A stretch of DNA of 64,000 nt. Source: an uncultured delta proteobacterium. Its GTDB lineage: Bacteria > Desulfobacterota > Syntrophobacteria > Syntrophobacterales > Syntrophobacteraceae. The DNA is taken from assembly GCA_963808625.1 (NCBI GenBank), contig CAWEHK010000025.1, forward strand, positions 32,001 to 96,000, given 5' to 3'. Below are positions 1 to 64,000 of this stretch, piece after piece (positions within the stretch are counted from its first letter, which is position 1; each line of letters opens with the position of its first letter). The notes under the pieces were generated by a model. It had not been told where the DNA came from. It saw only the letters and a list, made by a program, of their open reading frames with translations, and did no database searches. Both the position numbers and the translations under genes were made by a program.

Positions 1-396
1 TTTCAACCCGGCATGACCCATGAACTGAAGGTGAAGACCAAGCCCGAAGATTCCGCGCAGAAGTTCTATCCCCACCTTCCCGACGTTTTTGCCACGCCGT
101 TTCTGGCAGGCCTGATGGAGAGGGTTTCGGCCGAGCTCATCAACATGCACCTGCAGCCCGGCGAACAGTCGGTCGGGATCTCGATGGACTTGAAGCACAT
201 GGCGGCCACGCCCCTGGGCATGGAGGTCCAAGTCAAGACGGAAGTGACTGCGGTCGAAGGCAAGAAGTTGACTTTCCGCCTCGAAGCCTTCGATGAAGTG
301 GAAAAGATCGGCGAAGCCACCCATGAGCGTTTCGTTATCCAGGCCGACAAGTTCAATTCACGAGTTGCTCAAAAAGCAAAGAAAATGGCATCTTAA
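1..396 (+). CDS. Thioesterase, FlK/hotdog-fold family (5' end probably upstream of the window)
   Basis: VFATPFLAGLME, SVG..H.AATPLG and IGEATHERF motifs; frame is open from base 1 (FQPGMTHE...). Confidence 0.85.
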   Translation, partial: FQPGMTHELKVKTKPEDSAQKFYPHLPDVFATPFLAGLMERVSAELINMHLQPGEQSVGISMDLKHMAATPLGMEVQVKTEVTAVEGKKLTFRLEAFDEVEKIGEATHERFVIQADKFNSRVAQKAKKMAS

Positions 397-450
397 GGGA
401 TGGGTCAACCTTTTTCGATATTTTGGCCATGACGGCGGGAGGTCTGTGTT

Positions 451-2462
451 ATGGGTACCACCGACTTGCGCGCGTTTTTTCATCCGTCAAGTATTGCGGT
501 CATTGGGGCCTCGGAGAGTGCGGGGAAACTGGGCCATGAGATCCTCAAGAACCTCGTGGAAGGTGGTTTTCCAGGCGCTCTCTATCCGATCAATCCGAAG
601 AGCGACCGGATTCTGGGCCTGACCTGTTTCAGGAATGTCAAGGATGTTCCGGAGAAGGTCGACCTGACCGTCCTGATCATTCCTGCCCGTCTCGTACCGC
701 AGGCGCTTCAGGATTGTGGCGAAAAGGGGGTAAAGGGGGCGGTCATCATTTCGGGCGGGTTCAGCGAAGCAGGACCCGAAGGAGAAGAACTCCAGAAAGC
801 GGCGGCAAGCGTTGCCGCCCGTTACGGAGTCCGGATCATCGGACCGAACTGCCAGGGCGTGAACAATCCCTACCATCCTCTGTGCGCCTCCTGGCCGCTC
901 TTGACCCGCAAGGGAGCGGTCGCCGTGATCAGCCAGAGCGGCACCGTCGGCGCGGCCATGATGGACTGGTTTTCGCTCGAAGAGCTGGGGGTTTCCAGCT
1001 TTGTGAGCCTGGGTAATCGCGCCGATGTGGACGAAATCGACCTGATCCAATACTTCGAGAATGATCCCAACACCAGGGTCATTGCGGCCTATATCGAGGG
1101 TGTTAAAGAACCCGGACCGCTTCCGCAAGGTCCTGGAATCCCTGAGCAAGCCGTTGGTCGTGCTGAAGTCCGGGCGGACTCCGGGGGGGCGGGTCGCGGC
1201 CGAATCGCATACCAAGTCCCTGGCCGGGACCGATGCCATCTATACGTCACTCTTTCAGCACCACAAAGTATGCCGGGCGGAAACCATTGAAGAATTCTTC
1301 GACTTCGCGAAAGGCTTTGCCTACCTGGCGCCTCCCGCCGGGAACCGGATCGTTTTTATCACCACTTCCGGGGGCGCCGCCATTCTGGCCACCGACGCCG
1401 CCGAACAGGAAGGGTTGCAGGTCGCGCCGCTCCCGGCGGAACTCGCGGCAAAGATGGAAGGCGTCATTCCCGCGCACGCCATTCGTGCCAATCCTCTGGA
1501 TTTGACCGGTGACGCCAACGCCCGGATGTTTCAGTGAAGTCATCGAGCGGGCTCGTCCCTACTACGACACCCTGGGCGTCATCTTTGGCGATCCCATCCT
1601 GGATGCCTCGCAGGTCGTCACTCCCGGCGCCAACGAGCTCATCATCTATCTGGGCGGCGCCGAAGTGGAGCGATCCGAAAAACTGAAAATGCACCACCAG
1701 GGCATACCCGTTTTCCCGACTCCCGAGCGGGCCATTCGCACCCTGGCGCAGCTCCTTCCTGCCGAAAAGAAGGCCACACGGGCAAAACACACCTTCCCGG
1801 CCGCAACCGGGCGATCCCAGTTGGGTGTCTTCGACAGCCTCAACTTTATCAAATCCAAGGGCTTTGATTGCATCGTCAACCGATTCGCCGAAAGCCCGGG
1901 GAAGGCCGTTCACCATGCCCACCTGATCGGTTTTCCGATCTCGATGAAAATCGATTCGCCGGATATCCTGCACAAGTCGGACTGCGGGGGAGTGCGGCTC
2001 AATCTCCAGACCCCTCACGGCCTGCGGAGCGCCTACGACCGGATGATGGAGCAAGTCCGGGCGCACCACCCGAAGGCCCGCATCAACGGCGTGGTGGTGA
2101 GCGCCATGGCGGCCCCGGGAGTGGAAGTGATCCTCGGGATGAACCGTGATCCCCAGTTTGGACCCGTCATTCTGTTCGGGTTGGGCGGGATCGCCGTCGA
2201 GTTGTTCCGTGACATTTCGATGCGCTTGCTGCCCCTTGATCGCGCTGAAGCCGTGAACATGATCAATGAGATCAAGAGCGCCTCGTTGCTGAAAGGGTTC
2301 CGCGGTCAGCAGGCGGTCGACGAGAACGCTCTCGTGGATGGGCTGCTCAAGCTGGCCCAAATTGCCGAGGAACATGAGGACATTGCGGAAATCGATCTGA
2401 ACCCGGTATTTGCTTATCCGGAAGGGATTGTCGTGGTCGATGCCCGGATTCTAAGAGTTTAA
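451..2462 (+). CDS. ADP-forming acetate/acyl-CoA ligase, fused CoA-binding and ATP-grasp domains (indels near 1110 and 1530)
   Basis: SIAVIGAS, IIGPNCQG, SQSG, AESHTKSLAG (phospho-His loop), NPLDLTGDA, HKSDCGGV, DPQFGPV and EIDLNPV motifs over three consecutive frames. Confidence 0.9.
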
Positions 2463-2564
2463 TGGCTGTCCTAATTCCGCCCGTCATACCGGCGGAAGCC
2501 GGTATCCAGGAAGTTCTGCCCCACAATCAGGGTTTGATCGACGGCGATCAAGGGCCAGGTTGAT

Positions 2565-2694
2565 TGAGAAATTGTCCAAAAACAACTTGCATTCATTTCA
2601 GCCCTTTTTCGAACCACAGAACACGAAGAGCACGAAGAAATCGACTTCGTGTTCTTCGTGGTGGAAGAAGGCCTTTTCTTTTTGGACGTCCTCA
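2565..2694. mobile_element. TIR-bounded MITE with internal 9-mer hairpin
   Basis: Ends GTCCAAAAA...TTTTTGGAC; closely similar inverted copy at 11710-11841. Confidence 0.75.
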
Positions 2695-2737
2695 TACGGC
2701 ATAGGGCTGGAAGGGCTGCCCCATGATCAAGGTTTGA

Positions 2738-3373
2738 TCAGAAGGCCAGCTTTTCGAGTTTCGCCAGGGCATCAATCGGTAAGGGGGAAGGAGGGGCGTT
2801 GCCGAGAAGGTGGGCAAAGAAGAGAATGCGTGCCGCGTGTTCCAGTTTTTCCAGGCGCAGGTAGGCTTCCGTCAGGTTCCTCCCAAGCGTCAGCGAGCCA
2901 TGCCGTTCGAGAAGGATGGCCTGGTGCTTTTCCAGGAAAGGGGCAAGGGCTTCAGGGACTTCCGCGGTGCACGGCGTCGCGTACGGAGCCGTGGGGACCG
3001 GGCCGAAGGTCAACCACACTTCCGGCAAGGCGTCCGCCACAAAGGGGATGCCCGCCAGCGTGAAGGCCGTCAGCATGGGCGGGTGCGCGTGCACGATGGC
3101 CGCAACATCGGCGCGCCGACGATACACTTCAAGATGCATGCGGATCTCACTGGACGGTTTCTCCCTCCCCGCGAGAACTTCGCCGTCAAGATCGAGAAGC
3201 AGAAGATCAACGGGTTTGAGTCCGCCTTTGGGTTTCCCACTGGGCGTAACGAGCAATCTGCCTTCACCAACCCTGCAGCTGACATTGCCGTCGGTTGCCG
3301 CGATCAAATCCTTTTCCGCAAGCTTCCGGCAGACTGCGATCACTTCCACCCGGGCACTGTTCTCTTCCTTCAT
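2738..3373 (-). CDS. Class II aldolase/adducin family protein
   Basis: DGNVS, LVTPSG, PSSEIRMH, IVHAHP and LERHG motifs. Confidence 0.9.
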   Translation of the reverse strand: MKEENSARVEVIAVCRKLAEKDLIAATDGNVSCRVGEGRLLVTPSGKPKGGLKPVDLLLLDLDGEVLAGREKPSSEIRMHLEVYRRRADVAAIVHAHPPMLTAFTLAGIPFVADALPEVWLTFGPVPTAPYATPCTAEVPEALAPFLEKHQAILLERHGSLTLGRNLTEAYLRLEKLEHAARILFFAHLLGNAPPSPLPIDALAKLEKLAF

Positions 3374-3633
3374 GGAATCTCTCCCTGTGAGTATTCACCG
3401 TTCCAGGCATTTTCCTGAATCATGGTGCGTGCTTTGCGTTTTTGGCCGGGATCTGTTACAAGTTATACCCGTGACGTGAAGGTTGAAATTCTTATCTCTT
3501 AGCCCAGAGACCACGGAGGACGCCAGAGAATGCTTCTTGTTGCCGGTCTTTCTCTGCGCTCTTTGCGCCTCTGCGGTGAGTATTCAGGTCCCTCAAAGTG
3601 AAGGATCTCATTCAGAGAGGAAATGCATTATCC

Positions 3634-4791
3634 ATGATCAAATGGTTCAAACGCAAGCAAAAGGCTACCCCTGAAGCCACCGCAGAAATACCTCAAATGG
3701 TTGTGCCGGCATCTGAATTCGTTGCCGACGAGGTCCCGGAAGATGAGACCGTCGTTTCCGAAAAAGACCTGAGAGAAACCGTTCCGGATGCTGCCGAAGA
3801 GGCTGAGGTATCCCCGGATGCCGGCACTCCGCCGACTGAGACGGAGGAGGAAGAACCTCAACTTGACTCTGGTCGCGAAAAGGGGCGATTCTTCAAGCGC
3901 TTGCGGGAGCGTCTCCAGAAGACTCGCGAACAGTTGAGCAACCGCGTTGATCGGCTCGTCCTCGGGAAAAAGACCATCGACCTCGACCTGCTGGACGAAC
4001 TCGAGGAGGTGCTGATTACCTCCGATCTCGGCGTCCGCACCGCTCAGGTGCTCCTGCAAAAAGTGACGGAAAAGATCAAACGGGATGAGCTCAAAGATCC
4101 GGCAAAGCTCAGGGACCAGTTGCGCGAGGAGATTCAAACCCTGCTCTCGGTGCCTGCGGAACCTTTTAATTTCCAGGCCGGTCGTCCCTTCGTCATCATG
4201 GTCATCGGCGTAAACGGGGTGGGAAAGACCACGACCATTGGCAAGCTTGCTCATCAGCTCAAACAGGAAGGCTTAAAAGTGATGCTGGTCGCTGCGGATA
4301 CCTTCCGGGCCGCGGCCATCGAGCAACTCACGCTTTGGGCGGAACGGGTGGACGTCCCGATCGTTCGCCAGAAGAGCGGGTCCGATCCATCCGCTGTCGC
4401 CTTTGATGCCATCGAGGCCGCAATCGCGCGGGATATGGATGTGGTCATATTGGACACGGCGGGGCGGATGCATACCAAGGTCAACCTCATGGAGGAGCTC
4501 AAGAAAGTTCAGCGGGTGCTCAACAAGAAAATTCCTGCCGCACCCCACGAAGTCCTGCTGGTTCTCGACGCCTCGACCGGCCAGAATGCACTGTCTCAAG
4601 CCCGGCTCTTCAAGGAAAGCATCGGGGTAACCGGCCTGGTCCTGACCAAACTGGACGGGACGGCCAAGGGCGGGATTGTTGCTGCCATTTGTGACGAACT
4701 GAAACTGCCTGTGCGCTACATCGGTATCGGCGAAACTCTGGAAGACCTGCGACCCTTCAATCCCGAAGAATTCACCATGGCGCTCTTTTGA
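3634..4791 (+). CDS. ftsY: Signal recognition particle receptor FtsY
   Basis: Acidic N-terminus; [22 protein letters not shown] and [10 protein letters not shown] motifs. Confidence 0.97.
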
Positions 4792-5094
4792 CAGCGGCTG
4801 CAGCGCAGCCTCAGCCACTAACCACAACCACAAAAGATTCACCGCAGAGACGCAGAGGACGCAGAGAAAACAATAAGTTAGGAAAAAATCCTGACAAGAT
4901 TTCAAGAATTCGCAGGATCACAGTGCAGAGAGAATCAATTGGTTTTCTCCGCGCTCTCTGCGCCTTTGCGGTGAGTCATTGGGCACGAGCTGGCTGGCAT
5001 TTGCGCGGAAATAGCGTCGCGAAGTCGTCTGGGTAATTGTCATTCCGGGGCGGTAGCCTTTAACGATGAAAATGACCCAGGATCGCATGCTGTT

Positions 5095-5139
5095 ACTCAG
5101 CACCCAGCACTCAGCACTCAGCACTCAGCACTCAGCACT
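5095..5139 (+). repeat. Heptamer tandem array (ACTCAGC)n
   Basis: About six direct copies. Confidence 0.9.
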
Positions 5140-5170
5140 ATTCTCTATGTAAAGCTTTATGGAGGCGAAG

Positions 5171-6349
5171 ATGGAAGGGGCATTGGCAGGTGTCAAGAGT
5201 ATTGGATTTGTCGCGTCTTCTTCCCGGTCCCTTTTGCTCGATGCTCCTTGCTGACATGGGGGCGGACGTGATCAAGGTTGAAGACCCCGACGGGGGCGAC
5301 TACATCCGCTCGTGGCCGCCCCTCATCGGGAAGAACAGCGGTTTTCATGTCGTCCTCAACCGGAACAAGCGATCCCTCACCCTCAATCTGAAGCTCACCG
5401 AGGGGAAAAGCCTTTTTCAGCGGCTCGTCAAAGGGGCCGACGTCGTCCTTGAGAGCTTCCGACCGGGGGTCATGGCACGGCTGGGTCTGGGTTACGAAAC
5501 CTTGAAAGCCATCAATCCACGCCTCGTCTACTGCACGATCACCGGGTACGGGTGCGACGGGCAGCGATCCCGGAAAGCCGGCCACGACCTCAACTTCCTC
5601 GCCCTCAATGGCGTGCTGTCTTACAGTGGAAGGGACGGCCAACCCACGCTCACCGCCGTGCAAATCGCCGACCTGGGAGGCGGGGCCCTGTACGCGGCTT
5701 TCAGTATCGTGACCGCCCTGCTGGCCCGCGAACGCCTGGGCGAGGGACAGTTCATCGATGTTCCCCTGATGGATAGCTCACTTACCTGGAATTGTCTGAG
5801 GTGGGGGAAATATCTCGGTGATGGAAAAATCCCCTATCCCGGCGACGATCTCCTCAATCATGGATTTGCCTGCTACAACCTTTATGAAACCCGGGATGGC
5901 CGCTATATGAGCCTGGGCGCTCTCGAACCTCAATTCTGGAAGGCTTTTTGTAAAGCTGCTGGGCATCCCGAGTGGAACCAACCGAACTACTTCGAGCCGG
6001 GACCTCACCAGCAAGTATTGCAACAAGAAGTTGCCTCGTTCTTCAGGCAAAGAACCCTGGCGGAATGGGTGGACCATTTTGAAGGCATTGATTGCTGCTG
6101 CGAGCCGATACTGAATTTGGCGGAAGTGATGGATGACCCTGACATGCGGGCTCGGCAGATGGTCGTCGAGATGGTGCATGAAAGCTGGGGGGCCTATCGA
6201 CAGATGGGAATCGCTCCCAAGTTTTCTTTGACTCCCGGAGCTCTCAGGACTCACGCCCCGGAGCTGGGAGAGCACACCCATGCCATCTTAGCGGAATGGG
6301 GGTGTCGCCGGTCGAAATTGAGGCCTTGCAGATTGAGGGCGCGATTTGA
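5171..6349 (+). CDS. CaiB/BaiF family III CoA-transferase (indels near both ends)
   Basis: RVLDLSRLLPGP, LADMGADVIKVE, NRNKRS, GHDLNF and APELGEHT motifs; RBS GGAGG before ATG 5171. Confidence 0.9.
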
Positions 6350-6378
6350 GGCTGTTGTTGAGTTATGCTGTTGTAGAG

Positions 6379-6627
6379 TTATTTCGAATGACCCGGCAAC
6401 TCGATGGTGGTGCAGCTTTTTCCAGGCCCACAGGTCTTGCTGGTCACGCTTGGCGAAGCATCATTGCCGCCGGAGGAACCCATAGCGTAGCTCACCCGGC
6501 TGAGGACCCGTTCGAGCTCCTCTCCCTGGCAGGCTCCGCATTTCATTTCAATCTGCTCAGCGGCGTTGGTGAGCAGAAATTCCTGGAGGTTTCCACATTG
6601 GGTGCATCGAAACTCGTAAATGGGCAT
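6379..6627 (-). CDS. FmdB family zinc-ribbon protein
   Basis: MPIYEFRCTQCG...CGACQG signature; RBS AAGGAG. Confidence 0.9.
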   Translation of the reverse strand: MPIYEFRCTQCGNLQEFLLTNAAEQIEMKCGACQGEELERVLSRVSYAMGSSGGNDASPSVTSKTCGPGKSCTTIELPGHSK

Positions 6628-6779
6628 TATTTCTCCTTGTCGTTTGGCACCGATTCATGTTCATGAGGCACGCGGGGATTTTTAACCAATGACTCAAAGG
6701 CTGTCAATTGCCGAGTCCGGCAAACGGCTGCTGAGCTCAGCTTTTTGGTGAAGAATGAGAGAGAGGTTCGAGACCAGAG

Positions 6780-7450
6780 ATGGACCACATCAACAGCACC
6801 ACCCCGGTTTGTGTCCAGTGCGGCGAATGCTGCCGCAAAGGGAGCCCCACGCTGCATCTTGAGGATCTTGAACTGCTGCGGGAAGGAAAGATTCCCTGGC
6901 GGCAACTGGTCACCCTGAGGGCCGGCGAGCCGGCCTATTCACCCTTTGACGAGAAGCCCTTCCAGCTCCCTTCCGAATGCATCAAAATTCGGGAAGAGCC
7001 CGGAGCAAACCGCTGTGTCTTTCTCGACGACCAGACCACCCAATGCCGGATCTACAGAGATCGGCCGGTGCAGTGCCGAGCCCAGACCTGCTGGGACCCG
7101 ACGCCGGCCAGGCAGTTGTCCAAGCTGCCCCATCTTACCCGTCGGGACATCTTTGGTGACGTTGAGCTGCTGGGCGAGATCCTGGCCGAGCACGATCAGC
7201 GATGCTCCTTCAAAAAACTGAGCGAAGTCTTCACCCGCTTGACTGAGGGCGAAGGTGCAGCGGTCGATGCCGCCCTCGAGCTCCTTGCCTACGAAGATCA
7301 TTTTCGCCATTTCTTTGCGGAACGTTTGAAGGTCCCCGAGGACAACTCTCGATCTCGTTTTCGGAAGGAGTTTTGTTGAGCTGGTACCGCTCTTCGGCTT
7401 CCGTGTGGTGACCGAACCCGACGGCAGTCGCTGCCTGATCCTCAGAGACT
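6780..7450 (+). CDS. YkgJ family cysteine-cluster protein (3' end uncertain, indel near 7345)
   Basis: CVQCGECC, CVFLD and CRIYRDRPVQCR motifs. Confidence 0.8.
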
Positions 7451-7847
7451 GCCTGAGATCAATTCATCATCTTCAGAGCTGCACTGAATACACGGAAGTT
7501 ACCAGAGATACTAGAGCTTGGGAAGCGGATTGTTGCGATTTTTCCAGTTTCTATCGTGGTTTTAATCGGGTGCAAAACTGAGAGCCGGTTACTTTTGAAC
7601 AGCGCCTTAGTGCAGCACAGCTGGTAAAGTGTCCAGTACCACCCGGTCGTCATTCCCGCATGCTGCGAGCTGGGAACCGGAATGCACGCCTGGATGCCCG
7701 CGAAACGCGCGGGAATGACGAGTGGCAATCGAGACGCATTTATGCAGGGCGGTACTTGGAAGCGGGCTGAAGCTGGATCTCTGAGTCTTTCAAGTTCCTC
7801 ATCAGTGATCACTCCCTGCGGTCCTGCGGCCAAATTTTTGACTCCCT

Positions 7848-7950
7848 GTCCACTGACCACTTTCTACTCACTACTTCCTACTGCTCACTGCTTACTCCGA
7901 CTCCCTACTCCCTACTTCTACTGCTTCTACTCTCTCACTCTCTACTCCCC
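7848..7950 (+). repeat. Degenerate heptamer array (CTACTCC-like)
   Basis: Recurring CTACT/CACT at ~7-nt spacing. Confidence 0.7.
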
Positions 7951-8793
7951 TGCCTCTGATCCAGGTCCCCGTCTGGGTATAGCGCTGAGTGACGGCCTTG
8001 AGCTCTTTGCGCCGTTCCAGGAACTTCTCCTTCATCCCCTGCAGCCACCGGGCATGGCGTTCAACACCCTGGTAGCTTAAGAACAGGGGATGGTCACCAG
8101 GTGCCGTGTGAACCTCGAGGCCTTCCTCCGCGCACCGGTAATGACCCGAACTGCTGCAAAGCATGCATCGAAGCCGGCCGTCGCCCAGGAAACGAAAGGT
8201 ATCTCCCCCACAGAGGGGACAGTGCGGAATTGTCCGATCAACCGCCGCGTCCTTCTCCTGGAGTACTTTTGCCAGACGCTGAGCCGCGGCGGCCCCGTCA
8301 CCTTCAAGGAAAATCTCACCGGGAAGAGCGCCATAGACGACGGCGGTGCCCCTAGATCCCCGAAAGTAAGTTTGACAAAGCTTTCCACAGCAAGCTTGGT
8401 ATACCCTTCCATGCCCGTGATGCCGGCAATGGCAACCCCCACCGCGGGCTTCCCCCAGAGCCTGTCGAGATGAGCATAGAAGGCGAGCCCCCGGTCCAGA
8501 AAGCGCTTGAGACTGGCGTTTGGCCCCAGCAGGTACGTCGGCGCAGCAACCACATAGGCATCGGACTCGATGAGGGCCTGCAGGACCACCGCAAAGTCGT
8601 CATCCTGGCGGCACTGCATTTCTCCAAAAAGACACTGGTAGCAGGCCCGGCACGGTCGAATATCCAACTCGGGAAGCCGCACGAGGGTGAGCCTCCACTC
8701 GCCCGTGAGCTGCCGGTAAAGCTCCTTGATAAAGAGTTCCGAGTTGCCGAATTTGCGGGGGGAGCAGACGATGCCTAAGAGGTCCTTCACCAT
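7892..8793 (-). CDS. Flavodoxin-like / iron-sulfur flavoprotein family protein (frameshifted)
   Basis: CSPRKFGNSE, PCRACYQC...C and APTY...LKRFLDR motifs; continues in other frames to about 7892. Confidence 0.8.
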
Positions 8794-8840
8794 ATCTACA
8801 ACACTCCATGCAAGCTATTACCAGGAAAAATTTCCTCGCC

Positions 8841-9063
8841 TTAGAAGGTGTCCAAAAAGACGAAAAAAGTGCCGTTACAACGATTTCCGCGATGCTCGCC
8901 AGAACGCTGGGGAAAATGCCCAGATCTGTCATTCCCGCAGGCCTTAAGCGGGAATCCAGGCGCCGATTGCTCCCCGGCCCCTCGCCAAAGCTTGTCCCCC
9001 GAAGGTTTTAGGCGGGGAGCACGCGGGGGTGACGAGCCGAGGACGTTCTTGGAGAGTTCTTAA
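8841..9063. mobile_element. TIR-bounded element enclosing a GTCATTCCCG-type REP
   Basis: TTAGAAGGTGTCCAAAAA ... TTCTTGGAGAGTTCTTAA. Confidence 0.55.
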
Positions 9064-9104
9064 GCGTGAATCCCGGAGGCGCGCCGCCGTGTCGAACGAT
9101 GCAC

Positions 9105-9140
9105 AAAAAAAAACTAACCGGCGGGGCTAGGACCGGTTAG
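9105..9140 (-). terminator. Intrinsic terminator
   Basis: 8-bp stem CTAACCGG/CCGGTTAG followed by 9 T on the minus strand. Confidence 0.8.
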
Positions 9141-9175
9141 CTTTTGAGGAGGAAAGAGTTGGTTTCTCTTGTCGC
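9105..9175 (-). ncRNA. Candidate sigma54-dependent small RNA with an anti-Shine-Dalgarno motif
   Basis: About 70 nt with no ORF, between a -24/-12 promoter and an intrinsic terminator; contains CTTTCCTCCTC. Confidence 0.55.
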
Positions 9176-9185
9176 GTTATGATTA

Positions 9186-9201
9186 AGCAAGAACGATGCC
9201 A
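9186..9201 (-). promoter_or_regulatory. Sigma54 (-24/-12) promoter
   Basis: TGGCATCGTTCTTGCT has the GG-N10-GC spacing and the TTGC element of the consensus. Confidence 0.7.
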
Positions 9202-9372
9202 TGTCATCACCAACTTCCCAATTTTCTCTTCGACGCGCATTACTCAACACTCCCACGGGTAACTGCCGGTTACAACCCAAAACCCTAAATCCCGCCTTTT
9301 TGAACTATTCCCGCCACAATCCCGCCATATCCCGCCATGCCCGCTGAGCTATCCGGCTAATCTGTCTGGTTT

Positions 9373-10621
9373 CTACAGGTGCCGGCCGCCATCAGTTCCC
9401 TGAAAGAACGCCCCGTATTGCGCAGCAATAATCCGCCAGTCATATCTTGTCTTTACAAAATCCCTGCCAGCCTTCCCCAAGGACAAACGAATTGCCGGAT
9501 CGTCGAGCAGGTCGATGATTTTTTCGGCCAGCGCGCCGGAGTCCTTTGCGGGGACGATGAGACCGGTTTTACCGTCCACAATGATATCACGCATGGCGGG
9601 AAGGTCCGTAGCGATGACTGCACATTCGCACCCCATGGCCTCGACCAGAACCAGACCGAAGCCTTCCTGATCGCCATCCCGGCCAACAATGGAAGGAAAG
9701 ACCACAATCTCGGCTGCCTGGTACAGTGCAGGAATGTCCGTGTTCGGAACGGCGCCAAGAAATCGAACATGCCGTTCCAGGCCAAGCGCAGCGACAAGCC
9801 GGCGAACGGCTTCCTCTTCGGGCCCACTTCCGGCAATGGTCAGGCTGGCCGCCGGGTGTTTTTCCAGAACCATCGGCATGGCCCTGATAAGGTAGGGCAG
9901 CCCTTTCTTTTCGACCAGTCTTCCCACAAACAGCAAAGACTGCTTCCGCCGCCTGCCTGATTGCGCGAGAAATCGCCCTTCCAGATCGACCCCCATAGGG
10001 ATGACACGGATCTTGTCACCATCAGCACCCATGGCAATCAACCGCTCCCGCATCACTCGGCTCACCACCGTAAGACCGCTGCAGGACGCGACGATAAAGC
10101 CGCTTGAGGCCCTCCCAGATCGACCCTCTGAGGGCAAACAGGTCAGCGCCATGGGAGGTACAAAGGACGGGCGCCGAAACGCGAGCGATCCTGACCGCAA
10201 GGACCGCCGCCAGACCCTGAGGAACCAGCCAGTGCGCATGAATAAGGTCGAATTTTTGCCGGCGGAGCATGAGTACAAGGCTGACCAACTGAGCGCAAAG
10301 AAAGAAGGGCACCAGGCCATAGCACCAGGGTTGTCGCCTCAGATTGGCGAGAATTCCTCCTCCCCCCTGTTCGCTGCCGTAGGCCAGCACCTCGCCTTTC
10401 TCCCAAAAGTACCGGAAGCGATGAACCGCCAGCCCGTTGAGCTCTTCCTTCGCTTTTGCACCCGGCGCATGAGGTGAAAGAACGTGTATCCGGAAGGCAC
10501 CGCGGAGCCGGCAACAGAGTTCAAATACAAAAGGAGGGTCTCGGTCATTATGCCACCTGGGAAAGGTGGACGTCAGGACCAGGACGCTTTTGATAGAAGA
10601 AGACGAGGGCTGCGAATTCAT
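9373..10621 (-). CDS. Glycosyltransferase family 4 (frameshifted near 10100)
   Basis: VLTSTFPRW, IHAHWLVPQG, FVGRLVEKKG and EGFGLVLVEAMGC motifs. Confidence 0.9.
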
Positions 10622-10680
10622 GGAGGTTGCCGGCACCAGCATTGGAAATGGATGATAAAACCGGATGACCGGACCGCTTG

Positions 10681-11541
10681 TCAGCCACCTTTTTCGATGC
10701 GGTCATACCGCAGTTGGGTGATCTGTTCACTGACCAGTCCGATCATGAAAATAATCACGGAACTGATCAGGAGCAGCGCCGACATATTCGTAAAGCGGCC
10801 GGCGGTAAAGTAGGTGAAAGCGTAATTGACGAGCCCCGAAAGGAGAAAGAGAACGCTGACGGGAAGAAAGATGCGAAGAGGGGAAAAAAAAGTGATGATT
10901 TTAATAAGGATTAAGAAGAACTTGCCGCCATCTCCAAAAATTCTGATTTTGCTCTTCCCTTCCCCTCGCTTCCTGGCTTGAATGGGAGCATAAAGGACGG
11001 TGCGGCCACTCCGCAGATAAGCCAGCGTCAAGGTCGTCGGGTAAGAGAAAGAATTCGGAAGAAGATAAAGATAACGGGTTACGGTCTCTCTTTCCACCAC
11101 CCTGAACCCCGACGTCAGGTCCTCGATGGGGAACTTGGTCGCGTACCGGGCAATCAAATTATAGACTTGATTCGCCGCAAACCGAAACCGGTTAGCGTGG
11201 CCTCCGGGGTCGCGCGCGCCCACAACCATGTCGTAGGTCTCGGCAGCTTCAAGGAGCTTCGGTATGTCCTTCGGATCATGCTGCCCGTCGCCGTCCATGA
11301 GGACAATTTTACTCCCTGACGCAAGGCGAATGCCGGTCTTCACGGCAGCGCCATTGCCGATGTTATAGGGATGACTCCAGACGTAAGCCCCAGCCTCACG
11401 TGCCACCGCTCCACTGCCGTCCGTGGAGCCATCGTCAACCACCAGGATTTCCGCATCGGGGAGGTATTTGCGAATGTTGCGAACGGTTTCTCCAATCGCT
11501 TGCGCTTCGTTATAAACGGGAATCACGACCGAAATTTTCAT
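10681..11541 (-). CDS. Glycosyltransferase family 2 with C-terminal TM helices
   Basis: ISVVIPVYNE, VVDDGSTD, DGDGQH and DLTSGFR motifs. Confidence 0.92.
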   Translation of the reverse strand: MKISVVIPVYNEAQAIGETVRNIRKYLPDAEILVVDDGSTDGSGAVAREAGAYVWSHPYNIGNGAAVKTGIRLASGSKIVLMDGDGQHDPKDIPKLLEAAETYDMVVGARDPGGHANRFRFAANQVYNLIARYATKFPIEDLTSGFRVVERETVTRYLYLLPNSFSYPTTLTLAYLRSGRTVLYAPIQARKRGEGKSKIRIFGDGGKFFLILIKIITFFSPLRIFLPVSVLFLLSGLVNYAFTYFTAGRFTNMSALLLISSVIIFMIGLVSEQITQLRYDRIEKGG

Positions 11542-11709
11542 ACCCAAAAGCTCACCGGAAAAGGTTGAAAAGACCCGAAGGAACAGGTGGAGCGGTTACA
11601 GCCAACTGACCGGACCCCATCCTCAAGCAGGCTGTGAGCTTATGCCCTCAGCAGCGAAAAAGCAAGGAACAAGTAGTAGTCGAGGAGACGAAAGCGGGGC
11701 CCCAACGCT

Positions 11710-11841
11710 TAGGGGGCGTCCAAAAATAAAAGGCCTTCTTTTGCCACGAAGAACACGAAGGACAGGAAGTGAATTCTTCGTGCTCTTCGCGGTTTGAAAA
11801 AGGGCTGAAATGAGTGCAAGTTGTTTTTGGAAAGTGTCTCA
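11710..11841. mobile_element. MITE, inverted copy of the 2565-2694 element
   Basis: Reverse complement shares CCAAAAACAACTTGCA-TCATTTCAGCCCTTTTTC-AACC and AGAAGGCCTTTT-TTTTTGGACG. Confidence 0.75.
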
Positions 11842-12143
11842 GTACTACAACGGTACTTTGAGGAAGGCTCAAACTGCGTGGGGCAGGCTTTCCAGCCTGC
11901 CATGCCCAACTGGCCAAAAGGCAGGCTGGAAAGCCTGCCCCACAAATCAAGGCTGCCTGCGGAAACCTCGTTGTAATGTTAGTACAGCTCCGCATAAATG
12001 AGTGTCCGAATTCGAGTCGTCATTCCCGCGCGCTTCTGGCGGGAATCCAGGCCCTGCAAATTCTCTGGATCCCCGCTAAGGCTTGTCCCCGCAGGCCATA
12101 GGCGGGGAGCATGCGGGAATGACGTCCTGAGATTAAGGTCACT

Positions 12144-14225
12144 TTATTCTGTGGAGCTGTACTTAGAGGAGTCCAGGGTTCGCTGCAATTCCTCGAGATC
12201 GGTTATCGGACTGCGGCAGGCCCGGTCCTGACAGAGGTAAACCGTCGGCTGACGGTCGCCTGGCCGCAGATTCTCGGTATATGGGGCCAACGCAGCCAGT
12301 TTCCCGGCATCGTCCTCCCTTCCGCGAAACATCAAAACCCGATTGGGCAGGAACGCCGTATGCACGGCCGCAACCATTTTCCGCGTCGTTTCCTCATCGG
12401 GGTCTCCGGCAATCACGATTTCCTGGCCGGGCCCCAGCGCAAAGTCCACCGCGTTGAGGAATTGCGTGTACGCGGAAGGGAAGTCCGAAACGAGGTGGAA
12501 AAAGGCCCTGAATAAGCGCTCGGCCTTTTCCTCCCAGGCCGGTATTCCCCGTCATCCGGGCCAGGCGCAGGAGATTCAGCGCCGCGATGGAATTGCTCGA
12601 GGGCACGGCGCCGTCATAGATTTCCTTGTCCCGCACAATCAACTGCTCTCCGTCATGAGCCGTATAATAGAAACCACCCTCCTGCTCATCCCAAAAGAGC
12701 TCGAGCATCAGTTGTTGAATGCGGAGCGCCTCCTCAAGATAACGCACCTCGAATGCCGATTCATAAAGCTCAATGAGGCCCCATACCAGGAACGCGTAAT
12801 CATCCGCACAGCCCGGGTGGGCCACATCCCCATGGCGGTAGCGCCGAAAGAGCTTACCGGAATCCCGGCGCAACGAACCGAGGATGAAATCCGCTGCGCG
12901 CACCGCAGCCTGAAGGTGGCGAGGGTCGTGCAAGGCCTGATAACCCTTTGCCAGGGCCGCGATCATGAGTCCATTCCAGGACGTCAGAATTTTGTCATCC
13001 TTCAGGGGATGAAGGCGTTGCTCCCGCGCGGCGAAAAGCTTCCTGTTTGCTTCTTCGAGGACGCTGCCGAGTTTTTCCGCATCCATCCCGACCTCCCACT
13101 GCCCCGCGGCAAAAGGCCTCAGGACATGGGCAATACTCAGGCCGTCTTCAAAGTTTCCTTCCGGGCTGATGTCATAGAAGCGGCAATAGATCTTACCTGC
13201 CTCTTCCCCCAGAACAGCTTTGACCTCTTCCGGCTTCCAGACATAAAAGAGACCTTCTTTCCCTTCGCTGTCTGCATCCTCTGCCGAGTAGAACCCTCCC
13301 AGGGGGTCCGTCATATCACGGAGCACATATTCGATAACCTCCCGGCAAGCCTTCTCATAGGCCGGCTTCCGGGTGACTTGAAAAGCCTCCGCGTAGACCA
13401 TGGCAAGCATCGCCTGATCGTAGAGCATCTTCTCGAAATGCGGCACGAGCCACCTTTCGTCCACGGAATAGCGATGGAATCCGAAACCGACCTGATCGAA
13501 AATCCCTCCATGATGCATGGCGTCAAGGGTTTTTTCCACCATCGCAAGCGCTTCCGATCCGGGGTTGCGGCGGTGCCATCGCAAAAGGAAGGTAAGGTGA
13601 TGCGGACTGGGGAATTTCGGGGCCGGGCCAAAGCCGCCCCACCGCGAATCATACCTCGTACGGAGCTGTTTGTAACCCGTGTCGAGATCCGTTGAACCGA
13701 AGACTCCTCTCCAGTTGCCTGCGACTTTTTCGGCTGGATCGCCTTCGTGATCTCTTCGCCTGCTTGAAGTACCTTGGCGCGTTGGTTCTGCCAAACGTGG
13801 GCCAATTGCAGGATGATGTCGATCAGGCCGGGCATCCCCTGCCGGGCGGACTTCGGGAAATAGCTGCCGGCGAAGAAGGGCTTCCGGTCAGGAGTCATGA
13901 AGATGGACAGCGGCCAGCCTCCACTTCCTCTAAGCGCCTGGCATACCGCCATATAGATATGATCGACATCGGGACGTTCTTCCCGATCTACCTTTATCGA
14001 CACGAAATAGCGGTTGAGGAGCTCCGCTACTCCTTCATCTTCAAATGATTCTCGCTCCATGACATGGCACCAGTGGCAGGTGGCATAGCCAATGGAGAGG
14101 AAGATGGGTTTGTCTTCGGCTGCCGCTCTCTGAAATGCCTCTTCTCCCCAGGGGAACCAATCCACGGGATTGTTGGCATGCTGCAACAGATAGGGGCTCT
14201 TTTCCCGGCTGAGACGATTGGGCAT
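12144..14225 (-). CDS. YyaL/SSP411-like thioredoxin-domain protein (frameshifted)
   Basis: [52 protein letters not shown] and [11 protein letters not shown] motifs. Confidence 0.92.
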
Positions 14226-14379
14226 GGCATCCACTCCTTTCAACGTCAACGAGCTCCAATGAAAAAATGGAGGGGCAGAGCTTTGTTTCCCTTCCCTCCT
14301 CCAGGGTTTCCGCTCAGAAAGGATGGGTAAGCAGGCTGGACGGCTGCCGAAATGCCATGCTGCCCAAATATGGAAGGTC

Positions 14380-14583
14380 CTAGCGTGGGTCCCTGCCGGT
14401 GCCGGAACCCTCTAAAGTGCACTTCGAAAAATCGATTTCCTTACCACATCCCTTGCAGATATGCGCTTTATTGAATTCGTCGGAAAAAATTTCCTTTTCT
14501 TTTCCACATTCCGGACATTTGCACACAAACGATTGCAGATCTTTAAAGCTCTCCCACCCCGGGCAATGTGCAGGTGTTTTCAT
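14380..14583 (-). CDS. Small Cys-rich putative zinc-binding protein
   Basis: HCPG, CPECG and CKGCG motifs; RBS GGAGG. Confidence 0.7.
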
Positions 14584-14660
14584 CGTTCCCTCCCTTTTCG
14601 ATCTCGCCGTCTATGACCCGCTTCCAATAACACAAACTCCCCCATGCCCCCTGGGGACAA

Positions 14661-14852
14661 TCAGTCAGACCCCTCTTCTTGGATGGTCAGTTTGCCCTTG
14701 TGCCTGGTACCGCAACTGGGACAAAGGATTTCCACTTCCTGCTCGGGACCGACGTATTTCTCCTTCATGGTCTCCGGCGCAATGAACGATACATCCCCAC
14801 ACGCGCATTGAGGACACTCACCGTGGACAATGTGTCTTTCCCTCTTCGCCAT
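14661..14852 (-). CDS. Small zinc-ribbon-like protein
   Basis: CPQC and CPSCG motifs; RBS GGAG. Confidence 0.7.
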   Translation of the reverse strand: MAKRERHIVHGECPQCACGDVSFIAPETMKEKYVGPEQEVEILCPSCGTRHKGKLTIQEEGSD

Positions 14853-14915
14853 TGGTCTCCCCCCATATGAATCAGCAATGCCCTGTTCTCTGGTTCAGCT
14901 CTTGTGTCTCTCAAA

Positions 14916-14988
14916 CTCAACCATCAACCTTCACCATCAACTATCAACCATCAACCATCAACCATCAACCATCAACCATCAACCATCA
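14916..14988 (+). repeat. Heptamer tandem array (TCAACCA)n
   Basis: About ten direct copies. Confidence 0.92.
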
Positions 14989-14992
14989 CCCC

Positions 14993-15604
14993 CTAGCTCT
15001 TGAGTTTCTCGAGCTCGTGGACCAGCCCTTCCAGGTTCGGTCGGTCGTTGATGTCATGCACATCCACATAGCGGATGATGCCCTGCTTATCGACAATAAA
15101 AACGGCCCGCTCGGAGGTGCCGTTCGAACGCAGGACGCCGTATTTGCCTGCGACTTCTCCGTGCGGCCAAAAATCGGAGAGCACCGCGAACCACACCCCG
15201 CCCATTTGCTGAGTCCAGGCGAAGAGGGTGGGAATGTTATCCACGGTAATGCCCAGAATGACGGCGTCATTCTGCTCGAACAAGCTTTTTGCGATGTTGT
15301 ATCCCGGCCATTGTTCCGAACAAACAGGAGTCCACGCTGCGGGGACAAAGGAGATTACCACATTTTTCTTTCCCAGGAACTGACTGAGCGAAACCGTCTC
15401 CCCGGAAAGTGACGGCAGGCTGAAGTCCGGAGCTTTGTCTCCGGCCTTGAGCTTAGGCTGACTGTCTAAGGGTTTTAACTCTCCCACCGCATAGGTCCGC
15501 CCTTCGAACTGGGCCGAAGCACCAAACGCCGTAGCTGCGGACCACACGAGGGCAAGCAAAACAACCGCTCCGGCAAACCCAAGGGATGCTCTTCTTGTCA
15601 CCAT
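14993..15604 (-). CDS. Exported AhpC/TSA-family peroxiredoxin-like redoxin
   Basis: Signal peptide; GDKAPDFSL, PAAWTPVC and ERAVFIVDKQG motifs. Confidence 0.88.
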   Translation of the reverse strand: MVTRRASLGFAGAVVLLALVWSAATAFGASAQFEGRTYAVGELKPLDSQPKLKAGDKAPDFSLPSLSGETVSLSQFLGKKNVVISFVPAAWTPVCSEQWPGYNIAKSLFEQNDAVILGITVDNIPTLFAWTQQMGGVWFAVLSDFWPHGEVAGKYGVLRSNGTSERAVFIVDKQGIIRYVDVHDINDRPNLEGLVHELEKLKS

Positions 15605-15607
15605 CGG

Positions 15608-16240
15608 CTAGGCTCCTTTCTTCATTCCCGATTCTTTAGTGATTAGCTCCAGAAAACTGCGGGGCTCGCCAAACGTTCCCAGTTTTGAATAGATGACCTT
15701 GTGGGAGCCGTCCTGGTTAATCTTGATCACGATGAAATAAGGGGTATTGACCTTTCCCAGGGCGCTATGGATCGAAGAGTCAGGGTCTGGAAAGTGGGGA
15801 AAGGGCATGGCGTAGGCATTCCGGTAGGTGTTGACTTCAAACATGGAATTGCTGGCTCCGATCCCGATCATTTTGATGCGCCCCTTCAGGTCCTCGTTCT
15901 GGTTGATCATGCCGTAGAGCGCCTTCACATTGGGAGCTTCCTTCTGGCAAAACGGGCAATACATACTGAAGATCTCGATGATGACCACCTCGGCCTGGAT
16001 CTTCGGGATCGTGAAGGTCCCTGTGCCGCTTAATCCGAGATATTGCTGCTCTTCCGGCTTTTCCGGGATCGGGAGGCTGATATCCGGGAGCACTCCCCCT
16101 TCCGGCGGGGGCGCATCTGCCGCCTGACAAGGCGGAGTCTGACCGCCGAACCCGCCAACCATGAGCATCAAACAGAACACCATCAAAATCGCTTTCGGCA
16201 TGAGTACGCGTTTCAATGTCATAAACGGTGATCCTTTCAC
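15608..16240 (-). CDS. Exported TlpA/thioredoxin-like disulfide reductase
   Basis: Signal peptide; IEIFSMYCPFCQKEAP and TPYF motifs. Confidence 0.85.
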   Translation of the reverse strand: MKGSPFMTLKRVLMPKAILMVFCLMLMVGGFGGQTPPCQAADAPPPEGGVLPDISLPIPEKPEEQQYLGLSGTGTFTIPKIQAEVVIIEIFSMYCPFCQKEAPNVKALYGMINQNEDLKGRIKMIGIGASNSMFEVNTYRNAYAMPFPHFPDPDSSIHSALGKVNTPYFIVIKINQDGSHKVIYSKLGTFGEPRSFLELITKESGMKKGA

Positions 16241-16337
16241 TTATTGAATTCAAGGAGGATGAGCGGGACTTTTTCGCTCGAGTCTGCTCATCCTACCATT
16301 GACGGCCAGGCGTGGCAAGGACGCAAAGCTGCTCCCA

Positions 16338-16883
16338 TTATGCCCCCGCTCCCGCACCATCCAGTATCTGGTGGCCCTTTTCGAGGAACCAGTTCTCGGT
16401 GTCTTCATAATAGAACTTCAAATCCGCAAGCATCCAGTGATGTTGCCTTTCTTCAGCAATCAGGCGCTCGAGAAAGTTGCGTTCCACGGGGTCCGTCGCT
16501 CCCGCGAAATGTTTGTCGAAGAGCTCAATCGCCTCGTTTTCGAGCAACATCCCCGTCTGGATAGCAGCAAGGTCGTCAAGACAGTCTTTTCGAGCTCTCC
16601 CGCGTTCTTCAGCGATTTTTCTCAAAAAAGTCTTCTTTTCGTCCACTTTGAATTCATGGAACTGGCAGGCATCGGCTGGGACCTTTCCCTTTTTCGCCTC
16701 TTCATAGGCTGAATTGATACGCCCAAGCTGGTCCTCCTCGGCAACTTTCAGCATGCGGAAAGTTTCTTTGCCAACCGCATCCGGGCAATTCTCCGTTGCC
16801 TCATCATAGAAGGCCTTTTTCTTCTCCTTCAAGGCGATGGCGGCGCAAAAAATATCCAGGGTTTTGTCTTGTACATTACTCAT
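16338..16883 (-). CDS. Ferritin-like / rubrerythrin-family protein
   Basis: Repeated helical pattern A...E.....FY, L...E and EERQH. Confidence 0.75.
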   Translation of the reverse strand: MSNVQDKTLDIFCAAIALKEKKKAFYDEATENCPDAVGKETFRMLKVAEEDQLGRINSAYEEAKKGKVPADACQFHEFKVDEKKTFLRKIAEERGRARKDCLDDLAAIQTGMLLENEAIELFDKHFAGATDPVERNFLERLIAEERQHHWMLADLKFYYEDTENWFLEKGHQILDGAGAGA

Positions 16884-17068
16884 GTCAGGCTCCTTCGTAT
16901 CTCGGGTGTTTGAGATGGTTTCGAGTTCTAAAAAACTTGGTGTCTAAAGTATAAGGACGCCCCAGGGAGTTGTCTAGAAACGGCCAGCAAGGAAACGATG
17001 CACTTGAAGCGAACACGAAGTCGATGATTGCTAAAGAGGGGAGAAGACCGAGGACAATCCCGGCATGT

Positions 17069-18022
17069 TCACGATTGACGAGGCATAGAGTGCAAGCCTT
17101 CGCTAAGAATTGCTTTTGCTTTTTCCACATCCTTGGCGATCTGCACGGCTAATTCATCCGGCCCGGAAAAGCGTTTTTCGTCCCGCAATCGTTCGATAAA
17201 ACGCACCCTGATGGACCTGTCATAAATGTTCTCCTGGAAATCAAAAACAAAGACTTCAACGCTCAGTTCGGTCCCCCCAAAGGTCGGGTTGTACCCGACA
17301 TTCGCGGCGCCGCCATAGGTCCTTTGGTCTATTTCCACTTCCACCGCGTAAACTCCGGGTTTCGGAGGGGCCTGACCGGACAGGCTGATATTGGCGGTAG
17401 GGAACCCGAGCAGCCGCCCGCCTCGTTGATGACCCGGCACGACCAACCCTGCGACTTCGTAAGGCCGACCCAGAAGTCGGTTTGCTTCCCGCAAATTCCC
17501 CTCCTGGATGAACTGGCGAATCAGGGTGCTGCTCACCACCGTCCCATCCATTTCCACGCCGGAAACCGTTTCCACGCGGAAGCCGTACTGCTCCCCCATC
17601 CTTTGCAGAAACTCGGTATCCCCCTCACGGCCAGAGCCGAACCGGTAATCTTCGCCAACAATGATCGCCTTGGGCCCGATCTTGCCGACCAGGAGGGTCT
17701 TCACGAAATCGCCTGCAGACATCTGCGCAAACTTCCTGCTAAAGGGGACCACGACGGCGACATCAATGCCGCACAAGGCGATCAATTCCAGCTTTCGTTC
17801 ATGCGGGGTGATGAAAGGCGGTCCCTGTCCGGGCGCCAGGACCTGAAGGGGATGCGGATGAAAAGTGATGACCACGGACTCACCGCTGAGCGTTGCAGCC
17901 CATTCCCTGGCTTTCTGAAAAAGGGTCTGATGGCCGCGATGAACACCATCAAAGTTGCCGATGGTGAGCACCGGATTTTTAAGAGATCTTCGAATATTTT
18001 CAATGCCCTCAAAAACTTCCAT
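17069..18022 (-). CDS. ribF: Bifunctional riboflavin kinase/FAD synthetase
   Basis: IGNFDGVHRGH, VSSTLIR, LGFPTAN and GYNPTF motifs. Confidence 0.97.
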   Translation of the reverse strand: MEVFEGIENIRRSLKNPVLTIGNFDGVHRGHQTLFQKAREWAATLSGESVVITFHPHPLQVLAPGQGPPFITPHERKLELIALCGIDVAVVVPFSRKFAQMSAGDFVKTLLVGKIGPKAIIVGEDYRFGSGREGDTEFLQRMGEQYGFRVETVSGVEMDGTVVSSTLIRQFIQEGNLREANRLLGRPYEVAGLVVPGHQRGGRLLGFPTANISLSGQAPPKPGVYAVEVEIDQRTYGGAANVGYNPTFGGTELSVEVFVFDFQENIYDRSIRVRFIERLRDEKRFSGPDELAVQIAKDVEKAKAILSEGLHSMPRQS

Positions 18023-18119
18023 GCGAGGCTGGTGCTCCTCTGTTGAGAAAAAATAGACCTTGACACTAAAACCTTTTTAACATACGTTACGCACCTCTTG
18101 ATTGCAACGATTTTTGTTT

Positions 18120-18206
18120 GCCGAAGTGGCGGAACTGGTAGACGCGCTAGGTTCAGGGTCTAGTGGGCGTACGCCTGTCGGGGTTCGAGTCCCCGCTTCG
18201 GCACCA
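18120..18206 (+). tRNA. tRNA-Leu (anticodon CAG)
   Basis: Acceptor stem GCCGAAG/CTTCGGC, D-loop GGAACTGGTAGAC, anticodon arm CTAGG-TTCAGGG-TCTAG, long variable arm, GGTTCGAGTCC, encoded CCA. Confidence 0.97.
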
Positions 18207-18215
18207 GAATAAAAC

Positions 18216-18248
18216 AAGGGGTTAGCCAGAGAGTGCTAACCCCTTTTT
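18216..18248 (+). terminator. Terminator hairpin after the tRNA
   Basis: 11-bp stem AAGGGGTTAGC/GCTAACCCCTT with T-run. Confidence 0.75.
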
Positions 18249-18508
18249 GCTTGCGCCAAGAGCTGCGTGCATGTCGCGTCCGCGCCTGTCAGGGCGGACG
18301 CATGAGCGTTACACGCGGGACTCCATTAAAAAAACGATCGCAGATCACATACGGACTTGAGCCTCCTCAAGCTCGGTCTGTCGTTGATCGACTTCTTGTT
18401 CACCAAGCGGATTGCCAACCCCCGTCGGCTCTTTGGCACCTTCGACCATCTAAAAACCGTCAGGGAGTGAAAACCGCCACAACGGAGGGTTGGCGGGTCG
18501 AGCACCAA

Positions 18509-18580
18509 GTATTCCCCACGGGCGTGGGGATGAACCACGTTATATGGTGCTGAAGGGGCGTAACCATGTGCATTCCCCAC
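18509..18580 (+). CRISPR. Orphan type I-E-like mini-array: one repeat, one 32-nt spacer, one truncated repeat
   Basis: GTATTCCCCACGGGCGTGGGGATGAACCA (29 nt, CCCCAC/GTGGGG hairpin); GCATTCCCCAC starts exactly 61 nt later; no cas genes in the window. Confidence 0.7.
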
Positions 18581-18599
18581 CAACCTGGATTATGCAAGG

Positions 18600-19122
18600 C
18601 TAATCTATGCGTGCCCGCAAGCCCAATACCCCGGAAACATAATTGATTGGAGCGTGGTCGGCTAAGTCCCGCAGAAACACAGTGCCAGGCAAAAAGGAAT
18701 GGTGGATGAGATACCAAGCCGCCGCTTTATGACGATCAGCATTGATTGTGTCGTCAGTTGGCGATTCCAGTAGCTGGCCATTTCTGTCTACAAGGTGTAA
18801 GAACAAAGTTGGCATCGGTGAATAGATCTGAAGGATCATCCAGCTCCGTTCCACGAAAGGCGACTACCGCCAGATTGTTCTCCTGCTTGCTGGCAATAAA
18901 CACCGGTGTTCCCCTGTTGCCATAGCCAAGAGCCAGACCTTGATGAAACCCAACCTGGCCAAGATATTGTGCTAAAAGCCTCTCATCTTTGACATAGGCA
19001 AGGCGTGACATCTCAGCGCACAGAGCAGCGTCGGTCGAAATAGAGCCAAGTTCGAAGAAATTGTCCGCCTCACCGGGATGATAAAGCGACTTGCGGCTTG
19101 GATCGTAAGGTATGGACAACAT
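18600..19122 (-). pseudogene. Class 3 lipase-like gene, N-terminal fragment
   Basis: AEMSRLAY and VVAFRGTE...DLFTD motifs; no GxSxG motif follows, frame breaks. Confidence 0.65.
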
Positions 19123-19418
19123 CTTCCTCTCCTCGTTAAGGTTTGACTGCTTATGGAGTGACGAAAGAGCTCATGGGGCAAGCTCACAATCAGTGAAAAA
19201 AGAGCAGCCAAAAAACCAGTGCGAGATGCTGCGCTGATTTTCCCGCATCTCGATGGTTATTGCAACATCTCTCCACGCAGTTGGCGTGATTAGAAGCGTT
19301 ACCGGGGTCAGTTTGAGGAAGGTTCAAAAAAGATCGGCTGAGGAGTCAGAAAAACTTCGGGACATGGCGAATGAAATGTATTAGTAGAGTATGGGAAACC
19401 ATCAAATAGGAGGGCTCC

Positions 19419-20720
19419 ATGCCGGAGAACCAAGGAAAGCTGGAGCGACTTCTGAGCGCCCATCCCGAACTGAGGGAAAGAACGGAGAGTCTGCTGGAGA
19501 TGGTCATCGACTCAAAGGGGGAGTTGGACCGTGCTGATGACGTAGAGGAAGCATTAATTTCGGGATTGCAGCAGATGGGCAAGGAATTGTTGAGCAGTTG
19601 GGCCGAGGAGAAGGAATCCCAGAAGGTAGCCCAATTCCAGGAAGGGGAGAGCAAGGTAAAGAAACACGGTAAAAAAAAGTCCAGTGGTACACGACCTATG
19701 GCGAGATTGAGTTGAGGGAGCGTTGCTTTATTCGAGATGGGAAGCTGGAGCGGCCTTTTTCCTACAGTGCGCAAGTTCACACGAGGGGGTATTCGCTGCC
19801 ATTGCAGCGACGGATCACTGACTTTGGTGCAGATGATTCCTTTGGCAAGATCAGTAAGAAACTACAGGAACATTATGGAATCAGTGTACCGGTGAGCTCG
19901 GCACGCGTGGTAACGCTCAGACACACCGAGCAGATGCGAGAAACAGAAAAGGTGCGAACAGATATTCCTAAGCTCAAGGGCGTTGAGTGTGTGATTGGTG
20001 AGACAGATGGGAGCATGATCCCGATTGTGGACAACACTCCGGAGCCTTCTCCAGAAGGTCGTGTGGATCGGCGCAAAACGAAACAGCTTCGGTGGCAAAA
20101 AGCGTGCCTTACCGTGGCCCATGCGCAAGGCGCGGTGACTTCCTTCTTTGGGGCTACGATGGGAAGCTGTGATGAAGCGGGCAACCGTTTGGTTCACTGT
20201 GCCATCCTCACAGGCATGGGTCAGGAAACGATTGTGTGGGTGATGGTGCTCCATGGATAGCAGAGCAGGTGAATCGAGTATTCGGCCCCAGGGAGACTAT
20301 CTCATTGATTTCTATCATCTGTGTGAATATTTGAGGGAGGCTGCCCACAGTTGTGCTCCTCCAGTCCAGCGACAGGGATGGATTGAGCAACAGAAAACAG
20401 CCGCAAGAGAAAGCCGTATTACCGATATCCTTGCTGCCTTGGAACCACACTCGGAACCCGAATCCGTTTCTAACAAAGATGCTCCGGTACGTTCAGCTTA
20501 TCGCTGCATCAAAAATCGTCTCGATCAGTTTGACTACAAGAGCGCACAAGAAGCCGGGCTTCCAATTGGCTCAGGTGAAGTTGAAGGGGGCCATCGGTCC
20601 GTCATCCAAGAAAGGCTCAAAATCTCTGCCGCATGGTGGAAGGAGGGCAATACTGATCACATGCTAGCTCTTCGAACCCTTCGAGCCAACGAGGACTGGG
20701 ATCGGCACTGGCAAGGCTAA
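19419..20720 (+). mobile_element. ISKra4/ISLre2-like (IS256-related) transposase, split
   Basis: ETDGSMIP, DGAPW, LIDFYHLCEYL and LPIGSGEVEGGHRSVIQERLK...WW motifs; A8G slippery site at 19671-19679. Confidence 0.85.
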
Positions 20721-21362
20721 AAATCACCTCAAAGAATAATGCGCCAGTATTTTTAATCGCACCCGAATGCAATTGCTCCAGCCGCCCGTCAGAATATCCT
20801 CAAAATACCCAGAAATACACCAAAATACCCGCAAAGTACCTTTGACAAATGTTTGCGACTGATGTATTGGGGTGGCGAAATGATGTGGGAAGTCAGGACA
20901 GCCTCAGATGCCCGCAGGACAGGTCGCCCGATGGCCTCACTGACTCCACCATCTTTGCACAGTGTCTTGCTCTACTCAAACGATAGAATCTCCAGTTCTC
21001 CGAAAGATAATTGTACACACTCCAAGTGAACCATAACGTGGAGTGGTCTCCTTTTTGCGGGTGCTCAAAGATAGTGCTGGGCATTGCAGTTCACAAGAAT
21101 CAGATTTCTTAGATATTTTCTTAGATATTTTGTAGGTGCCAGGCAACTAAATCGGAAGGTGCATGCTGAGAGCCTGGACACTTTTTAAGGTTGTACTAAT
21201 GGTCCGCCAAAGCTGATCTATAGCGCCGAATAGACGATAGGCTCGTTTATTAGGTGTAAGAAATGAAAAAAGGAAAAAGAGATTCGGTGTGCACAGGAGG
21301 CAAGTATCGCTGCTGATCGTGAATTTGGTTTCTCTGCCGATCGGGCTTTCGGAGTTTCCATC

Positions 21363-21728
21363 ATGAACCCTTCGCCATGTTTGGTTGTTATTGCCATGTG
21401 CTGTACCCTCGCGGGGTGTGCCGTTCACTACTCGGACTCTTCAACCGGGGCGGAACATATCTGGGGATTTGGGCACATGGTTATGAAGGCGACGGTCCCG
21501 AATGAGGGCAAGAAGGCAATCGTTCGAGGCGTCAGCCTTTTCGGAGTCGGACTCGGGGTGGAGGAAGGTTCGCCCTTTCTCATCCTGGGGTGGGAGGAAA
21601 GGCAACGGGTGGATATCGTGGATGAGAACACAACGATTTCACTGGATGGTTTCCACAATGATTTTCTAAGACTTCGGATCGGCAGCAAATTTCCCAGCAC
21701 TGACGTCCCAGCAAAGGAGGAGCAATGA
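21363..21728 (+). CDS. Putative lipoprotein, unknown function
   Basis: Hydrophobic leader with lipobox LAGC; overlaps the start of the next gene. Confidence 0.65.
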   Translation: MNPSPCLVVIAMCCTLAGCAVHYSDSSTGAEHIWGFGHMVMKATVPNEGKKAIVRGVSLFGVGLGVEEGSPFLILGWEERQRVDIVDENTTISLDGFHNDFLRLRIGSKFPSTDVPAKEEQ

Positions 21729-22513
21729 TGCGTCTATTCTTGAGGTTTGTGATGCTCTTGACGCTGTGCGCTCTGCAGAACGCCTGCACGCTTGGCTACA
21801 ACCGCATGTTGTTCATGACCAAGACCAACGTTGGTCTGGATGTGGACTCAAGGCCACCAACGGCCGAGGTGTCGATAGCCCGTCGCGAGGGATTCATCGG
21901 GCCGAGTTTTGAAGAAGGAAAAGCTTTACCAGTATTCGGGGGCTTTCGTCTTGAAGGCAATTGGTTCTCGCCGAAGATTTCGGGCGCTTTTGCCGGTGGC
22001 AAGGCGGCCATCGCACTTGCGAGATTTTTTGACGATAATACAACGGACGACAACACAACAAGGATATACGTAGAGAAACTAGAAGACAAAATATGCCTGA
22101 GCCAAAAACCTGCCAATTGGAACCCAGGAATCCTCAATGAAGAAGGTTTTGATGCGCGCCCCTTCTTCTTCGCCACGGACACCACATTTGGTCTTAAGGT
22201 TGCGTGGTCTGGAGCGAGTGAGGCTGTCCCTGATTCGTTCAAAATGGGCTACAATCGGAAGGAATTCGCCTATGCTCCGGTTTTCGGGCGGCAAGGTAAT
22301 AGTGGCAAGAACGAACAGTGCGGGTCCAATGAGTACCAGATAAACATTCCTTCGTTCATTGCCACCATCCAGAATGACGTAACCATTGCTACACTTGTAG
22401 CCAGTAACCTGATACATGTTCAATTCTTCGCTACCGGTGAAGCCGCAGTCCAATTATCGGCCAGACCCAAGATCCGTAAATGGTTCGCCCGCCCGCTAAA
22501 CCCTAACCCTTAA
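21725..22513 (+). CDS. Putative lipoprotein, unknown function
   Basis: RBS AAGGAGG; hydrophobic leader ending LQNAC; 262 aa. Confidence 0.7.
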   Translation: MMRLFLRFVMLLTLCALQNACTLGYNRMLFMTKTNVGLDVDSRPPTAEVSIARREGFIGPSFEEGKALPVFGGFRLEGNWFSPKISGAFAGGKAAIALARFFDDNTTDDNTTRIYVEKLEDKICLSQKPANWNPGILNEEGFDARPFFFATDTTFGLKVAWSGASEAVPDSFKMGYNRKEFAYAPVFGRQGNSGKNEQCGSNEYQINIPSFIATIQNDVTIATLVASNLIHVQFFATGEAAVQLSARPKIRKWFARPLNPNP

Positions 22514-22548
22514 GGGCAAATTTGATGTTGGCGACGAAACCTTCACTT

Positions 22549-22726
22549 AGAGGGTGTCTAAAGACCCTCAACAAATGGCTTTGCGATGACTGCCGTGTCG
22601 CATGCAAGATTCCAAAATCGTCATTCCCGCGATGTTTTTGGCGGGAATCCAGGTGCTTTTTGTTCCCTGAACCCCCGCCGGAAGCATGCGGGGGTGACGG
22701 CTGGATGGCCTTTTTAGACAAGCTCT
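22549..22726. mobile_element. TIR-bounded element enclosing a GTCATTCCCG-type REP
   Basis: AGAGGGTGTCTAAA ... TTTAGACAAGCTCT. Confidence 0.6.
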
Positions 22727-22756
22727 TAAGCCGCAATCTGGAAGGAGCCGTATCCT

Positions 22757-23389
22757 ATGAAAACGCTTGGCACCATTACCAATGAAGGCTATTCGTGCAC
22801 GATCATGGAAGATGATGACGGGCGCGTGTTCTATACAGCCGATGGCGATATTGATGCCGATGGAGCAAACGGCCAGAATGAGGCTGCGGCAGCCTATAGA
22901 GCAGACGACAAGGGCACGGAGAGTCTTGCCAACGGCGGCATGGCGATCCGCGACGGTAAAGTCATCTGTGCAAAGCCGTGGGCGCGGGACATCGTAATTC
23001 TTGGGCCGGACAACGAGCCGAAGATTTTTCCCGGTGGTATCATTGCATCTTGCACATGGTATCGCTACCCGGGCACGCCTGCCAATGATCCTGCGGCTTA
23101 CGTGGATGCCGAGACAGTGCCCTACATTGTCGTTCCCCCGCTCGTTATCCAAGCCACAGCTGGCGTGGTACGCGGATGCAAGGCCCGCGTAACCTGGCGC
23201 AGCAAATCCGTCGATTGCGTTGTTGCTGACAGAGGCCCGAGGAACAAGATCGGTGAGTTGAGTATTGCCGCAGCGCGTGCTATTGGTCTCCCATCCAGCC
23301 CCCGCAACGGCGGAACTGATAAGCCCGAGCTTCTTTACGAACTTTGGCCGGGCGTTGCAGCGCCAGGTTTCGAGCTTCAGCCAGCGTAG
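22757..23389 (+). CDS. Glycoside hydrolase family 75 (chitosanase)-like protein
   Basis: DIDADG, DAETVPYIVVP, VVADRGP and IGELS motifs; RBS AAGGAG. Confidence 0.75.
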   Translation: MKTLGTITNEGYSCTIMEDDDGRVFYTADGDIDADGANGQNEAAAAYRADDKGTESLANGGMAIRDGKVICAKPWARDIVILGPDNEPKIFPGGIIASCTWYRYPGTPANDPAAYVDAETVPYIVVPPLVIQATAGVVRGCKARVTWRSKSVDCVVADRGPRNKIGELSIAAARAIGLPSSPRNGGTDKPELLYELWPGVAAPGFELQPA

Positions 23390-23972
23390 TGGCCGTTTGC
23401 TGCCAGTGGGGTCGCGTTCAACGCTCAAACACTCAAACTGCAGTGTGACCTACGAGTGAGAGCAGGGCAATTCCACAAAATCATGAGATCTGACCTGGAT
23501 GGACAATGGCAGGTGGATTCGCTCATGGACAACACGATCAAAAGGAATCACGCCAGTTTCCTGAATTCTTCCGAGGAAGCCAGCGTGACGTTCGATAGCG
23601 GGAGTCTACGTGACCAAAGAACAATGATTGGTTAACAACTCTCTCCAGATGGCGATCCTGCCGAACCAGGAAGGAACGTTGCAAATCGGCTGGAATGGAT
23701 CTGCTAATTGCCTTCCCGGCCTTCATCAATACGTGGTTGGGTATCTCTTATGTGAAGATCATTCGCTGAACCGTATCTTTGCCTGCGAGGCCGGCTTTGC
23801 TGGATTGGGGGATTCCCGCCCTGCACCCCAGGTGCTTCTCCGAAGCGCAGTGAAGGGGGTCGGGCGCAACGTCAAAGCGGTCAGGCAGTTCATCTGCCAA
23901 CGCTCCAAGGATTCCGTTGCGACCCATCTGCTAAATTAGGCTAGAACCAGGCATTGTTCGAGGGAGTATCCC

Positions 23973-24602
23973 ATGGAAGAAGCGACAAAAGGAAGACGTT
24001 GGTTCGGTGACCGCATCGGAAAAATGTATTTACCATCATCCATAGTTCAGACCCTATTGTTTTTAATAATTGCATTTACCTCAGTTTTCGCAACTGCGGA
24101 GCTTGCTGCACGTGAAAGTCTTCTTTCGGCGATCACTGGGTATATTACTTCTCTCAAGGCCGAGTTCGTTGAGCGGAATCGTGATCCGGGGGCCCTGAGA
24201 TCACTTCAAAGAGAAATGGGTGATAACTCCACCCATGATTATATACTGGAGAGGAAAAAGTTGCTGGAAGATATCAGTGTGGCAGAACTGCTGAAGCGGA
24301 AGCTGCAAACATTGATCGCCCTTGGCACGGATAATCGTTAATTCTCTTTGCGTGGAATAGAAAACAAGTTCAACCGGTCCATGACTGCACCGAAAGGTGA
24401 TGATAGCACAGCAAATTCCTTGCCCACATTGTCTGCATTTGTCCTACGGAGTTCGAAAATCCTGCTACCTCTTAGTTCGGACCAGTTACTCGCCATAGCA
24501 ATAATGGCTTGCGGCGCCATTGGAGCAGCAATTCCCGCAACCCATGGAAAGGGGCTGTTGGTCAGGATTTACGATCTGAGTTTTCGTAAACATCAACAAT
24601 AG
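23973..24602 (+). pseudogene. Hypothetical membrane protein with in-frame TAA at 24339
   Basis: Two same-frame ORFs with hydrophobic segments; RBS GGGAG. Confidence 0.4.
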
Positions 24603-24998
24603 AGTGTAGGGCGAACAGCTCGTCAAAAGAGCTTCTCGGTCGGTTCGCTTTTCACGGGACAGTCGCCTTCCTTGATCCACATGGGAATCTCCGGGCAACC
24701 TAAGCTGATGCCTTCCGCTCCCCGTGCGACCAATTCACTAATGACCTCTTTGAATTGACTGATTCGCATAGCATGCATTCATCACCTTTATTCTAGCCTA
24801 AGTCTGGATTATCTTTTAAAACTCCGGTCACTCGTCCAGCATCGACGTGAACTTGTCTGTGAGGTATTGATATAAGGCAGGTCGCGCGCCACGAGGCGGC
24901 ACGAGAGATGAGGGAAGGCCCCTCGAGACCGGCGTGCAGACGCCGATTTCAAACCACCTCAAGCGGCTCTGGTAAAGAGTCGGAGGGGATTTTGACGG

Positions 24999-26370
24999 AT
25001 GCTTTCGATGGTAAATGATCATCTACCCGCCGTGCTCCGCGTCCTCCGCGGGATGCGCGGCTTATTACGCCCTCCTCCAAGGACTCGAGACGCGGTCGTC
25101 TCCTTCCAGGATGCCTGTGTGCGTGACCTGATCCGGCATGCCTACGCCCGCGTCCCATACTACCGCCGGCTCTTCGAGAGAGCCGGGCTGGAACCCGTTG
25201 ACGTGCGCGGAGTTGCCGACCTTGCAGCGGTTCCCCTCACGTCTCGTGAAGACCTCCAGCACCTGCCGCCCAGTGAGATCTGCGCCATGCGCGCGCCGGT
25301 CGATGCGCTTTACACGGTCACGACAAGCGGCTCGACGGGGGTGCCACTCACGGTGCGACGCTCGATGGCGGAAGAGCGGCTGCTGCTGGCGTATCGCGTG
25401 CGCGCCATGGGCGCTTGGGGGCTCGGCCCGGGGGCCCGGCGGGCGCGCATCGATCATCTCCACCCGGGAAGGCAGGGCCCCGATGCGGCACGACGGTGGC
25501 TTCACGGGAGGCACGGCGCGATGCCGAGGCTGTGGATCGACTGGCGGACTCCGAAGCATGAGATCTTGGCAGCCCTCGAGCGGTTTCAACCTCACATTGT
25601 CAACGGGCCGCCCTCCATCCTTTCGTGGCTCGCCGACGAACTGACCGACGACGACCGACGCCGCATCCCGGCGCACCTGATCGTGACCGGCAGCGAGACC
25701 TTGACGCCCCGGATGCGCGGGCAGATCGAGCGGGGCTTTGGCTTACCCGTCGCCGACGTCTACGGCAGCCACGAGGTCGTATTCATTGCCATGCAGGTGC
25801 CACAGCCGGGTGCCGACGCCCCCCTCTACCGAGTGTGCGAGGAGTCAGTCGCCATCGAAGTCTTACGCGATGGCTCGCCGGCCCGCCCCGGCGAAACCGG
25901 CGAGGTCGTCGTCACCGCGCTGCAATCGTTCATGATGCCGTTCATCCGTTACCGGTTGGGGGACCACGTTACGCTGGGCGAGGCGCCCGGCGGGTCGGCC
26001 GGACCATACACCACGCTCCGTTCCGTCAACGGCCGCACGCTCGAGCGCTTCATCTTGCCCAAGGGCCGCACCGTGCTCTGCTACCTACTCGGCGAGGCCG
26101 TGGAGGAGAGTGGACTCCGCGTCCGCCGCTTCCAGGTCGTCCAGGAGCGACCCGAGGCATTTCACATCGCCCTCGCCCTCTACGAGCCTCCCCGAGGAGA
26201 ACTGGAGTGGACTGGCGGGTCGGCTCCGGGACATCCTCGGGCCGGCGGTCACGGCGTCCATCGACATCGTGCCGGCGCTCACCGCAAGGGGCCCCGGGAA
26301 GTTCTCGCCGTACGTCCCCTGCGAGCGCCTCACCGCGGGGGCCAGGACCAACGGGCACGACCGGCTGTGA
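24999..26370 (+). CDS. Phenylacetate-CoA ligase / CapK-like adenylate-forming protein (indel near 26205)
   Basis: HAYARVPYYR, TTSGSTG, DVYGSHE and MPFIRYRLGD motifs. Confidence 0.85.
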
Positions 26371-26465
26371 CCCCGATCTGCGGATATGGCGAATCGGGTA
26401 AATTGATTATGGTTGAAGGCGTCGAGTCACGACTGCACAATCGATAGAGAGGAGCTTTTTTGTCG

Positions 26466-27284
26466 ATGCAGGCAATAACCCTCAGGCTCAAAATATTTCT
26501 TGTTCTATTTGTGGTCCTTATCGTTTTCGGGACGGTTGGTTTCGCTCTAATTGAAGAGAAATCAATTATAGAAGCTGTCTACTTTACCATTGTTACCATG
26601 GCTACGGTCGGATACGGAGACATCCATCCGGTAACGCAACCAGGGAGGGTCTTCACCATCTTCCTCATTGTGACCGGTGTAGGCACCTTTCTCGGGGTCA
26701 TCGCAAACCTGACGGAGTTGATGCTGGCGAAACGAGAGATTCAGGGCCTGATGAAGAAGCTCAACATGCTCATAGGGATTTTTTTTAGCGTGGTCGGTAT
26801 TGACCTCATGGCCATGTTCTCACGGAGCGATCGCGAGGTCGAGAAGATCAGGTCTGAACTTCTCGTGTCGGCCAACTGGACTGATAAACAATTTCAGAGC
26901 GCAATCAATGATCTCAAAAAGTATGATTTCAGTATTGAAATGGCACTGATTGACTTAGAAGTCCTGAAAGACTTTATCTGCGACAAAAGGGATTTCCTTG
27001 TGCGGCTTCTTGAAAACCCGATCCTCCTCGAGCACCAGTCATTCACGGATCTCCTTCTGGCAGTTTTTCATTTCATGGAGGAGCTTGCCTATCGAGATGA
27101 TGTGAAAGCGATCCCGGAGTCGGACAGGCGCCACCTTGCGAATGACCTCGAGAGGGCTTACCGGTTGCTCATAAACGAGTGGCTCGACTACATGAGGTAC
27201 CTCAAAGCGAACTATCCTTTTCTTTTTCATCTCGCGATGCGAACAAATCCCTTCGACCGTTCAGCATCTATCTTGGTAAAATGA
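26466..27284 (+). CDS. Two-TM potassium channel family protein
   Basis: YFTIVTMATVGYGD selectivity filter between two TM helices. Confidence 0.92.
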   Translation: MQAITLRLKIFLVLFVVLIVFGTVGFALIEEKSIIEAVYFTIVTMATVGYGDIHPVTQPGRVFTIFLIVTGVGTFLGVIANLTELMLAKREIQGLMKKLNMLIGIFFSVVGIDLMAMFSRSDREVEKIRSELLVSANWTDKQFQSAINDLKKYDFSIEMALIDLEVLKDFICDKRDFLVRLLENPILLEHQSFTDLLLAVFHFMEELAYRDDVKAIPESDRRHLANDLERAYRLLINEWLDYMRYLKANYPFLFHLAMRTNPFDRSASILVK

Positions 27285-27436
27285 AGGGGCGATGGGGTTT
27301 GAACGGCGTTCGCTACGGATAAAACCAGGAAAAGAACCGGTGTTCATCTGCGTGGATCGCTGGTCAGCAAACGGTTACGCGTACTATTTGCCCGCATTCG
27401 CCCATGAGCAGCGCCCTGAAGGAGATACCGATTCCA

Positions 27437-28198
27437 ATGGACCCCATCATCATCGCCTTACTCTGCCTCATGTCGTTCCTTGCAGGATTCATTGACAGCG
27501 TTGCCGGAGGCGGAGGGTTGGTCCTGCTGCCCGCGTTGCTGCTGGCTGGAATTCCGCCCCAGGCCGCGCTCGGGACCAATAAGTTCGCAGCGATCTTCGG
27601 GACCTCGACGGCGCTGGCCAATTTCATGAAAAATGGCAAGGTGATCTGGAAAATCGCCGGTTGTGGGTTGGCGTTCTCAGTGCTGGGTTCAGTGATAGGG
27701 ACAAAGATCATCCTCTATGTCGATCAAAACACCACGGCAAAGATCATCGTTGTGATGCTGCCGATCACGGCTGTCGTTACCTTCCTTCCGAAACGACGGT
27801 TGAAAACATCGATATCCGAGTTCTCAAAGAAAGATCTGTACCTTTACACCCCCTTGCTTTGCGGTATCGTTGGCTTCTACGATGGCTTCTTCGGGCCGGG
27901 GACGGGGACCTTCCTGATCTTTGCCTTCTACGTATTCCTGGGACTCCACTTGATCAATGCCTCCGCCTTATCAAAGGTATTCAATCTGGCGTCCAATGTT
28001 GGCTCCTTTGTTACCTTCGCCTTTGCTGATAGAGTTCTCTATGGCATTGGCATGCCCATCGCCGTGTCCAATCTGGTGGGAGGTTATTTAGGGAGTATTC
28101 TGGCCATCAAAAAAGGCCAGCAATTCATCAAGACCTTTCTTCTGATCGTGTTCGGGATTCTCTTTCTTACTCTGATCCATCGAGTATGGCAGGAGTAA
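27437..28198 (+). CDS. TauE/SafE (TSUP) family transporter
   Basis: AGFIDSVAGGGG, ALGTNK and GFYDGFFGPGTG motifs. Confidence 0.92.
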   Translation: MDPIIIALLCLMSFLAGFIDSVAGGGGLVLLPALLLAGIPPQAALGTNKFAAIFGTSTALANFMKNGKVIWKIAGCGLAFSVLGSVIGTKIILYVDQNTTAKIIVVMLPITAVVTFLPKRRLKTSISEFSKKDLYLYTPLLCGIVGFYDGFFGPGTGTFLIFAFYVFLGLHLINASALSKVFNLASNVGSFVTFAFADRVLYGIGMPIAVSNLVGGYLGSILAIKKGQQFIKTFLLIVFGILFLTLIHRVWQE

Positions 28199-28483
28199 GC
28201 CACAAACGATGAAACCGGCAGCTTCGCCTCCTCGCCATAATGGAAAGATAAAGATGAGAGTGAGCAAATCGATCATATTTATGGCAAACCGCTTTTGACA
28301 TCGAGGAACGCTATGCAGCACCATGGGATAGGCCGGGTTCCTTACGACGCTCGACAATTCAACCAACATCGGGATTTCATTTAAATGAGAAATGATCTAG
28401 TATTTGGAAATCTGCAAGCACGGCAATTCCCACCCCCTGCAAGGGTGTTTTTTTGAATCGACAGCACAGGTTGAGTTGAGCTC

Positions 28484-28910
28484 ATGAAGCAGGTGAAATA
28501 CTATGATGCCTCTCATAAAGAACGCCTGGTAACCGGCGACCGGATAGCTGCCTGCCTTGCAGAGCAAACCGAAATCATGTTCGCCTTTCTCTACGGATCA
28601 TTCATTTCGGAGCCGCTCTTTCGCGATATTGATGTGGGCATTTATGTTGCCGGAATCGAGCCGTCGCAGTATTTTGCCTGTGAGAACAGACTCACCCGGC
28701 TGAGTGAGGATGCCGTCGGCTTCCTGTTTCCCGGTAGATGTGAGGATCATCAATACGGCCCCGATCTTCTTTTGTTTTGAAGTAATAAGGGGAAAGTTGA
28801 TTTTTTCCCGAAGTGAACAGCTTCTGGTTGACTTCATGACCAGCATTGCCAGAAGGCGGCTGGACATGGCATCGTTAAGACTTCATTACCTGCGCGAGGC
28901 TATGGGCTAA
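28484..28910 (+). CDS. Minimal nucleotidyltransferase (MntA-like antitoxin), indel near 28730
   Basis: FLYGSF...RDIDVG motif; directly upstream of a HEPN gene. Confidence 0.85.
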
Positions 28911-29353
28911 TGCCGCTGAATATTGAAAAGATATACACCAGATTCGAGGACATCAACGAATCGATTGCCCGGCTCAGGCAGCTCGGAAGCATTCCCGTCG
29001 CTGATTTCATTGCGGACCAGGACAAGCTTGACGTGGCCAGTTTCCGGCTGATCGTAGCCACGGAAGCCGCCATTGATATCTGCTTGCATGCATCGGCAAA
29101 GCTCCTCAAGAAGGTTCCCGATGACTATGCCGGCTGTTTCAAATTGCTCGCCGAGCAGGCCCTGATCGACAAAGACCTCGCCACGCGCCTGGCTCTGATG
29201 GCAAGATTCAGAAACCTGCTGGTTCATCATTACTGGAAGATCGATTACACCCGGCTCCATCAAATCATCAGCGGACCTGACCTCGACGATCTCAGTGAAT
29301 TCATCCGACAGATCAACAGGTTAGTTGGCGAAAAAGACCCGCCGACAAGGTAG
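28910..29353 (+). CDS. HEPN/DUF86 (HepT-like) RNase toxin
   Basis: RNLLVHHY (Rx4H motif plus Tyr); translationally coupled to the MNT gene. Confidence 0.9.
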   Translation: MPLNIEKIYTRFEDINESIARLRQLGSIPVADFIADQDKLDVASFRLIVATEAAIDICLHASAKLLKKVPDDYAGCFKLLAEQALIDKDLATRLALMARFRNLLVHHYWKIDYTRLHQIISGPDLDDLSEFIRQINRLVGEKDPPTR

Positions 29354-29437
29354 TTTGTTTCCAACCTCGACTCAAACCCGGCACGATGCTTCCCTGCTTT
29401 CTGCCCAATCTCATAAGATGATGGTTTTCCCCCTCTT

Positions 29438-29580
29438 TCAGAAGGCAGCCTCGATAAGCCGGTGGAAAGCGGCGGGGTCTTCCAGGTGTTCCCGGTCCAA
29501 TTCCTGAACGATGCGGCCCTCCCGCAGCACGCAAACCCGGTCGGCGAGGCGCCGCGTTTCGCTCAGGGTGTGTGAGACGG
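29438..29580 (-). pseudogene. ABC ATPase C-terminal fragment
   Basis: VSHTLSETRRLADRVCVLREGRI (H-loop region only). Confidence 0.6.
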
Positions 29581-29860
29581 CCCGGGCACGACGCCCTGGC
29601 CAGCACCGACAAGCTGCTCCAGCTCCTCGCAGAGTTTCCCCATGCTGTCGGTAAAGCACATGGGATCATCATAGAAGCTGATCTGGTTGGCGAGCAGCAC
29701 ATCGCGGCCGGAAATCGGAACGGGCTGCACGCCGCGGAGGCGGTTGATACGCTGCAGCACACGCCGACGATGGTTCACGAGAAGGATCGCTTCCTGGAGC
29801 TTTGTGGGGGTAATGGTCTTCCCCGTCACCTCTTCGACCTTGTCCTTGAAGGGCGGAGCA
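29580..29860 (-). pseudogene. Internal fragment of a 2-hydroxyacyl-CoA dehydratase / double-cubane reductase family gene
   Basis: VEEVTGKTIT..KL.EAI and PVPISGRDVLLANQISFYDDP motifs. Confidence 0.7.
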
Positions 29861-29961
29861 GATAAGAGCGTGGCTGAAGATGTCATCTCGTCTTCACCTC
29901 GGATGCTTCCCGCCGAAAGCCTGCGGGGACACGTGTTGGTGCAGGTCCGGGGATCAGGTTC

Positions 29962-30387
29962 CTAGGCGGCTTGGCGAATGCCAACCACCAATTGTTTCCC
30001 CAAGGTTGCAAGGGCCGCCTCAACCTGCTCAATCCGGCTGGGATGGCTCAGGCTGAGCAAACGATCGACAAGTGTCGGCGAAACCTTGAGTTTGCGTGCC
30101 AGATCAGCTTTGCGGAGACCGGCATCAATCATCGCATTCCAAAGCAGGATCTTGGCGGCAATACCAACGGGCAAGGTTACTCCCTGCCTCCCTTTTAGCG
30201 GGGTGGGCATGGGGATGGGCTGTCGGTCATCCATATACGCCGAAAACATAGCAACCAGGGCAGCAACAGCACGGTTCCTGGCTTCCGCTTCATCCTCGCC
30301 AAAGGTCACAGCCTCGGGAACGTCCGGGAAAGTGACCATAAGGGTTTCGTTGGTGTCCGCTTCCAGACAAATCGGATAGATCAGCAC
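29962..30387 (-). CDS. hicB: HicB family antitoxin
   Basis: VTFPDVPEAVTFGED.EA, then C-terminal HTH (KADLARKL). Confidence 0.9.
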   Translation of the reverse strand: MLIYPICLEADTNETLMVTFPDVPEAVTFGEDEAEARNRAVAALVAMFSAYMDDRQPIPMPTPLKGRQGVTLPVGIAAKILLWNAMIDAGLRKADLARKLKVSPTLVDRLLSLSHPSRIEQVEAALATLGKQLVVGIRQAA

Positions 30388-30404
30388 GGGCGCTCCTTTT
30401 GAGC

Positions 30405-30590
30405 CTATTTTAGTCCCAAATCTCTCTTTATTTTCTCGACCAAACCTTTACCAAGTTCTTTGCTGCCACCGTGCATGGGTAGTTCAGATTTCCTGTCACC
30501 CCGCCGGATAATCACGTGCCCGGTCCCCCGTTTGGTTTCAACCGTGCATCCTCGTTTCTTGAGCCAGGCTTTGAACTGGTTCGAGTTCAT
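30405..30590 (-). CDS. hicA: HicA family toxin
   Basis: 61 aa basic protein with GTGH, LPMHG and KIKRDLGL motifs, upstream of hicB. Confidence 0.9.
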   Translation of the reverse strand: MNSNQFKAWLKKRGCTVETKRGTGHVIIRRGDRKSELPMHGGSKELGKGLVEKIKRDLGLK

Positions 30591-30648
30591 GGCTTCTACA
30601 ATAAACAAAAATGTTTATGGGTTCAAGGGGATAAATACACATAAGTGT

Positions 30649-31240
30649 TTATGCCCCGCACGATTTGGAGATGCAGTTCAGACGGTTATCCCTTCGGGCT
30701 TGGTTCGGTGCCGTCGAGCATTCTGGCGAGCGAGAGGGCGAGGCGTTCGACGGCCTGATCGTCGGGCAGCGCACGGTCCTTTGGAGGCGCCCTTGCTCGT
30801 CGCGGTCCATGCAGGTGGCGAGCTTGCTCTTGAGGGCCTCAGCCAGTTCCCGGTCGGACGAGGTGGGTTCCTGGGCGGAAAAGACCTCACCGAGAAAGGA
30901 GAAGGCGGCGTTGAACAATTGTCCCCCGCCGGCGGCCATTTTCTCGTTGCGGACCAGGGCGGCGGCCTCGGCTTCGGTTTTCCGGCGTTGGCTTTCATCG
31001 ACGGGAGCGAGGGGCCTGGCGTCAAAGAGCTGTTCCAGCCTCCGTTTCAGCTCCTCGATGCCGCTCACCAGGTTGACCGCGGTAACATCGGAGTCCGGGT
31101 CGAGGACCGCCAGGGCCAATTCCTGCTTGTCCGCAAGGGTCGCCAGCAGGTTCTCCTCGAGCGTGGCTTCGGTAACCAGCAGATAGACCTGCACCGGCCG
31201 CTTCTGACCCATGCGATGGGCCCGGGCGATGCGCTGGGAA
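30649..31240 (-). pseudogene. SNF2-family helicase C-terminal fragment
   Basis: QRIARAHRMGQKRPVQVYLLVTEATLEE (motif VI); upstream motifs absent. Confidence 0.75.
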
Positions 31241-31470
31241 AGGCTTTGAATCGAATTTCGGCTAGCGAAGCAGGAATCGCAGAATGCCTAAGGCAAAATT
31301 CTATCATTGGAAATTCATTATTCGTTATTCGATATTTGCTGTTTAACTTTTAAACGCCGCTGCCCAGGAAAGATGTAGTCAGAGACCGGGTGAGGTCTTA
31401 TCATTGATGGGTCGAGGAGAGCATTGATCCCGGGATTGGGTGTCACCCAGAAAAGAAGGCTTTAGACTGT

Positions 31471-33966
31471 ATGGTTCGACTCGCAACCATCCTTGTGGGT
31501 ATCCTGACGCTCTGGGCGTGGGTTGACGTGCAGGCGGCGGTGCTCAAGGGCGTGGTTCTTGCCAATGAGTTGGGGGGACCGCCGGTGGCAGGAGTCGAGA
31601 TCGCCGCCACGGGAGGCGAAGCTCATGCCGTCACCGATGCCACGGGCTCATTCACCCTGCTCTTCCCGGACAAACATGCCGGCGATCCCGTGACCTTGAC
31701 GGTCCGCAAGGAGGGTCACGAGGTAGTCAATGGCCTCGAGTTGGAACCCTCCCTCAGAGAAGCAGGTGAAGGCGATCCTCTGGTGCTTCTCCTTTGCAGG
31801 GAAGGCAACCGGCAGGAAATGCTCCGGCGCCTGGTCCTTCTTATGGCCGTGAAAGCCATTGAAGAGAGTTACCGACTGCGGTTGAAGGAATTGGAAAGCC
31901 AAAAGGAGAACGCGCTCGCCGGATTACCTGACCTCCGCAGACGGCTCGAGCAGGCCGATGCCGCCCTCGCGACGATCCCGAGGGCATTGGCGAAAGAGCG
32001 CGGCGAGCTGACTTCCGGTCTTCATCGGCAGGCCGTGCGCCTCTTCCTGGCAGGGAAGCTCGCAGGGGCCCTGGAGCTTCTTGAAAAGCGGGCACCCGAG
32101 CGCTCCCGCGAAGGAAGCAGCCAGGATGGAGGTGGCCGGAGCGCAGCCGCAGAAAAGGAAAGCTCCGCGCATACCAGCCTCGACTACCAGCTCGAAGCGC
32201 AGCTCCTGACGCTCGCCCTGCAGTTCGACAACGCCGAAACCGCCTTTAAGGCAGCGCTCACGGCGGCGCCCGAGGACTTTGACGCCAATCTCGCCTATGC
32301 CTGTTTTTTGAGAAGTGTAAAACGCGCCGACGAGGCGAAGGCCCGTGCCCTGCGATGCCTCGAGCTGGCGAAGATGAGCGGAAGCGAGTCCCGGAAAGCG
32401 GAAGCCTGGCTTCACCTGGCGAGGACCCATCTCGAGCAGAAGCGCAAGAAGGAGGCGGGGCCGGCTGCCGCAGAAGCCCTCAAAATCCGCCGGGAGCTTG
32501 CCGCGAAGGACCCGGCTGCGCACCTTCCCGAGTTGGCAGGGGCCTTGAACACCGTGGCAATGCTCCAGCGGGAACAGAACAGCATCGGAGAAGCCGCTGC
32601 CGCTCACACCGAGGCCCTCGGGATCTACCGCAGCCTCGCAGACCGCAATCCGGAAGCCTACTCGCCTTCTGTCGCCATGACTTTGAGCAGTCTCGCCGCC
32701 GTTCAACAACGACAGGGCCGCGGTGACGATGCCCGGAAGTCCCTGGAAGAAGCGGTGAAAATCTACCGGGCCCTGGCGGCTCAAAATCCGGTAAGATACC
32801 ACCCGTATGTGGCCTTGACCCTGGAAAACTCGATCCTCTTGTACGGGGAGCAGAATCGTTCCCAGGATGCCCGAAAGGCCTACGAGGAGTTGGTGAAAAC
32901 CTACCGCAGCCTGGCTGCCCGTGATCCGGCGGCCTATCTGCCGGACATGGCCTTTTCTCTAAACCGGCTTGGCGCGCTCCATCGGGAGAACCGTCGCGAC
33001 CGGGACGCGCGCAAAGCCTACGAAGACGAAGTGAAGGCATACCGCGACCTGGCGGCCCGCGATCCGGCGACGTATCTGCCTTACGTCGCGCTCTCTCAGG
33101 TCCATCTCGCCACCTACCACGAGGAACAGAAGCGCTTGAAGGATGCCACGGCGGTTTATCAGGACGCCCTCAAGACCTATCGCTTGCTTTCCGCTTCCAG
33201 GCCAGACATGTATTCTCCCTACGTGGCTCTGACCCTGACCACCCTGGGCGATCTTTACCGGGGGCAGAACCAGGCGAAAAACGCCAGGAAGGCTTACGAG
33301 GAGGCGGTTAAAACCTGGCGTCTCATGAGCTCGCGTAACCAGCAGGCCAATTTCAGGCCCGACCTCGCCGAGGCCCTGAGCAGACTCGGGAGCTTCTTCA
33401 GGGACGAGCATCTTACGGAGGAAGCGACGAGGCACTACCAAGAAGCGTTGAGCCTCTACCGGGAGCTGGCCCCAGCCACCCCGGAAGTCTATCTGCCCAA
33501 TGTGGTGATGGCGCTTAACAACCTGGGGATCGTGTGTCAAACCCGGGGACCCTTCGAACAGGCCTCCCGGGCTTGCGAGGAGGCGCTCAGGATCGGCCGC
33601 GAGGGGGCGACCCGGGACCCGGCTTCCTACCAACCCTATGTCGTCATGACGCTCAACAACCTGGGAGCCCTGCACCGGGACCAGGGCCTATGGGAGGAAG
33701 CGGGCAAAGCTTATGAGGAGGCGCTCAAGATCGGCCGCGAGCTCGCCGCCCGGAATCCTGACCTGTATTGGCCCTACGTCGCCGGCACGCTCAACAACCT
33801 CGGCATCCTCTATCGGGATCGGGAGCGCGTGGATGATGCCGGGAAAGCCTTCGAGGAAGCCCTCGTCATCTATCGCAAGCTGTCGGAGCAAGCGCCCGAA
33901 CGCTTCGCCGCGGACATCGAGAGAATCCAGTCGTTCCTCAGCGGCCTTTCACCAAGCAGTCGGTGA
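31471..33966 (+). CDS. Exported TPR-repeat protein
   Basis: Signal peptide, carboxypeptidase-regulatory-like beta domain (TDATGSFTL), then ~46-aa repeats AL.IYR.LA..DP..Y.P.VA.TLNNLG. Confidence 0.9.
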   Translation: MVRLATILVGILTLWAWVDVQAAVLKGVVLANELGGPPVAGVEIAATGGEAHAVTDATGSFTLLFPDKHAGDPVTLTVRKEGHEVVNGLELEPSLREAGEGDPLVLLLCREGNRQEMLRRLVLLMAVKAIEESYRLRLKELESQKENALAGLPDLRRRLEQADAALATIPRALAKERGELTSGLHRQAVRLFLAGKLAGALELLEKRAPERSREGSSQDGGGRSAAAEKESSAHTSLDYQLEAQLLTLALQFDNAETAFKAALTAAPEDFDANLAYACFLRSVKRADEAKARALRCLELAKMSGSESRKAEAWLHLARTHLEQKRKKEAGPAAAEALKIRRELAAKDPAAHLPELAGALNTVAMLQREQNSIGEAAAAHTEALGIYRSLADRNPEAYSPSVAMTLSSLAAVQQRQGRGDDARKSLEEAVKIYRALAAQNPVRYHPYVALTLENSILLYGEQNRSQDARKAYEELVKTYRSLAARDPAAYLPDMAFSLNRLGALHRENRRDRDARKAYEDEVKAYRDLAARDPATYLPYVALSQVHLATYHEEQKRLKDATAVYQDALKTYRLLSASRPDMYSPYVALTLTTLGDLYRGQNQAKNARKAYEEAVKTWRLMSSRNQQANFRPDLAEALSRLGSFFRDEHLTEEATRHYQEALSLYRELAPATPEVYLPNVVMALNNLGIVCQTRGPFEQASRACEEALRIGREGATRDPASYQPYVVMTLNNLGALHRDQGLWEEAGKAYEEALKIGRELAARNPDLYWPYVAGTLNNLGILYRDRERVDDAGKAFEEALVIYRKLSEQAPERFAADIERIQSFLSGLSPSSR

Positions 33967-34173
33967 GTTGATAGGCGGGTGGGAAAAAACTATGGGCTTA
34001 GGTGATCATCCTAAGCCCACTTTCATTTTCCACGCTGTTTCCTCACCGAATAACAGAATTGGCACCTCTTCGCACTCTCTGCCGCCCTCTCCTCCGCCAC
34101 CCATGACCAACTCTGACCACGCCTCCGGCTTCTTCGCAAGCAGGAGGAGTTGCGCGCGTCAAGCAACGTTCCT

Positions 34174-34731
34174 TTAATACAGCAGGTACCCGAGCGCGAC
34201 ACTGTGAAATTCGGGAGACTCCGTGGTTACGCTACGATACAGTCTGACCACGACCCAGTAAGCATTGCCCTCAAAATTCACGTCCGCCGGCAGAAGCTTC
34301 CACTCCTCTTTGACGTTTGCGTTGGTCGAGCTGGTCAGCGTTGCCACAAGATAGGTCGCGCCATTGCTTCGCTGCTTTCGGTAGAGCTTCGCCTCGACGA
34401 GGGAATTACCGCCGGTGTCTTTGTTGGTGAGATAGAGGGCGTTCCAGTCCGGATTGCCACTGTCCTCAGGATTTACAAAGTGACAGTAGAAGTAGAGGCT
34501 TCCTGTGGCGGTGCCCTGAAACGTGATTTTCCCGGTAGCGGTCGAGGCAGTGTACCGATTGGCGGCGGTATCATCGTCGGGCACACAAGTGACGGCAGCG
34601 CGCGACTGCTCGGATGTTGTTGCAAACGCTCCCCCCACAAGTGAGAAAATGACCATTAAGCCCAGCAACCCGGCCAGGAAGAGGCGACCAAAACTCGACG
34701 GGACCAGGTGGTTCGTTATTCTTGCCTTCAT
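34174..34731 (-). CDS. Secreted hypothetical protein
   Basis: RBS GAGGGAGG; signal peptide ending AFA; 185 aa. Confidence 0.7.
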   Translation of the reverse strand: MKARITNHLVPSSFGRLFLAGLLGLMVIFSLVGGAFATTSEQSRAAVTCVPDDDTAANRYTASTATGKITFQGTATGSLYFYCHFVNPEDSGNPDWNALYLTNKDTGGNSLVEAKLYRKQRSNGATYLVATLTSSTNANVKEEWKLLPADVNFEGNAYWVVVRLYRSVTTESPEFHSVALGYLLY

Positions 34732-35154
34732 TTCTATCCCTCCCTCTAATCAACGATTTCCCGCTTCGATCTCATCCATGAGCCTCAGGCAATCTTCCTT
34801 GCTTGGTACACTCATAGGGCATCACCCCCCTTCCCCCGGAGCGGCTTCCCCTCAATTCTTAGGATCTTTGGCGAGAACCCCTGCTGGACCTCAGTCGGTT
34901 GAGCGAGTAGGCATGGCTTGAGGTTGCTTTTAGAAACCTCCAAATGAAACGGCGACTGTAGAACGCTCTTTAGAGAAAACGGATTGAGAAGGAATTTGCC
35001 TTTCGTCTAAACATACAAAAATGCAGAGTGTCTGTCAAGAAATAGTGCACTCAAGACACAAGAAACCATACGGCTTGCAGATCCATGCTGCGGATGATAT
35101 ATCCTTTGCGCGAAAAATGGATTGCGAGAATTTCCCGTTAAATGAGAGACAGAC

Positions 35155-36591
35155 ATGAGACTTGAACCGGTTATCGGGCTGGAAATACATGCCCAGCTTT
35201 CCACCGAGAGCAAAATTTTCTGCGGCTGTTCCACGAAATTCGGGGCCGGCCCCAATACCCATACCTGTCCCGTGTGCCTGGGCATGCCCGGAGTGCTTCC
35301 CGTTCTCAATCGGGAAGTGGTCGAATTTGCCATGAAAATGGCCCTGGCCACGCACTGCACCATCGCCCCTTACAGTCAGTTCGCCAGGAAGAATTACTTC
35401 TACCCCGACCTTCCCAAAGGCTACCAGATTTCACAATATGAATTTCCGCTGGCTCGGAACGGCTGGGTCGAAGTAGCAACGGAAGAGAAGACACGACGCA
35501 TCCGGATCCACCGTATTCACATGGAGGAGGATGCCGGAAAGCTCATTCACGATGAATTTCAACCCGTAAGCTACGTTGACTTCAACCGGACCGGAGTGCC
35601 GCTCCTCGAGATTGTCAGTGAGCCGGACATCGAGACGCCCGAAGAGGCTGCCGCCTACTTGCGGACCCTGCGGGAGGTCCTGCGCTATCTGGAAATCTGT
35701 GATGGCAATATGGAAGAGGGGAGTATGCGCTGCGATGCGAATATTTCCCTGCGCCCGGCGGGGACCGATGGTCTCGGGGTGAAGACGGAACTCAAGAACA
35801 TGAACTCCTTCCGGAACGTTCAGAGAGCGCTCGAATTCGAGGTTCGCCGGCAAACGGCGCTGCTCGAAAGAGGTGAGCCGGTCATCCAGGAAACCCGGCT
35901 CTGGGACGCCGGCCGCAACGTCACGGTGAGCATGCGCGGCAAAGAAGAGGCCCACGATTACCGCTATTTTCCCGACCCGGACCTGGTGCCCATCGTCGTC
36001 CAGGACGACTGGATCGAAGCGGTCCGAGCAGCCCTCCCCGAACTCCCCGACGTGAAGCGGGAACGCTTCATCCGCGACCACGGCCTGCCGCCCTACGATG
36101 CTCAGGTGCTGACATCGTCCAAGGCCCTCGCCAACTACTTCGAAGAGGCCGTTGGCATTTTCCCCCAGCCGAAAATTGTCAGTAACTGGATCATGTCGGA
36201 ACTCATGCGGGAACTCAAACGCAACGATTGCGAACTGGAAGCCTGCCCGGTGGCGCCCGACAATCTGGCGGAACTGCTCCAACTGATCGATAAGGGGACG
36301 GTAAGCGGCAAAATCGCAAAAGCCGTCTTCGAGCAAATGGTCACAACGGGGAAGCGCGCCAGGGTCATTGTCGAGGAAAAGGGGCTGGTGCAAGTCAAGG
36401 ATGAAGGCGCCATTGAAGCGGTCGTGGACGAAATCCTCGCCGAGAACCCCACGGAAGTTGAGCAGTTCAGAGCCGGCAAAGAGAAATTGCTTGGCTTTTT
36501 TGTCGGGCAGATAATGAGAAAGACGAAAGGAAAAGCCAACCCGCAACTGGTGAATGAAATTCTGGGAAAGAAACTGAGAAGTGAGGAGTGA
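35155..36591 (+). CDS. gatB: Asp/Glu-tRNA amidotransferase subunit B
   Basis: [33 protein letters not shown] and YRYFPDPDL motifs. Confidence 0.98.
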
Positions 36592-36635
36592 TGAGTGATG
36601 AGGGATGAGTGCTGAGGTGCTGGGGTGCTGAAGCT
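36580..36635 (+). repeat. Heptamer array (AGTGATG/AGTGCTG)n overlapping the gatB stop
   Basis: AGTGAGG AGTGATG AGTGATG AGGGATG AGTGCTG... Confidence 0.8.
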
Positions 36636-36714
36636 GGTGGCGTGTCGAGTGTTGATGCCATTTTCGTGCGTCTTCGTGTTCCTTCGTGGATAAAGCGAAA
36701 AGGGAAACAGATCC

Positions 36715-37764
36715 ATGTCGGAAAAATGGTTGCCGCCCATCTACTGGGACGGTGATGCCGTGGCCATCCTCGATCAGAGAGTGCTTCCTCATCGAGAAGA
36801 GATCATCCGGTGCACCACTCCTAAGCAGGTCATCACTGCGATTACGACCATGGCCATTCGCGGAGCACCGGCCGTGGGGGTTGCCGGAGCCATGGCTTTG
36901 GCCCTGGGCGCGCGCAACTGGGATACTCTCGAGCTGAAGACCTTCCGTCGGAAGTTTTCCGCTCTCTGCGATAAGGTGAAGGTTGCTCGCCCGACAGGCA
37001 ACAATTTGAGCTGGGCGGTTGAGAGGATCTATGCGGTCCTGGTGGAAAATCCGGAAGCGACCGTCACGGAGCTGCAGGCCAAAATCCGCGAGACGGCGGA
37101 CCGCATCCTGAAAAACGATATCGCTGACAATCAAGCGATCGGCTTCCATGGTCGGCAGGTCATACCGCCGGGCGCGCACATCCTGACTTACTGCAACGCC
37201 GGCGCTCTCGCAACGGCCGATTATGGGACCGCCCTGGGGGTCATCCGCTCAGCGTATGCCGCAGATCCCTCGATCCACGTCTATTCGTGTGAGACCAGAC
37301 CGTTCCTGCAGGGCAGCCGCCTGACCGCATACGAATTGATCCGCGCCGGCATCCCCGTCACGCTGATCACGGACAATTCGGTCGGCAGTTTGATGCAGCA
37401 CAAGAAAGTGGACGTGGTCGTCGTCGGAGCCGACCGCATTGCCGCCAACGGCGACACGGCGAACAAGATCGGGACCTACATGGTGGCCGTGCTGGCGCAC
37501 CGCCATGACGTCCCTTTCTACATTGCCGCGCCGCGGTCCACCATTGATCCCACCATCGCCGATGGGCAGGCGATCCCGATCGAGCAGCGGGACCCCCGTG
37601 AAGTCACTCATTTCCACGGGCGACCGGTCGCACCCAATGGCGTTCAGGCTTTAAACCCCGCCTTCGACGTTACTCCCCATAGCCTCATCACGGGAATCAT
37701 CACCGAGAAGGGAATCCTCAAGAAGCCGTACGGCAGGGCCATTCGCAAGGCACTGGAAGGGTGA
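36715..37764 (+). CDS. mtnA: Methylthioribose-1-phosphate isomerase
   Basis: IRGAPA, CNAGALAT, ETRPFLQGSRLT, GDTANKIGT and NPAFDVTP motifs. Confidence 0.95.
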   Translation: MSEKWLPPIYWDGDAVAILDQRVLPHREEIIRCTTPKQVITAITTMAIRGAPAVGVAGAMALALGARNWDTLELKTFRRKFSALCDKVKVARPTGNNLSWAVERIYAVLVENPEATVTELQAKIRETADRILKNDIADNQAIGFHGRQVIPPGAHILTYCNAGALATADYGTALGVIRSAYAADPSIHVYSCETRPFLQGSRLTAYELIRAGIPVTLITDNSVGSLMQHKKVDVVVVGADRIAANGDTANKIGTYMVAVLAHRHDVPFYIAAPRSTIDPTIADGQAIPIEQRDPREVTHFHGRPVAPNGVQALNPAFDVTPHSLITGIITEKGILKKPYGRAIRKALEG

Positions 37765-37766
37765 CG

Positions 37767-37866
37767 GGATTTCGGATGTCGGATTGCGGATTGCGGATGT
37801 CGGATTGTCGGATTGGCGGATGTCGGATGTGAGATGAGGGATGCGAGATTGAGGATGGCGGATGGC
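37767..37866 (+). repeat. Heptamer array (GGATGTC/GGATTGC)n
   Basis: Starts just after the mtnA stop codon. Confidence 0.88.
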
Positions 37867-37971
37867 TGAATAGTGAATTCCATTCGTGTGTCTTCGTCTT
37901 CCTTCGTGTGACTTCGTGGACGCTTTTGGAGGATGGCCGGGGACCGAGTGCCGGGAGCACTGATCTGAAGA

Positions 37972-39355
37972 TCAGCTTCCGGCAGCCGTTCCAGGTTTCT
38001 TGAACAGGAGCTCCAGCACTTCTTGCAGCGACCGCACTCCGAGACAGTCTCCACCCAGTTCGGGCGACAGCCTGTCGGCGTTGTTCTTCGGCATGAGGTA
38101 TTGGGAAAAACCCATCTTGTTCGCCTCTGCAGCCCTGACCGCGGAATGTCCCACGCCGCGAACTTCCCCGGCAAGTCCCACTTCGCCCCAGATGACCAGC
38201 TCCGGTGGCACGGGGCGATCCAGGTAGGTACTCATGAGGGCTGTCGTCATGGCCAGATCGACGGCCGGTTCCAGCAGGCGGACCCCCCCGGCCACATTCA
38301 CGAAGACGTCGTGTTGCGCAAAACTGAAACCCAGCTTCTTCTCCAATACGGCCAACAGGATCGACAAGCGATTGCCGTCTACCCCCATGCTCGTGCGACG
38401 CGGCTGCAGCCAACCGGTGCCGCTCACCAGCGCCTGCAACTCGACCAGCAGAGGCCGCGTGCCCTCAACCGAACAGACCACCACCGAGCCGGACACGCCC
38501 TGGGGGCGTTCCGCCAGCAGCAGTTGCGAGGGATTCGGGACTTCTTCAAGCCCCGTCTCCTTCATCTCGAAAACACCCACCTCGTTGGTTGAGCCATAAC
38601 GATTTTTCACCGCGCGCAGGAGGCGAAACGTATGCGTCCGGTCTCCTTCGAGGTACAGCACCGTGTCCACGAGGTGTTCAAGAGCGCGCGGGCCGGCAAT
38701 CGAGCCTTCCTTGGTGACATGCCCGATGAGAAAGATCCCGATATTTCTCTCCTTGGCTTCCCGCATCAACCGCGAGGCGCATTCCCGGACCTGGGTGATG
38801 GACCCGGGAGCCACATCCAGGGCCCCGCTGTGGATGGTTTGGATGGAGTCGACCGCCAGAATCAGGGGAGGATTCGTCTCGATGGCTTCGAGAAGCAGCT
38901 TCGAGTGAGTTCTCGGAAAGCACAAAAAGGCTCGGGGCAATCGATTTTCAGCCGGGATGCCCGCAGCTTGAGCTGCTGGGGGCTCTCCTCTCCCGACACA
39001 TAGAGCACCCGTCATCCCCTGGGCCAGCTGCGCCATGGCCTGCAGGAGCAGGGTAGATTTGCCTATACCCGGGTCCCCCGCCAACAAGACGATGGACCCC
39101 GGCATGAGCCCTCCCCCGAGCACCCGGTCCCATTCCCCGATACCGCTCTGGAGGCGGTCTTCGGATTCAAAGTGAATATCCGCAAGGGCCAGAGGTTCGC
39201 TCCGCGCTGGGGAGTACGTTCCTCGAGGCGATTTTCGGATCGCAAGTTCTTCCACGAGGCCTTGCCAAGCTTTGGCAGTCCGGGCAGCGACCCAGCCATT
39301 TGGGGCTGACATAGCCACATTGCTGACACCGAAAGATGGTTTTCTTATTCGACAT
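37972..39355 (-). CDS. radA: DNA repair protein RadA/Sms (frameshifted)
   Basis: CQQCG...CPDC zinc finger, GDPGIGKST and KNRYG motifs, Lon-like C-terminus. Confidence 0.95.
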
Positions 39356-39382
39356 GAGCCTCCTCGTCCCGCCCCTTCCCCT

Positions 39383-39514
39383 AATCCGAAATCCGAAATC
39401 CCACATCCGAGATGCCACATCCCACATCCCACATCCGAAATCCGAAATCCGACATCCGACATCCGAAATCCGAATCCGCCATCCGCAATCCGCCATCCGC
39501 AATCCGAAATCCGA
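39383..39514 (+). repeat. Heptamer array (ATCCGAA/ATCCGAC/ATCCGCA)n
   Basis: About 18 units; complementary to 37767-37866. Confidence 0.9.
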
Positions 39515-39640
39515 AGACCTGATGTATGATTGACAAAATCAGGTCGATTGTTTATATGCTGAGTGCGGCTTTTGAAGCAAACGGCAAATTCTCTGAATAA
39601 TCAAAAATCACGCTCTATCGCGAAGAGAGGAGCTGTTCTG

Positions 39641-39973
39641 ATGGCGGGGAAGAACATCATTGAAGTTAGCGACAGCACTTTTGAGCAGGAAGTTCTGCAG
39701 TCGGAAGTACCCGTTCTGGTTGATTTTTGGGCGCCCTGGTGCGGACCCTGCAGAGCCATCGCTCCTGTCATTGATGAGCTGTCCGGAGATTACTCGGGTA
39801 AGCTGAAAATTGCCAAGTGCAACGTGGATGACAATCCCAAGACGCCTGCCCGGTACGGCATTCGCGCGATCCCGACCCTGATCCTTTTCAAGGACGGGAG
39901 TGTAAGCGAGCAAATCACCGGCGCCGTAGCCAAGTCCCAGATCACTGCTGCCGTTGATAAAGCCGTCGGTTAA
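39641..39973 (+). CDS. trxA: Thioredoxin
   Basis: DFWAPWCGPC motif; RBS GAGGAG. Confidence 0.97.
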   Translation: MAGKNIIEVSDSTFEQEVLQSEVPVLVDFWAPWCGPCRAIAPVIDELSGDYSGKLKIAKCNVDDNPKTPARYGIRAIPTLILFKDGSVSEQITGAVAKSQITAAVDKAVG

Positions 39974-40118
39974 GCGCCGCCACAACCTGAGACATGGACT
40001 ACGGGCCTGCTCAAGGGAGTTGTCCAAAAATCAACGACTTTCTTTCACCACGAAGACCAGAAAAAGAACCAGGGGCTACGACGTGATTTTCTCGTAACGA
40101 CAGGAATCACCATGCGTT

Positions 40119-40886
40119 TTGCTTGTAGACCACGGTCGAACTTTTTTCCGGCCTTTTGCGTTTCTGTTCCTGCCGCTCCTCATGCTGGGAATCAGCGGCT
40201 GTGATTCATACTTGGTAAAATTCTATTTCGGAGACACCTTCAGCAAGGGTTCTTCCTCGACCCTTGAGAAGAGCGCCGAGCAGCTCGTCATCGAAGGCAC
40301 CCAGAAGATGCAGAAAAAAGACTATGAGGATGCGATCAAAGCCTTCCAGCAGTTGAAGGAACGTTATCCGTACAGCAAATATGCGATTCTGGCCGAGCTC
40401 AAGCTTGGCGACGCCCACTTTTACAATAAGGATTATGCGGACGCGGCGATGGCCTACGAGGAATTTGCGCGACTCCATCCCCGCAACGAGGTGGTCCCCT
40501 ATGTGCTCTATCAGATTGGGATGTGCCATTTCCTGTCCTTTACCACCATCGACCGGGACCAGGAAGAAACACGGTTGGCAATGGAAGCTTTTCGCGCCTG
40601 ATTCAGGCATTTCCGCAGTCTGAATATTCCCTCAGGGCGAAAAAACAGCTCTTTGAATGTCAAAAACGCATCGTTGCTCATGAGTTTCGATGTCGGGCGA
40701 CTTATTACATCATGGGGGAGTTTTACGCGGCGAAAGAGCGGCTGGAGTTGGTCAACCGCAATTATCCTCAAGCGGTGAGAGACCTTGGCTATGAGGAGGA
40801 AATTGACAAGATGCTGGCGGCATGCGGGCAGCGCGTTGCCGAAGGGCAGCAAGAAGCCCAGCATCTGGAGTCGCATGGGATTCTAA
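40119..40886 (+). CDS. bamD: Outer membrane assembly lipoprotein BamD (frameshifted)
   Basis: Lipobox ISGC; YPYSKYA..AEL, YEEF..LHP and DRDQ motifs; trxA-bamD synteny. Confidence 0.88.
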
Positions 40887-41211
40887 GAGAACGTTTCGCA
40901 AGCACCGTGAAATCTCACCTGACAGGTCGTGGGCGCTTTCATCCCGAGCATAAATAATGACTTAAATGTGTTGACAAACAAAAAAACTTCTTTACAGTTA
41001 GTTGTGCCTCTTTGGTGCATGCGAACCCTCCTCCGGGAGTAACCTCGACAAGATACCAGGAAGAACCTCTGGCAGACAAAAATTATTGAGATTAGCATCC
41101 AATTCCCCGGAAATGCCGCTTCCTCAAAATCATCTTGCCAGTGTGAGACGCATCATGACCAGAGAACAGGTTCTGACGATTGACAATTTACCATTCATGG
41201 AGTGGACAGAT

Positions 41212-42541
41212 ATGCCTCAAGCTACGCAAAACACCCAGGACAGCTCAGAAACAAGCCAAAGACCTGGAAGGCGCGGAGCAACCCCGCAACGAAATGAACC
41301 TGGTGGAGTTGAAAAGCAAGAACATCAGGGAACTGATGACCATCGCCAAGGCCCTCAATATTGAAGGGGCCAGTGCGATGCGCAAACAGGAACTGATCTT
41401 CTCGCTGCTCCAGGCTCAGGCGGAGATGAGCGGCCTGATTTATGGGGAAGGGGTCCTGGAGATCCTGCCCGACGGGTTCGGCTTTCTCCGGAGCCAAAAC
41501 TACAACTATCTCCCCGGTCCGGATGACATTTACGTATCGCCCTCACAGATCCGGCGCTTCAGCCTGCGCACCGGGGACAGCATCTCCGGGCAGATTCGTC
41601 CCCCCAAAGACAATGAGCGTTACTTTGCGCTCCTGAAGGTGGAAGCGGTCAACTATGAAGATCCTGACGTGGCGCGGGATAAAATACTGTTCGACAACCT
41701 TACCCCCCTCTATCCGGATCGACGCGTCAAGCTGGAAAGCGTCGCCGACAATCTTTCCACCCGGGTAATGGACCTCTTGACTCCCATCGGTTTCGGCCAG
41801 CGCGGTCTGATCGTCGCCCAGCCACGCACCGGCAAGACCATGCTGCTGCAAAATATTGCCAACGCCATCTCGGTCAACCACAAAGAAGCTTACCTCATCG
41901 TCCTCCTGATCGATGAACGACCCGAGGAAGTCACCGACATGCAGCGCAATGTGCGCGCCGAAGTGGTCAGCTCCACCTTTGACGAACCCCCGCAGCGTCA
42001 CGTGCAGGTGGCGGAAATGGTGAGCGAAAAAGCCAAACGGCTGGTGGAGCACAAGCGCGATGTGATCATCCTCCTCGACAGCATCACGCGCCTCGCCCGC
42101 GCTTACAACTCGGTGGTGCCTCCCAGCGGGAAGATCCTCTCCGGAGGTTTGGACTCCAACGCCCTGCATCGCCCGAAACGGTTCTTCGGCGCGGCGCGCA
42201 ACGTGGAACAGGGCGGCAGTCTGACCATTATCGCCACGGCCTTGATCGACACGGGCAGCCGCATGGACGAGGTGATCTTCGAGGAATTCAAGGGCACCGG
42301 CAATATGGAAATCGTGCTCGACCGCAAGCTTGCCGACCGCCGCATCTTCCCGGCTATTGATATCAACAAGTCCGGCACGCGTAAAGAGGAGCTGTTGATT
42401 CCGACCGATGATCTCAACCGTATTTGGATTCTTAGAAAACTGCTTTCGCCTTTGAACCCGATCGATGCCATGGAATTTCTGCTCGACAAGATGCAGGGAA
42501 CGAAAGGCAATGCCGACTTTCTCGCCTCCATGAACCGTTAG
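41212..42541 (+). CDS. rho: Transcription termination factor Rho (conserved core starts at ATG 41294)
   Basis: [28 protein letters not shown] and [10 protein letters not shown] motifs. Confidence 0.98.
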
Positions 42542-42690
42542 GAGCCGTGCACCAATAAACCATCATCTTTCACCACGGAACACACGGAAGACACGGAAAA
42601 ACCGGGAGCGTTTTGTCCGTGTCTTCCGTGTTTTCCGTGGTTTGAAAAAGGAGGCTCAAAACGAGACCAGGTCATTTTTGGATGGCCCTC
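42542..42690. mobile_element. MITE of the same family immediately after the rho stop codon
   Basis: CACGGAA-type 9-mer hairpin; ends TTTTTGGATGGCCCTCT; inverted relative of 44184-44330. Confidence 0.65.
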
Positions 42691-42726
42691 TCCACAAAAA
42701 ATTACACTCTTCGTGTGACAAAAACA

Positions 42727-42754
42727 TTGAGTAAGGCGCCAAGAAGTGTATAAT
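42727..42754 (+). promoter_or_regulatory. Putative sigma70 promoter for rpmE
   Basis: TTGAGT-N16-TATAAT. Confidence 0.5.
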
Positions 42755-42800
42755 TAGCAGCTTTTAAATGGCTCAGGAAGAACGAGGAGGAACAGGACCA

Positions 42801-43016
42801 ATGAAAGAAAATATCCATCCCGCCTATCAGCAGACCGTTATTCGGTGTGCCTGTGGCAACGAGATTCCCACCGGATCGACGAAGAAAGAGATCCGGGTTG
42901 AAATCTGTTCCAAGTGCCACCCCTTTTACACGGGCAAACAGAAATTGGTGGATTCCGCTGGTCGCATTGAAAGATTTCGCAGGAAATACGAAAAATACCA
43001 GACCAAAGAGGCCTAG
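42801..43016 (+). CDS. rpmE: 50S ribosomal protein L31 (zinc-binding type)
   Basis: MKENIHP, CACG and [10 protein letters not shown] motifs. Confidence 0.97.
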
Positions 43017-43102
43017 CGTCCGGATTCCGGACCATCCCCCTTTTCGAGAATTCACAATTTTATCTGCAGCCCTGTATATATTGAGGGCGGGTCAGTACGA
43101 TT

Positions 43103-44183
43103 ATGTTCAATCGCCTGAAGAGTGTCGAAGAACGATATCTCCAGCTTGAGGAAGCGCTCAGCAACGCTGAAATCCTGTCCGATCAAAAGGAGTATCAGAA
43201 GACTACCAGGGAGCATGCTGAAATCGCTCCGGTGGTCGAGGCGTACCGGCAGTACCTGAGGCTCAGCAAGCAAATCCAGGAAAGCCAGGAACTCTCTGAG
43301 GCCGAGGATGATCCCGAAATGCGGGAGCTGTTCAGGCACGAGGTGACCCAGCTGCGGAAGGAACTCGGATGCGACCGAGACGGACGCTCAAGCTCATGCT
43401 GGCACCCAAGGACCCCAAGGACGACAAGAACGTCATCCTTGAAATCCGCGCCGGCACGGGTGGCGAGGAAGCCGCCCTCTTTGTCGCCGACCTCTTCCGG
43501 ATGTATTCCCGCTATGCCGAACTGCGCCGCTGGAAAGTCGAAATCCTGGATGCCCATCCGACCGGCATCGGCGGGCTCAAGGAAATCATCGCCGAAATCA
43601 ACGGCAAGGGGGCCTTCAGCCGGCTTGAAATACGAACGAGGGGTGCACCGGGTGCAGCGCGTGCCGGTGACGGAGAGCCAGGGAAGAATCCATACCTCGG
43701 CGGTGACCGTAGCGGTCCTTCCGGAAGCCGAAGAAGTCGGACGTTTACATCGATCCCAACGAGCTGCGCGTGGACGTGTTTCGTTCCTCCGGACCGGGCG
43801 GGCAAAGCGTAAACACCACTGATTCCGCCGTGCGCATCACCCACGTCCCCACCGGGTTGGTGGTGATCTGCCAGGACGAAAAATCACAGCACAAGAACAA
43901 GGCCAAAGCCCTGAAGGTGCTCCGCGCGCGTTTGCTTGATCAGATGCAAAGCGAGCAGGAGGCAAAGATCGCTCAGGATCGAAAGAGTCAGGTCGGCACC
44001 GGAGACCGGAGCGAGCGCATCCGAACGTACAATTTTCCCCAGAACCGGGTTTCGGACCACCGTATCAACCTCACCCTTTATAAACTGGATACCATTCTTG
44101 ACGGCGGCACCCTCGATGATATCATCGACCCCCTAAACACGCATTTTCAGGCAGAAGCCCTGAAGGGGCTGGGGTTGGGGTAA
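43103..44183 (+). CDS. prfA: Peptide chain release factor 1 (frameshifted)
   Basis: [19 protein letters not shown] (PxT) and GPGGQSVN motifs. Confidence 0.96.
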
Positions 44184-44330
44184 GGATTTGTCCAAGAATA
44201 ACTTGCTCTCTTTCAGAACCTCTTTCAAACACACGAAATACACGGAATACACGGAAAAATTATTCCTGGTTTTCCGTGTGTTTCGTGTGTTTCGTGGTGA
44301 AAGAAGATGATTTATTTTGGACGGCTTCAT
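44184..44330. mobile_element. MITE of the same family immediately after the prfA stop codon
   Basis: GTCCAAGAA...TATTTTGGAC ends enclosing a CACGGAATA/TTCGTGTGT hairpin. Confidence 0.7.
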
Positions 44331-44399
44331 GTTGCTCGCTGCTGCGCTGCCGACCTTCAAACAGCTCCTGGTAAGCAGCGCGTATCACGGAATTGAGGG

Positions 44400-45269
44400 A
44401 TGGAAGAGAGATGGACCGTGCTCAAGGTGCTCCAGTGGACGACGGAGTACTTCACCCTTAAGGGCATCGACCAGGCCCGCGCCAGCGCGGAAGTGCTGCT
44501 CGCTCATGTGCTGGGAGTGGAGCGCATCCAGCTCTACCTCAATTTCGATCGCCCCCTCGCCGCCGACGAACTGGCATCCTATCGGGCCTTGATTCGCCGC
44601 CGAGCGGCACGCGAACCGACGCAATACATCATCGGAAAACAGGAATTCTGGTCTCTCGAATTTGAAGTCACCCCGGCTGTTTTGATTCCACGCCCGGAAA
44701 CGGAACTGCTCGTCGAAAAGGCGCTCGCCCTCACCAGGGACACCTCGAAACGAGTGCTTGATCTGGGCACGGGCTCCGGGGCCATCGCCATTGCCCTCGC
44801 CCACGAATGCCCGAACCTTCGCGTCGTGGCCACAGACAGCTCTTGCGCCGCCCTTCTCGTGGCCAGGCGCAACGCCGCGCGCCATCATGTCGAAGAACCG
44901 CATCGCCCTGGTCGCCACCGATCTCTTTCACGGGTTTTCCGCTTCCACGCCCCGCTTTCGATGTCATTATCAGCAACCCTCCCTACATTGGTGAAAAAGA
45001 AATTCCTCAACTCGCTCCGGAAATAATAAAATACGAACCAAACACCGCCCTTCTGGCAGGCCCCCAGGGGCTGGCCGTCATTCGGCGAATTATTGGCGAG
45101 GCGCCGGCTTACCTGGCGAGGAGGCGGATCGTTGTTCCTGGAGATTGGGGCCGGGCAGGCAGAAATTCTGCGTACCGAACTGAGCGCGGGACCTTTTGCC
45201 GATCATTACGAATTCATTCGAGACTATTCGGGCATCCTGCGCATTTTGTGGTTGAGGGTTGAGGGTTGA
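44400..45269 (+). CDS. prmC: Release factor glutamine methyltransferase (frameshifted)
   Basis: LIPRPETE, DLGTGSG and SNPPY motifs; reconstructed end RDYSGILRILWLRVEG-stop. Confidence 0.93.
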
Positions 45270-45562
45270 TGGTTGTTGGTTGATGGTTGATGGTTGATGG
45301 TTGATGGTGGAGGGTTGATAGTTGAGGGGTGATGGTTGAGGGGTGAGGGTTGGTGGTTCAGGGTGAGGGCTTCTTTATTGGTTGTCGTGAAGAATGTTTC
45401 TTCAAGGTCATTGCAACCTTGGGCAGCGACTCACATCATTCGGAGCAAAAGAACCTTTCATGAAGATTCATACGGAGGCACATCCATCACCCACCCCCCT
45501 CCATCAACCATCAACCATCAACTCATCAACCATCAACCATCAACCATCAACCATCAACCATC
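45250..45562. repeat. Inverted pair of heptamer arrays (GGTTGAT)n ... (ATCAACC)n
   Basis: G-rich arm 45250-45368, ~120-nt unique spacer, C-rich arm about 45485-45562. Confidence 0.9.
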
Positions 45563-45580
45563 TACCCAAAAAGGTGAACA

Positions 45581-46833
<1,253 letters not shown>

Positions 46834-47001
46834 TGGTCCGGGTCGAGCCAACGTCGAGCCGCAGGCTCAGCTCCAAGCCCAGTGGAACCCGTTGGCGGTA
46901 TTGGTGGGCACGATAAAGCTGTGCCCACCCTACGATGTTTGAATCCGAGGCAGTAGGGTGGGCACGTCTTCTTGTGCCCACCGGAACTGCGCCGGCACTC
47001 A

Positions 47002-47060
47002 GCCACTCGTCACTAACCACTAGCCACTAACACTGTCCACTGATAACCGATAACTGAACT
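47002..47060 (+). repeat. Degenerate heptamer array (CCACTAA-like)
   Basis: Repeated CACT/AACT units directly before the comEC ATG. Confidence 0.65.
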
Positions 47061-47066
47061 CGACCG

Positions 47067-49593
47067 ATGAACACTCAGTTCTTCACTTCCCTGGTCACGT
47101 CCTTTCTCGTGGCTGGTCGTCGCCTTCCTGACCGGGATTGCCGCGGAACATTGCTGCTCCTGGGCGGTTCCGGTGGTCTGGGCAGCGGCAGCGCCCTCTT
47201 CCTGCTGGTCTTGCTCCTGTTCGGACTGGTTTCGCAGGAGTCTCCCTGGCGCTCTCCCATCGTCCCGCTGGTGCTGTTTTGCGTCCTTGGTTTTTGGGCA
47301 GGGCGGCTGGCGAGACCCGAGCTGCCCGCACCGCCTAGCCTTGAACCCTTTTTCGACGCTCCCCAGACGCTTTTTCTCGGGGAAGTGAGCGTCACCCCTG
47401 GATTTTTACCCGGACAAGACGCGGCTCACGGTGCAACTGCATGCGGCGGTGGTTGAAGGCCGGGCGCTGCCGGCCCAAGGAGGCGTTCTCCTCACCCTCG
47501 GCAAGACTCGCAGCATGCCCGCCGAATGGTTTCCCGGCGACCAGCTCGCCCTGCGGTTGAGCCTCAAGCGCCTGCACAATTTCCATAATCCGGGCGGTTA
47601 CGATTACGTCCGCAGCCAGGCAGAGCGGGGAATTTACGCTCGAGCCTATGTTGCCGACGACCGCTTCATGGTGAAATGGACGGCGGCCTCCAACTCTTCT
47701 CCCATGTCCCTTCTGCAGGGGGCACGGAGCGGCCTGGAACGCTTCCGGCAGCGGGCGCTGCTCTGGATCCAGGGCAATCTTCCACCTGACGCGGCGGCAT
47801 TTTACGCCGGACTGCTTCTCGGTTACCAAAATCTCCTTTCCGACTCCTGGCGGGAGCACCTTAACCGGGCAGGAGTCACCCACCTCCTTTCCATTTCCGG
47901 TCTGCACATGGGACTGGTCGCGCTGCTGGTGTTCTGGATCGTGAAACGGCTTTTGCGGATCCTTTGCCCCCCCGTGCTGCGCCGCCTCGATGATCAGCGC
48001 ATCGCCGTGTGGCCGGCGCTTTTGGCTGCTGCAACCTATGCTCTCATCGCCGGCTTTTCGGTCCCTCCGATCTGGCGTTCCATGATCATGCTCACCATTT
48101 GCTTCGGTGCGGCCTATTGGTATATCGCCCCCGATCCCTTCTCGGTCCTTGCAGCGTCGGCCCTGGTCATCCTTCTTGTCGATCCGAACAGCCTCTGGCA
48201 GATTTCGTTTCAGTTGACCTTCGTCTGTATGTTCGCCATCTTCAGTCTCTACCCGAAATTCGAACGGTTTCACCTCACCTCCGTCCACCCGGCATTCACC
48301 CGGAACAAATTCCCGGGAAGAGTGATCGCCCCCTTTGAAGAAGCCTTCTGGCTGTCGGTCGCGGTAAACATCATGGTGCTTCCCCTCACGGCCTATTATT
48401 TCCAGGGGATCTCGCTCGCGGGCTTCCTTGCCAACATCGTGCTCGTGCCGCTCACCGGTTTTCTGGTGCTGCCGCCCGGATTGGCCAGCTCTGGGAATTT
48501 TTGCGTTCAACGAAAAGCTGGCCCTGCCGATTCTGAAGCTTGGCGGCTTTTTTCTTGAGGTTTTTATGGAACTGCTCCAATGGTTCAGCCACCTGTCATG
48601 GAGCTATTTCTGGGTGGGAAGCGTTTCCGCCCTCTTCCTGGTGATGTTCTATGCCGGGCTGGCGCTGCTGCTCTGCCCCTGGCGCCGGCAAAGCAAGGCC
48701 ATCGGCATCACGGTGCTGGTTTTCCTCGGCTCGACCATAACCGTCATGCAGCATGCGCTTCCCCGACCCGGACGAACTCGGGAAGCTGCAGGTCACGGTG
48801 CTTGATGTGGGTCAGGGGAGCTCGACCCTGGTCCAATTTCCGGGAGGGACGACCATGCTGGTCGATGGGGGAGGCTTTTACAACGAAGCGTTTGATCTCG
48901 GACGCGCCGTCCTGGCGCCGTTTCTCTGGCACTGCGGGGATTCACAAGCTCGATTACGTGGTGCTGTCACACGACCACCCCGATCATCGGAATGGTCTGC
49001 GCTTTGTGCTCTCTCACTTTGACGTCGGCTGCCTGTGGGAAAGCGGGCTGACGGAGGGCCCGCAAGGCTTCGAGCGAACTTGCCGCGATTGCCGGCAAGC
49101 GCAGATTCCCGTCAAGCAACTGGGGGAGATTTTCGGCCGGCACATCATCGACGGTTGCGAGGTCAGCGTCATCCACCCGGCCCCATCTTATCTTCAGACG
49201 AAATGGGACGGACGGAACTTGAACAACGCGTCGCTGGTGCTCCAAATCAAGTTTGGCCGAACCACGCTTATCCTCCCGGGAGATATCGATGAATCGGTAG
49301 AACCTGAGCTTTTTCAAGGTCAGACACCGCCTGAGCAATTGCTCCTGGTTTCCCCCCATCACGGCAGCGGCCACTCGAATCCCCCCTTTCTTTTTGACAC
49401 CCTTCAGCCGCAGACGGTTATTTTTTCGTGCGGCTATGATAATCTCTTCGGGTTCCCCTCGGCGGCAGTGCTGGCAGAATGCACAAAACGCCACATCCCG
49501 GTCTTCCGCACCGACCTTCAGGGGGCCATCCGGGCAACTTCCGATGGTTCAAGGTGGCAGGTGCAACCCCTTCGGGGATTCTATTCCCGTTAA
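47067..49593 (+). CDS. comEC: DNA uptake protein ComEC/Rec2 (frameshifted)
   Basis: NPGGYDY, HLLSISGLH, SFQLTF, LDVGQG, SHDHPDH and HHGS motifs. Confidence 0.93.
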
Positions 49594-49740
49594 GGAAAAA
49601 AATTGCGTTTCTTCATCTTTATGGATGCCCGCCAGAAGCATGCGGGGATGGCGATCTGTGACTCTCAGGGCGCTTTGGGTGTTTGAGGCTGCGGAAAACT
49701 TCAGGCGATGAGCCTTATTGGCAACGAGATCTCCTGAGAC

Positions 49741-49769
49741 CTCAACCATCAACTATCAACCATCAACTC
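49741..49769 (+). repeat. (TCAACCA)n array overlapping the galE stop
   Basis: Four units. Confidence 0.8.
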
Positions 49770-50724
49770 TACGCCCTTCCCTGCCGGCAACGAGGTCACT
49801 CACCACTCCCTTTACCGTCTTGAAATCATGTTGGAACCAGCTTTTGAGGAAGGTATTGTCGGCCACCAGTTCCGGCGGGTCGCCGGGGCGAATGGGTTTT
49901 TCCACCACGTTGACTTTCGCGCCGACCGCTTCTTCGACGGTCGTGACCAGTTCCCGCACCGAAACCCCCTGCCCTCGGCCCACATTGGAAATGAGGCGCT
50001 CCTCGGAGGCAATGACATCGAGCGCCCGGATGTGCGCCAGCGCCAGGTCCATGACGTAGACGTAATCCCGGATCGCGGTCCCATCGGGAGTCGGATGGTC
50101 GGTCCCGTAAAGGGTGAACGTGCCCCCGGTCTCGACCGCGCGAATCAGGTTGGGCAGGACGTGAGTCTCCGGTTCATGCTTCTCATAAATCTCGCCTTCG
50201 GGATCGTTCCCGACCACATTGAAGTACCGCAGGGCGGCGAAGTGCAGGCCGATGACCGGGGCAACCGCAGCGACCACCTGCTCACACTGCCATTTGGAAA
50301 GACCGTAGGGATTGGTCGGCTCATGCGGGTGGTCCTCGCGAATGGTCGGCGTCTGCGCATTGCCGTAGGTCGCACAGGAACTGGAAAAAACCAGGCGCCT
50401 CGTCCCTGCCCTCTTCATGGCCTTGAGCAAAGCAACCGTCCCCCCGACATTATTGTCAAAGTATTCTTCGGGGAGCCTGGTGGATTCCTCGACATAGGCC
50501 TTGGCCGCGAAATGAATCACCGCATCCACCTTGAATCCGTTGAGGGCCTGGAAGAGCGCCTCCTCATTCCGGATGTCCCCGTAGGCGAAGGGTCCGAATT
50601 TCACCCACTCCGCCCAGCCGTTGGACAGATTGTCAAAAGCGATCGGGGTATGCCCCACTTTCTTGAGCAACTTGGCCGTATGCGAGCCAATGTAGCCAGC
50701 ACCACCCGTAACCAGGATATTCAC
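49756..50724 (-). CDS. galE: UDP-glucose 4-epimerase
   Basis: LVTGGAGYIGSH, FSSSCATYG, PYGLSK and LRYFN motifs; GTG start after GGAGGAGG. Confidence 0.94.
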   Translation of the reverse strand: MNILVTGGAGYIGSHTAKLLKKVGHTPIAFDNLSNGWAEWVKFGPFAYGDIRNEEALFQALNGFKVDAVIHFAAKAYVEESTRLPEEYFDNNVGGTVALLKAMKRAGTRRLVFSSSCATYGNAQTPTIREDHPHEPTNPYGLSKWQCEQVVAAVAPVIGLHFAALRYFNVVGNDPEGEIYEKHEPETHVLPNLIRAVETGGTFTLYGTDHPTPDGTAIRDYVYVMDLALAHIRALDVIASEERLISNVGRGQGVSVRELVTTVEEAVGAKVNVVEKPIRPGDPPELVADNTFLKSWFQHDFKTVKGVVSDLVAGREGRRVDG

Positions 50725-50757
50725 CGTTCCCTCCTCCGCTTTGCAGGCCCTAAAATC

Positions 50758-50830
50758 CACCGCAGAGGCGCAGAGAACGCAGAGAAAATCCCTTATTTTG
50801 AATCTCTGCGTCCTCTGCGTCTCTGCGGTG
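50758..50830. repeat. 9-mer-unit hairpin (CGCAGAGNN)3...(CTCTGCGNN)3
   Basis: Near-perfect inverted repeat; relatives at about 3500-3580, 4839-4974 and 59449-59592. Confidence 0.85.
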
Positions 50831-51037
50831 AAAAAGAAGAATTTCAACCTTCGCCAAGCACAAATTCATTCCACGTCTCTCATAGCATATTTTCCATGGC
50901 CTTTGCACACTGATCGGAACCCGCCCCGTTACATCTGCGACATCTCTGCCAACGGAGGGCGGGTTTTCCAACCCGCCAGGTGCTCAATCTCCAAATCCCG
51001 CTTTGCCCATCCCCCATCCTATGATCGTTACGCATCC

Positions 51038-51120
51038 CTCATCACTCGTTACTCGTCACTCATCACTCGTTACTCATCACTCGTCACTCATCACTCATCA
51101 CTCATCACTCATCACTCACT
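51038..51120 (+). repeat. Heptamer tandem array (TCATCAC/TCGTTAC)n
   Basis: About eleven units. Confidence 0.92.
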
Positions 51121-51194
51121 CCAAATCCCGCTTTTCCTTTCCCCCTTCTTACGATACTATTCCCCCGCCCCCTACAACCGGAGAACAAACAACC

Positions 51195-52102
51195 ATGCAC
51201 GACCACGAGACCGACCCAGCGACCCATTTTGTAAGCATCCATACCCTTTCCAACCGTTTTGAAGCCGACGTCCTGCTGGACGCTCTGAAGAAAGAAGGGG
51301 TCCCGGCGTTTCTCCGGACCTTCGAAGAAACCGCCTATGACGGGCTCTTCGTCTGCCAGCGCGGATGGGGATGGATTATGGTCCCTGAAGACGTTTCTTC
51401 GCGGGCCCGCGAGATCATCAAACCGCTGCTCGAAGACATTCAATCCCGGACCATCTACGTCGATCCCGCGGAAGTCGATCCCCTGCTCTGGGAGAGGCTC
51501 CGGGAGGCCGATCCCCGGGTCATCTGCAGGAACGCCCAGGTCACATACGATGCGGATCTTGCCGGCTATGTCGTCCCCTTTCTCGGGACCGAATTCCTGT
51601 GCTCGCCCGAGCGCCGGACCATCGAACCGCTCCTCGCCGGGGAGCCTTTCACCACTCCCGATTTTCAGTTTTACCTGGTCCTCCTTCATCATCTCCTGGA
51701 AGCCCAACCCCGCGAGCTTTCCGGCAACTGGATCAGCGAAAAGGAGATTCCGGGTGGCGAGCTCTTTTTTCGCGGCCTCCACGGGCTTCCGCTCGAACCG
51801 CTCACGCAGATCTTTGGCCGCGAGCCCGAACTCTTCCGGAGCGTCGCGGAAAAGCTGGCCGGCATTCCGGCCGCCGATGGGAGACCTGGCATTTCAGTTT
51901 TCCCTCTTTCCCCGGATTCCCTTGCGCCTCGTGCTGTGGGAAGGAGACGACGAGTTCGAGCCGGAAATGCTCATCCGCTTTGACCGAAACCATTACTTCG
52001 CAGCTCGAAAACCTGGATGTGATTTATGCCCTGACCAATGTTTTTTCGAGGACCCTCCAGGCCTGTGCAAAATCATTTTGCGGGAACCTGCCAGAAGGTT
52101 GA
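51195..52102 (+). CDS. DUF2007-like N-terminal domain plus DUF3786-like domain protein (frameshifted)
   Basis: EADVLLDALKKEGVP; WISEKEIPGGELFFRG; FPRIP..LVLWEGDDEF. Confidence 0.75.
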
Positions 52103-52180
52103 AAAACCCTCGCCGCACTCATTCATGTCCGTCGGGGCTACCCGAAAATCGCTGGTCCGCTGGCTCGCCGTCCGCTGTTG

Positions 52181-52327
52181 CTGGTTCCCAAGCTCCAGCT
52201 TGGGAACCAGGGCCGGGGAAGCTCCAGCTTCCATTCGTTGACCGCGGATCCATCCACACGCTCGTCGCTTATTCGCTCGTTCCCAAGCTCCAGCTTGGGA
52301 ACGAGCGTGCGAGAAGCTCCAGCTTCC
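52181..52327. repeat. REP palindromes left of the RAYT gene
   Basis: Two copies of GTTCCCAAGCTCCAGCTTGGGAAC, each followed by GAAGCTCCAGCTTC. Confidence 0.9.
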
Positions 52328-52348
52328 ACTAAACTACAGGAGTGACCC

Positions 52349-52882
52349 ATGCCTCGCAGCCGTTACCGCATACTCCACAGCCAATATCCACACTTCATGA
52401 CTGCAACCATCAACAACTGGCTGCCTCTCTTCACCTACCCCGAAGCGGTGACCATCGTTCTCGATTCCTGGCGGTTTCTACAGCAGAGCAGCCTCTTTGA
52501 GATCTTTGGTTATGTCATTCTCGAAAATCACCTGCATCTGGTTGCCCGTTCCCAAGACCTGAGCCGCGATATACAGCGGTTCAAATCCTACACCGCCAAG
52601 GCAATCGTGAGTTATCTACAGGCCCAAAACGCAACGCCATGGTTGCACCTGCTGGAATGGTTTAAACGCCCGCATAAAGGGCAATCCACCTATCAGGTTT
52701 GGGAGGAGGGCAGCCATCCGCAGATTATCGAAAGCGAAGCCGTGTTGAGGCAGAAGCTGGAGTATATTCATCAGAACCCAGTCAAGCGCGGTTATGTCGA
52801 TCTGGCTGAACACTGGCGTTATTCCAGCGCCCGGAATTATGCGGGGAAAGAGGGTTTGATAGAGGTTTGTAAGACATGGTAA
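52349..52882 (+). mobile_element. REP-associated tyrosine transposase (RAYT, HUH family)
   Basis: HFMTAT, YVILENHLHLV (HUH), FKSYTAK, EYIHQNPVKRG and WRYSSA motifs; flanked by palindromes. Confidence 0.92.
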
Positions 52883-53015
52883 AAGAGAACAGGAAGCTGG
52901 CGCTTCCACACCGGGTTCCCAAGCAGGAGCTTGGGAACCAGCAAAGACATAGTAAAAGAGAACAGGAAGCTGGAGCTTCACCGGGTTCCCAAGCAGGAGC
53001 TTGGGAACCAGCAAA
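52871..53015. repeat. Tandem ~72-bp duplication carrying inverted REP copies right of the RAYT gene
   Basis: Two copies of AAGACAT-GTAAAAGAGAACAGGAAGCTGG...GGTTCCCAAGCAGGAGCTTGGGAACCAGCAAA. Confidence 0.9.
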
Positions 53016-53093
53016 AGTCAGCAAAAGTTTGCCAAGGGTTGGTAATCAACGACACGCCCGACGTCCACCACCATTTCGCAGCCTTCGACACGA

Positions 53094-53321
53094 TCAGGTT
53101 CGCGCTTCACGGCCTTCACGAATAATCTGGACCACTTCCTCTGTCGAGATATTCAGGCAGATGCCCTCACCATCCAAAGGGGAATCGCGGCGAACCTCAG
53201 GGGTGATCAGGAAAACCTGGCCGTCCTTGCGCACTATCCTGACTTCCCCCTCTGTTGCCGCCTGTTCCAGCAAACTCGCAAGGTTCTGCCGTGCCTTTGA
53301 AAAGTTGTAAAGAACAGCCAT
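53094..53321 (-). CDS. Phd/YefM family antitoxin
   Basis: YNFSKARQNLASLLEQA..EGEVRIVRKDG; RBS GGAGGTG. Confidence 0.85.
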   Translation of the reverse strand: MAVLYNFSKARQNLASLLEQAATEGEVRIVRKDGQVFLITPEVRRDSPLDGEGICLNISTEEVVQIIREGREART

Positions 53322-53590
53322 CAGCACACCTCCTTCACCTGGATGCCCATACTCTTCGCAGAGGCAACCAGATTTCGATCGAGCGAAACCAAAACGGCCC
53401 TGTATTTTTGAGCGCACCTGATGATGTAGGCATCGTATGCATAGATGTTCAGCTCATGAGCGATTTTCAACGACTGCTCCAGTTCGACATCGAGAAATCT
53501 TATGGGTATTTTTCCGTACACCTGCAAAGCCTTTAAGGCCTCGTCAGGGGTTATTCTCTTCCGCTTCAGCATGGCCGAGAAGGCATTATC
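53321..53590 (-). pseudogene. PIN-domain (VapC) toxin lacking its N-terminus
   Basis: NAFSAM, IYAYDAYII and LVSLDRNL motifs; first acidic motif absent, replaced by a palindromic repeat. Confidence 0.75.
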
Positions 53591-54357
53591 TCTGCCAACG
53601 GAGGGCGGGTTTTCCAACCCGTTATGAGCTCTTTCCTCGTCATCTCGACCGAAGGGAGAGATCGTTAAATGAACAGCCACAGATGAAGAACTCTCGCTTC
53701 GCTCGAAATGATAGCGTTGCCAAATTATTTAGGAATCGATCTACTAGTGTTCATCCGGAAACTGCGCATGTTTGAGTTCGGACTGAAGGGGAGGGGTTTT
53801 CCCCATATGCATCAAGCTAACTTTACGGCCCTGAAGGGGCTCGATAAATTAGCCCAGGGTCAGCGCTAGCGCCACCCTGGGGAGCCAGGTACAACACGAC
53901 TGTCTACCCTGAAGGGGTTGCATAAAACATAGCGGTACAACGATTTATTTAACCCTATGGACACTATCTAGACAAAGCGCTTAGTTTAGGATTTAATGCA
54001 TCGCCGACAACAATTCCGGTACTCAACGGCTCTTGAAGGAAATCATCTCTCCCAGCCGTCGCCTTAAAGTCATGCTTTATTGCCGTTCCGGGACCTTCAT
54101 AATGATGCTCAAATGCTCCAACAGCGCCAGGGAAGCTTTATCATGGGCATTCGAATTCAGTCCCCCAGCCTCACCGTCGTGGTTGACGATTCGCAAAGCC
54201 ATGGAAGACTCCAAAAGGCCGCCCCCTGGCCGCACCGTCACGGTTCACGATCAAATGAATCAATGGAAAGCAATCGGTCCGGAGCTTGTCCTGCTCCCTG
54301 GTTGTTCAGCGGCATAATAAGGAAATCCAATACGAGGAAGGGAAAGGAGCTTGACCA

Positions 54358-56979
54358 ATGAGCCCAACGGATGATCTGAAATGGCTTCGTGGAGGACGTC
54401 GTTTGATCCGGATGCTGGCTTCCGCCGGCTTGTTCTTCCTCCTGCTTCTAGCGGCGGGGTCGGGACCTCGGGCCGAAGGAACGGGCGCCGATGCCTTCCT
54501 TCGGTTTACGGCCGGCGGTCATGTTCTGGGCTTCGGGAAAAGCGCCCTGTACGTTGCCTCAGCCAACCACATGGTAAAGGTCGATTTGGCTGGAGGACGC
54601 GCGGTGGCGCCAGCCATGGAAGAAGGCGCGGTGTCAGGGGCGGGAGGCGCTTCCGGCAAGGCGCCGCCCCTCAGCCGGGTTGCCTACTCGGAGGTATGGG
54701 ATGGGGTAACGGTGATTTATGAAAAGCAGGACGACGCCATCTTGGAGAGCTCCTATGAGATAAAGGCGGGCGCAGGGAGAAAGGCTCTCGAACAAATCCG
54801 CCTGCACTACAACCGGCCGGTGCGTCTTGATGAGCAAGGCGATCTGATCATCCCCTGCAAAACCGGAGCGATGCGCGAACGCGCGCCAGTAGCGTGGCAG
54901 GAGACCGGCAGCGGGAGAAAGTACGTGACCGCGGCGTATCGCCTCATGAGCGAGCATGAGGTCGGGTTCGAGGTGGGTGACTACGAGGGTGGGCTTCCCC
55001 TCATGATCGACCCGACCATGACCTGGAACACCTTTCTCGGCGGCAATGATACGGATCAAGGCTATGGCATCGCTGTGGATGGAACTGGCAATGTCTACGT
55101 AGTAGGGGACAGTAATGACACCTGGGGCTCGCCTGTGCGCGCTTTTCAGGGTAACGGTGACGCCTTTGTGACGAAGCTTGACAGCAGTGGCAATCTTCTC
55201 TGGAGCACCTTCCTGGGCGGCGACGACTTCGATGAAGGCTTCGGCATTGCCGTGGATGGCAACCTGACCGCGAATGTTTACGTGACAGGATATAGTTGGG
55301 CCGGTTGGGGCGAGCCCGTGCAGGGATTTTCTGATTACAGCAACGCCTTTGCGGCGAGGCTCGCGAGCAATGGTGCGGTTGTCTGGAATACCTTTCTGGG
55401 CGGCGGCGAAGCAACAACCTATGGCCAAGCCATTGCTGTGGACAGTAATGCGACTGCGAATGTCTACGTGACCGGCTGGAGCGATGCCTCATGGGGTCCT
55501 TCGCCAGTCAGGCCTTACACAGGTTTGGATGATGCCTTTGCGGCCAGGCTCGGAAGTACTGGTGGGCTTGTCTGGAACACTTTTCTGGGGGGCAGCGGAC
55601 AGGATGCCGGCTATGGCATTGCTGTGGATCAAAATGGCAACGTCTACGTAGCAGGGGACAGCAATACCACGTGGAGCGAGGTACCGGTTCGACCATTTTC
55701 CGCCGGCGCGGACGCCTTTGCGGCGAAGCTTGACAGCAGCGGCAGTCTTACCTGGTATACCTTCCTGGGCGGGAGTGGCGAGGATCACGGAACCGTCATT
55801 GCGGTGGATGGCAATGCGACGGCAAACGCCTACGTGGCCGGATTCAGCTATGCTTCCTGGGGCTCGCCCGTCAATGCCTACTCGGGGGATGTAGATGCTT
55901 TTGCGGCCAGGCTTTCGAGCAATGGCGGGCTCCTTTGGAACAGCTTCCTGGGGAGCGAGAGCTATGATGACGGCCTTGGCATTGCCGTGGATAGAGACGG
56001 AAGTGTGCTTGTGACGGGTACCAGTACCGCCTCGTGGGGCTCGCCCCTGAGGGCGTTCTCGAATGCCGACAATCCCTCCGCCCACGATGCTTTTGTGGCA
56101 AAACTGAGTAGCAGTGGTTGGCTGACCTGGAATACCTTCCTCGGCGGCGAGCTGGCAACTACGTATGGCACGGCTGTAACCGTGGACACGATTACAAATG
56201 TCTACGTGACAGGTTATAGTGATTACACTTGGGGCTCGCCGGTGAGGGCACATTACCCATACGACCCGAACTCCAGCACCCTTGATGACGCCTTCGTCGC
56301 CAAGCTCCCGTCCACACCAACCCTGGTCGAGGTGGTTTCATTTCGTGCCAAAGCCGGAAGGGATTACATCGAGCTCACCTGGGAAACGGCTTCCGAGGTC
56401 CGGAACGTCGGCTTTTTCCTGTGGCGAAAAGGGAGCGGGGAGCGCTCCTCCGCCCGCATCAGCGGGTTCATTCCGTCCGAGAGCTTGTTTACCCTGGGCG
56501 CGAAGTATACCTATAAGGACATCGATGTGTTGCCGGGTGTCACCTACCGATACCGCCTGGAGGATGTCGATATCCACGACGGGAGAAGCTTTCACGGCCC
56601 GGTGGCGGCAACCATCGGCGATATCGTCACGGTCGCCCCGAAGCAGGGGAAAAAGGTCCCGGTTCGACCACGTCCTCGTTTCAGGTGGACCAGCGAGTAC
56701 TTCGACCGGTTCCGGCTGGAGTTCTCGGCAAGCCCCGGTTTTGAGTCAAAACAGGTGGTCGCCATCCCTCTGCCGAAAACTGGAGTAGCTGCCGCAAAGA
56801 CCCCGTGGCTCACGGCCCAGTCCTACACGCCTTTGGCTCGGGAATGGAAAGCGATCAACCGGCTTGGCTCCGGTGGCGGGCGCGTGTATTGGCGCGTAGA
56901 GGGGAAGAACAAACTGGGCGCCACGTTCCGCTCCAAAGCGAGTCATTTTTCCCTGGACCTCGGGCCTGCGTCCCAATGA
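54358..56979 (+). CDS. Secreted SBBP (seven-bladed beta-propeller) repeat protein
   Basis: Signal peptide; seven ~60-aa repeats W.TFLGG....G.GIAVD..NVYV.G.S...WG...DAF.AKL; C-terminal beta domain starting PTLVEVVSFRA. Confidence 0.9.
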   Translation: MSPTDDLKWLRGGRRLIRMLASAGLFFLLLLAAGSGPRAEGTGADAFLRFTAGGHVLGFGKSALYVASANHMVKVDLAGGRAVAPAMEEGAVSGAGGASGKAPPLSRVAYSEVWDGVTVIYEKQDDAILESSYEIKAGAGRKALEQIRLHYNRPVRLDEQGDLIIPCKTGAMRERAPVAWQETGSGRKYVTAAYRLMSEHEVGFEVGDYEGGLPLMIDPTMTWNTFLGGNDTDQGYGIAVDGTGNVYVVGDSNDTWGSPVRAFQGNGDAFVTKLDSSGNLLWSTFLGGDDFDEGFGIAVDGNLTANVYVTGYSWAGWGEPVQGFSDYSNAFAARLASNGAVVWNTFLGGGEATTYGQAIAVDSNATANVYVTGWSDASWGPSPVRPYTGLDDAFAARLGSTGGLVWNTFLGGSGQDAGYGIAVDQNGNVYVAGDSNTTWSEVPVRPFSAGADAFAAKLDSSGSLTWYTFLGGSGEDHGTVIAVDGNATANAYVAGFSYASWGSPVNAYSGDVDAFAARLSSNGGLLWNSFLGSESYDDGLGIAVDRDGSVLVTGTSTASWGSPLRAFSNADNPSAHDAFVAKLSSSGWLTWNTFLGGELATTYGTAVTVDTITNVYVTGYSDYTWGSPVRAHYPYDPNSSTLDDAFVAKLPSTPTLVEVVSFRAKAGRDYIELTWETASEVRNVGFFLWRKGSGERSSARISGFIPSESLFTLGAKYTYKDIDVLPGVTYRYRLEDVDIHDGRSFHGPVAATIGDIVTVAPKQGKKVPVRPRPRFRWTSEYFDRFRLEFSASPGFESKQVVAIPLPKTGVAAAKTPWLTAQSYTPLAREWKAINRLGSGGGRVYWRVEGKNKLGATFRSKASHFSLDLGPASQ

Positions 56980-57435
56980 GAATCCAGCCGTGGTGATATG
57001 GTTGCCGGTGCCGGCGGCAATGAGGACTCACGCTTCCTCGGGCAAACCCCGGTTCCTGCTGGATATTTGCAGCATCCCTGGTGATCCGGCCTTGACGATG
57101 AAATAGAGGGGCGGAAATCAGATTTTCCTATTGCTTTCAGGCGCATAATATTGTTATACGTAATCGTTGTTATGTAAATGAATCGGGGGTCGTCACAAAC
57201 CAACCTCTTGCGCTAACGAAGAATTGTAAACACATAAATTCAATCACTTATGACAGCGTCCCGGGGTGACGACCCTTGCGTTTGCGTCACATTGTTCGAG
57301 AACTGCTGCCGACGGTGCCGTAGCAAGGTCGGGGTTTATTTTCATCCCTCAGGGTGAACCGTGCTCCCCGTTCATGCCTGTTAAGCCTGGCACAGCGCCG
57401 CATAGAAGCGTGTCCAGGTTCCGTGCTTAGATGCG

Positions 57436-57600
57436 TAGGTTGGGTTTCGTTCCGTTGCGAAACACGCAGATAGTTTTGAATGTCCCGGGGAACGAAACCC
57501 AACAAGGGCCGACCAACTGAAGCGGAATGTTGGGTTTCCTTCCTGATCAGTCACGGCATTGTGAACCGCAATCATGGTGAGGAACGAAACCCAACCTGCG
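57436..57600. repeat. REP-like inverted repeats
   Basis: GTTGGGTTTCGTTCC / GGAACGAAACCCAAC in alternating orientation, four copies (one degenerate). Confidence 0.8.
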
Positions 57601-57655
57601 AGGCTGTTGAACGTGGTATTGTCTTTCCCCCTGAGATGAGTTTTGAGAGGCAGCA

Positions 57656-57943
57656 ATGAGCTTGGCGGCACAACCTATCCCCAATCCGGCAGTGCTTTTT
57701 CGAGAGGTACCCATGGATGAGTGGGCCGTCCTGTTCAATCCGGAGAACTTCTGTGCGATGTCCCTCAATGCCACCGGCGTGGTCGTGTGGAAATTGATCG
57801 ACGGGCGGCGCACGATCGCGGAGATCGTCGCGGGGGTGAAAGCCCATTTCAAGGACGTGCCGGACACGGTAACCGACGATATCGCCGCCCTGCTGAAAGT
57901 ACTGAGTGGCGACGGTTACGTGGGGTATGAGGTAACCGCATGA
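57656..57943 (+). CDS. scmD: PqqD-family RiPP recognition element (ScmD-like)
   Basis: PIPNPAVLFRE..DEWAVLFNPE....LNATG..VWKLIDGRRT. Confidence 0.85.
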   Translation: MSLAAQPIPNPAVLFREVPMDEWAVLFNPENFCAMSLNATGVVVWKLIDGRRTIAEIVAGVKAHFKDVPDTVTDDIAALLKVLSGDGYVGYEVTA

Positions 57944-58227
57944 AGACAAGACAGTATGTGGCCAATCCGGTCGTCTCCTGCCGTGAGGAGGAAGGGGGCG
58001 CTGTGCTCTTCAATCCCGATACCGACGATATGGTCATCATCAACCCCACCGGCCGGGTGATCTGGGACTTTCTCGCGACCCCTCGCAATACGGTGCAGGT
58101 AGCGGCTCACGTCGTAGAAAAGTTCCAGGGGGTTTCCCCCGAGCAGGCGGCGACCGATGCCGAAGCTTTCCTTCAGTCCCTGCTGCCGGACTTTATTCTG
58201 GAAGCGGAGGGGACTGATGAAGCCTGA
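57940..58227 (+). CDS. Second PqqD-family RRE protein
   Basis: NPVVSCREEEGGAVLFNPDT....INPTG..IW; ATGA overlap with the first RRE gene. Confidence 0.85.
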   Translation: MKTRQYVANPVVSCREEEGGAVLFNPDTDDMVIINPTGRVIWDFLATPRNTVQVAAHVVEKFQGVSPEQAATDAEAFLQSLLPDFILEAEGTDEA

Positions 58228-59359
58228 GTCGATGGCGGCCATGGACCTGACCGTCCCACCCAAGGGTGTGCCCCCGGCCCCGAGAACGGTCGACCTGTCT
58301 CTTACGGGTCGCTGCAACTTGCAATGCCGCTATTGTTTTTTCGCGGACTCGATGGCTGCGCTCACCGATCTCCCAACGGTGTCATGGCTCTCTTTCTTTG
58401 AGGAGCTTGGTGAGCTGGCGGTGCTGCGGGTGACCCTCTCCGGCGGGGAGGTCTTCACTCGCCCCGACTTGTTTCAATTGCTTGACGGCATCATCGCCGC
58501 CAGGATGCGCTATAGCCTGCTCTCCAACGGCACCCTCATCACCGAGCAGGTGATCCGCCGTTTTGAGGAAGGCAAGCGCCGTTTGCGCCTGGATTCCATC
58601 CAAATCTCCATCGATGGTTCCTGTGCCGAGGTCCACAACCGCAGTCGTCCGCCGGACAGCTTCGACCGCGCCCTGAATGGGCTCAAGCTGCTCAAGGCGA
58701 ACGGCTTTCCGGTGACGGTCCGGGTTACGGTGAACCGGCATAACCTCGACGACCTGGAAAACATTGCCCGTTTGCTGCTGGAAGATATTGGCCTGAGCGG
58801 GTTCGGTACCAATGAAGTTGAATTCATGGGCGCCGCCCGCTGCCACGGCCAGGAAGTGGTGCTGACGCCGGGAGAGCGCCGGCAGGCCATGGCTGCCCTG
58901 GTCGCCCTGAACGAGAAATATGAGGGCCGCATCAGCGCCAATGCCGGGCCCCTCGCCGCGGCAAAGTCATTCTCGGACATCGAAGCCAGGCTGGCCCAGG
59001 GGGAGACGCACATGCCGGGTCGGGGGACCCTCTGCTCATGCGGCGGGGTCTTCAGCAAGATGGCAGTCCTCCACGACGGCGCGATGGTCCCCTGCGACAT
59101 GCTCCCCACTCTGGTCATGGGCAGGGCGGGCAAAGATCCCTTGCGCGATGCCTGGCTCCATCACCCGGCCATCAACGCCGTGCGAGCCCGGCGGGAGGTC
59201 CCCCTCAGCTCGCTCGCCACCTGCCGGGGCTGCCCTTACACCGGGTTCTGTGCGGGTGGGTGTCCGGCGTCGGTGATGGCCAAATATAGTCGTCTCGATG
59301 CCCGCGACCCCCTTTGCTGCTACCGGATCTACCGGGGAGAAGAGAGGGTTGATGGTTGA
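58217..59359 (+). CDS. scmE: Radical SAM/SPASM maturase, ScmE-like
   Basis: CNLQCRYC, LSGGE, SIQISIDG; SPASM cysteines CSCGG..PC..CRGCPYTGFCAGGCPA. Confidence 0.85.
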   Translation: MKPESMAAMDLTVPPKGVPPAPRTVDLSLTGRCNLQCRYCFFADSMAALTDLPTVSWLSFFEELGELAVLRVTLSGGEVFTRPDLFQLLDGIIAARMRYSLLSNGTLITEQVIRRFEEGKRRLRLDSIQISIDGSCAEVHNRSRPPDSFDRALNGLKLLKANGFPVTVRVTVNRHNLDDLENIARLLLEDIGLSGFGTNEVEFMGAARCHGQEVVLTPGERRQAMAALVALNEKYEGRISANAGPLAAAKSFSDIEARLAQGETHMPGRGTLCSCGGVFSKMAVLHDGAMVPCDMLPTLVMGRAGKDPLRDAWLHHPAINAVRARREVPLSSLATCRGCPYTGFCAGGCPASVMAKYSRLDARDPLCCYRIYRGEERVDG

Positions 59360-59402
59360 TAGTTGATGGTTGATAGTTGAGGGTTGAGGGTTGATGGTTG
59401 AT
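59347..59402 (+). repeat. (GGTTGAT)n array overlapping the scmE stop
   Basis: About eight units. Confidence 0.9.
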
Positions 59403-59660
59403 ATGCTCGTTTGGGTTGATAACCTTGATTTTGGCGGACTTGGGAATTAACCGCAGAGCACGCTGAGATCGCAGAGAAAGCCAATGATTCTTTCTGTGGC
59501 CTCTGTACTACTAAGGTTCAAATTGTTTAAATCTTATCAAGATTTTTGCTTAACTTTTTGTTTTCTCCGCGTTCTCTGCGTTCTCTGCGGTGGAAGAATA
59601 AATATTTGAACCTTTACGAGTATGGTTGATGGATCTACCAGGGAGAAGAGCTTGAGTTCC

Positions 59661-60830
59661 ATGAGCTTGTGTGATTTTATGGAACCGGATAACGGCCAGA
59701 GCGGACCGCTGCCCCAGGATCTGCCCGAGGGCGTGCCGCCGCTTCGAGCCTTTTACCTTTATCTCTCCACCAGCTGCAACCTGCGCTGTCGCCACTGCTG
59801 GATCACCCCGAGCTTTGTCGACGGCATTCCGGCTGGCCGAGGACGTAATTCCGGTGGAAGCGCTCCGGGATGCCGTGATCGAGGCCAAACCGCTGGGCCT
59901 CTGCCACGCCAAGCTGACTGGCGGGGAACCCCTCCTGCACCCGCGCTTTGTCGGAATCGTGGACATGCTGACGGCCGAGGGGTTGCAGATGAATATGGAA
60001 ACCAACGGCACGCTGATGACTGCCGAGCTTGGCCGCCATCTCAAGGAGAAGACCAACGTCAGCTTCATCTCGATCAGCCTGGATGGGGCCGACGCCAAAA
60101 CTCACGACCGGTTTCGCGGCGTGGTCGGGGCTTACGATGCGGCGTTGAGAGGATTGGCGCACCTGACGGATGCTGGATACAGCAACGTTCAGGTGATCAT
60201 GAGCGTCCATCGCGGCAACCTGGACCAGATCGATGGCCTGGTGCGGCTGGTGGCGGACCGCGGTGCGGGATCGGTCAAGTTCAACCCGGTTAGCTTTGCC
60301 GGGCGGGGAACCACCATGCATGAGCGGGGGGAGACCCTGGACTACGAGGAGCGGATGGCCCTGGCCGCGGCCGTTCGAGAGGAGTTGCCAGAGACGTTTC
60401 TCCATCCCCCTCATCTGCTTTCATCCACCGGCCCAGAAATCCATGCGGCACCTGTGGGATACCTCGCCGACAGCCCACCGATTGCGGGGTCCGCCACATT
60501 CTGGGCATCCTGGGGACGGGGGACATTGCCTTGTGCGGGATCGGCCGGACCGTCCCCGAGCTGGTCTACGGGCAACTGGGGAAAAACAGCATCCGGGAGA
60601 TCTGGTTGACACATCCCACGATCCTCGAGCTCCGCCGGCTTCTGGACGACTTCAGGAATTTTCCCGGCATATGCGGCCGGTGCATCCATGCCAAAACCTG
60701 CCGCACGGGCTGTGTCGCGATGAACTATGTCGACGCTCGGCAACTCGTCTGGCCGGACCCGCTGTGCCAGGAGTCAGAACGACGAGGGCTGTTTCCGGCC
60801 AGCCGGAAAAGGAAATCCGGCGGCCCTTGA
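59661..60830 (+). CDS. scmF: Radical SAM/SPASM maturase, ScmF-like (frameshifted)
   Basis: FYLYLSTSCNLRCRHCWITP, KLTGGEP, ALCGIG and GICGRCIHAKTCRTGCVAMNY motifs. Confidence 0.85.
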
Positions 60831-61032
60831 GCAGCGAACACCTCAAGGAAAGCACATCATAGCAATCGAGTACACGTGGGCCGAAATAAGTAGCCAGTTC
60901 CGGTGGGCACGGTGAAGCTGTGCCCACCCTACAGTGTTCCCGGACCCGTAGGGTGGGCAGGTTTTTTGCCCACCGCAAACATGCACGAACTTATACCCAT
61001 GTGTACTAGAGAGATGAGTGTTCATGAGGGCC

Positions 61033-61048
61033 TGGCATTATTTATGCA
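61033..61048 (+). promoter_or_regulatory. Possible sigma54 promoter upstream of the precursor gene
   Basis: TGGCATTATTTATGCA (GG-N10-GC). Confidence 0.4.
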
Positions 61049-61256
61049 TCTCAACAGTCGAAAGTTGCGTTTGTTCTATCATTCTGGATGCCCGCCAGAA
61101 GCACGCGGGCATGACGATAGTTGGCCTGTTGCCGCACCGTCATTCCCGCAGGCTTTTGGCGGGAATCCAGAAACTGAGACAAATCTAGGATTTCACCCTT
61201 AACGAGTATAGAATGATCATTTTCATGTATAATGAACCTTTGCAGGGAGAAGCGAC

Positions 61257-61496
61257 GTGTTGAAAAATGGAAAGGACGATCTGACGGACCGGCGGCCAAC
61301 ATACGAACCACCACAGGCCTTACGCATGGATGATATCCATGCAGGGGCAGGTGGGCAGGATTGTACCTCTGGCGCTAGCGCTGGAGGTGCTAACTGCGCT
61401 ACGGGCGGCGCCGCTATCGGTGGACAGTGTATTAGTCCAGGGACTTCTGCTGCTACTGGTCAATGTAAATTTGGTGATGGAGCCTCTACATTTTAG
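61257..61496 (+). CDS. RiPP precursor peptide, ScmA-like
   Basis: RBS GGGAG; leader with YEPP motif; Gly/Ala/Ser/Thr-rich core with four regularly spaced Cys; lies inside the maturase cluster. Confidence 0.8.
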   Translation: MLKNGKDDLTDRRPTYEPPQALRMDDIHAGAGGQDCTSGASAGGANCATGGAAIGGQCISPGTSAATGQCKFGDGASTF

Positions 61497-61561
61497 GGCG
61501 CAAGACTTACGGAGCTTTTGTGCCATGGGTGGAGGAACTCGATGAAAGCAGGGACCGGCGG

Positions 61562-62520
61562 ATGGGGTTCGATTCGTCTCAAAAGAACTTTGGGGTCTTC
61601 TCCTGCGGGGGGGTTACTCTGATTCTAACACCATCCTCCACATATAGCCTTCCCCTTGCTGACGGGACCTGCTGGCTGGTTCGGGCCGGCGTCCCGGAGG
61701 CTGAGCACGTGGTGGCCCGTCTTGGAGCGGCTATGGAACTGCCGCCGGGCGGCGGCTCCGGCCGGGAACTGGTGGTTGGGTTCCACGGCCACCAGGCTTC
61801 CTCACCTGCTGCCCTGCGTGCAGCCCAGGGACCATCAGTGTGTCTGGTGAGCCCTCCCTGCAACGGGGAGAGGTTCGCCTTTCAGGCTATGCAGATATCC
61901 ATGACCATCGTCAGGGATGCGCAGGTCCGTGGGGGATTGCTCATTCACGGCGCGCTGGCCGCGTGGCAGGGGTCCGCTGAAAAGGCCGGCGGAATGGTTT
62001 CGGGTGCCATCATGGCGGGGCCGGGTAGCGTCGGGAAGACTACGGCCAGCAGTCGCCTGTCCGGCCCCTGGCGGTCCCTCAGCGATGACATGACCCTGGT
62101 GGTTCGTGACCCTCAAGGCCATTACTGGGCGCATCCCTGGCCCACCTGGGGGCGGTTTTTGGAAAATGCGGCCGGCGTTTCCTGGCCGGTGCCGCAGGGC
62201 CGTGCCCCTGCGGGCCGTTTTTTTCCTTTCCCAATCGCCCAACGACTCGGTAACCCCACTCAACACCGCCCAAACAATCGCCCTGCTGATCGAATCCGTG
62301 CAGCAGGCCTCCTCGCCCATGGTCTGCGCGTTGCCGGAGACCGAGGCTGCGGCTGTCTATGAGGAACAACTGGCGGCGGCCAGCGAGCTCGCCCGGACCA
62401 TCCCTGCCTACCGGCTCAGCATAAGCCTGGACGGCGCCTTCTGGAAGGAAATGGAAAGCGTGCTCGCGGCGGCCCCAGCCCGCCCGGTTGCATCTCGCCG
62501 AGCGTCACCCCCTTCGCCTC
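61562..62520 (+). CDS. scmC: ScmC-like P-loop (HPr-kinase-like) protein, frameshifted; probably continuous with the downstream peptidase
   Basis: GLLIHGALA, AGPGSVGKTT, LSDDMTLV, YWAHPWPTW and PLRAVFFLSQ motifs. Confidence 0.8.
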
Positions 62521-63175
62521 GGGTGCGACTGCCCGGAAGGTCCCCCGCTGCCGGTCGTCTACACCGGTCCCAGCATGAACCCCACCCTGCAGGGAGCCGG
62601 ACCTGCTGGAGGTGGTCCCTTACGACGGAAGAGCGGTGTGCAAGGGGGACGTCATCTATTTCCACCCGCCGGGTGGGGGGCTCGCGGTCGTCCACCGGGT
62701 CGCGCGGGTCTTGCGGGAAGGCGTCCGCACCCGGGGAGACAACAACCCGATGGAAGACCCTTATTCTGTGCCTCATTCGGCCATTATCGGGCAGGTCGTA
62801 GCCGCGCAGCGGGATGGGCGTCGCCGCCGCGTCGCTGGCGGCTGGCAAGGCCGGATGCAATACCACCTGGCGAGGCTTGAAGGCACCGCGCTGCGCCTGG
62901 GCCAGAGACTCTTGAGCCGGCTGTACCAGGGGCTGGCAAGGTCCGGTCTCTTTCGCCAGGTCCTCCCCCCGAGGCTCACCCCCCGCCTGGTCGGGTTCGA
63001 AACGAGACGCGGCAGGCAGCTCAAGGTGATGATGGGAAGCCGTGCGGTAGCCCACTACCACCCGCTCGGGAGAGTGTGGCAGGTTCGTCGGCCCTTTCGC
63101 CTGTTTGTGGATGAGGCCGTTCTGCCCCGGCCCGAGAGCGAATTCCCTCAATCAGCCCCAGCGCTGGTGAAATAA
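62521..63175 (+). CDS. S24/S26-family peptidase domain (frameshifted)
   Basis: YTGPSMNPTL (catalytic Ser), GDVIYF, VVHRV and TRGDNN motifs. Confidence 0.8.
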
Positions 63176-63471
63176 CTGCAAGCAGATACCAGAACGCCCT
63201 CCATCTTTTTTATCCACGAATTCACACGAAGATTTGTGAAGACACACGAAGAACTCACTTCGTGGTCTTCGTGATCTTCGTGCTCTTCGTGGTGAAAGAT
63301 AAGGTGGTCTTTTGATTCATGCGCAGGGCCGGGTCCGCCAAGAACGCTGACCACGGTGATGGAGACTGGGTTGGGCATTGTACTGAAGCAGCCCAGTGGA
63401 TCGGTAACGCGGACCGTGCAGGCCCCAAGCGGCGAAATGGAGAAGCGGTAGTGTGGTCGTCATGATCAAGT

Positions 63472-63573
63472 CTAGATGAAGACGTATTGCCCCTGCGTTG
63501 CTATAATGTCCACGGCATCGGGCAGTCCCTCGGCAAAGTCACAGTAAGTGTTGGTATCAAGGACCAGCTTCAC
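63472..63573 (-). pseudogene. VapC/PIN toxin, N-terminal 33 aa only
   Basis: GTGA overlap with the antitoxin; MKLVLDTNTYCDF...YVFI then stop. Confidence 0.65.
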
Positions 63574-63809
63574 TCCCAGTCCCCTTCGTGGATCTCATTG
63601 AAGACCCGTAGTGAAGCTCGCAGCTCATCCGCTTCCTCGCGAGTCATCCAACCCGCCAGCTCACGAACCAGCTTTTCGCGATTTTTCAGCAAGCCAAGCT
63701 TTTCATCAATAGCCTCAAGGATAAAAGCCGTCTTGGATTTTCCGGCTCTTCCTGCAACTTTTCGAATTATCGCCTCTTTCTCAGAAGGAATCCTCAGACT
63801 CACGGGCAT
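63570..63809 (-). CDS. Ribbon-helix-helix (CopG-like) antitoxin
   Basis: PVSLRIP....GKSKTAFILEAIDEKL; RBS GGAGGTG; C-terminus LAGWM..EEADE. Confidence 0.8.
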   Translation of the reverse strand: MPVSLRIPSEKEAIIRKVAGRAGKSKTAFILEAIDEKLGLLKNREKLVRELAGWMTREEADELRASLRVFNEIHEGDWE

Positions 63810-64000
63810 GGTTGATCACCTCCATGTATCGCCTTCGTGCGTTTTGTATCTCAAATGGAGGGTGCTGTCAATTTTCTTCATCCACGAAGACACACCAACA
63901 CGAAGACACACGAGCCTCTTGCAAAACTCAATAAGACCGTCACCCCGCTAGAAATGGCGGATACATCGGAAGTCACTGACCTACACTCTAGCGCGCATCC

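Follow-up and report, generated by a model that had tools for sequence, protein, structure and literature searches.

A divergent Scm-like RiPP cassette with two RREs and a probable kinase-peptidase fusion in an uncultured delta proteobacterium

Introduction

The canonical SynChlorMet (Scm) cassette is represented by curated HMMs for ScmA, ScmC, ScmD, ScmE and ScmF (TIGR04252, TIGR04249, TIGR04248, TIGR04250 and TIGR04251, respectively), and the literature that we searched held no paper reporting its chemistry, in agreement with a first-pass annotation of the DNA studied here, which had called that chemistry uncharacterised. The best described relatives of its individual parts lie elsewhere. 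In the LPP peptides (LppAKBSDN), the RRE binds a YxxP leader motif, an archaeal-type SpI cleaves the leader in an RRE-dependent manner with Tyr at -16, and an HprK kinase phosphorylates Ser (PMC13381572); the main text of that report mentions neither rSAM nor SPASM nor Scm. In the StsA/StsB and BlaA/BlaB systems, according to the available part of PMC10288494, an RRE-dependent SPASM enzyme makes Cys-to-Gly alpha-carbon thioethers, StsB being a proven Cys-Gly sactisynthase with site residues Y,T,I,S,K,L. The thuricin CD pathway has two adjacent radical SAM enzymes, TrnC and TrnD, both active and, as described in the accessible portion of PMC12093266, serving one thioether reaction.

We describe a cassette that combines features of these systems. 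It lies in the window, by which we mean the whole stretch analysed, 64,000 nucleotides of contig CAWEHK010000025.1 (assembly GCA_963808625.1, positions 32,001 to 96,000) from a member of the Syntrophobacteraceae. The Scm cassette as such is known and catalogued; what is new is a divergent version of it with a probable kinase-peptidase fusion and two RREs.

Results

All parts of the cassette lie on the + strand within positions 57656-63175 and comprise two RREs, two radical SAM/SPASM genes, a precursor ORF, and P-loop and S26 domains. The features, with the repeats around them, are as follows:

57656..57943, + strand, RRE 1, PqqD-like, closer to ScmD (PF05402, 54.2 bits; TIGR04248, 72 bits; family alignment)
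57940..58227, + strand, RRE 2, PqqD-like, distinct subfamily (PF05402, 46.6 bits; TIGR04248, 37.7 bits; lasso PqqD NF033530, 36.3 bits; family alignment)
58217..59359, + strand, ScmE-like radical SAM/SPASM enzyme, intact, 380 aa (TIGR04250, 388.5 bits)
59679..60830 (about), + strand, ScmF-like radical SAM/SPASM enzyme in four frame pieces (TIGR04251, best match of three pieces)
61257..61496, + strand, precursor peptide, 79 aa (own profile, 46-52 bits)
61520..63175, + strand, probable fusion of ScmC HprK-like kinase, archaeal-type S26 peptidase and C-terminal domain (TIGR04249, TIGR02228, fusion in relatives)
57434-57600, 59348-59591 (ScmE-ScmF gap), 60898-60978 and 63200-63300, host intergenic repeats (repeat search)

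The first-pass annotation had listed these parts as co-oriented, which they are; the P-loop protein and S26 peptidase that it had counted separately are, judging from relatives, probably one fused HprK-like kinase-peptidase gene, so that the cassette would hold six genes rather than seven. In a frameshift-aware alignment with four intact relatives, the two parts align as a single protein of ~540 aa whose frame is broken at three places (near 62192, 62520-62560 and 62590; the start is uncertain), and the fusion is present in 14/15 clade relatives as against 0/24 loci compared. Profile and fold matches place the P-loop part among HprK/PEPCK-fold kinases (HprK at E 0.03-0.07, PEPCK/HprK as fold matches), with the motifs HGAL, GPGSVGKT (Walker A) and DD. 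The S26 part carries the Ser-His-Asp motifs GPSMNP, VHR and GDN, and matches TIGR02228 at 38.3 bits and SEC11 at E 1e-12.

Among NCBIfam models, both RREs match ScmD best, the radical SAM/SPASM genes ScmE and ScmF, and the kinase ScmC. The earlier assignment to Scm is upheld to this extent for five gene products, but the window copy falls under every curated cut-off, its ScmF and kinase genes being scored in frame pieces. The RREs stay below the 100 bits of ScmD, and ScmE falls just short of 400 bits, with a margin of 267 bits over the runner-up family (120.9). The ScmF pieces reach 31.9, 168.2 and 70.3 bits against a cut-off of 400, where an intact relative, 68% identical, itself reaches 347.5; the kinase pieces reach 71.7 and 76.7 bits against 125, where intact clade relatives reach 183.4 and 156. 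The search with the ScmA model, which had been proposed along with the others, returned no precursor match. On its sequence, the cassette is nonetheless a real, Scm-like, divergent variant. The precursor, RRE, both radical SAM/SPASM genes and ScmC are co-located here and in relatives, and among 33 loci with wide flanks, ScmE is accompanied by an RRE in 31, by ScmF in 30 and by a precursor in 29. The window belongs to a subclade, assigned from a quick tree, that has two intact RREs (18/23 loci, versus 0/45 loci compared), the kinase-S26 fusion and many C-x3-G units in its precursors (75/167, versus 18/203 in comparison loci). An upstream gene for an SBBP beta-propeller was considered as a further member and set aside, no homolog of it adjoining ScmE in the fetched loci. 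The intergenic repeats probably serve no function in the cassette; their 12-16-mers recur 7-71 times across the genome, on 6-30 contigs. Scans for promoters and terminators yielded counts at chance level.

As the first-pass annotation had stated for the window, no ABC exporter was found there, nor was one, or an NTP_transf_5 gene, found in the window or the 20 kb beyond. The best ABC and NTP_transf_5 matches in the genome (84.6% complete) are unlinked, at 27-49% and 23-35% identity, whereas in relatives NTP_transf_5 is linked in 20/33 loci and an MsbA-like exporter in 17/33. Two genes carry three frameshifts apiece (in ScmF, near 59835, 60388 and 60464), and host repeats lie between cassette genes. 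Taken with this absence, these features would suit a family that works as described below but a window copy in decay, in which ScmF and the kinase-peptidase are genuinely defective and the genes for exporter and nucleotidyltransferase have been lost. We regard such decay as improbable. There is no in-frame stop, the catalytic motifs are all intact, and the ScmF-like gene, whose start is uncertain (59622 is also possible), is 64-68% identical to four intact relatives in frameshift-aware alignment. Cassettes without kinase, peptidase or exporter also exist as minimal forms in two other genomes (G001 and G006). Frameshifts moreover affect 41/92 conserved control genes in this genome, and 48/66 background frameshifts share the sense of all six in the cassette. 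At the background of 0.66 per kb, six or more would arise with P = 0.09, although three or more occur in only 4/53 control genes of similar size and a cruder background estimate, 0.35 per kb, would make six an excess. The one sequencing run covering part of the stretch (share 0.07) gave short pieces that resolved no frameshift site; no RNA run covering it was listed. We infer that the six frameshifts are assembly errors, which fits the genome-wide noise.

The two radical SAM/SPASM enzymes retain what such catalysts need. The window ScmE has its CxxxCxxC motif at 33/37/40 and seven SPASM Cys (275, 293, 336, 339, 345, 349 and 368) that are conserved in the family comparison; across both enzymes, CxxxCxxC is kept in 100/100 and 68/68 sequences and Cx2Cx5Cx3C in 99/100 and 68/68. 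Seven SPASM Cys presumably leave one Fe site open, as in thioether-forming enzymes. The predicted ScmE structure (pLDDT 86.5) finds SuiB, PqqE, CteB and anSME as its top fold matches, at only 15-20% identity, and the best sequence matches with a solved structure are SkfB and PqqE (~1e-17), no close relative having been solved. The enzymes differ at their site residues: window ScmF carries the family-invariant W,T,E,S,G,I, whereas in ScmE these positions read F,S/T,L,S,N/H,L/M and vary strongly between clades while the core pattern of the precursors stays constant. The ScmE residues resemble those of SkfB (Y,T,F,S,Q,L) and StsB; those of ScmF match neither.

That these enzymes make heme or another cofactor, the small ORF being a bystander, is hardly credible. 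AhbD and NirJ do figure among the next-best matches (99.1 and 93.8 bits), but all heme and cofactor models (AhbC/D, NirJ, PqqE, MftC) stay under their cut-offs (99.1/500, 94.1/515, 96.9/381 and 94.6/265 bits), far from the 500 of heme b synthase and below the Scm scores. The genome also holds, on contig C43, a separate pair of weaker matches to the ScmE model that are probably its heme genes, and a precursor accompanies the great majority of the 33 loci. A best match to a non-peptide family, which the first-pass annotation had named as the result that would speak against peptide enzymes, was thus not what we found.

The precursor that the same annotation had called visible is an ORF preceded by a GGGAG ribosome site and a member of a broad family with a YxxP leader and a Cys/Gly core. 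It is not a chance ORF, because a profile built from neighbouring peptides matches it at 46-52 bits and matches nothing else in the genome. NCBIfam and Pfam gave no match, and TIGR04252 (cut-off 35 bits) was blank even at E 10; this model is narrow, for in G001 and G006, where ScmE reaches its cut-off, it overlooks the precursors as well. An ESM Atlas search returned unnamed clusters at 0.91-0.93, with recognition under the reliable level. The leader has Tyr16 and Pro19, followed by Ala-Gly-Ala at 29-31, and the core has units at Cys36, 47, 58 and 70, three of them C-x2-G and one C-x3-G.

A strict rule governs these cores. Across 75 distinct precursors with 369 core Cys, mostly spaced 10-11 residues apart, Gly stands at +3 or +4 after 360. 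It is at +3 for 267, a count biased by seeding the profile on ORFs with at least three CxxG, and at +4 for 93 of the other 102; among the 267, Gly at +4 occurs in 53, about background. The last Cys unit obeys the rule in 74/75 precursors, and in a shuffle control on 66 precursors the observed 97% compares with a mean of 36% and a maximum of 44% over 500 shuffles. No second core residue is strictly conserved, and the position three past the Gly is Ala (50%), Pro (17%) or Val (9%). In the first unit, the residue after the Gly is Ser in 28/56 precursors from loci that have a kinase and Gly in 8/8 from loci that lack one; in the window precursor it is Ala. The kinase-less loci form only two lineages, and G001 and G006 lack ScmC genome-wide.

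Discussion

In the maturation route that we suggest, the RREs likely bind the 79-residue precursor at its YxxP leader, ScmE and ScmF likely link each of the four Cys with the Gly at +3 or +4 through the alpha-carbon of the latter, the S26 domain likely removes the leader, and Ser phosphorylation is a possible, optional step; we lean toward this reading as a whole, if only slightly. A complex prediction for both RREs with leader residues 6-42 scored 0.19, against a mark of 0.32, and carries no weight in this reading. We favour Gly as the acceptor because it occurs so strictly as an either/or choice of +3 or +4, last Cys included. The predicted acceptors are Gly39, Gly50, Gly62 and Gly73, which would give four tandem, non-overlapping sactionine rings and a shift of ~-8 Da. 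The fused S26 domain would act in an RRE-dependent manner, as in LPP peptides, and cut after Ala31 or Gly32, since taking Tyr16 as -16 puts Ala-Gly-Ala at -3 to -1. The fused HprK-like domain may phosphorylate a core Ser, with a target near the first ring, and export would need an unlinked transporter. The presence of a kinase and a peptidase in an Scm cassette is itself explained by a link to the LPP module.

We note two points about the proposed rings. What conserves the Gly may be the need for a tight turn and not a role as acceptor. The proven Cys-Gly sactipeptides StsA and BlaA, as presented in the available part of PMC10288494, are hairpins and not i to i+3/i+4 rings. A different fate of the Cys would be a heterocycle or thiooxazole, desulfuration, longer crosslinks or free metal-binding thiols, with the Gly serving only the turn; Cys/Gly repeats could indeed chelate metal, the distance to any solved relative leaves room for other chemistry, and so does the ScmF site profile. 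We nevertheless judge this quite unlikely, given that a single Gly at +3 or +4 even after the last Cys suits an acceptor residue, and that the thiooxazole maturase model SbtM scores 58.8 bits against a cut-off of 350.

It is also conceivable, though rather unlikely, that ScmE and ScmF catalyse two different radical reactions, one enzyme forming Cys-Gly thioethers and the other making a second change, for example by epimerising or C-H functionalising the Ala/Pro/Val that lies three residues past the Gly. The first-pass annotation had proposed two reactions, and the differing site residues, the cluster ligands kept in both enzymes, the composition at that position and the two intact RREs of the window clade would all accommodate them. 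We depart from that proposal, however: the cores hold one strictly conserved modifiable motif, the ScmE site varies among clades when the core pattern does not, and TrnC and TrnD are both active in a single reaction. On the reading with Cys-Gly rings, ScmE and ScmF would act together on the one Cys/Gly motif, and a TrnC/TrnD-like pair fits too. ScmF, with its invariant site, would be the likelier catalytic constant, and ScmE, with its clade-variable site, a partner or determinant of ring size. In its simple form, a division in which ScmE makes C-x2-G and ScmF C-x3-G rings was rejected, many loci with both enzymes having only C-x2-G.

Scm-type proteins are widespread: of 8000 scored, 1572 have an E-value no worse than 1e-60, and close matches with a named source come from Chloroflexota, Methanospirillum, Desulfobulbaceae and WOR-3. 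A bolder proposal, possible but doubtful as yet, is that Scm cassettes encode sactipeptides built like "beads on a string", a large class so far unrecognised whose production requires both ScmE and ScmF. The invariant ScmF site would then make i+3/i+4 Cys-Gly rings never seen before and ScmE would set ring size, C-x3-G rings having been acquired by the window clade; a kinase-peptidase of LPP type would add a phosphate and possibly a nucleotide. If true, cyclic-phosphorylated peptides would be made across anaerobic bacteria and methanogens. The Cys/Gly rule is a residue-level, directly testable prediction, and the contrast between ScmE and ScmF points to which enzyme to knock out first. The window copy, with two genes frameshifted in the assembly, is a poor test object, and intact clade members such as L038, L053 and L060 are better.

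Among known systems, canonical Scm has the same gene set and the same best-match models, and the window precursor shares its leader and C-x2-G repeats with the canonical one in genome G015 (75.7 bits to ScmA). The window differs in its scores under the cut-offs, its two intact RREs, the probable kinase-S26 fusion, the more frequent C-x3-G units of its clade and the blank ScmA model; its ScmE is 44% identical to that of G015 and falls, in the quick tree, in a different clade. CrpC/CrpA (PMC13692751), considered as the same system, belongs to another family (TIGR04463). Thuricin CD shares the pair of adjacent radical SAM enzymes in a thioether pathway, with different precursors and host in the portion of PMC12093266 available. 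StsA/StsB and BlaA/BlaB share the RRE-dependent SPASM chemistry and ScmE-like site residues, but, in the accessible part of their description, have a hairpin connectivity and one enzyme, and the StsB model scores 94.9 bits on the window against a cut-off of 625. LPP and paeninodin-type lasso clusters share the YxxP leader, discrete RRE, archaeal-type SpI (Ser-His-Asp) and HprK-like kinase. The LPP core is linear and made without a cyclising enzyme, and the linked NTP transferase and MsbA-like exporter of LPP, like its FET leader end and core Ser3 site, are absent from the window locus and precursor, respectively; to the LPP plan the window adds two radical SAM/SPASM enzymes and a Cys-repeat core, with kinase and peptidase probably fused.

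Cassette identity

The cassette comprises the following genes, given with their bit scores against the NCBIfam SynChlorMet (Scm) models.

57656-57943 (+): PqqD/RRE gene 1; TIGR04248 (ScmD), 72 bits
57940-58227 (+): PqqD/RRE gene 2; TIGR04248 (ScmD), 37.7 bits
58217-59359 (+): ScmE-like radical SAM/SPASM gene, intact, 380 aa; ScmE, 388.5 bits
about 59679-60830 (+): ScmF-like radical SAM/SPASM gene in four frame pieces; ScmF pieces, 31.9, 168.2 and 70.3 bits
61257-61496 (+): Cys/Gly-rich precursor ORF, 79 aa
ending at 63175 (+): P-loop and S26 region; ScmC pieces, 71.7 and 76.7 bits

The first-pass annotation had assigned this gene set to the Scm cassette. The assignment stands in that the top NCBIfam matches are ScmD, ScmE, ScmF and ScmC, but not at the strict level of the curated cut-offs (100, 400, 400 and 125 bits, respectively). 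ScmE falls short of its threshold, with the runner-up family at 120.9 bits; both RREs lie below theirs, and ScmF and ScmC were scored as frame pieces. The objection that the radical SAM genes might belong to non-peptide families fails, because the heme, PQQ and mycofactocin models all score below 100 bits. The ScmA model (TIGR04252), proposed earlier as a check, gives no match to the window precursor; it matches that of a related genome, G015, at 75.7 bits, and also misses those of G001 and the same-genus G006, though their ScmE exceed the cut-off. The window cassette behaves as an Scm cassette, yet below the strict model cut-offs, and is a real and divergent form of an RiPP system that has been catalogued but is chemically unstudied. 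In the literature searched, which mostly excludes subscription journals, no paper treats SynChlorMet, the SCM cassette, its five TIGR models, or CxxG, CX2G or CX3G motifs with radical SAM. A term search returned no mention of Scm in the available portions of PMC9062424, PMC10114670, PMC7470986, PMC3531188 and PMC13635244, and the accessible part of the PMC10288494 supplementary table holds no Scm names and no clear Scm family member among the matches listed.

Relatives and clade

Among 8000 scored sequences, 1572 ScmE relatives reach E 1e-60 or better, the nearest (65-80% identity) being named from Chloroflexota, Methanospirillum, Desulfobulbaceae and WOR-3; ScmE exceeds the cut-off in 3 of 40 related genomes, and of 400 genomes from the phylum, 33 match the clade profile at E 1e-60. 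After removal of own-genome copies, duplicates and short loci superseded by longer ones, the analysed set held 100 distinct ScmE and 68 ScmF. Linkage was counted at 33 loci whose flanks extend 4 kb or more on one side and 5 kb or more on the other; it was found for RRE (31), ScmF (30), precursor (29), kinase (25), S26 (22), NTP_transf_5 (20) and an ABC exporter (17). The last two are absent near the window cassette, as had been noted for the exporter, and their genomic matches are distant and unlinked (genome 84.6% complete); the sole NTP_transf_5 profile match, G000:C51:146676-147878, shares 23-35% identity with cassette nucleotidyltransferases. In G001 and G006 the precursor, RRE, ScmE and ScmF stand alone in 20 kb and ScmC is absent genome-wide, so the kinase is accessory.

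A quick ML tree places the window ScmE in a 35-row clade (SH-aLRT 99), separate from the same-genus copies (41-45% identity). This clade carries two strong RREs (18 of 23 loci, versus 0 of 45 outside it), a kinase-to-S26 fusion (14/15 versus 0/24) and C-x3-G units (75 of 167 Cys versus 18 of 203); since the loci are kin, these traits count as one evolutionary event and not as a statistic. Outside the clade, L020 and L167 show a reverse-order fusion. Expanded cassettes occur at L060, L065, L067, L158, L053 and L032, with up to five precursors, duplicated ScmF (L060) or two adjoining cassettes, and L169, L171 and L172 have ScmE-like genes with neither ScmF nor precursor in 20 kb.

Frameshifts

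In frameshift-aware alignments to each of four intact relatives, ScmF shows three breaks (near 59835, 60388 and 60464; 64-68% identity), and the P-loop and S26 parts show three, or four against one relative (near 62192, 62520-62560 and 62590; 45-50%). The latter two parts align as a single kinase-S26 protein, and neither gene has in-frame stops in these alignments. These shifts are likely assembly errors. When conserved genes of G006 (20 stretches of 20 kb) were aligned to the window's genome, 41 of 92 were frameshifted. These alignments spanned 99.7 kb and held 66 shifts, 48 in the sense shared by all six cassette shifts; six shifts in 4.6 kb have P = 0.09 under that rate. True decay of this copy is a less probable but real alternative, favored by the finding of three or more shifts in just 4 of 53 similar-sized control genes and by a lower background from a tblastn count (33/104 genes, 0.35 per kb).

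Precursors

The precursors share a Tyr-x-x-Pro leader, Leu at +8 and 2-9 Cys units, spaced mostly by 10-11 residues. In 75 distinct precursors, Gly stands at +3 for 267 of 369 Cys, a count biased by a profile seeded on 51 ORFs with at least three CxxG, and at +4 for 93 of the remaining 102; where +3 is Gly, Gly at +4 is at background (53/267). The last Cys fits this rule in 74 of 75, and across 66 precursors 97% of Cys fit, versus 36% when shuffled (maximum 44% in 500 shuffles). A second, leader-only pick (164 candidates, many in spurious frames; 377 of 658 Cys overall) also yields, among the matches listed, real precursors with zero CxxG, all C-x3-G. The window units lie at Cys36, Cys47, Cys58 (C-x3-G) and Cys70.

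Ahead of the first Cys, 62 of 75 leaders carry a small-x-small motif, peaking 16 residues past Tyr. Of 74 first units, 34 have Ser directly after the Gly, versus 60 of 285 later ones. This first-unit Ser occurs in 28 of the 56 precursors that have a kinase versus 0 of the 8 that lack one, the latter from two lineages; at this position the window precursor carries Ala, next to a Ser. One precursor (L117:3127-3615/L167) has a long Gly-Thr repeat between its first and second units.

Enzymes and proposed maturation

An open auxiliary Fe site is associated with thioether chemistry. ScmE and ScmF both retain CxxxCxxC and a seven-Cys SPASM motif. The predicted ScmE fold (pLDDT 86.5) matches SuiB, PqqE, CteB and anSME at 15-20% identity, and such model-based matches leave the chemistry unfixed. 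The ScmC domain has HprK motifs and a PEPCK/HprK fold, with weak HprK model and structure matches; the S26 domain retains Ser, His and Asp and has a SEC11 match at 1e-12. At the six catalytic-site positions of PMC10288494, taken from alignments, 62 of the 68 ScmF read W,T,E,S,G,I (window pieces likewise), despite lower mean identity overall (45% versus 49% for ScmE), and ScmE differs by clade (FSLSNM, FTLSHN, HQLSIQ, VSNSDR; window FSLSDM).

The most likely scheme, as we infer it, is that an RRE would bind the YxxP leader and that ScmE and ScmF would install, in one reaction or two, four tandem rings, each joining a Cys sulfur to a Gly alpha-carbon. The S26 domain would cut after Ala31 or Gly32, a site suggested by the position of the small-x-small motif and by LppA, whose Tyr lies at -16 relative to cleavage in the portion of PMC13381572 available; a Ser near the first ring is a possible target of the kinase.

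Surroundings

An 873-aa secreted SBBP beta-propeller protein with DUF7948 (54358-56979, +) precedes the cassette and is not linked to Scm cassettes at other loci; its C-terminal domain recurs in a large fragmented protein encoded just past the window (L025) and was also seen by eye ahead of a second RRE-linked system (G000:C12:13000-21000). In that system, genes for large secreted proteins are followed by one for an HprK-like kinase, a PqqD gene and a radical SAM gene; no Scm-type precursor was found in it. The gene at 52349-52882 has no Pfam match and, by its motif, is a probable REP-associated transposase. Several families of genome-wide intergenic palindromes lie at its flanks and at 57434-57600, 59348-59591, 60898-60978 and 63200-63300, some inside the cassette. 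A Phd/PIN toxin-antitoxin pair (53094-53680, -) lies ahead of the SBBP gene, and past the cassette come an antitoxin-like gene and what is probably a broken PIN gene (63472-63809, -).

Comparison with known systems

The value of this locus lies in a testable Cys/Gly rule, the clade traits and a link to linear polyphosphorylated peptides (LPP), and less in the window's frameshifted copy. Over the six positions of PMC10288494, window-type ScmE is similar to two sactisynthases, with Y,T,I,S,K,L in StsB and Y,T,F,S,Q,L in SkfB. At L071, several small ORFs (1244-2292 and 6672-8367) that combine a WxxP leader with four Cys form a second precursor family beside the Scm cassette, near a further RRE gene, S26 gene and radical SAM gene; they bring to mind the WxxP/YxxP discrimination described in the accessible part of the LPP study (PMC13381572). 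Scm loci also lie amid polysaccharide genes (Wzz/tyrosine kinase, probable DegT aminotransferase) at L057, L087, L088 and L095, and at the window this context is a GalE-like gene alone, 7 kb upstream; a polysaccharide-gene setting like that of the four loci has been reported for LPP clusters.

Follow-up and report, generated by a model that had tools for sequence, protein, structure and literature searches.

In the genome of an uncultured member of the Syntrophobacteraceae, a short ORF with periodically spaced cysteines lies between genes for a radical SAM/SPASM enzyme of the ScmF type and an HprK-like protein of the ScmC type. Does this ORF encode the substrate of the cassette around it, to which precursor family does it belong, and what might the cassette enzymes do to it? 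We approached these questions through the window, that is, the whole stretch of 64,000 nucleotides analyzed here (contig CAWEHK010000025.1, positions 32,001 to 96,000), and its homologous loci. The SynChlorMet cassette is of a kind already catalogued, and the case for reading the window ORF as its precursor is strong; we consider it very probable that the window peptide is the substrate of its own cassette. To our knowledge, RiPPs common to anaerobic bacteria and methanogens have been little studied. What the present work contributes is the breadth of the family past its catalogued model TIGR04252, the correspondence with the LPP gene set, and a specific ring chemistry that can be tested.

Table 1. 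Cassette and precursor features, numbered from the first letter of the window
Feature	Coordinates	Strand	Evidence or detail
ScmD-like RRE 1 (PqqD family)	57656..57943	+	TIGR04248 72 bits (cut-off 100), PF05402
ScmD-like RRE 2 (PqqD family)	57940..58227	+	TIGR04248 37.7 bits, PF05402
ScmE-like radical SAM/SPASM enzyme, frame intact, candidate thioether former	58217..59359	+	TIGR04250 388 bits (cut-off 400)
ScmF-like radical SAM/SPASM enzyme, four segments, three frameshifts	59661..60830	+	TIGR04251 in three ORFs; tblastn
Dispersed palindromic repeat between ScmF and precursor	60896..60980	.	Fold z=-6.1; 35 genome blastn matches
Shine-Dalgarno-like AGGGAG, 7 nt 5' of GTG	61244..61249	+	Sequence
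Most likely ScmA-type precursor, 79 aa	61257..61496	+	Translation, held-out HMM match, same slot as canonical ScmA
Leader, residues 1-33	61257..61355	+	YxxP at residues 16-19 (61302-61313)
Core, four Cys modules (Cys36, 47, 58, 70)	61356..61493	+	Gly at +3 in three modules, at +4 in one
ScmC (HprK-like), likely fused to SpI/S26-like peptidase; four frame segments, start uncertain	61562..63175	+	TIGR04249, TIGR02228

A short ORF with a T-rich core

The ORF runs from a GTG start to a TAG stop over 79 codons, its leader motif reads YEPP, and its cysteines are spaced 11, 11, and 12 residues apart in three CxxG modules and one CxxxG module, the latter at the third cysteine. A preliminary description of this DNA had reported the ORF, its translation, the YxxP leader, this spacing and the prevalence of CxxG, all of which we reproduced from the sequence. 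When the core was shuffled, all spacings of 10-13 together with at least three CxxG recurred in 39 of 200,000 shuffles, for a pattern picked after the peptide was seen. AlphaFold2 gave the precursor a mean pLDDT of 54, with the core below 50. A perfect TATAAT hexamer lies 23 nt 5' of the start (61228-61233) without a matching -35 element, and a sigma-70 promoter scan of 60780-61720 returned no call.

The core codons had also been described as ending in T far more often than those of the neighboring genes, and this is borne out: T occupies 54% of the third positions in the 46 core codons, compared with 15% in ScmE, 14% in the first ScmD gene, 21% in a beta-propeller gene further upstream, and 18% for the precursor leader. 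At four-fold sites the core has T in 16 of 29 cases; 1828 long stop-to-stop frames of its own genome, non-coding frames among them, reach 0.17 at the median and 0.33 at the 99th percentile. Since in 33 of 43 related precursors the core likewise exceeds the ScmE gene at its own locus in T (means of about 0.28 and 0.15), the T richness is a family trait. High-expression codon bias was ruled out as its cause, the corresponding values being 0.15 for EF-Tu, 0.17 for GroEL, and 0.22 for rplB; our guess is that these codons lower the GC content of Gly/Ala-rich repeats. One related precursor (L100, G104:C125:5144-5392) has an in-frame TGA three codons 5' of another Cys module. Selenocysteine read-through was rejected, as this TGA lies outside the Cys slots and the window ORF stops with TAG.

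The cassette and its assembly state

The genes are ordered ScmD-ScmD-ScmE-ScmF-peptide-ScmC/S26, and the best-scoring families for the neighbors of the precursor are the ScmC, ScmD, ScmE, and ScmF models (Table 1). ScmE and the better of the two ScmD copies score below their curated cut-offs, and ScmF and ScmC are split across frames; the ScmC proteins of two relatives (L008 and L040) pass the curated cut-off. In the intact relatives L007, L008, and L032, ScmC and the peptidase form a single protein colinear with the four frame segments of the window, and ScmF aligns to the window in the same manner. The ScmC pieces in the window hold the His-Lys-Asp-Asp residues of the kinase, and the peptidase pieces hold the Ser, His, and Asp motifs. 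The window cassette lacks an ABC pump or exporter and an NTP transferase, homologues of which are found on other contigs of the genome, C15 (40%) and C51 (35%), the latter in a polysaccharide locus. Neither a lasso cyclase nor a B2 cysteine protease was found among the cassette ORFs or the identified conserved co-occurring families, and an Rfam scan of 56900-64000 gave no match.

ScmF and ScmC/S26 together carry six frameshifts in two genes. Were these real, the cassette would be decaying, with the peptide still made and its maturation incomplete, and the absent exporter and NTP transferase would fit such decay. We regard this as very improbable, because all six shifts step the frame in one direction, the aligned segments hold no in-frame stop, the ScmF segments are still 38-75% identical to an intact relative, and prfA, prmC, and murA elsewhere in the window (43103-46804) are split across frames just as ScmF and ScmC/S26 are (59661-63175). 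From the one-way steps and these split genes, we infer that the ScmF and ScmC frameshifts are probably assembly errors. The assembly seems to contain many small indel errors, which makes other "broken gene" calls in this genome suspect. Because of its frameshifts the window copy is a poor specimen, and the intact relatives L008, L004, and L046 are better ones.

Breadth of the precursor family

A scan for ScmE yielded 72 loci, 57 of which (L001-L057) share at least 40% identity over most or a long part of the protein. Precursors were found at 39 of these 57 loci, 37 by an HMM seeded from those loci and two more by motif, with three weak HMM matches (L007:15137, L041:17571, and L057:19701) left out of the count. 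Both the YxxP motif and the Cys periodicity are conserved in them. The proposal that the window ORF encodes a RiPP-type precursor for the adjoining ScmE/ScmF cassette is thus upheld, as homologous small ORFs are kept in homologous clusters. Twelve of the 18 precursor-less loci are shorter than 8 kb. At the 23 loci of at least 15 kb, a precursor is present in 21, ScmF in 23, ScmC in 22, an S26 peptidase in 20, an NTP transferase in 17, and an ABC pump in 14; at 13 control loci of unrelated radical SAM enzymes (L060-L072), the precursor HMM found nothing. Both long loci without a precursor have one about 14-16 kb further on, beside S26- and nucleotidyltransferase-like ORFs. These two were among three positives when five genomes were searched whole for their absent precursors; none was found in the other two genomes.

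Among 96 genomes of the order, 10 carry ScmE and four match the precursor profile, all four within those 10. G092 has a canonical ScmA instead of a profile-matching precursor, G045 has a YxxP/CxxG peptide, and G084 has two short WxxP Cys peptides directly 3' of ScmF (L101:6085-6520). The cassette of G084 (L101) is a minimal ScmD-E-F set in a genome without ScmC. In G068, one WxxP peptide lies beside a different radical SAM gene nearby; in G023, ScmE is on a 3.4 kb contig; and no precursor was found in 11 kb at the G080 cassette.

A profile search of the database retrieved 179 family proteins, and among the 120 matches listed none is assigned to a Pfam family or carries a functional name. In the 118 of these 120 with a readable leader, the Tyr and the Pro(+3), Leu(+8), Gly(+14), and Gly(+16) that follow it are 97-100% conserved. 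Gly stands at Cys+3 for 775 of 880 cysteines in the same 118 proteins (after shuffling, 18% on average and 21% at most), and of 762 spacings between cysteines 583 fall between 9 and 13 (19% after shuffling); these homologues come mostly from one subfamily and are related to one another, so the counts are non-independent. The more diverse locus set has CxxG at 202 of 279 cysteines, and in the window peptide's own clade Gly+3 is weaker and CxxxG common. Across the database homologues, no residue of a module other than its cysteine is invariant.

These results bear on the reading of the ORF as a chance frame in intergenic DNA, which had some initial appeal: the peptide matches nothing in Pfam or NCBIfam, a single-sequence homologue search returned no homologue, and the ESM Atlas offered only three unnamed clusters at 0.91-0.93 with a recognition score slightly below threshold, a weak result. 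Against this stand the synteny, the ribosome-binding site, the 179 family proteins, and an HMM built from window-free seeds. This HMM matched the ORF with E=1.5e-8, and no other of 109,502 frames of the genome passed its inclusion threshold (the runner-up was at E=0.34), although a motif inspired by the window peptide had guided the choice of seeds. The chance-frame reading is effectively refuted, and we give it a minimal probability.

Several loci depart from the single-precursor arrangement. L058 (4150-8385) and L009 (12285-15689) have tandem units of a precursor followed by a ScmC-like or similar-sized gene, and there may be one kinase per precursor; the three precursors of L058 accompany a very divergent ScmE (27%). 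A Methanothrix locus (L007:12321-15264) has five precursors and two ScmF copies, a natural substrate library. Precursors at L041:9065-9550 and L057:9030-9623 carry long Gly-Thr or poly-Gly inserts 3' of the first module, which suggests that the enzymes tolerate spacers of any length.

Relation to the catalogued ScmA precursors

NCBIfam has a precursor model for the SynChlorMet cassette, TIGR04252 (SCM_precur_ScmA), and its existence led us to reject the view that the precursor of this cassette is uncatalogued. The window peptide does not match TIGR04252 (cut-off 35 bits) even at E<=10, and none of 47 relatives in our alignment (A1) reaches 35 bits, with 9 of 47-48 matching weakly at best 23.2 bits. 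The canonical member in G092 scores 76 bits and lies between ScmF and ScmC, with a WxxP leader and four CxxG modules. Our family profile from A1 matches canonical ScmA by hhalign with a probability of 93.8 and E=1.7e-7; a short leader HMM failed to find the canonical ScmA in G092. Given the shared slot and the hhalign match, the window peptide is most likely a divergent ScmA-type precursor outside the TIGR04252 model, and the precursor family is far larger than TIGR04252 detects. The two systems share the gene set, the slot between ScmF and ScmC, and an aromatic-x-x-Pro leader followed by CxxG modules of about 10 residues. They differ in that the window has YxxP where the canonical member seen has WxxP, has two RREs, and has a ScmC likely fused to the peptidase.

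A literature search by SynChlorMet and TIGR identifiers, with most subscription journals outside its coverage, returned no chemical study and no experiment on any Scm enzyme. The available parts of the supplements of PMC10288494 and PMC12710340 hold no Scm names and no family motifs.

Predicted leader recognition, cleavage, and phosphorylation

In several RiPP classes, YxxP and WxxP are established as motifs that RREs recognize (PMC12710340). The closest parallel to the leader side of the cassette is the LPP pathway (Popov et al. 2026, PMC13381572), whose clusters are described as encoding a YxxP precursor, a discrete RRE, an SpI-like peptidase, an HprK-like kinase, an NTP transferase, plus a pump resembling MsbA. 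The first four are shared with the window cassette; the NTP transferase and pump are absent from it and present in 17 and 14, respectively, of the 23 long relatives, so that counterparts of the whole LPP gene set occur among Scm clusters. According to the same report, the LPP peptidase cuts the leader only when the RRE is present, and phosphorylation by the kinase takes place on a Ser close to the beginning of the core (PMC13381572). Differences are equally clear. Radical SAM enzymes are absent from the LPP core gene set, and none is mentioned in the main text of that report, whereas Scm adds two SPASM enzymes; the leaders differ after YxxP; and LPP cores are variable and come from Bacillota, whereas the Scm core consists of Cys repeats.

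This mirroring supports cleavage within the GAGG stretch and suggests phosphorylation. The preliminary description had placed cleavage near AGAGG, which, by analogy to LPP, fits the conserved Gly residues and the co-encoded SpI-like peptidase; the cut would fall after one of residues 30-33. We regard RRE-guided cleavage by the SpI-like domain as probable. Phosphorylation by ScmC, again by analogy, is reasonably likely. The ScmC relatives resemble HprK_rel_A (E=1.2e-6) and, to a weak degree, HPr kinase structures (E=0.006), and they keep the His, Lys, Asp, and Asp of the motif described for lasso-peptide kinases (PMC9266682). In the database homologues, Thr or Ser follows the Cys in 74% of modules and is a candidate phosphorylation site. 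Paeninodin-type lasso peptides share with Scm a YxxP-type leader, a PqqD-like RRE, the His-Lys-Asp-Asp kinase, and a nucleotidyltransferase; they differ from it in that Scm has no lasso cyclase, cysteine protease, or conserved C-terminal Ser.

Candidate chemistry of the core

For the core, the preliminary description had guessed at iterative thioether crosslinking of the sactipeptide or ranthipeptide kind. ScmE and ScmF each carry the SAM-cluster motif and seven SPASM cysteines, kept in at least 95% of the aligned rows. CteB, with the same Cys layout, is described as having an open AuxI site (PMC6231123), and in PapB and Tte1186 a substrate chalcogen binds an auxiliary cluster (PMC10177961). 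We compared six active-site positions chosen after PMC10288494, with a picking procedure that reproduces that paper's CteB residues from the alignment. ScmE has F/Y, S/A/T, L, S, N (D in the window), and M at these positions; the references have Y, T, I, S, K, L (StsB), Y, T, F, S, Q, L (SkfB), and F, F, T, S, H, Q (CteB). With five of six positions similar, the ScmE site is nearer to StsB and SkfB than to CteB, PqqE, SuiB, or anSME. The odd one out is position 5, where N/D stands against the Lys of StsB and the D matches anSME. SkfB is also the top structure match of ScmE. On the StsB model, whose cut-off is 625, the ScmE sequence reaches only 94.6 bits.

StsB is reported to make Cys-Gly sactionines on a precursor with a WxxP leader, helped by a discrete RRE (PMC10288494, PMC12710340), and Gly can be linked at its alpha-carbon only (PMC10288494). 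The Scm system resembles StsA/StsB/StsC (Precord et al. 2023, PMC10288494) and SkfB in its W/YxxP leader and discrete RRE, and the residues at five of the six site positions are similar. It differs from StsA, which forms a nested three-ring hairpin, in having cysteines 10-12 apart and in the serial rings proposed here. On the basis of the sactisynthase-like site of ScmE and the Gly at Cys+3, our best guess is a series of Cys-to-Cα thioethers. We put thioethers to an alpha-carbon at an even chance, and the more specific assignment of Gly at Cys+3 as the acceptor is tentative and falls short of even; this Gly may merely be a turn residue.

The ranthipeptide half of the earlier guess, in which each Cys would be joined to a carbon in a side chain at a distance of a few residues, as in PapB, CteB, and CrpC, appears weaker than the sactipeptide half: the Cys is not followed by a conserved Asp/Glu acceptor, and the ScmE site is unlike that of CteB. 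There are points in its favor: the ScmE profile aligns to the SPASM domain of CteB, closely at the start of the domain, and in a methanogen CrpC is reported to turn repeated short Cys motifs into short serial rings (PMC13692751). CrpA/CrpC of Methanococcus voltae, like PapB and CteB, pair a SPASM enzyme with tandem Cys motifs and short rings (PMC13692751), as Scm would, but they differ by belonging to the family TIGR04463 and by having 17-residue repeats, C-x-x-Q/D motifs, and a non-alpha linkage (PMC13692751). In Scm no Asp, Glu, or Asn is conserved after the Cys, the conserved partner is a Gly that could be linked only at its alpha-carbon (PMC10288494), and site positions 2, 3, 5, and 6 of ScmE are unlike those of CteB. 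We therefore consider non-alpha thioethers improbable as the candidate chemistry.

A precursor without thioethers has a better claim and is, in our estimate, unlikely rather than remote: the core residues would be oxidized, epimerized, or otherwise modified, and the cysteines left free or used as metal ligands. In 47 of 55 ScmE rows, that of the window included, and in 24 of 44 ScmF rows, the first SPASM Cys is accompanied by an extra, eighth Cys. This residue could fill the open AuxI site, which in those ScmE rows would then be fully ligated as in the non-thioether enzymes anSME, SuiB, and PqqE (PMC6231123). The same reading draws on a near-invariant Cys in a DGSC motif of ScmE (54 of 55), on the near-invariant ScmF site W, T, E, S, G, I (44 rows), which matches none of the six comparable reference enzymes, and on a core made almost entirely of Gly, Ala, Thr, Ser, and Val. 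However, the eighth Cys shifts between two positions and is missing from 8 of 55 ScmE and 20 of 44 ScmF rows, SkfB is reported to have a spare Cys and yet an open site (PMC6231123), and Cys is the sole invariant residue of each module.

Proposed pathway

In the mechanism that we favor, an RRE would likely bind the YxxP leader of the precursor, ScmE would likely join each Cys sulfur to a nearby alpha-carbon to give four small serial rings, and ScmF would likely add a second radical modification. ScmC would phosphorylate a Ser/Thr of the precursor, and a cut inside the GAGG stretch would be made by the SpI-like peptidase. Taken as a whole, an ScmA-type precursor that is RRE-bound, ScmE-crosslinked, ScmC-phosphorylated, and SpI-cleaved is the best explanation of the locus, and we lean slightly toward it. 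A bolder picture, which we consider possible but doubtful, is that SynChlorMet is an LPP-type phosphopeptide pathway with two added radical SAM enzymes. It would make an undescribed RiPP class of tandem four-residue Cys-to-Gly alpha-thioether rings that is phosphorylated, perhaps glycosylated, and subject to a second ScmF reaction, encoded by a cassette moving between anaerobic bacteria and methanogenic archaea. With a named substrate, a likely cut site, and LPP-like helper genes, the two uncharacterized SPASM enzymes become amenable to co-expression.

History of the cassette and its surroundings

The window ScmE shares 63-67% identity with copies in Methanoregula, Methanothrix, and a Chloroflexota bin, and 43-47% with the nine ScmE proteins of its own family. 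In a FastTree phylogeny of 64 rows, it falls into a group with 99% support together with seven methanogen and two Chloroflexota rows. A tree grouping it with eight own-family rows was rejected (p-AU 1.5e-5) in a test on 32 rows with a quick tree, for a group named after the tree was seen and with L086 left out. These comparisons make horizontal movement of the cassette likely. The contig of the window carries bacterial housekeeping genes, and bins can hold misplaced contigs.

Palindromic or short-unit repeats of three kinds flank the cassette genes at 60896-60980, 57426-57605, and 59331-59620, with 35, 10, and 69 blastn matches in the genome; the first, between ScmF and the precursor, is spread across the genome and not specific to the cassette. 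A gene for a REP-associated tyrosine transposase lies at 52349-52882. Upstream, the cassette is flanked by a Phd/YefM-PIN toxin-antitoxin-like pair (53094-53680) and a beta-propeller (SBBP) protein (54358-56979), and directly downstream by a RelB-like antitoxin (63570-63809). Fragmented large ORFs resembling surface proteins lie further downstream on the same contig (G000:C25 beyond 96000), and at two other loci (L013:13692-21113 and L018:14164-20604) a related giant SdrD-B protein is encoded between ScmF and the precursor.
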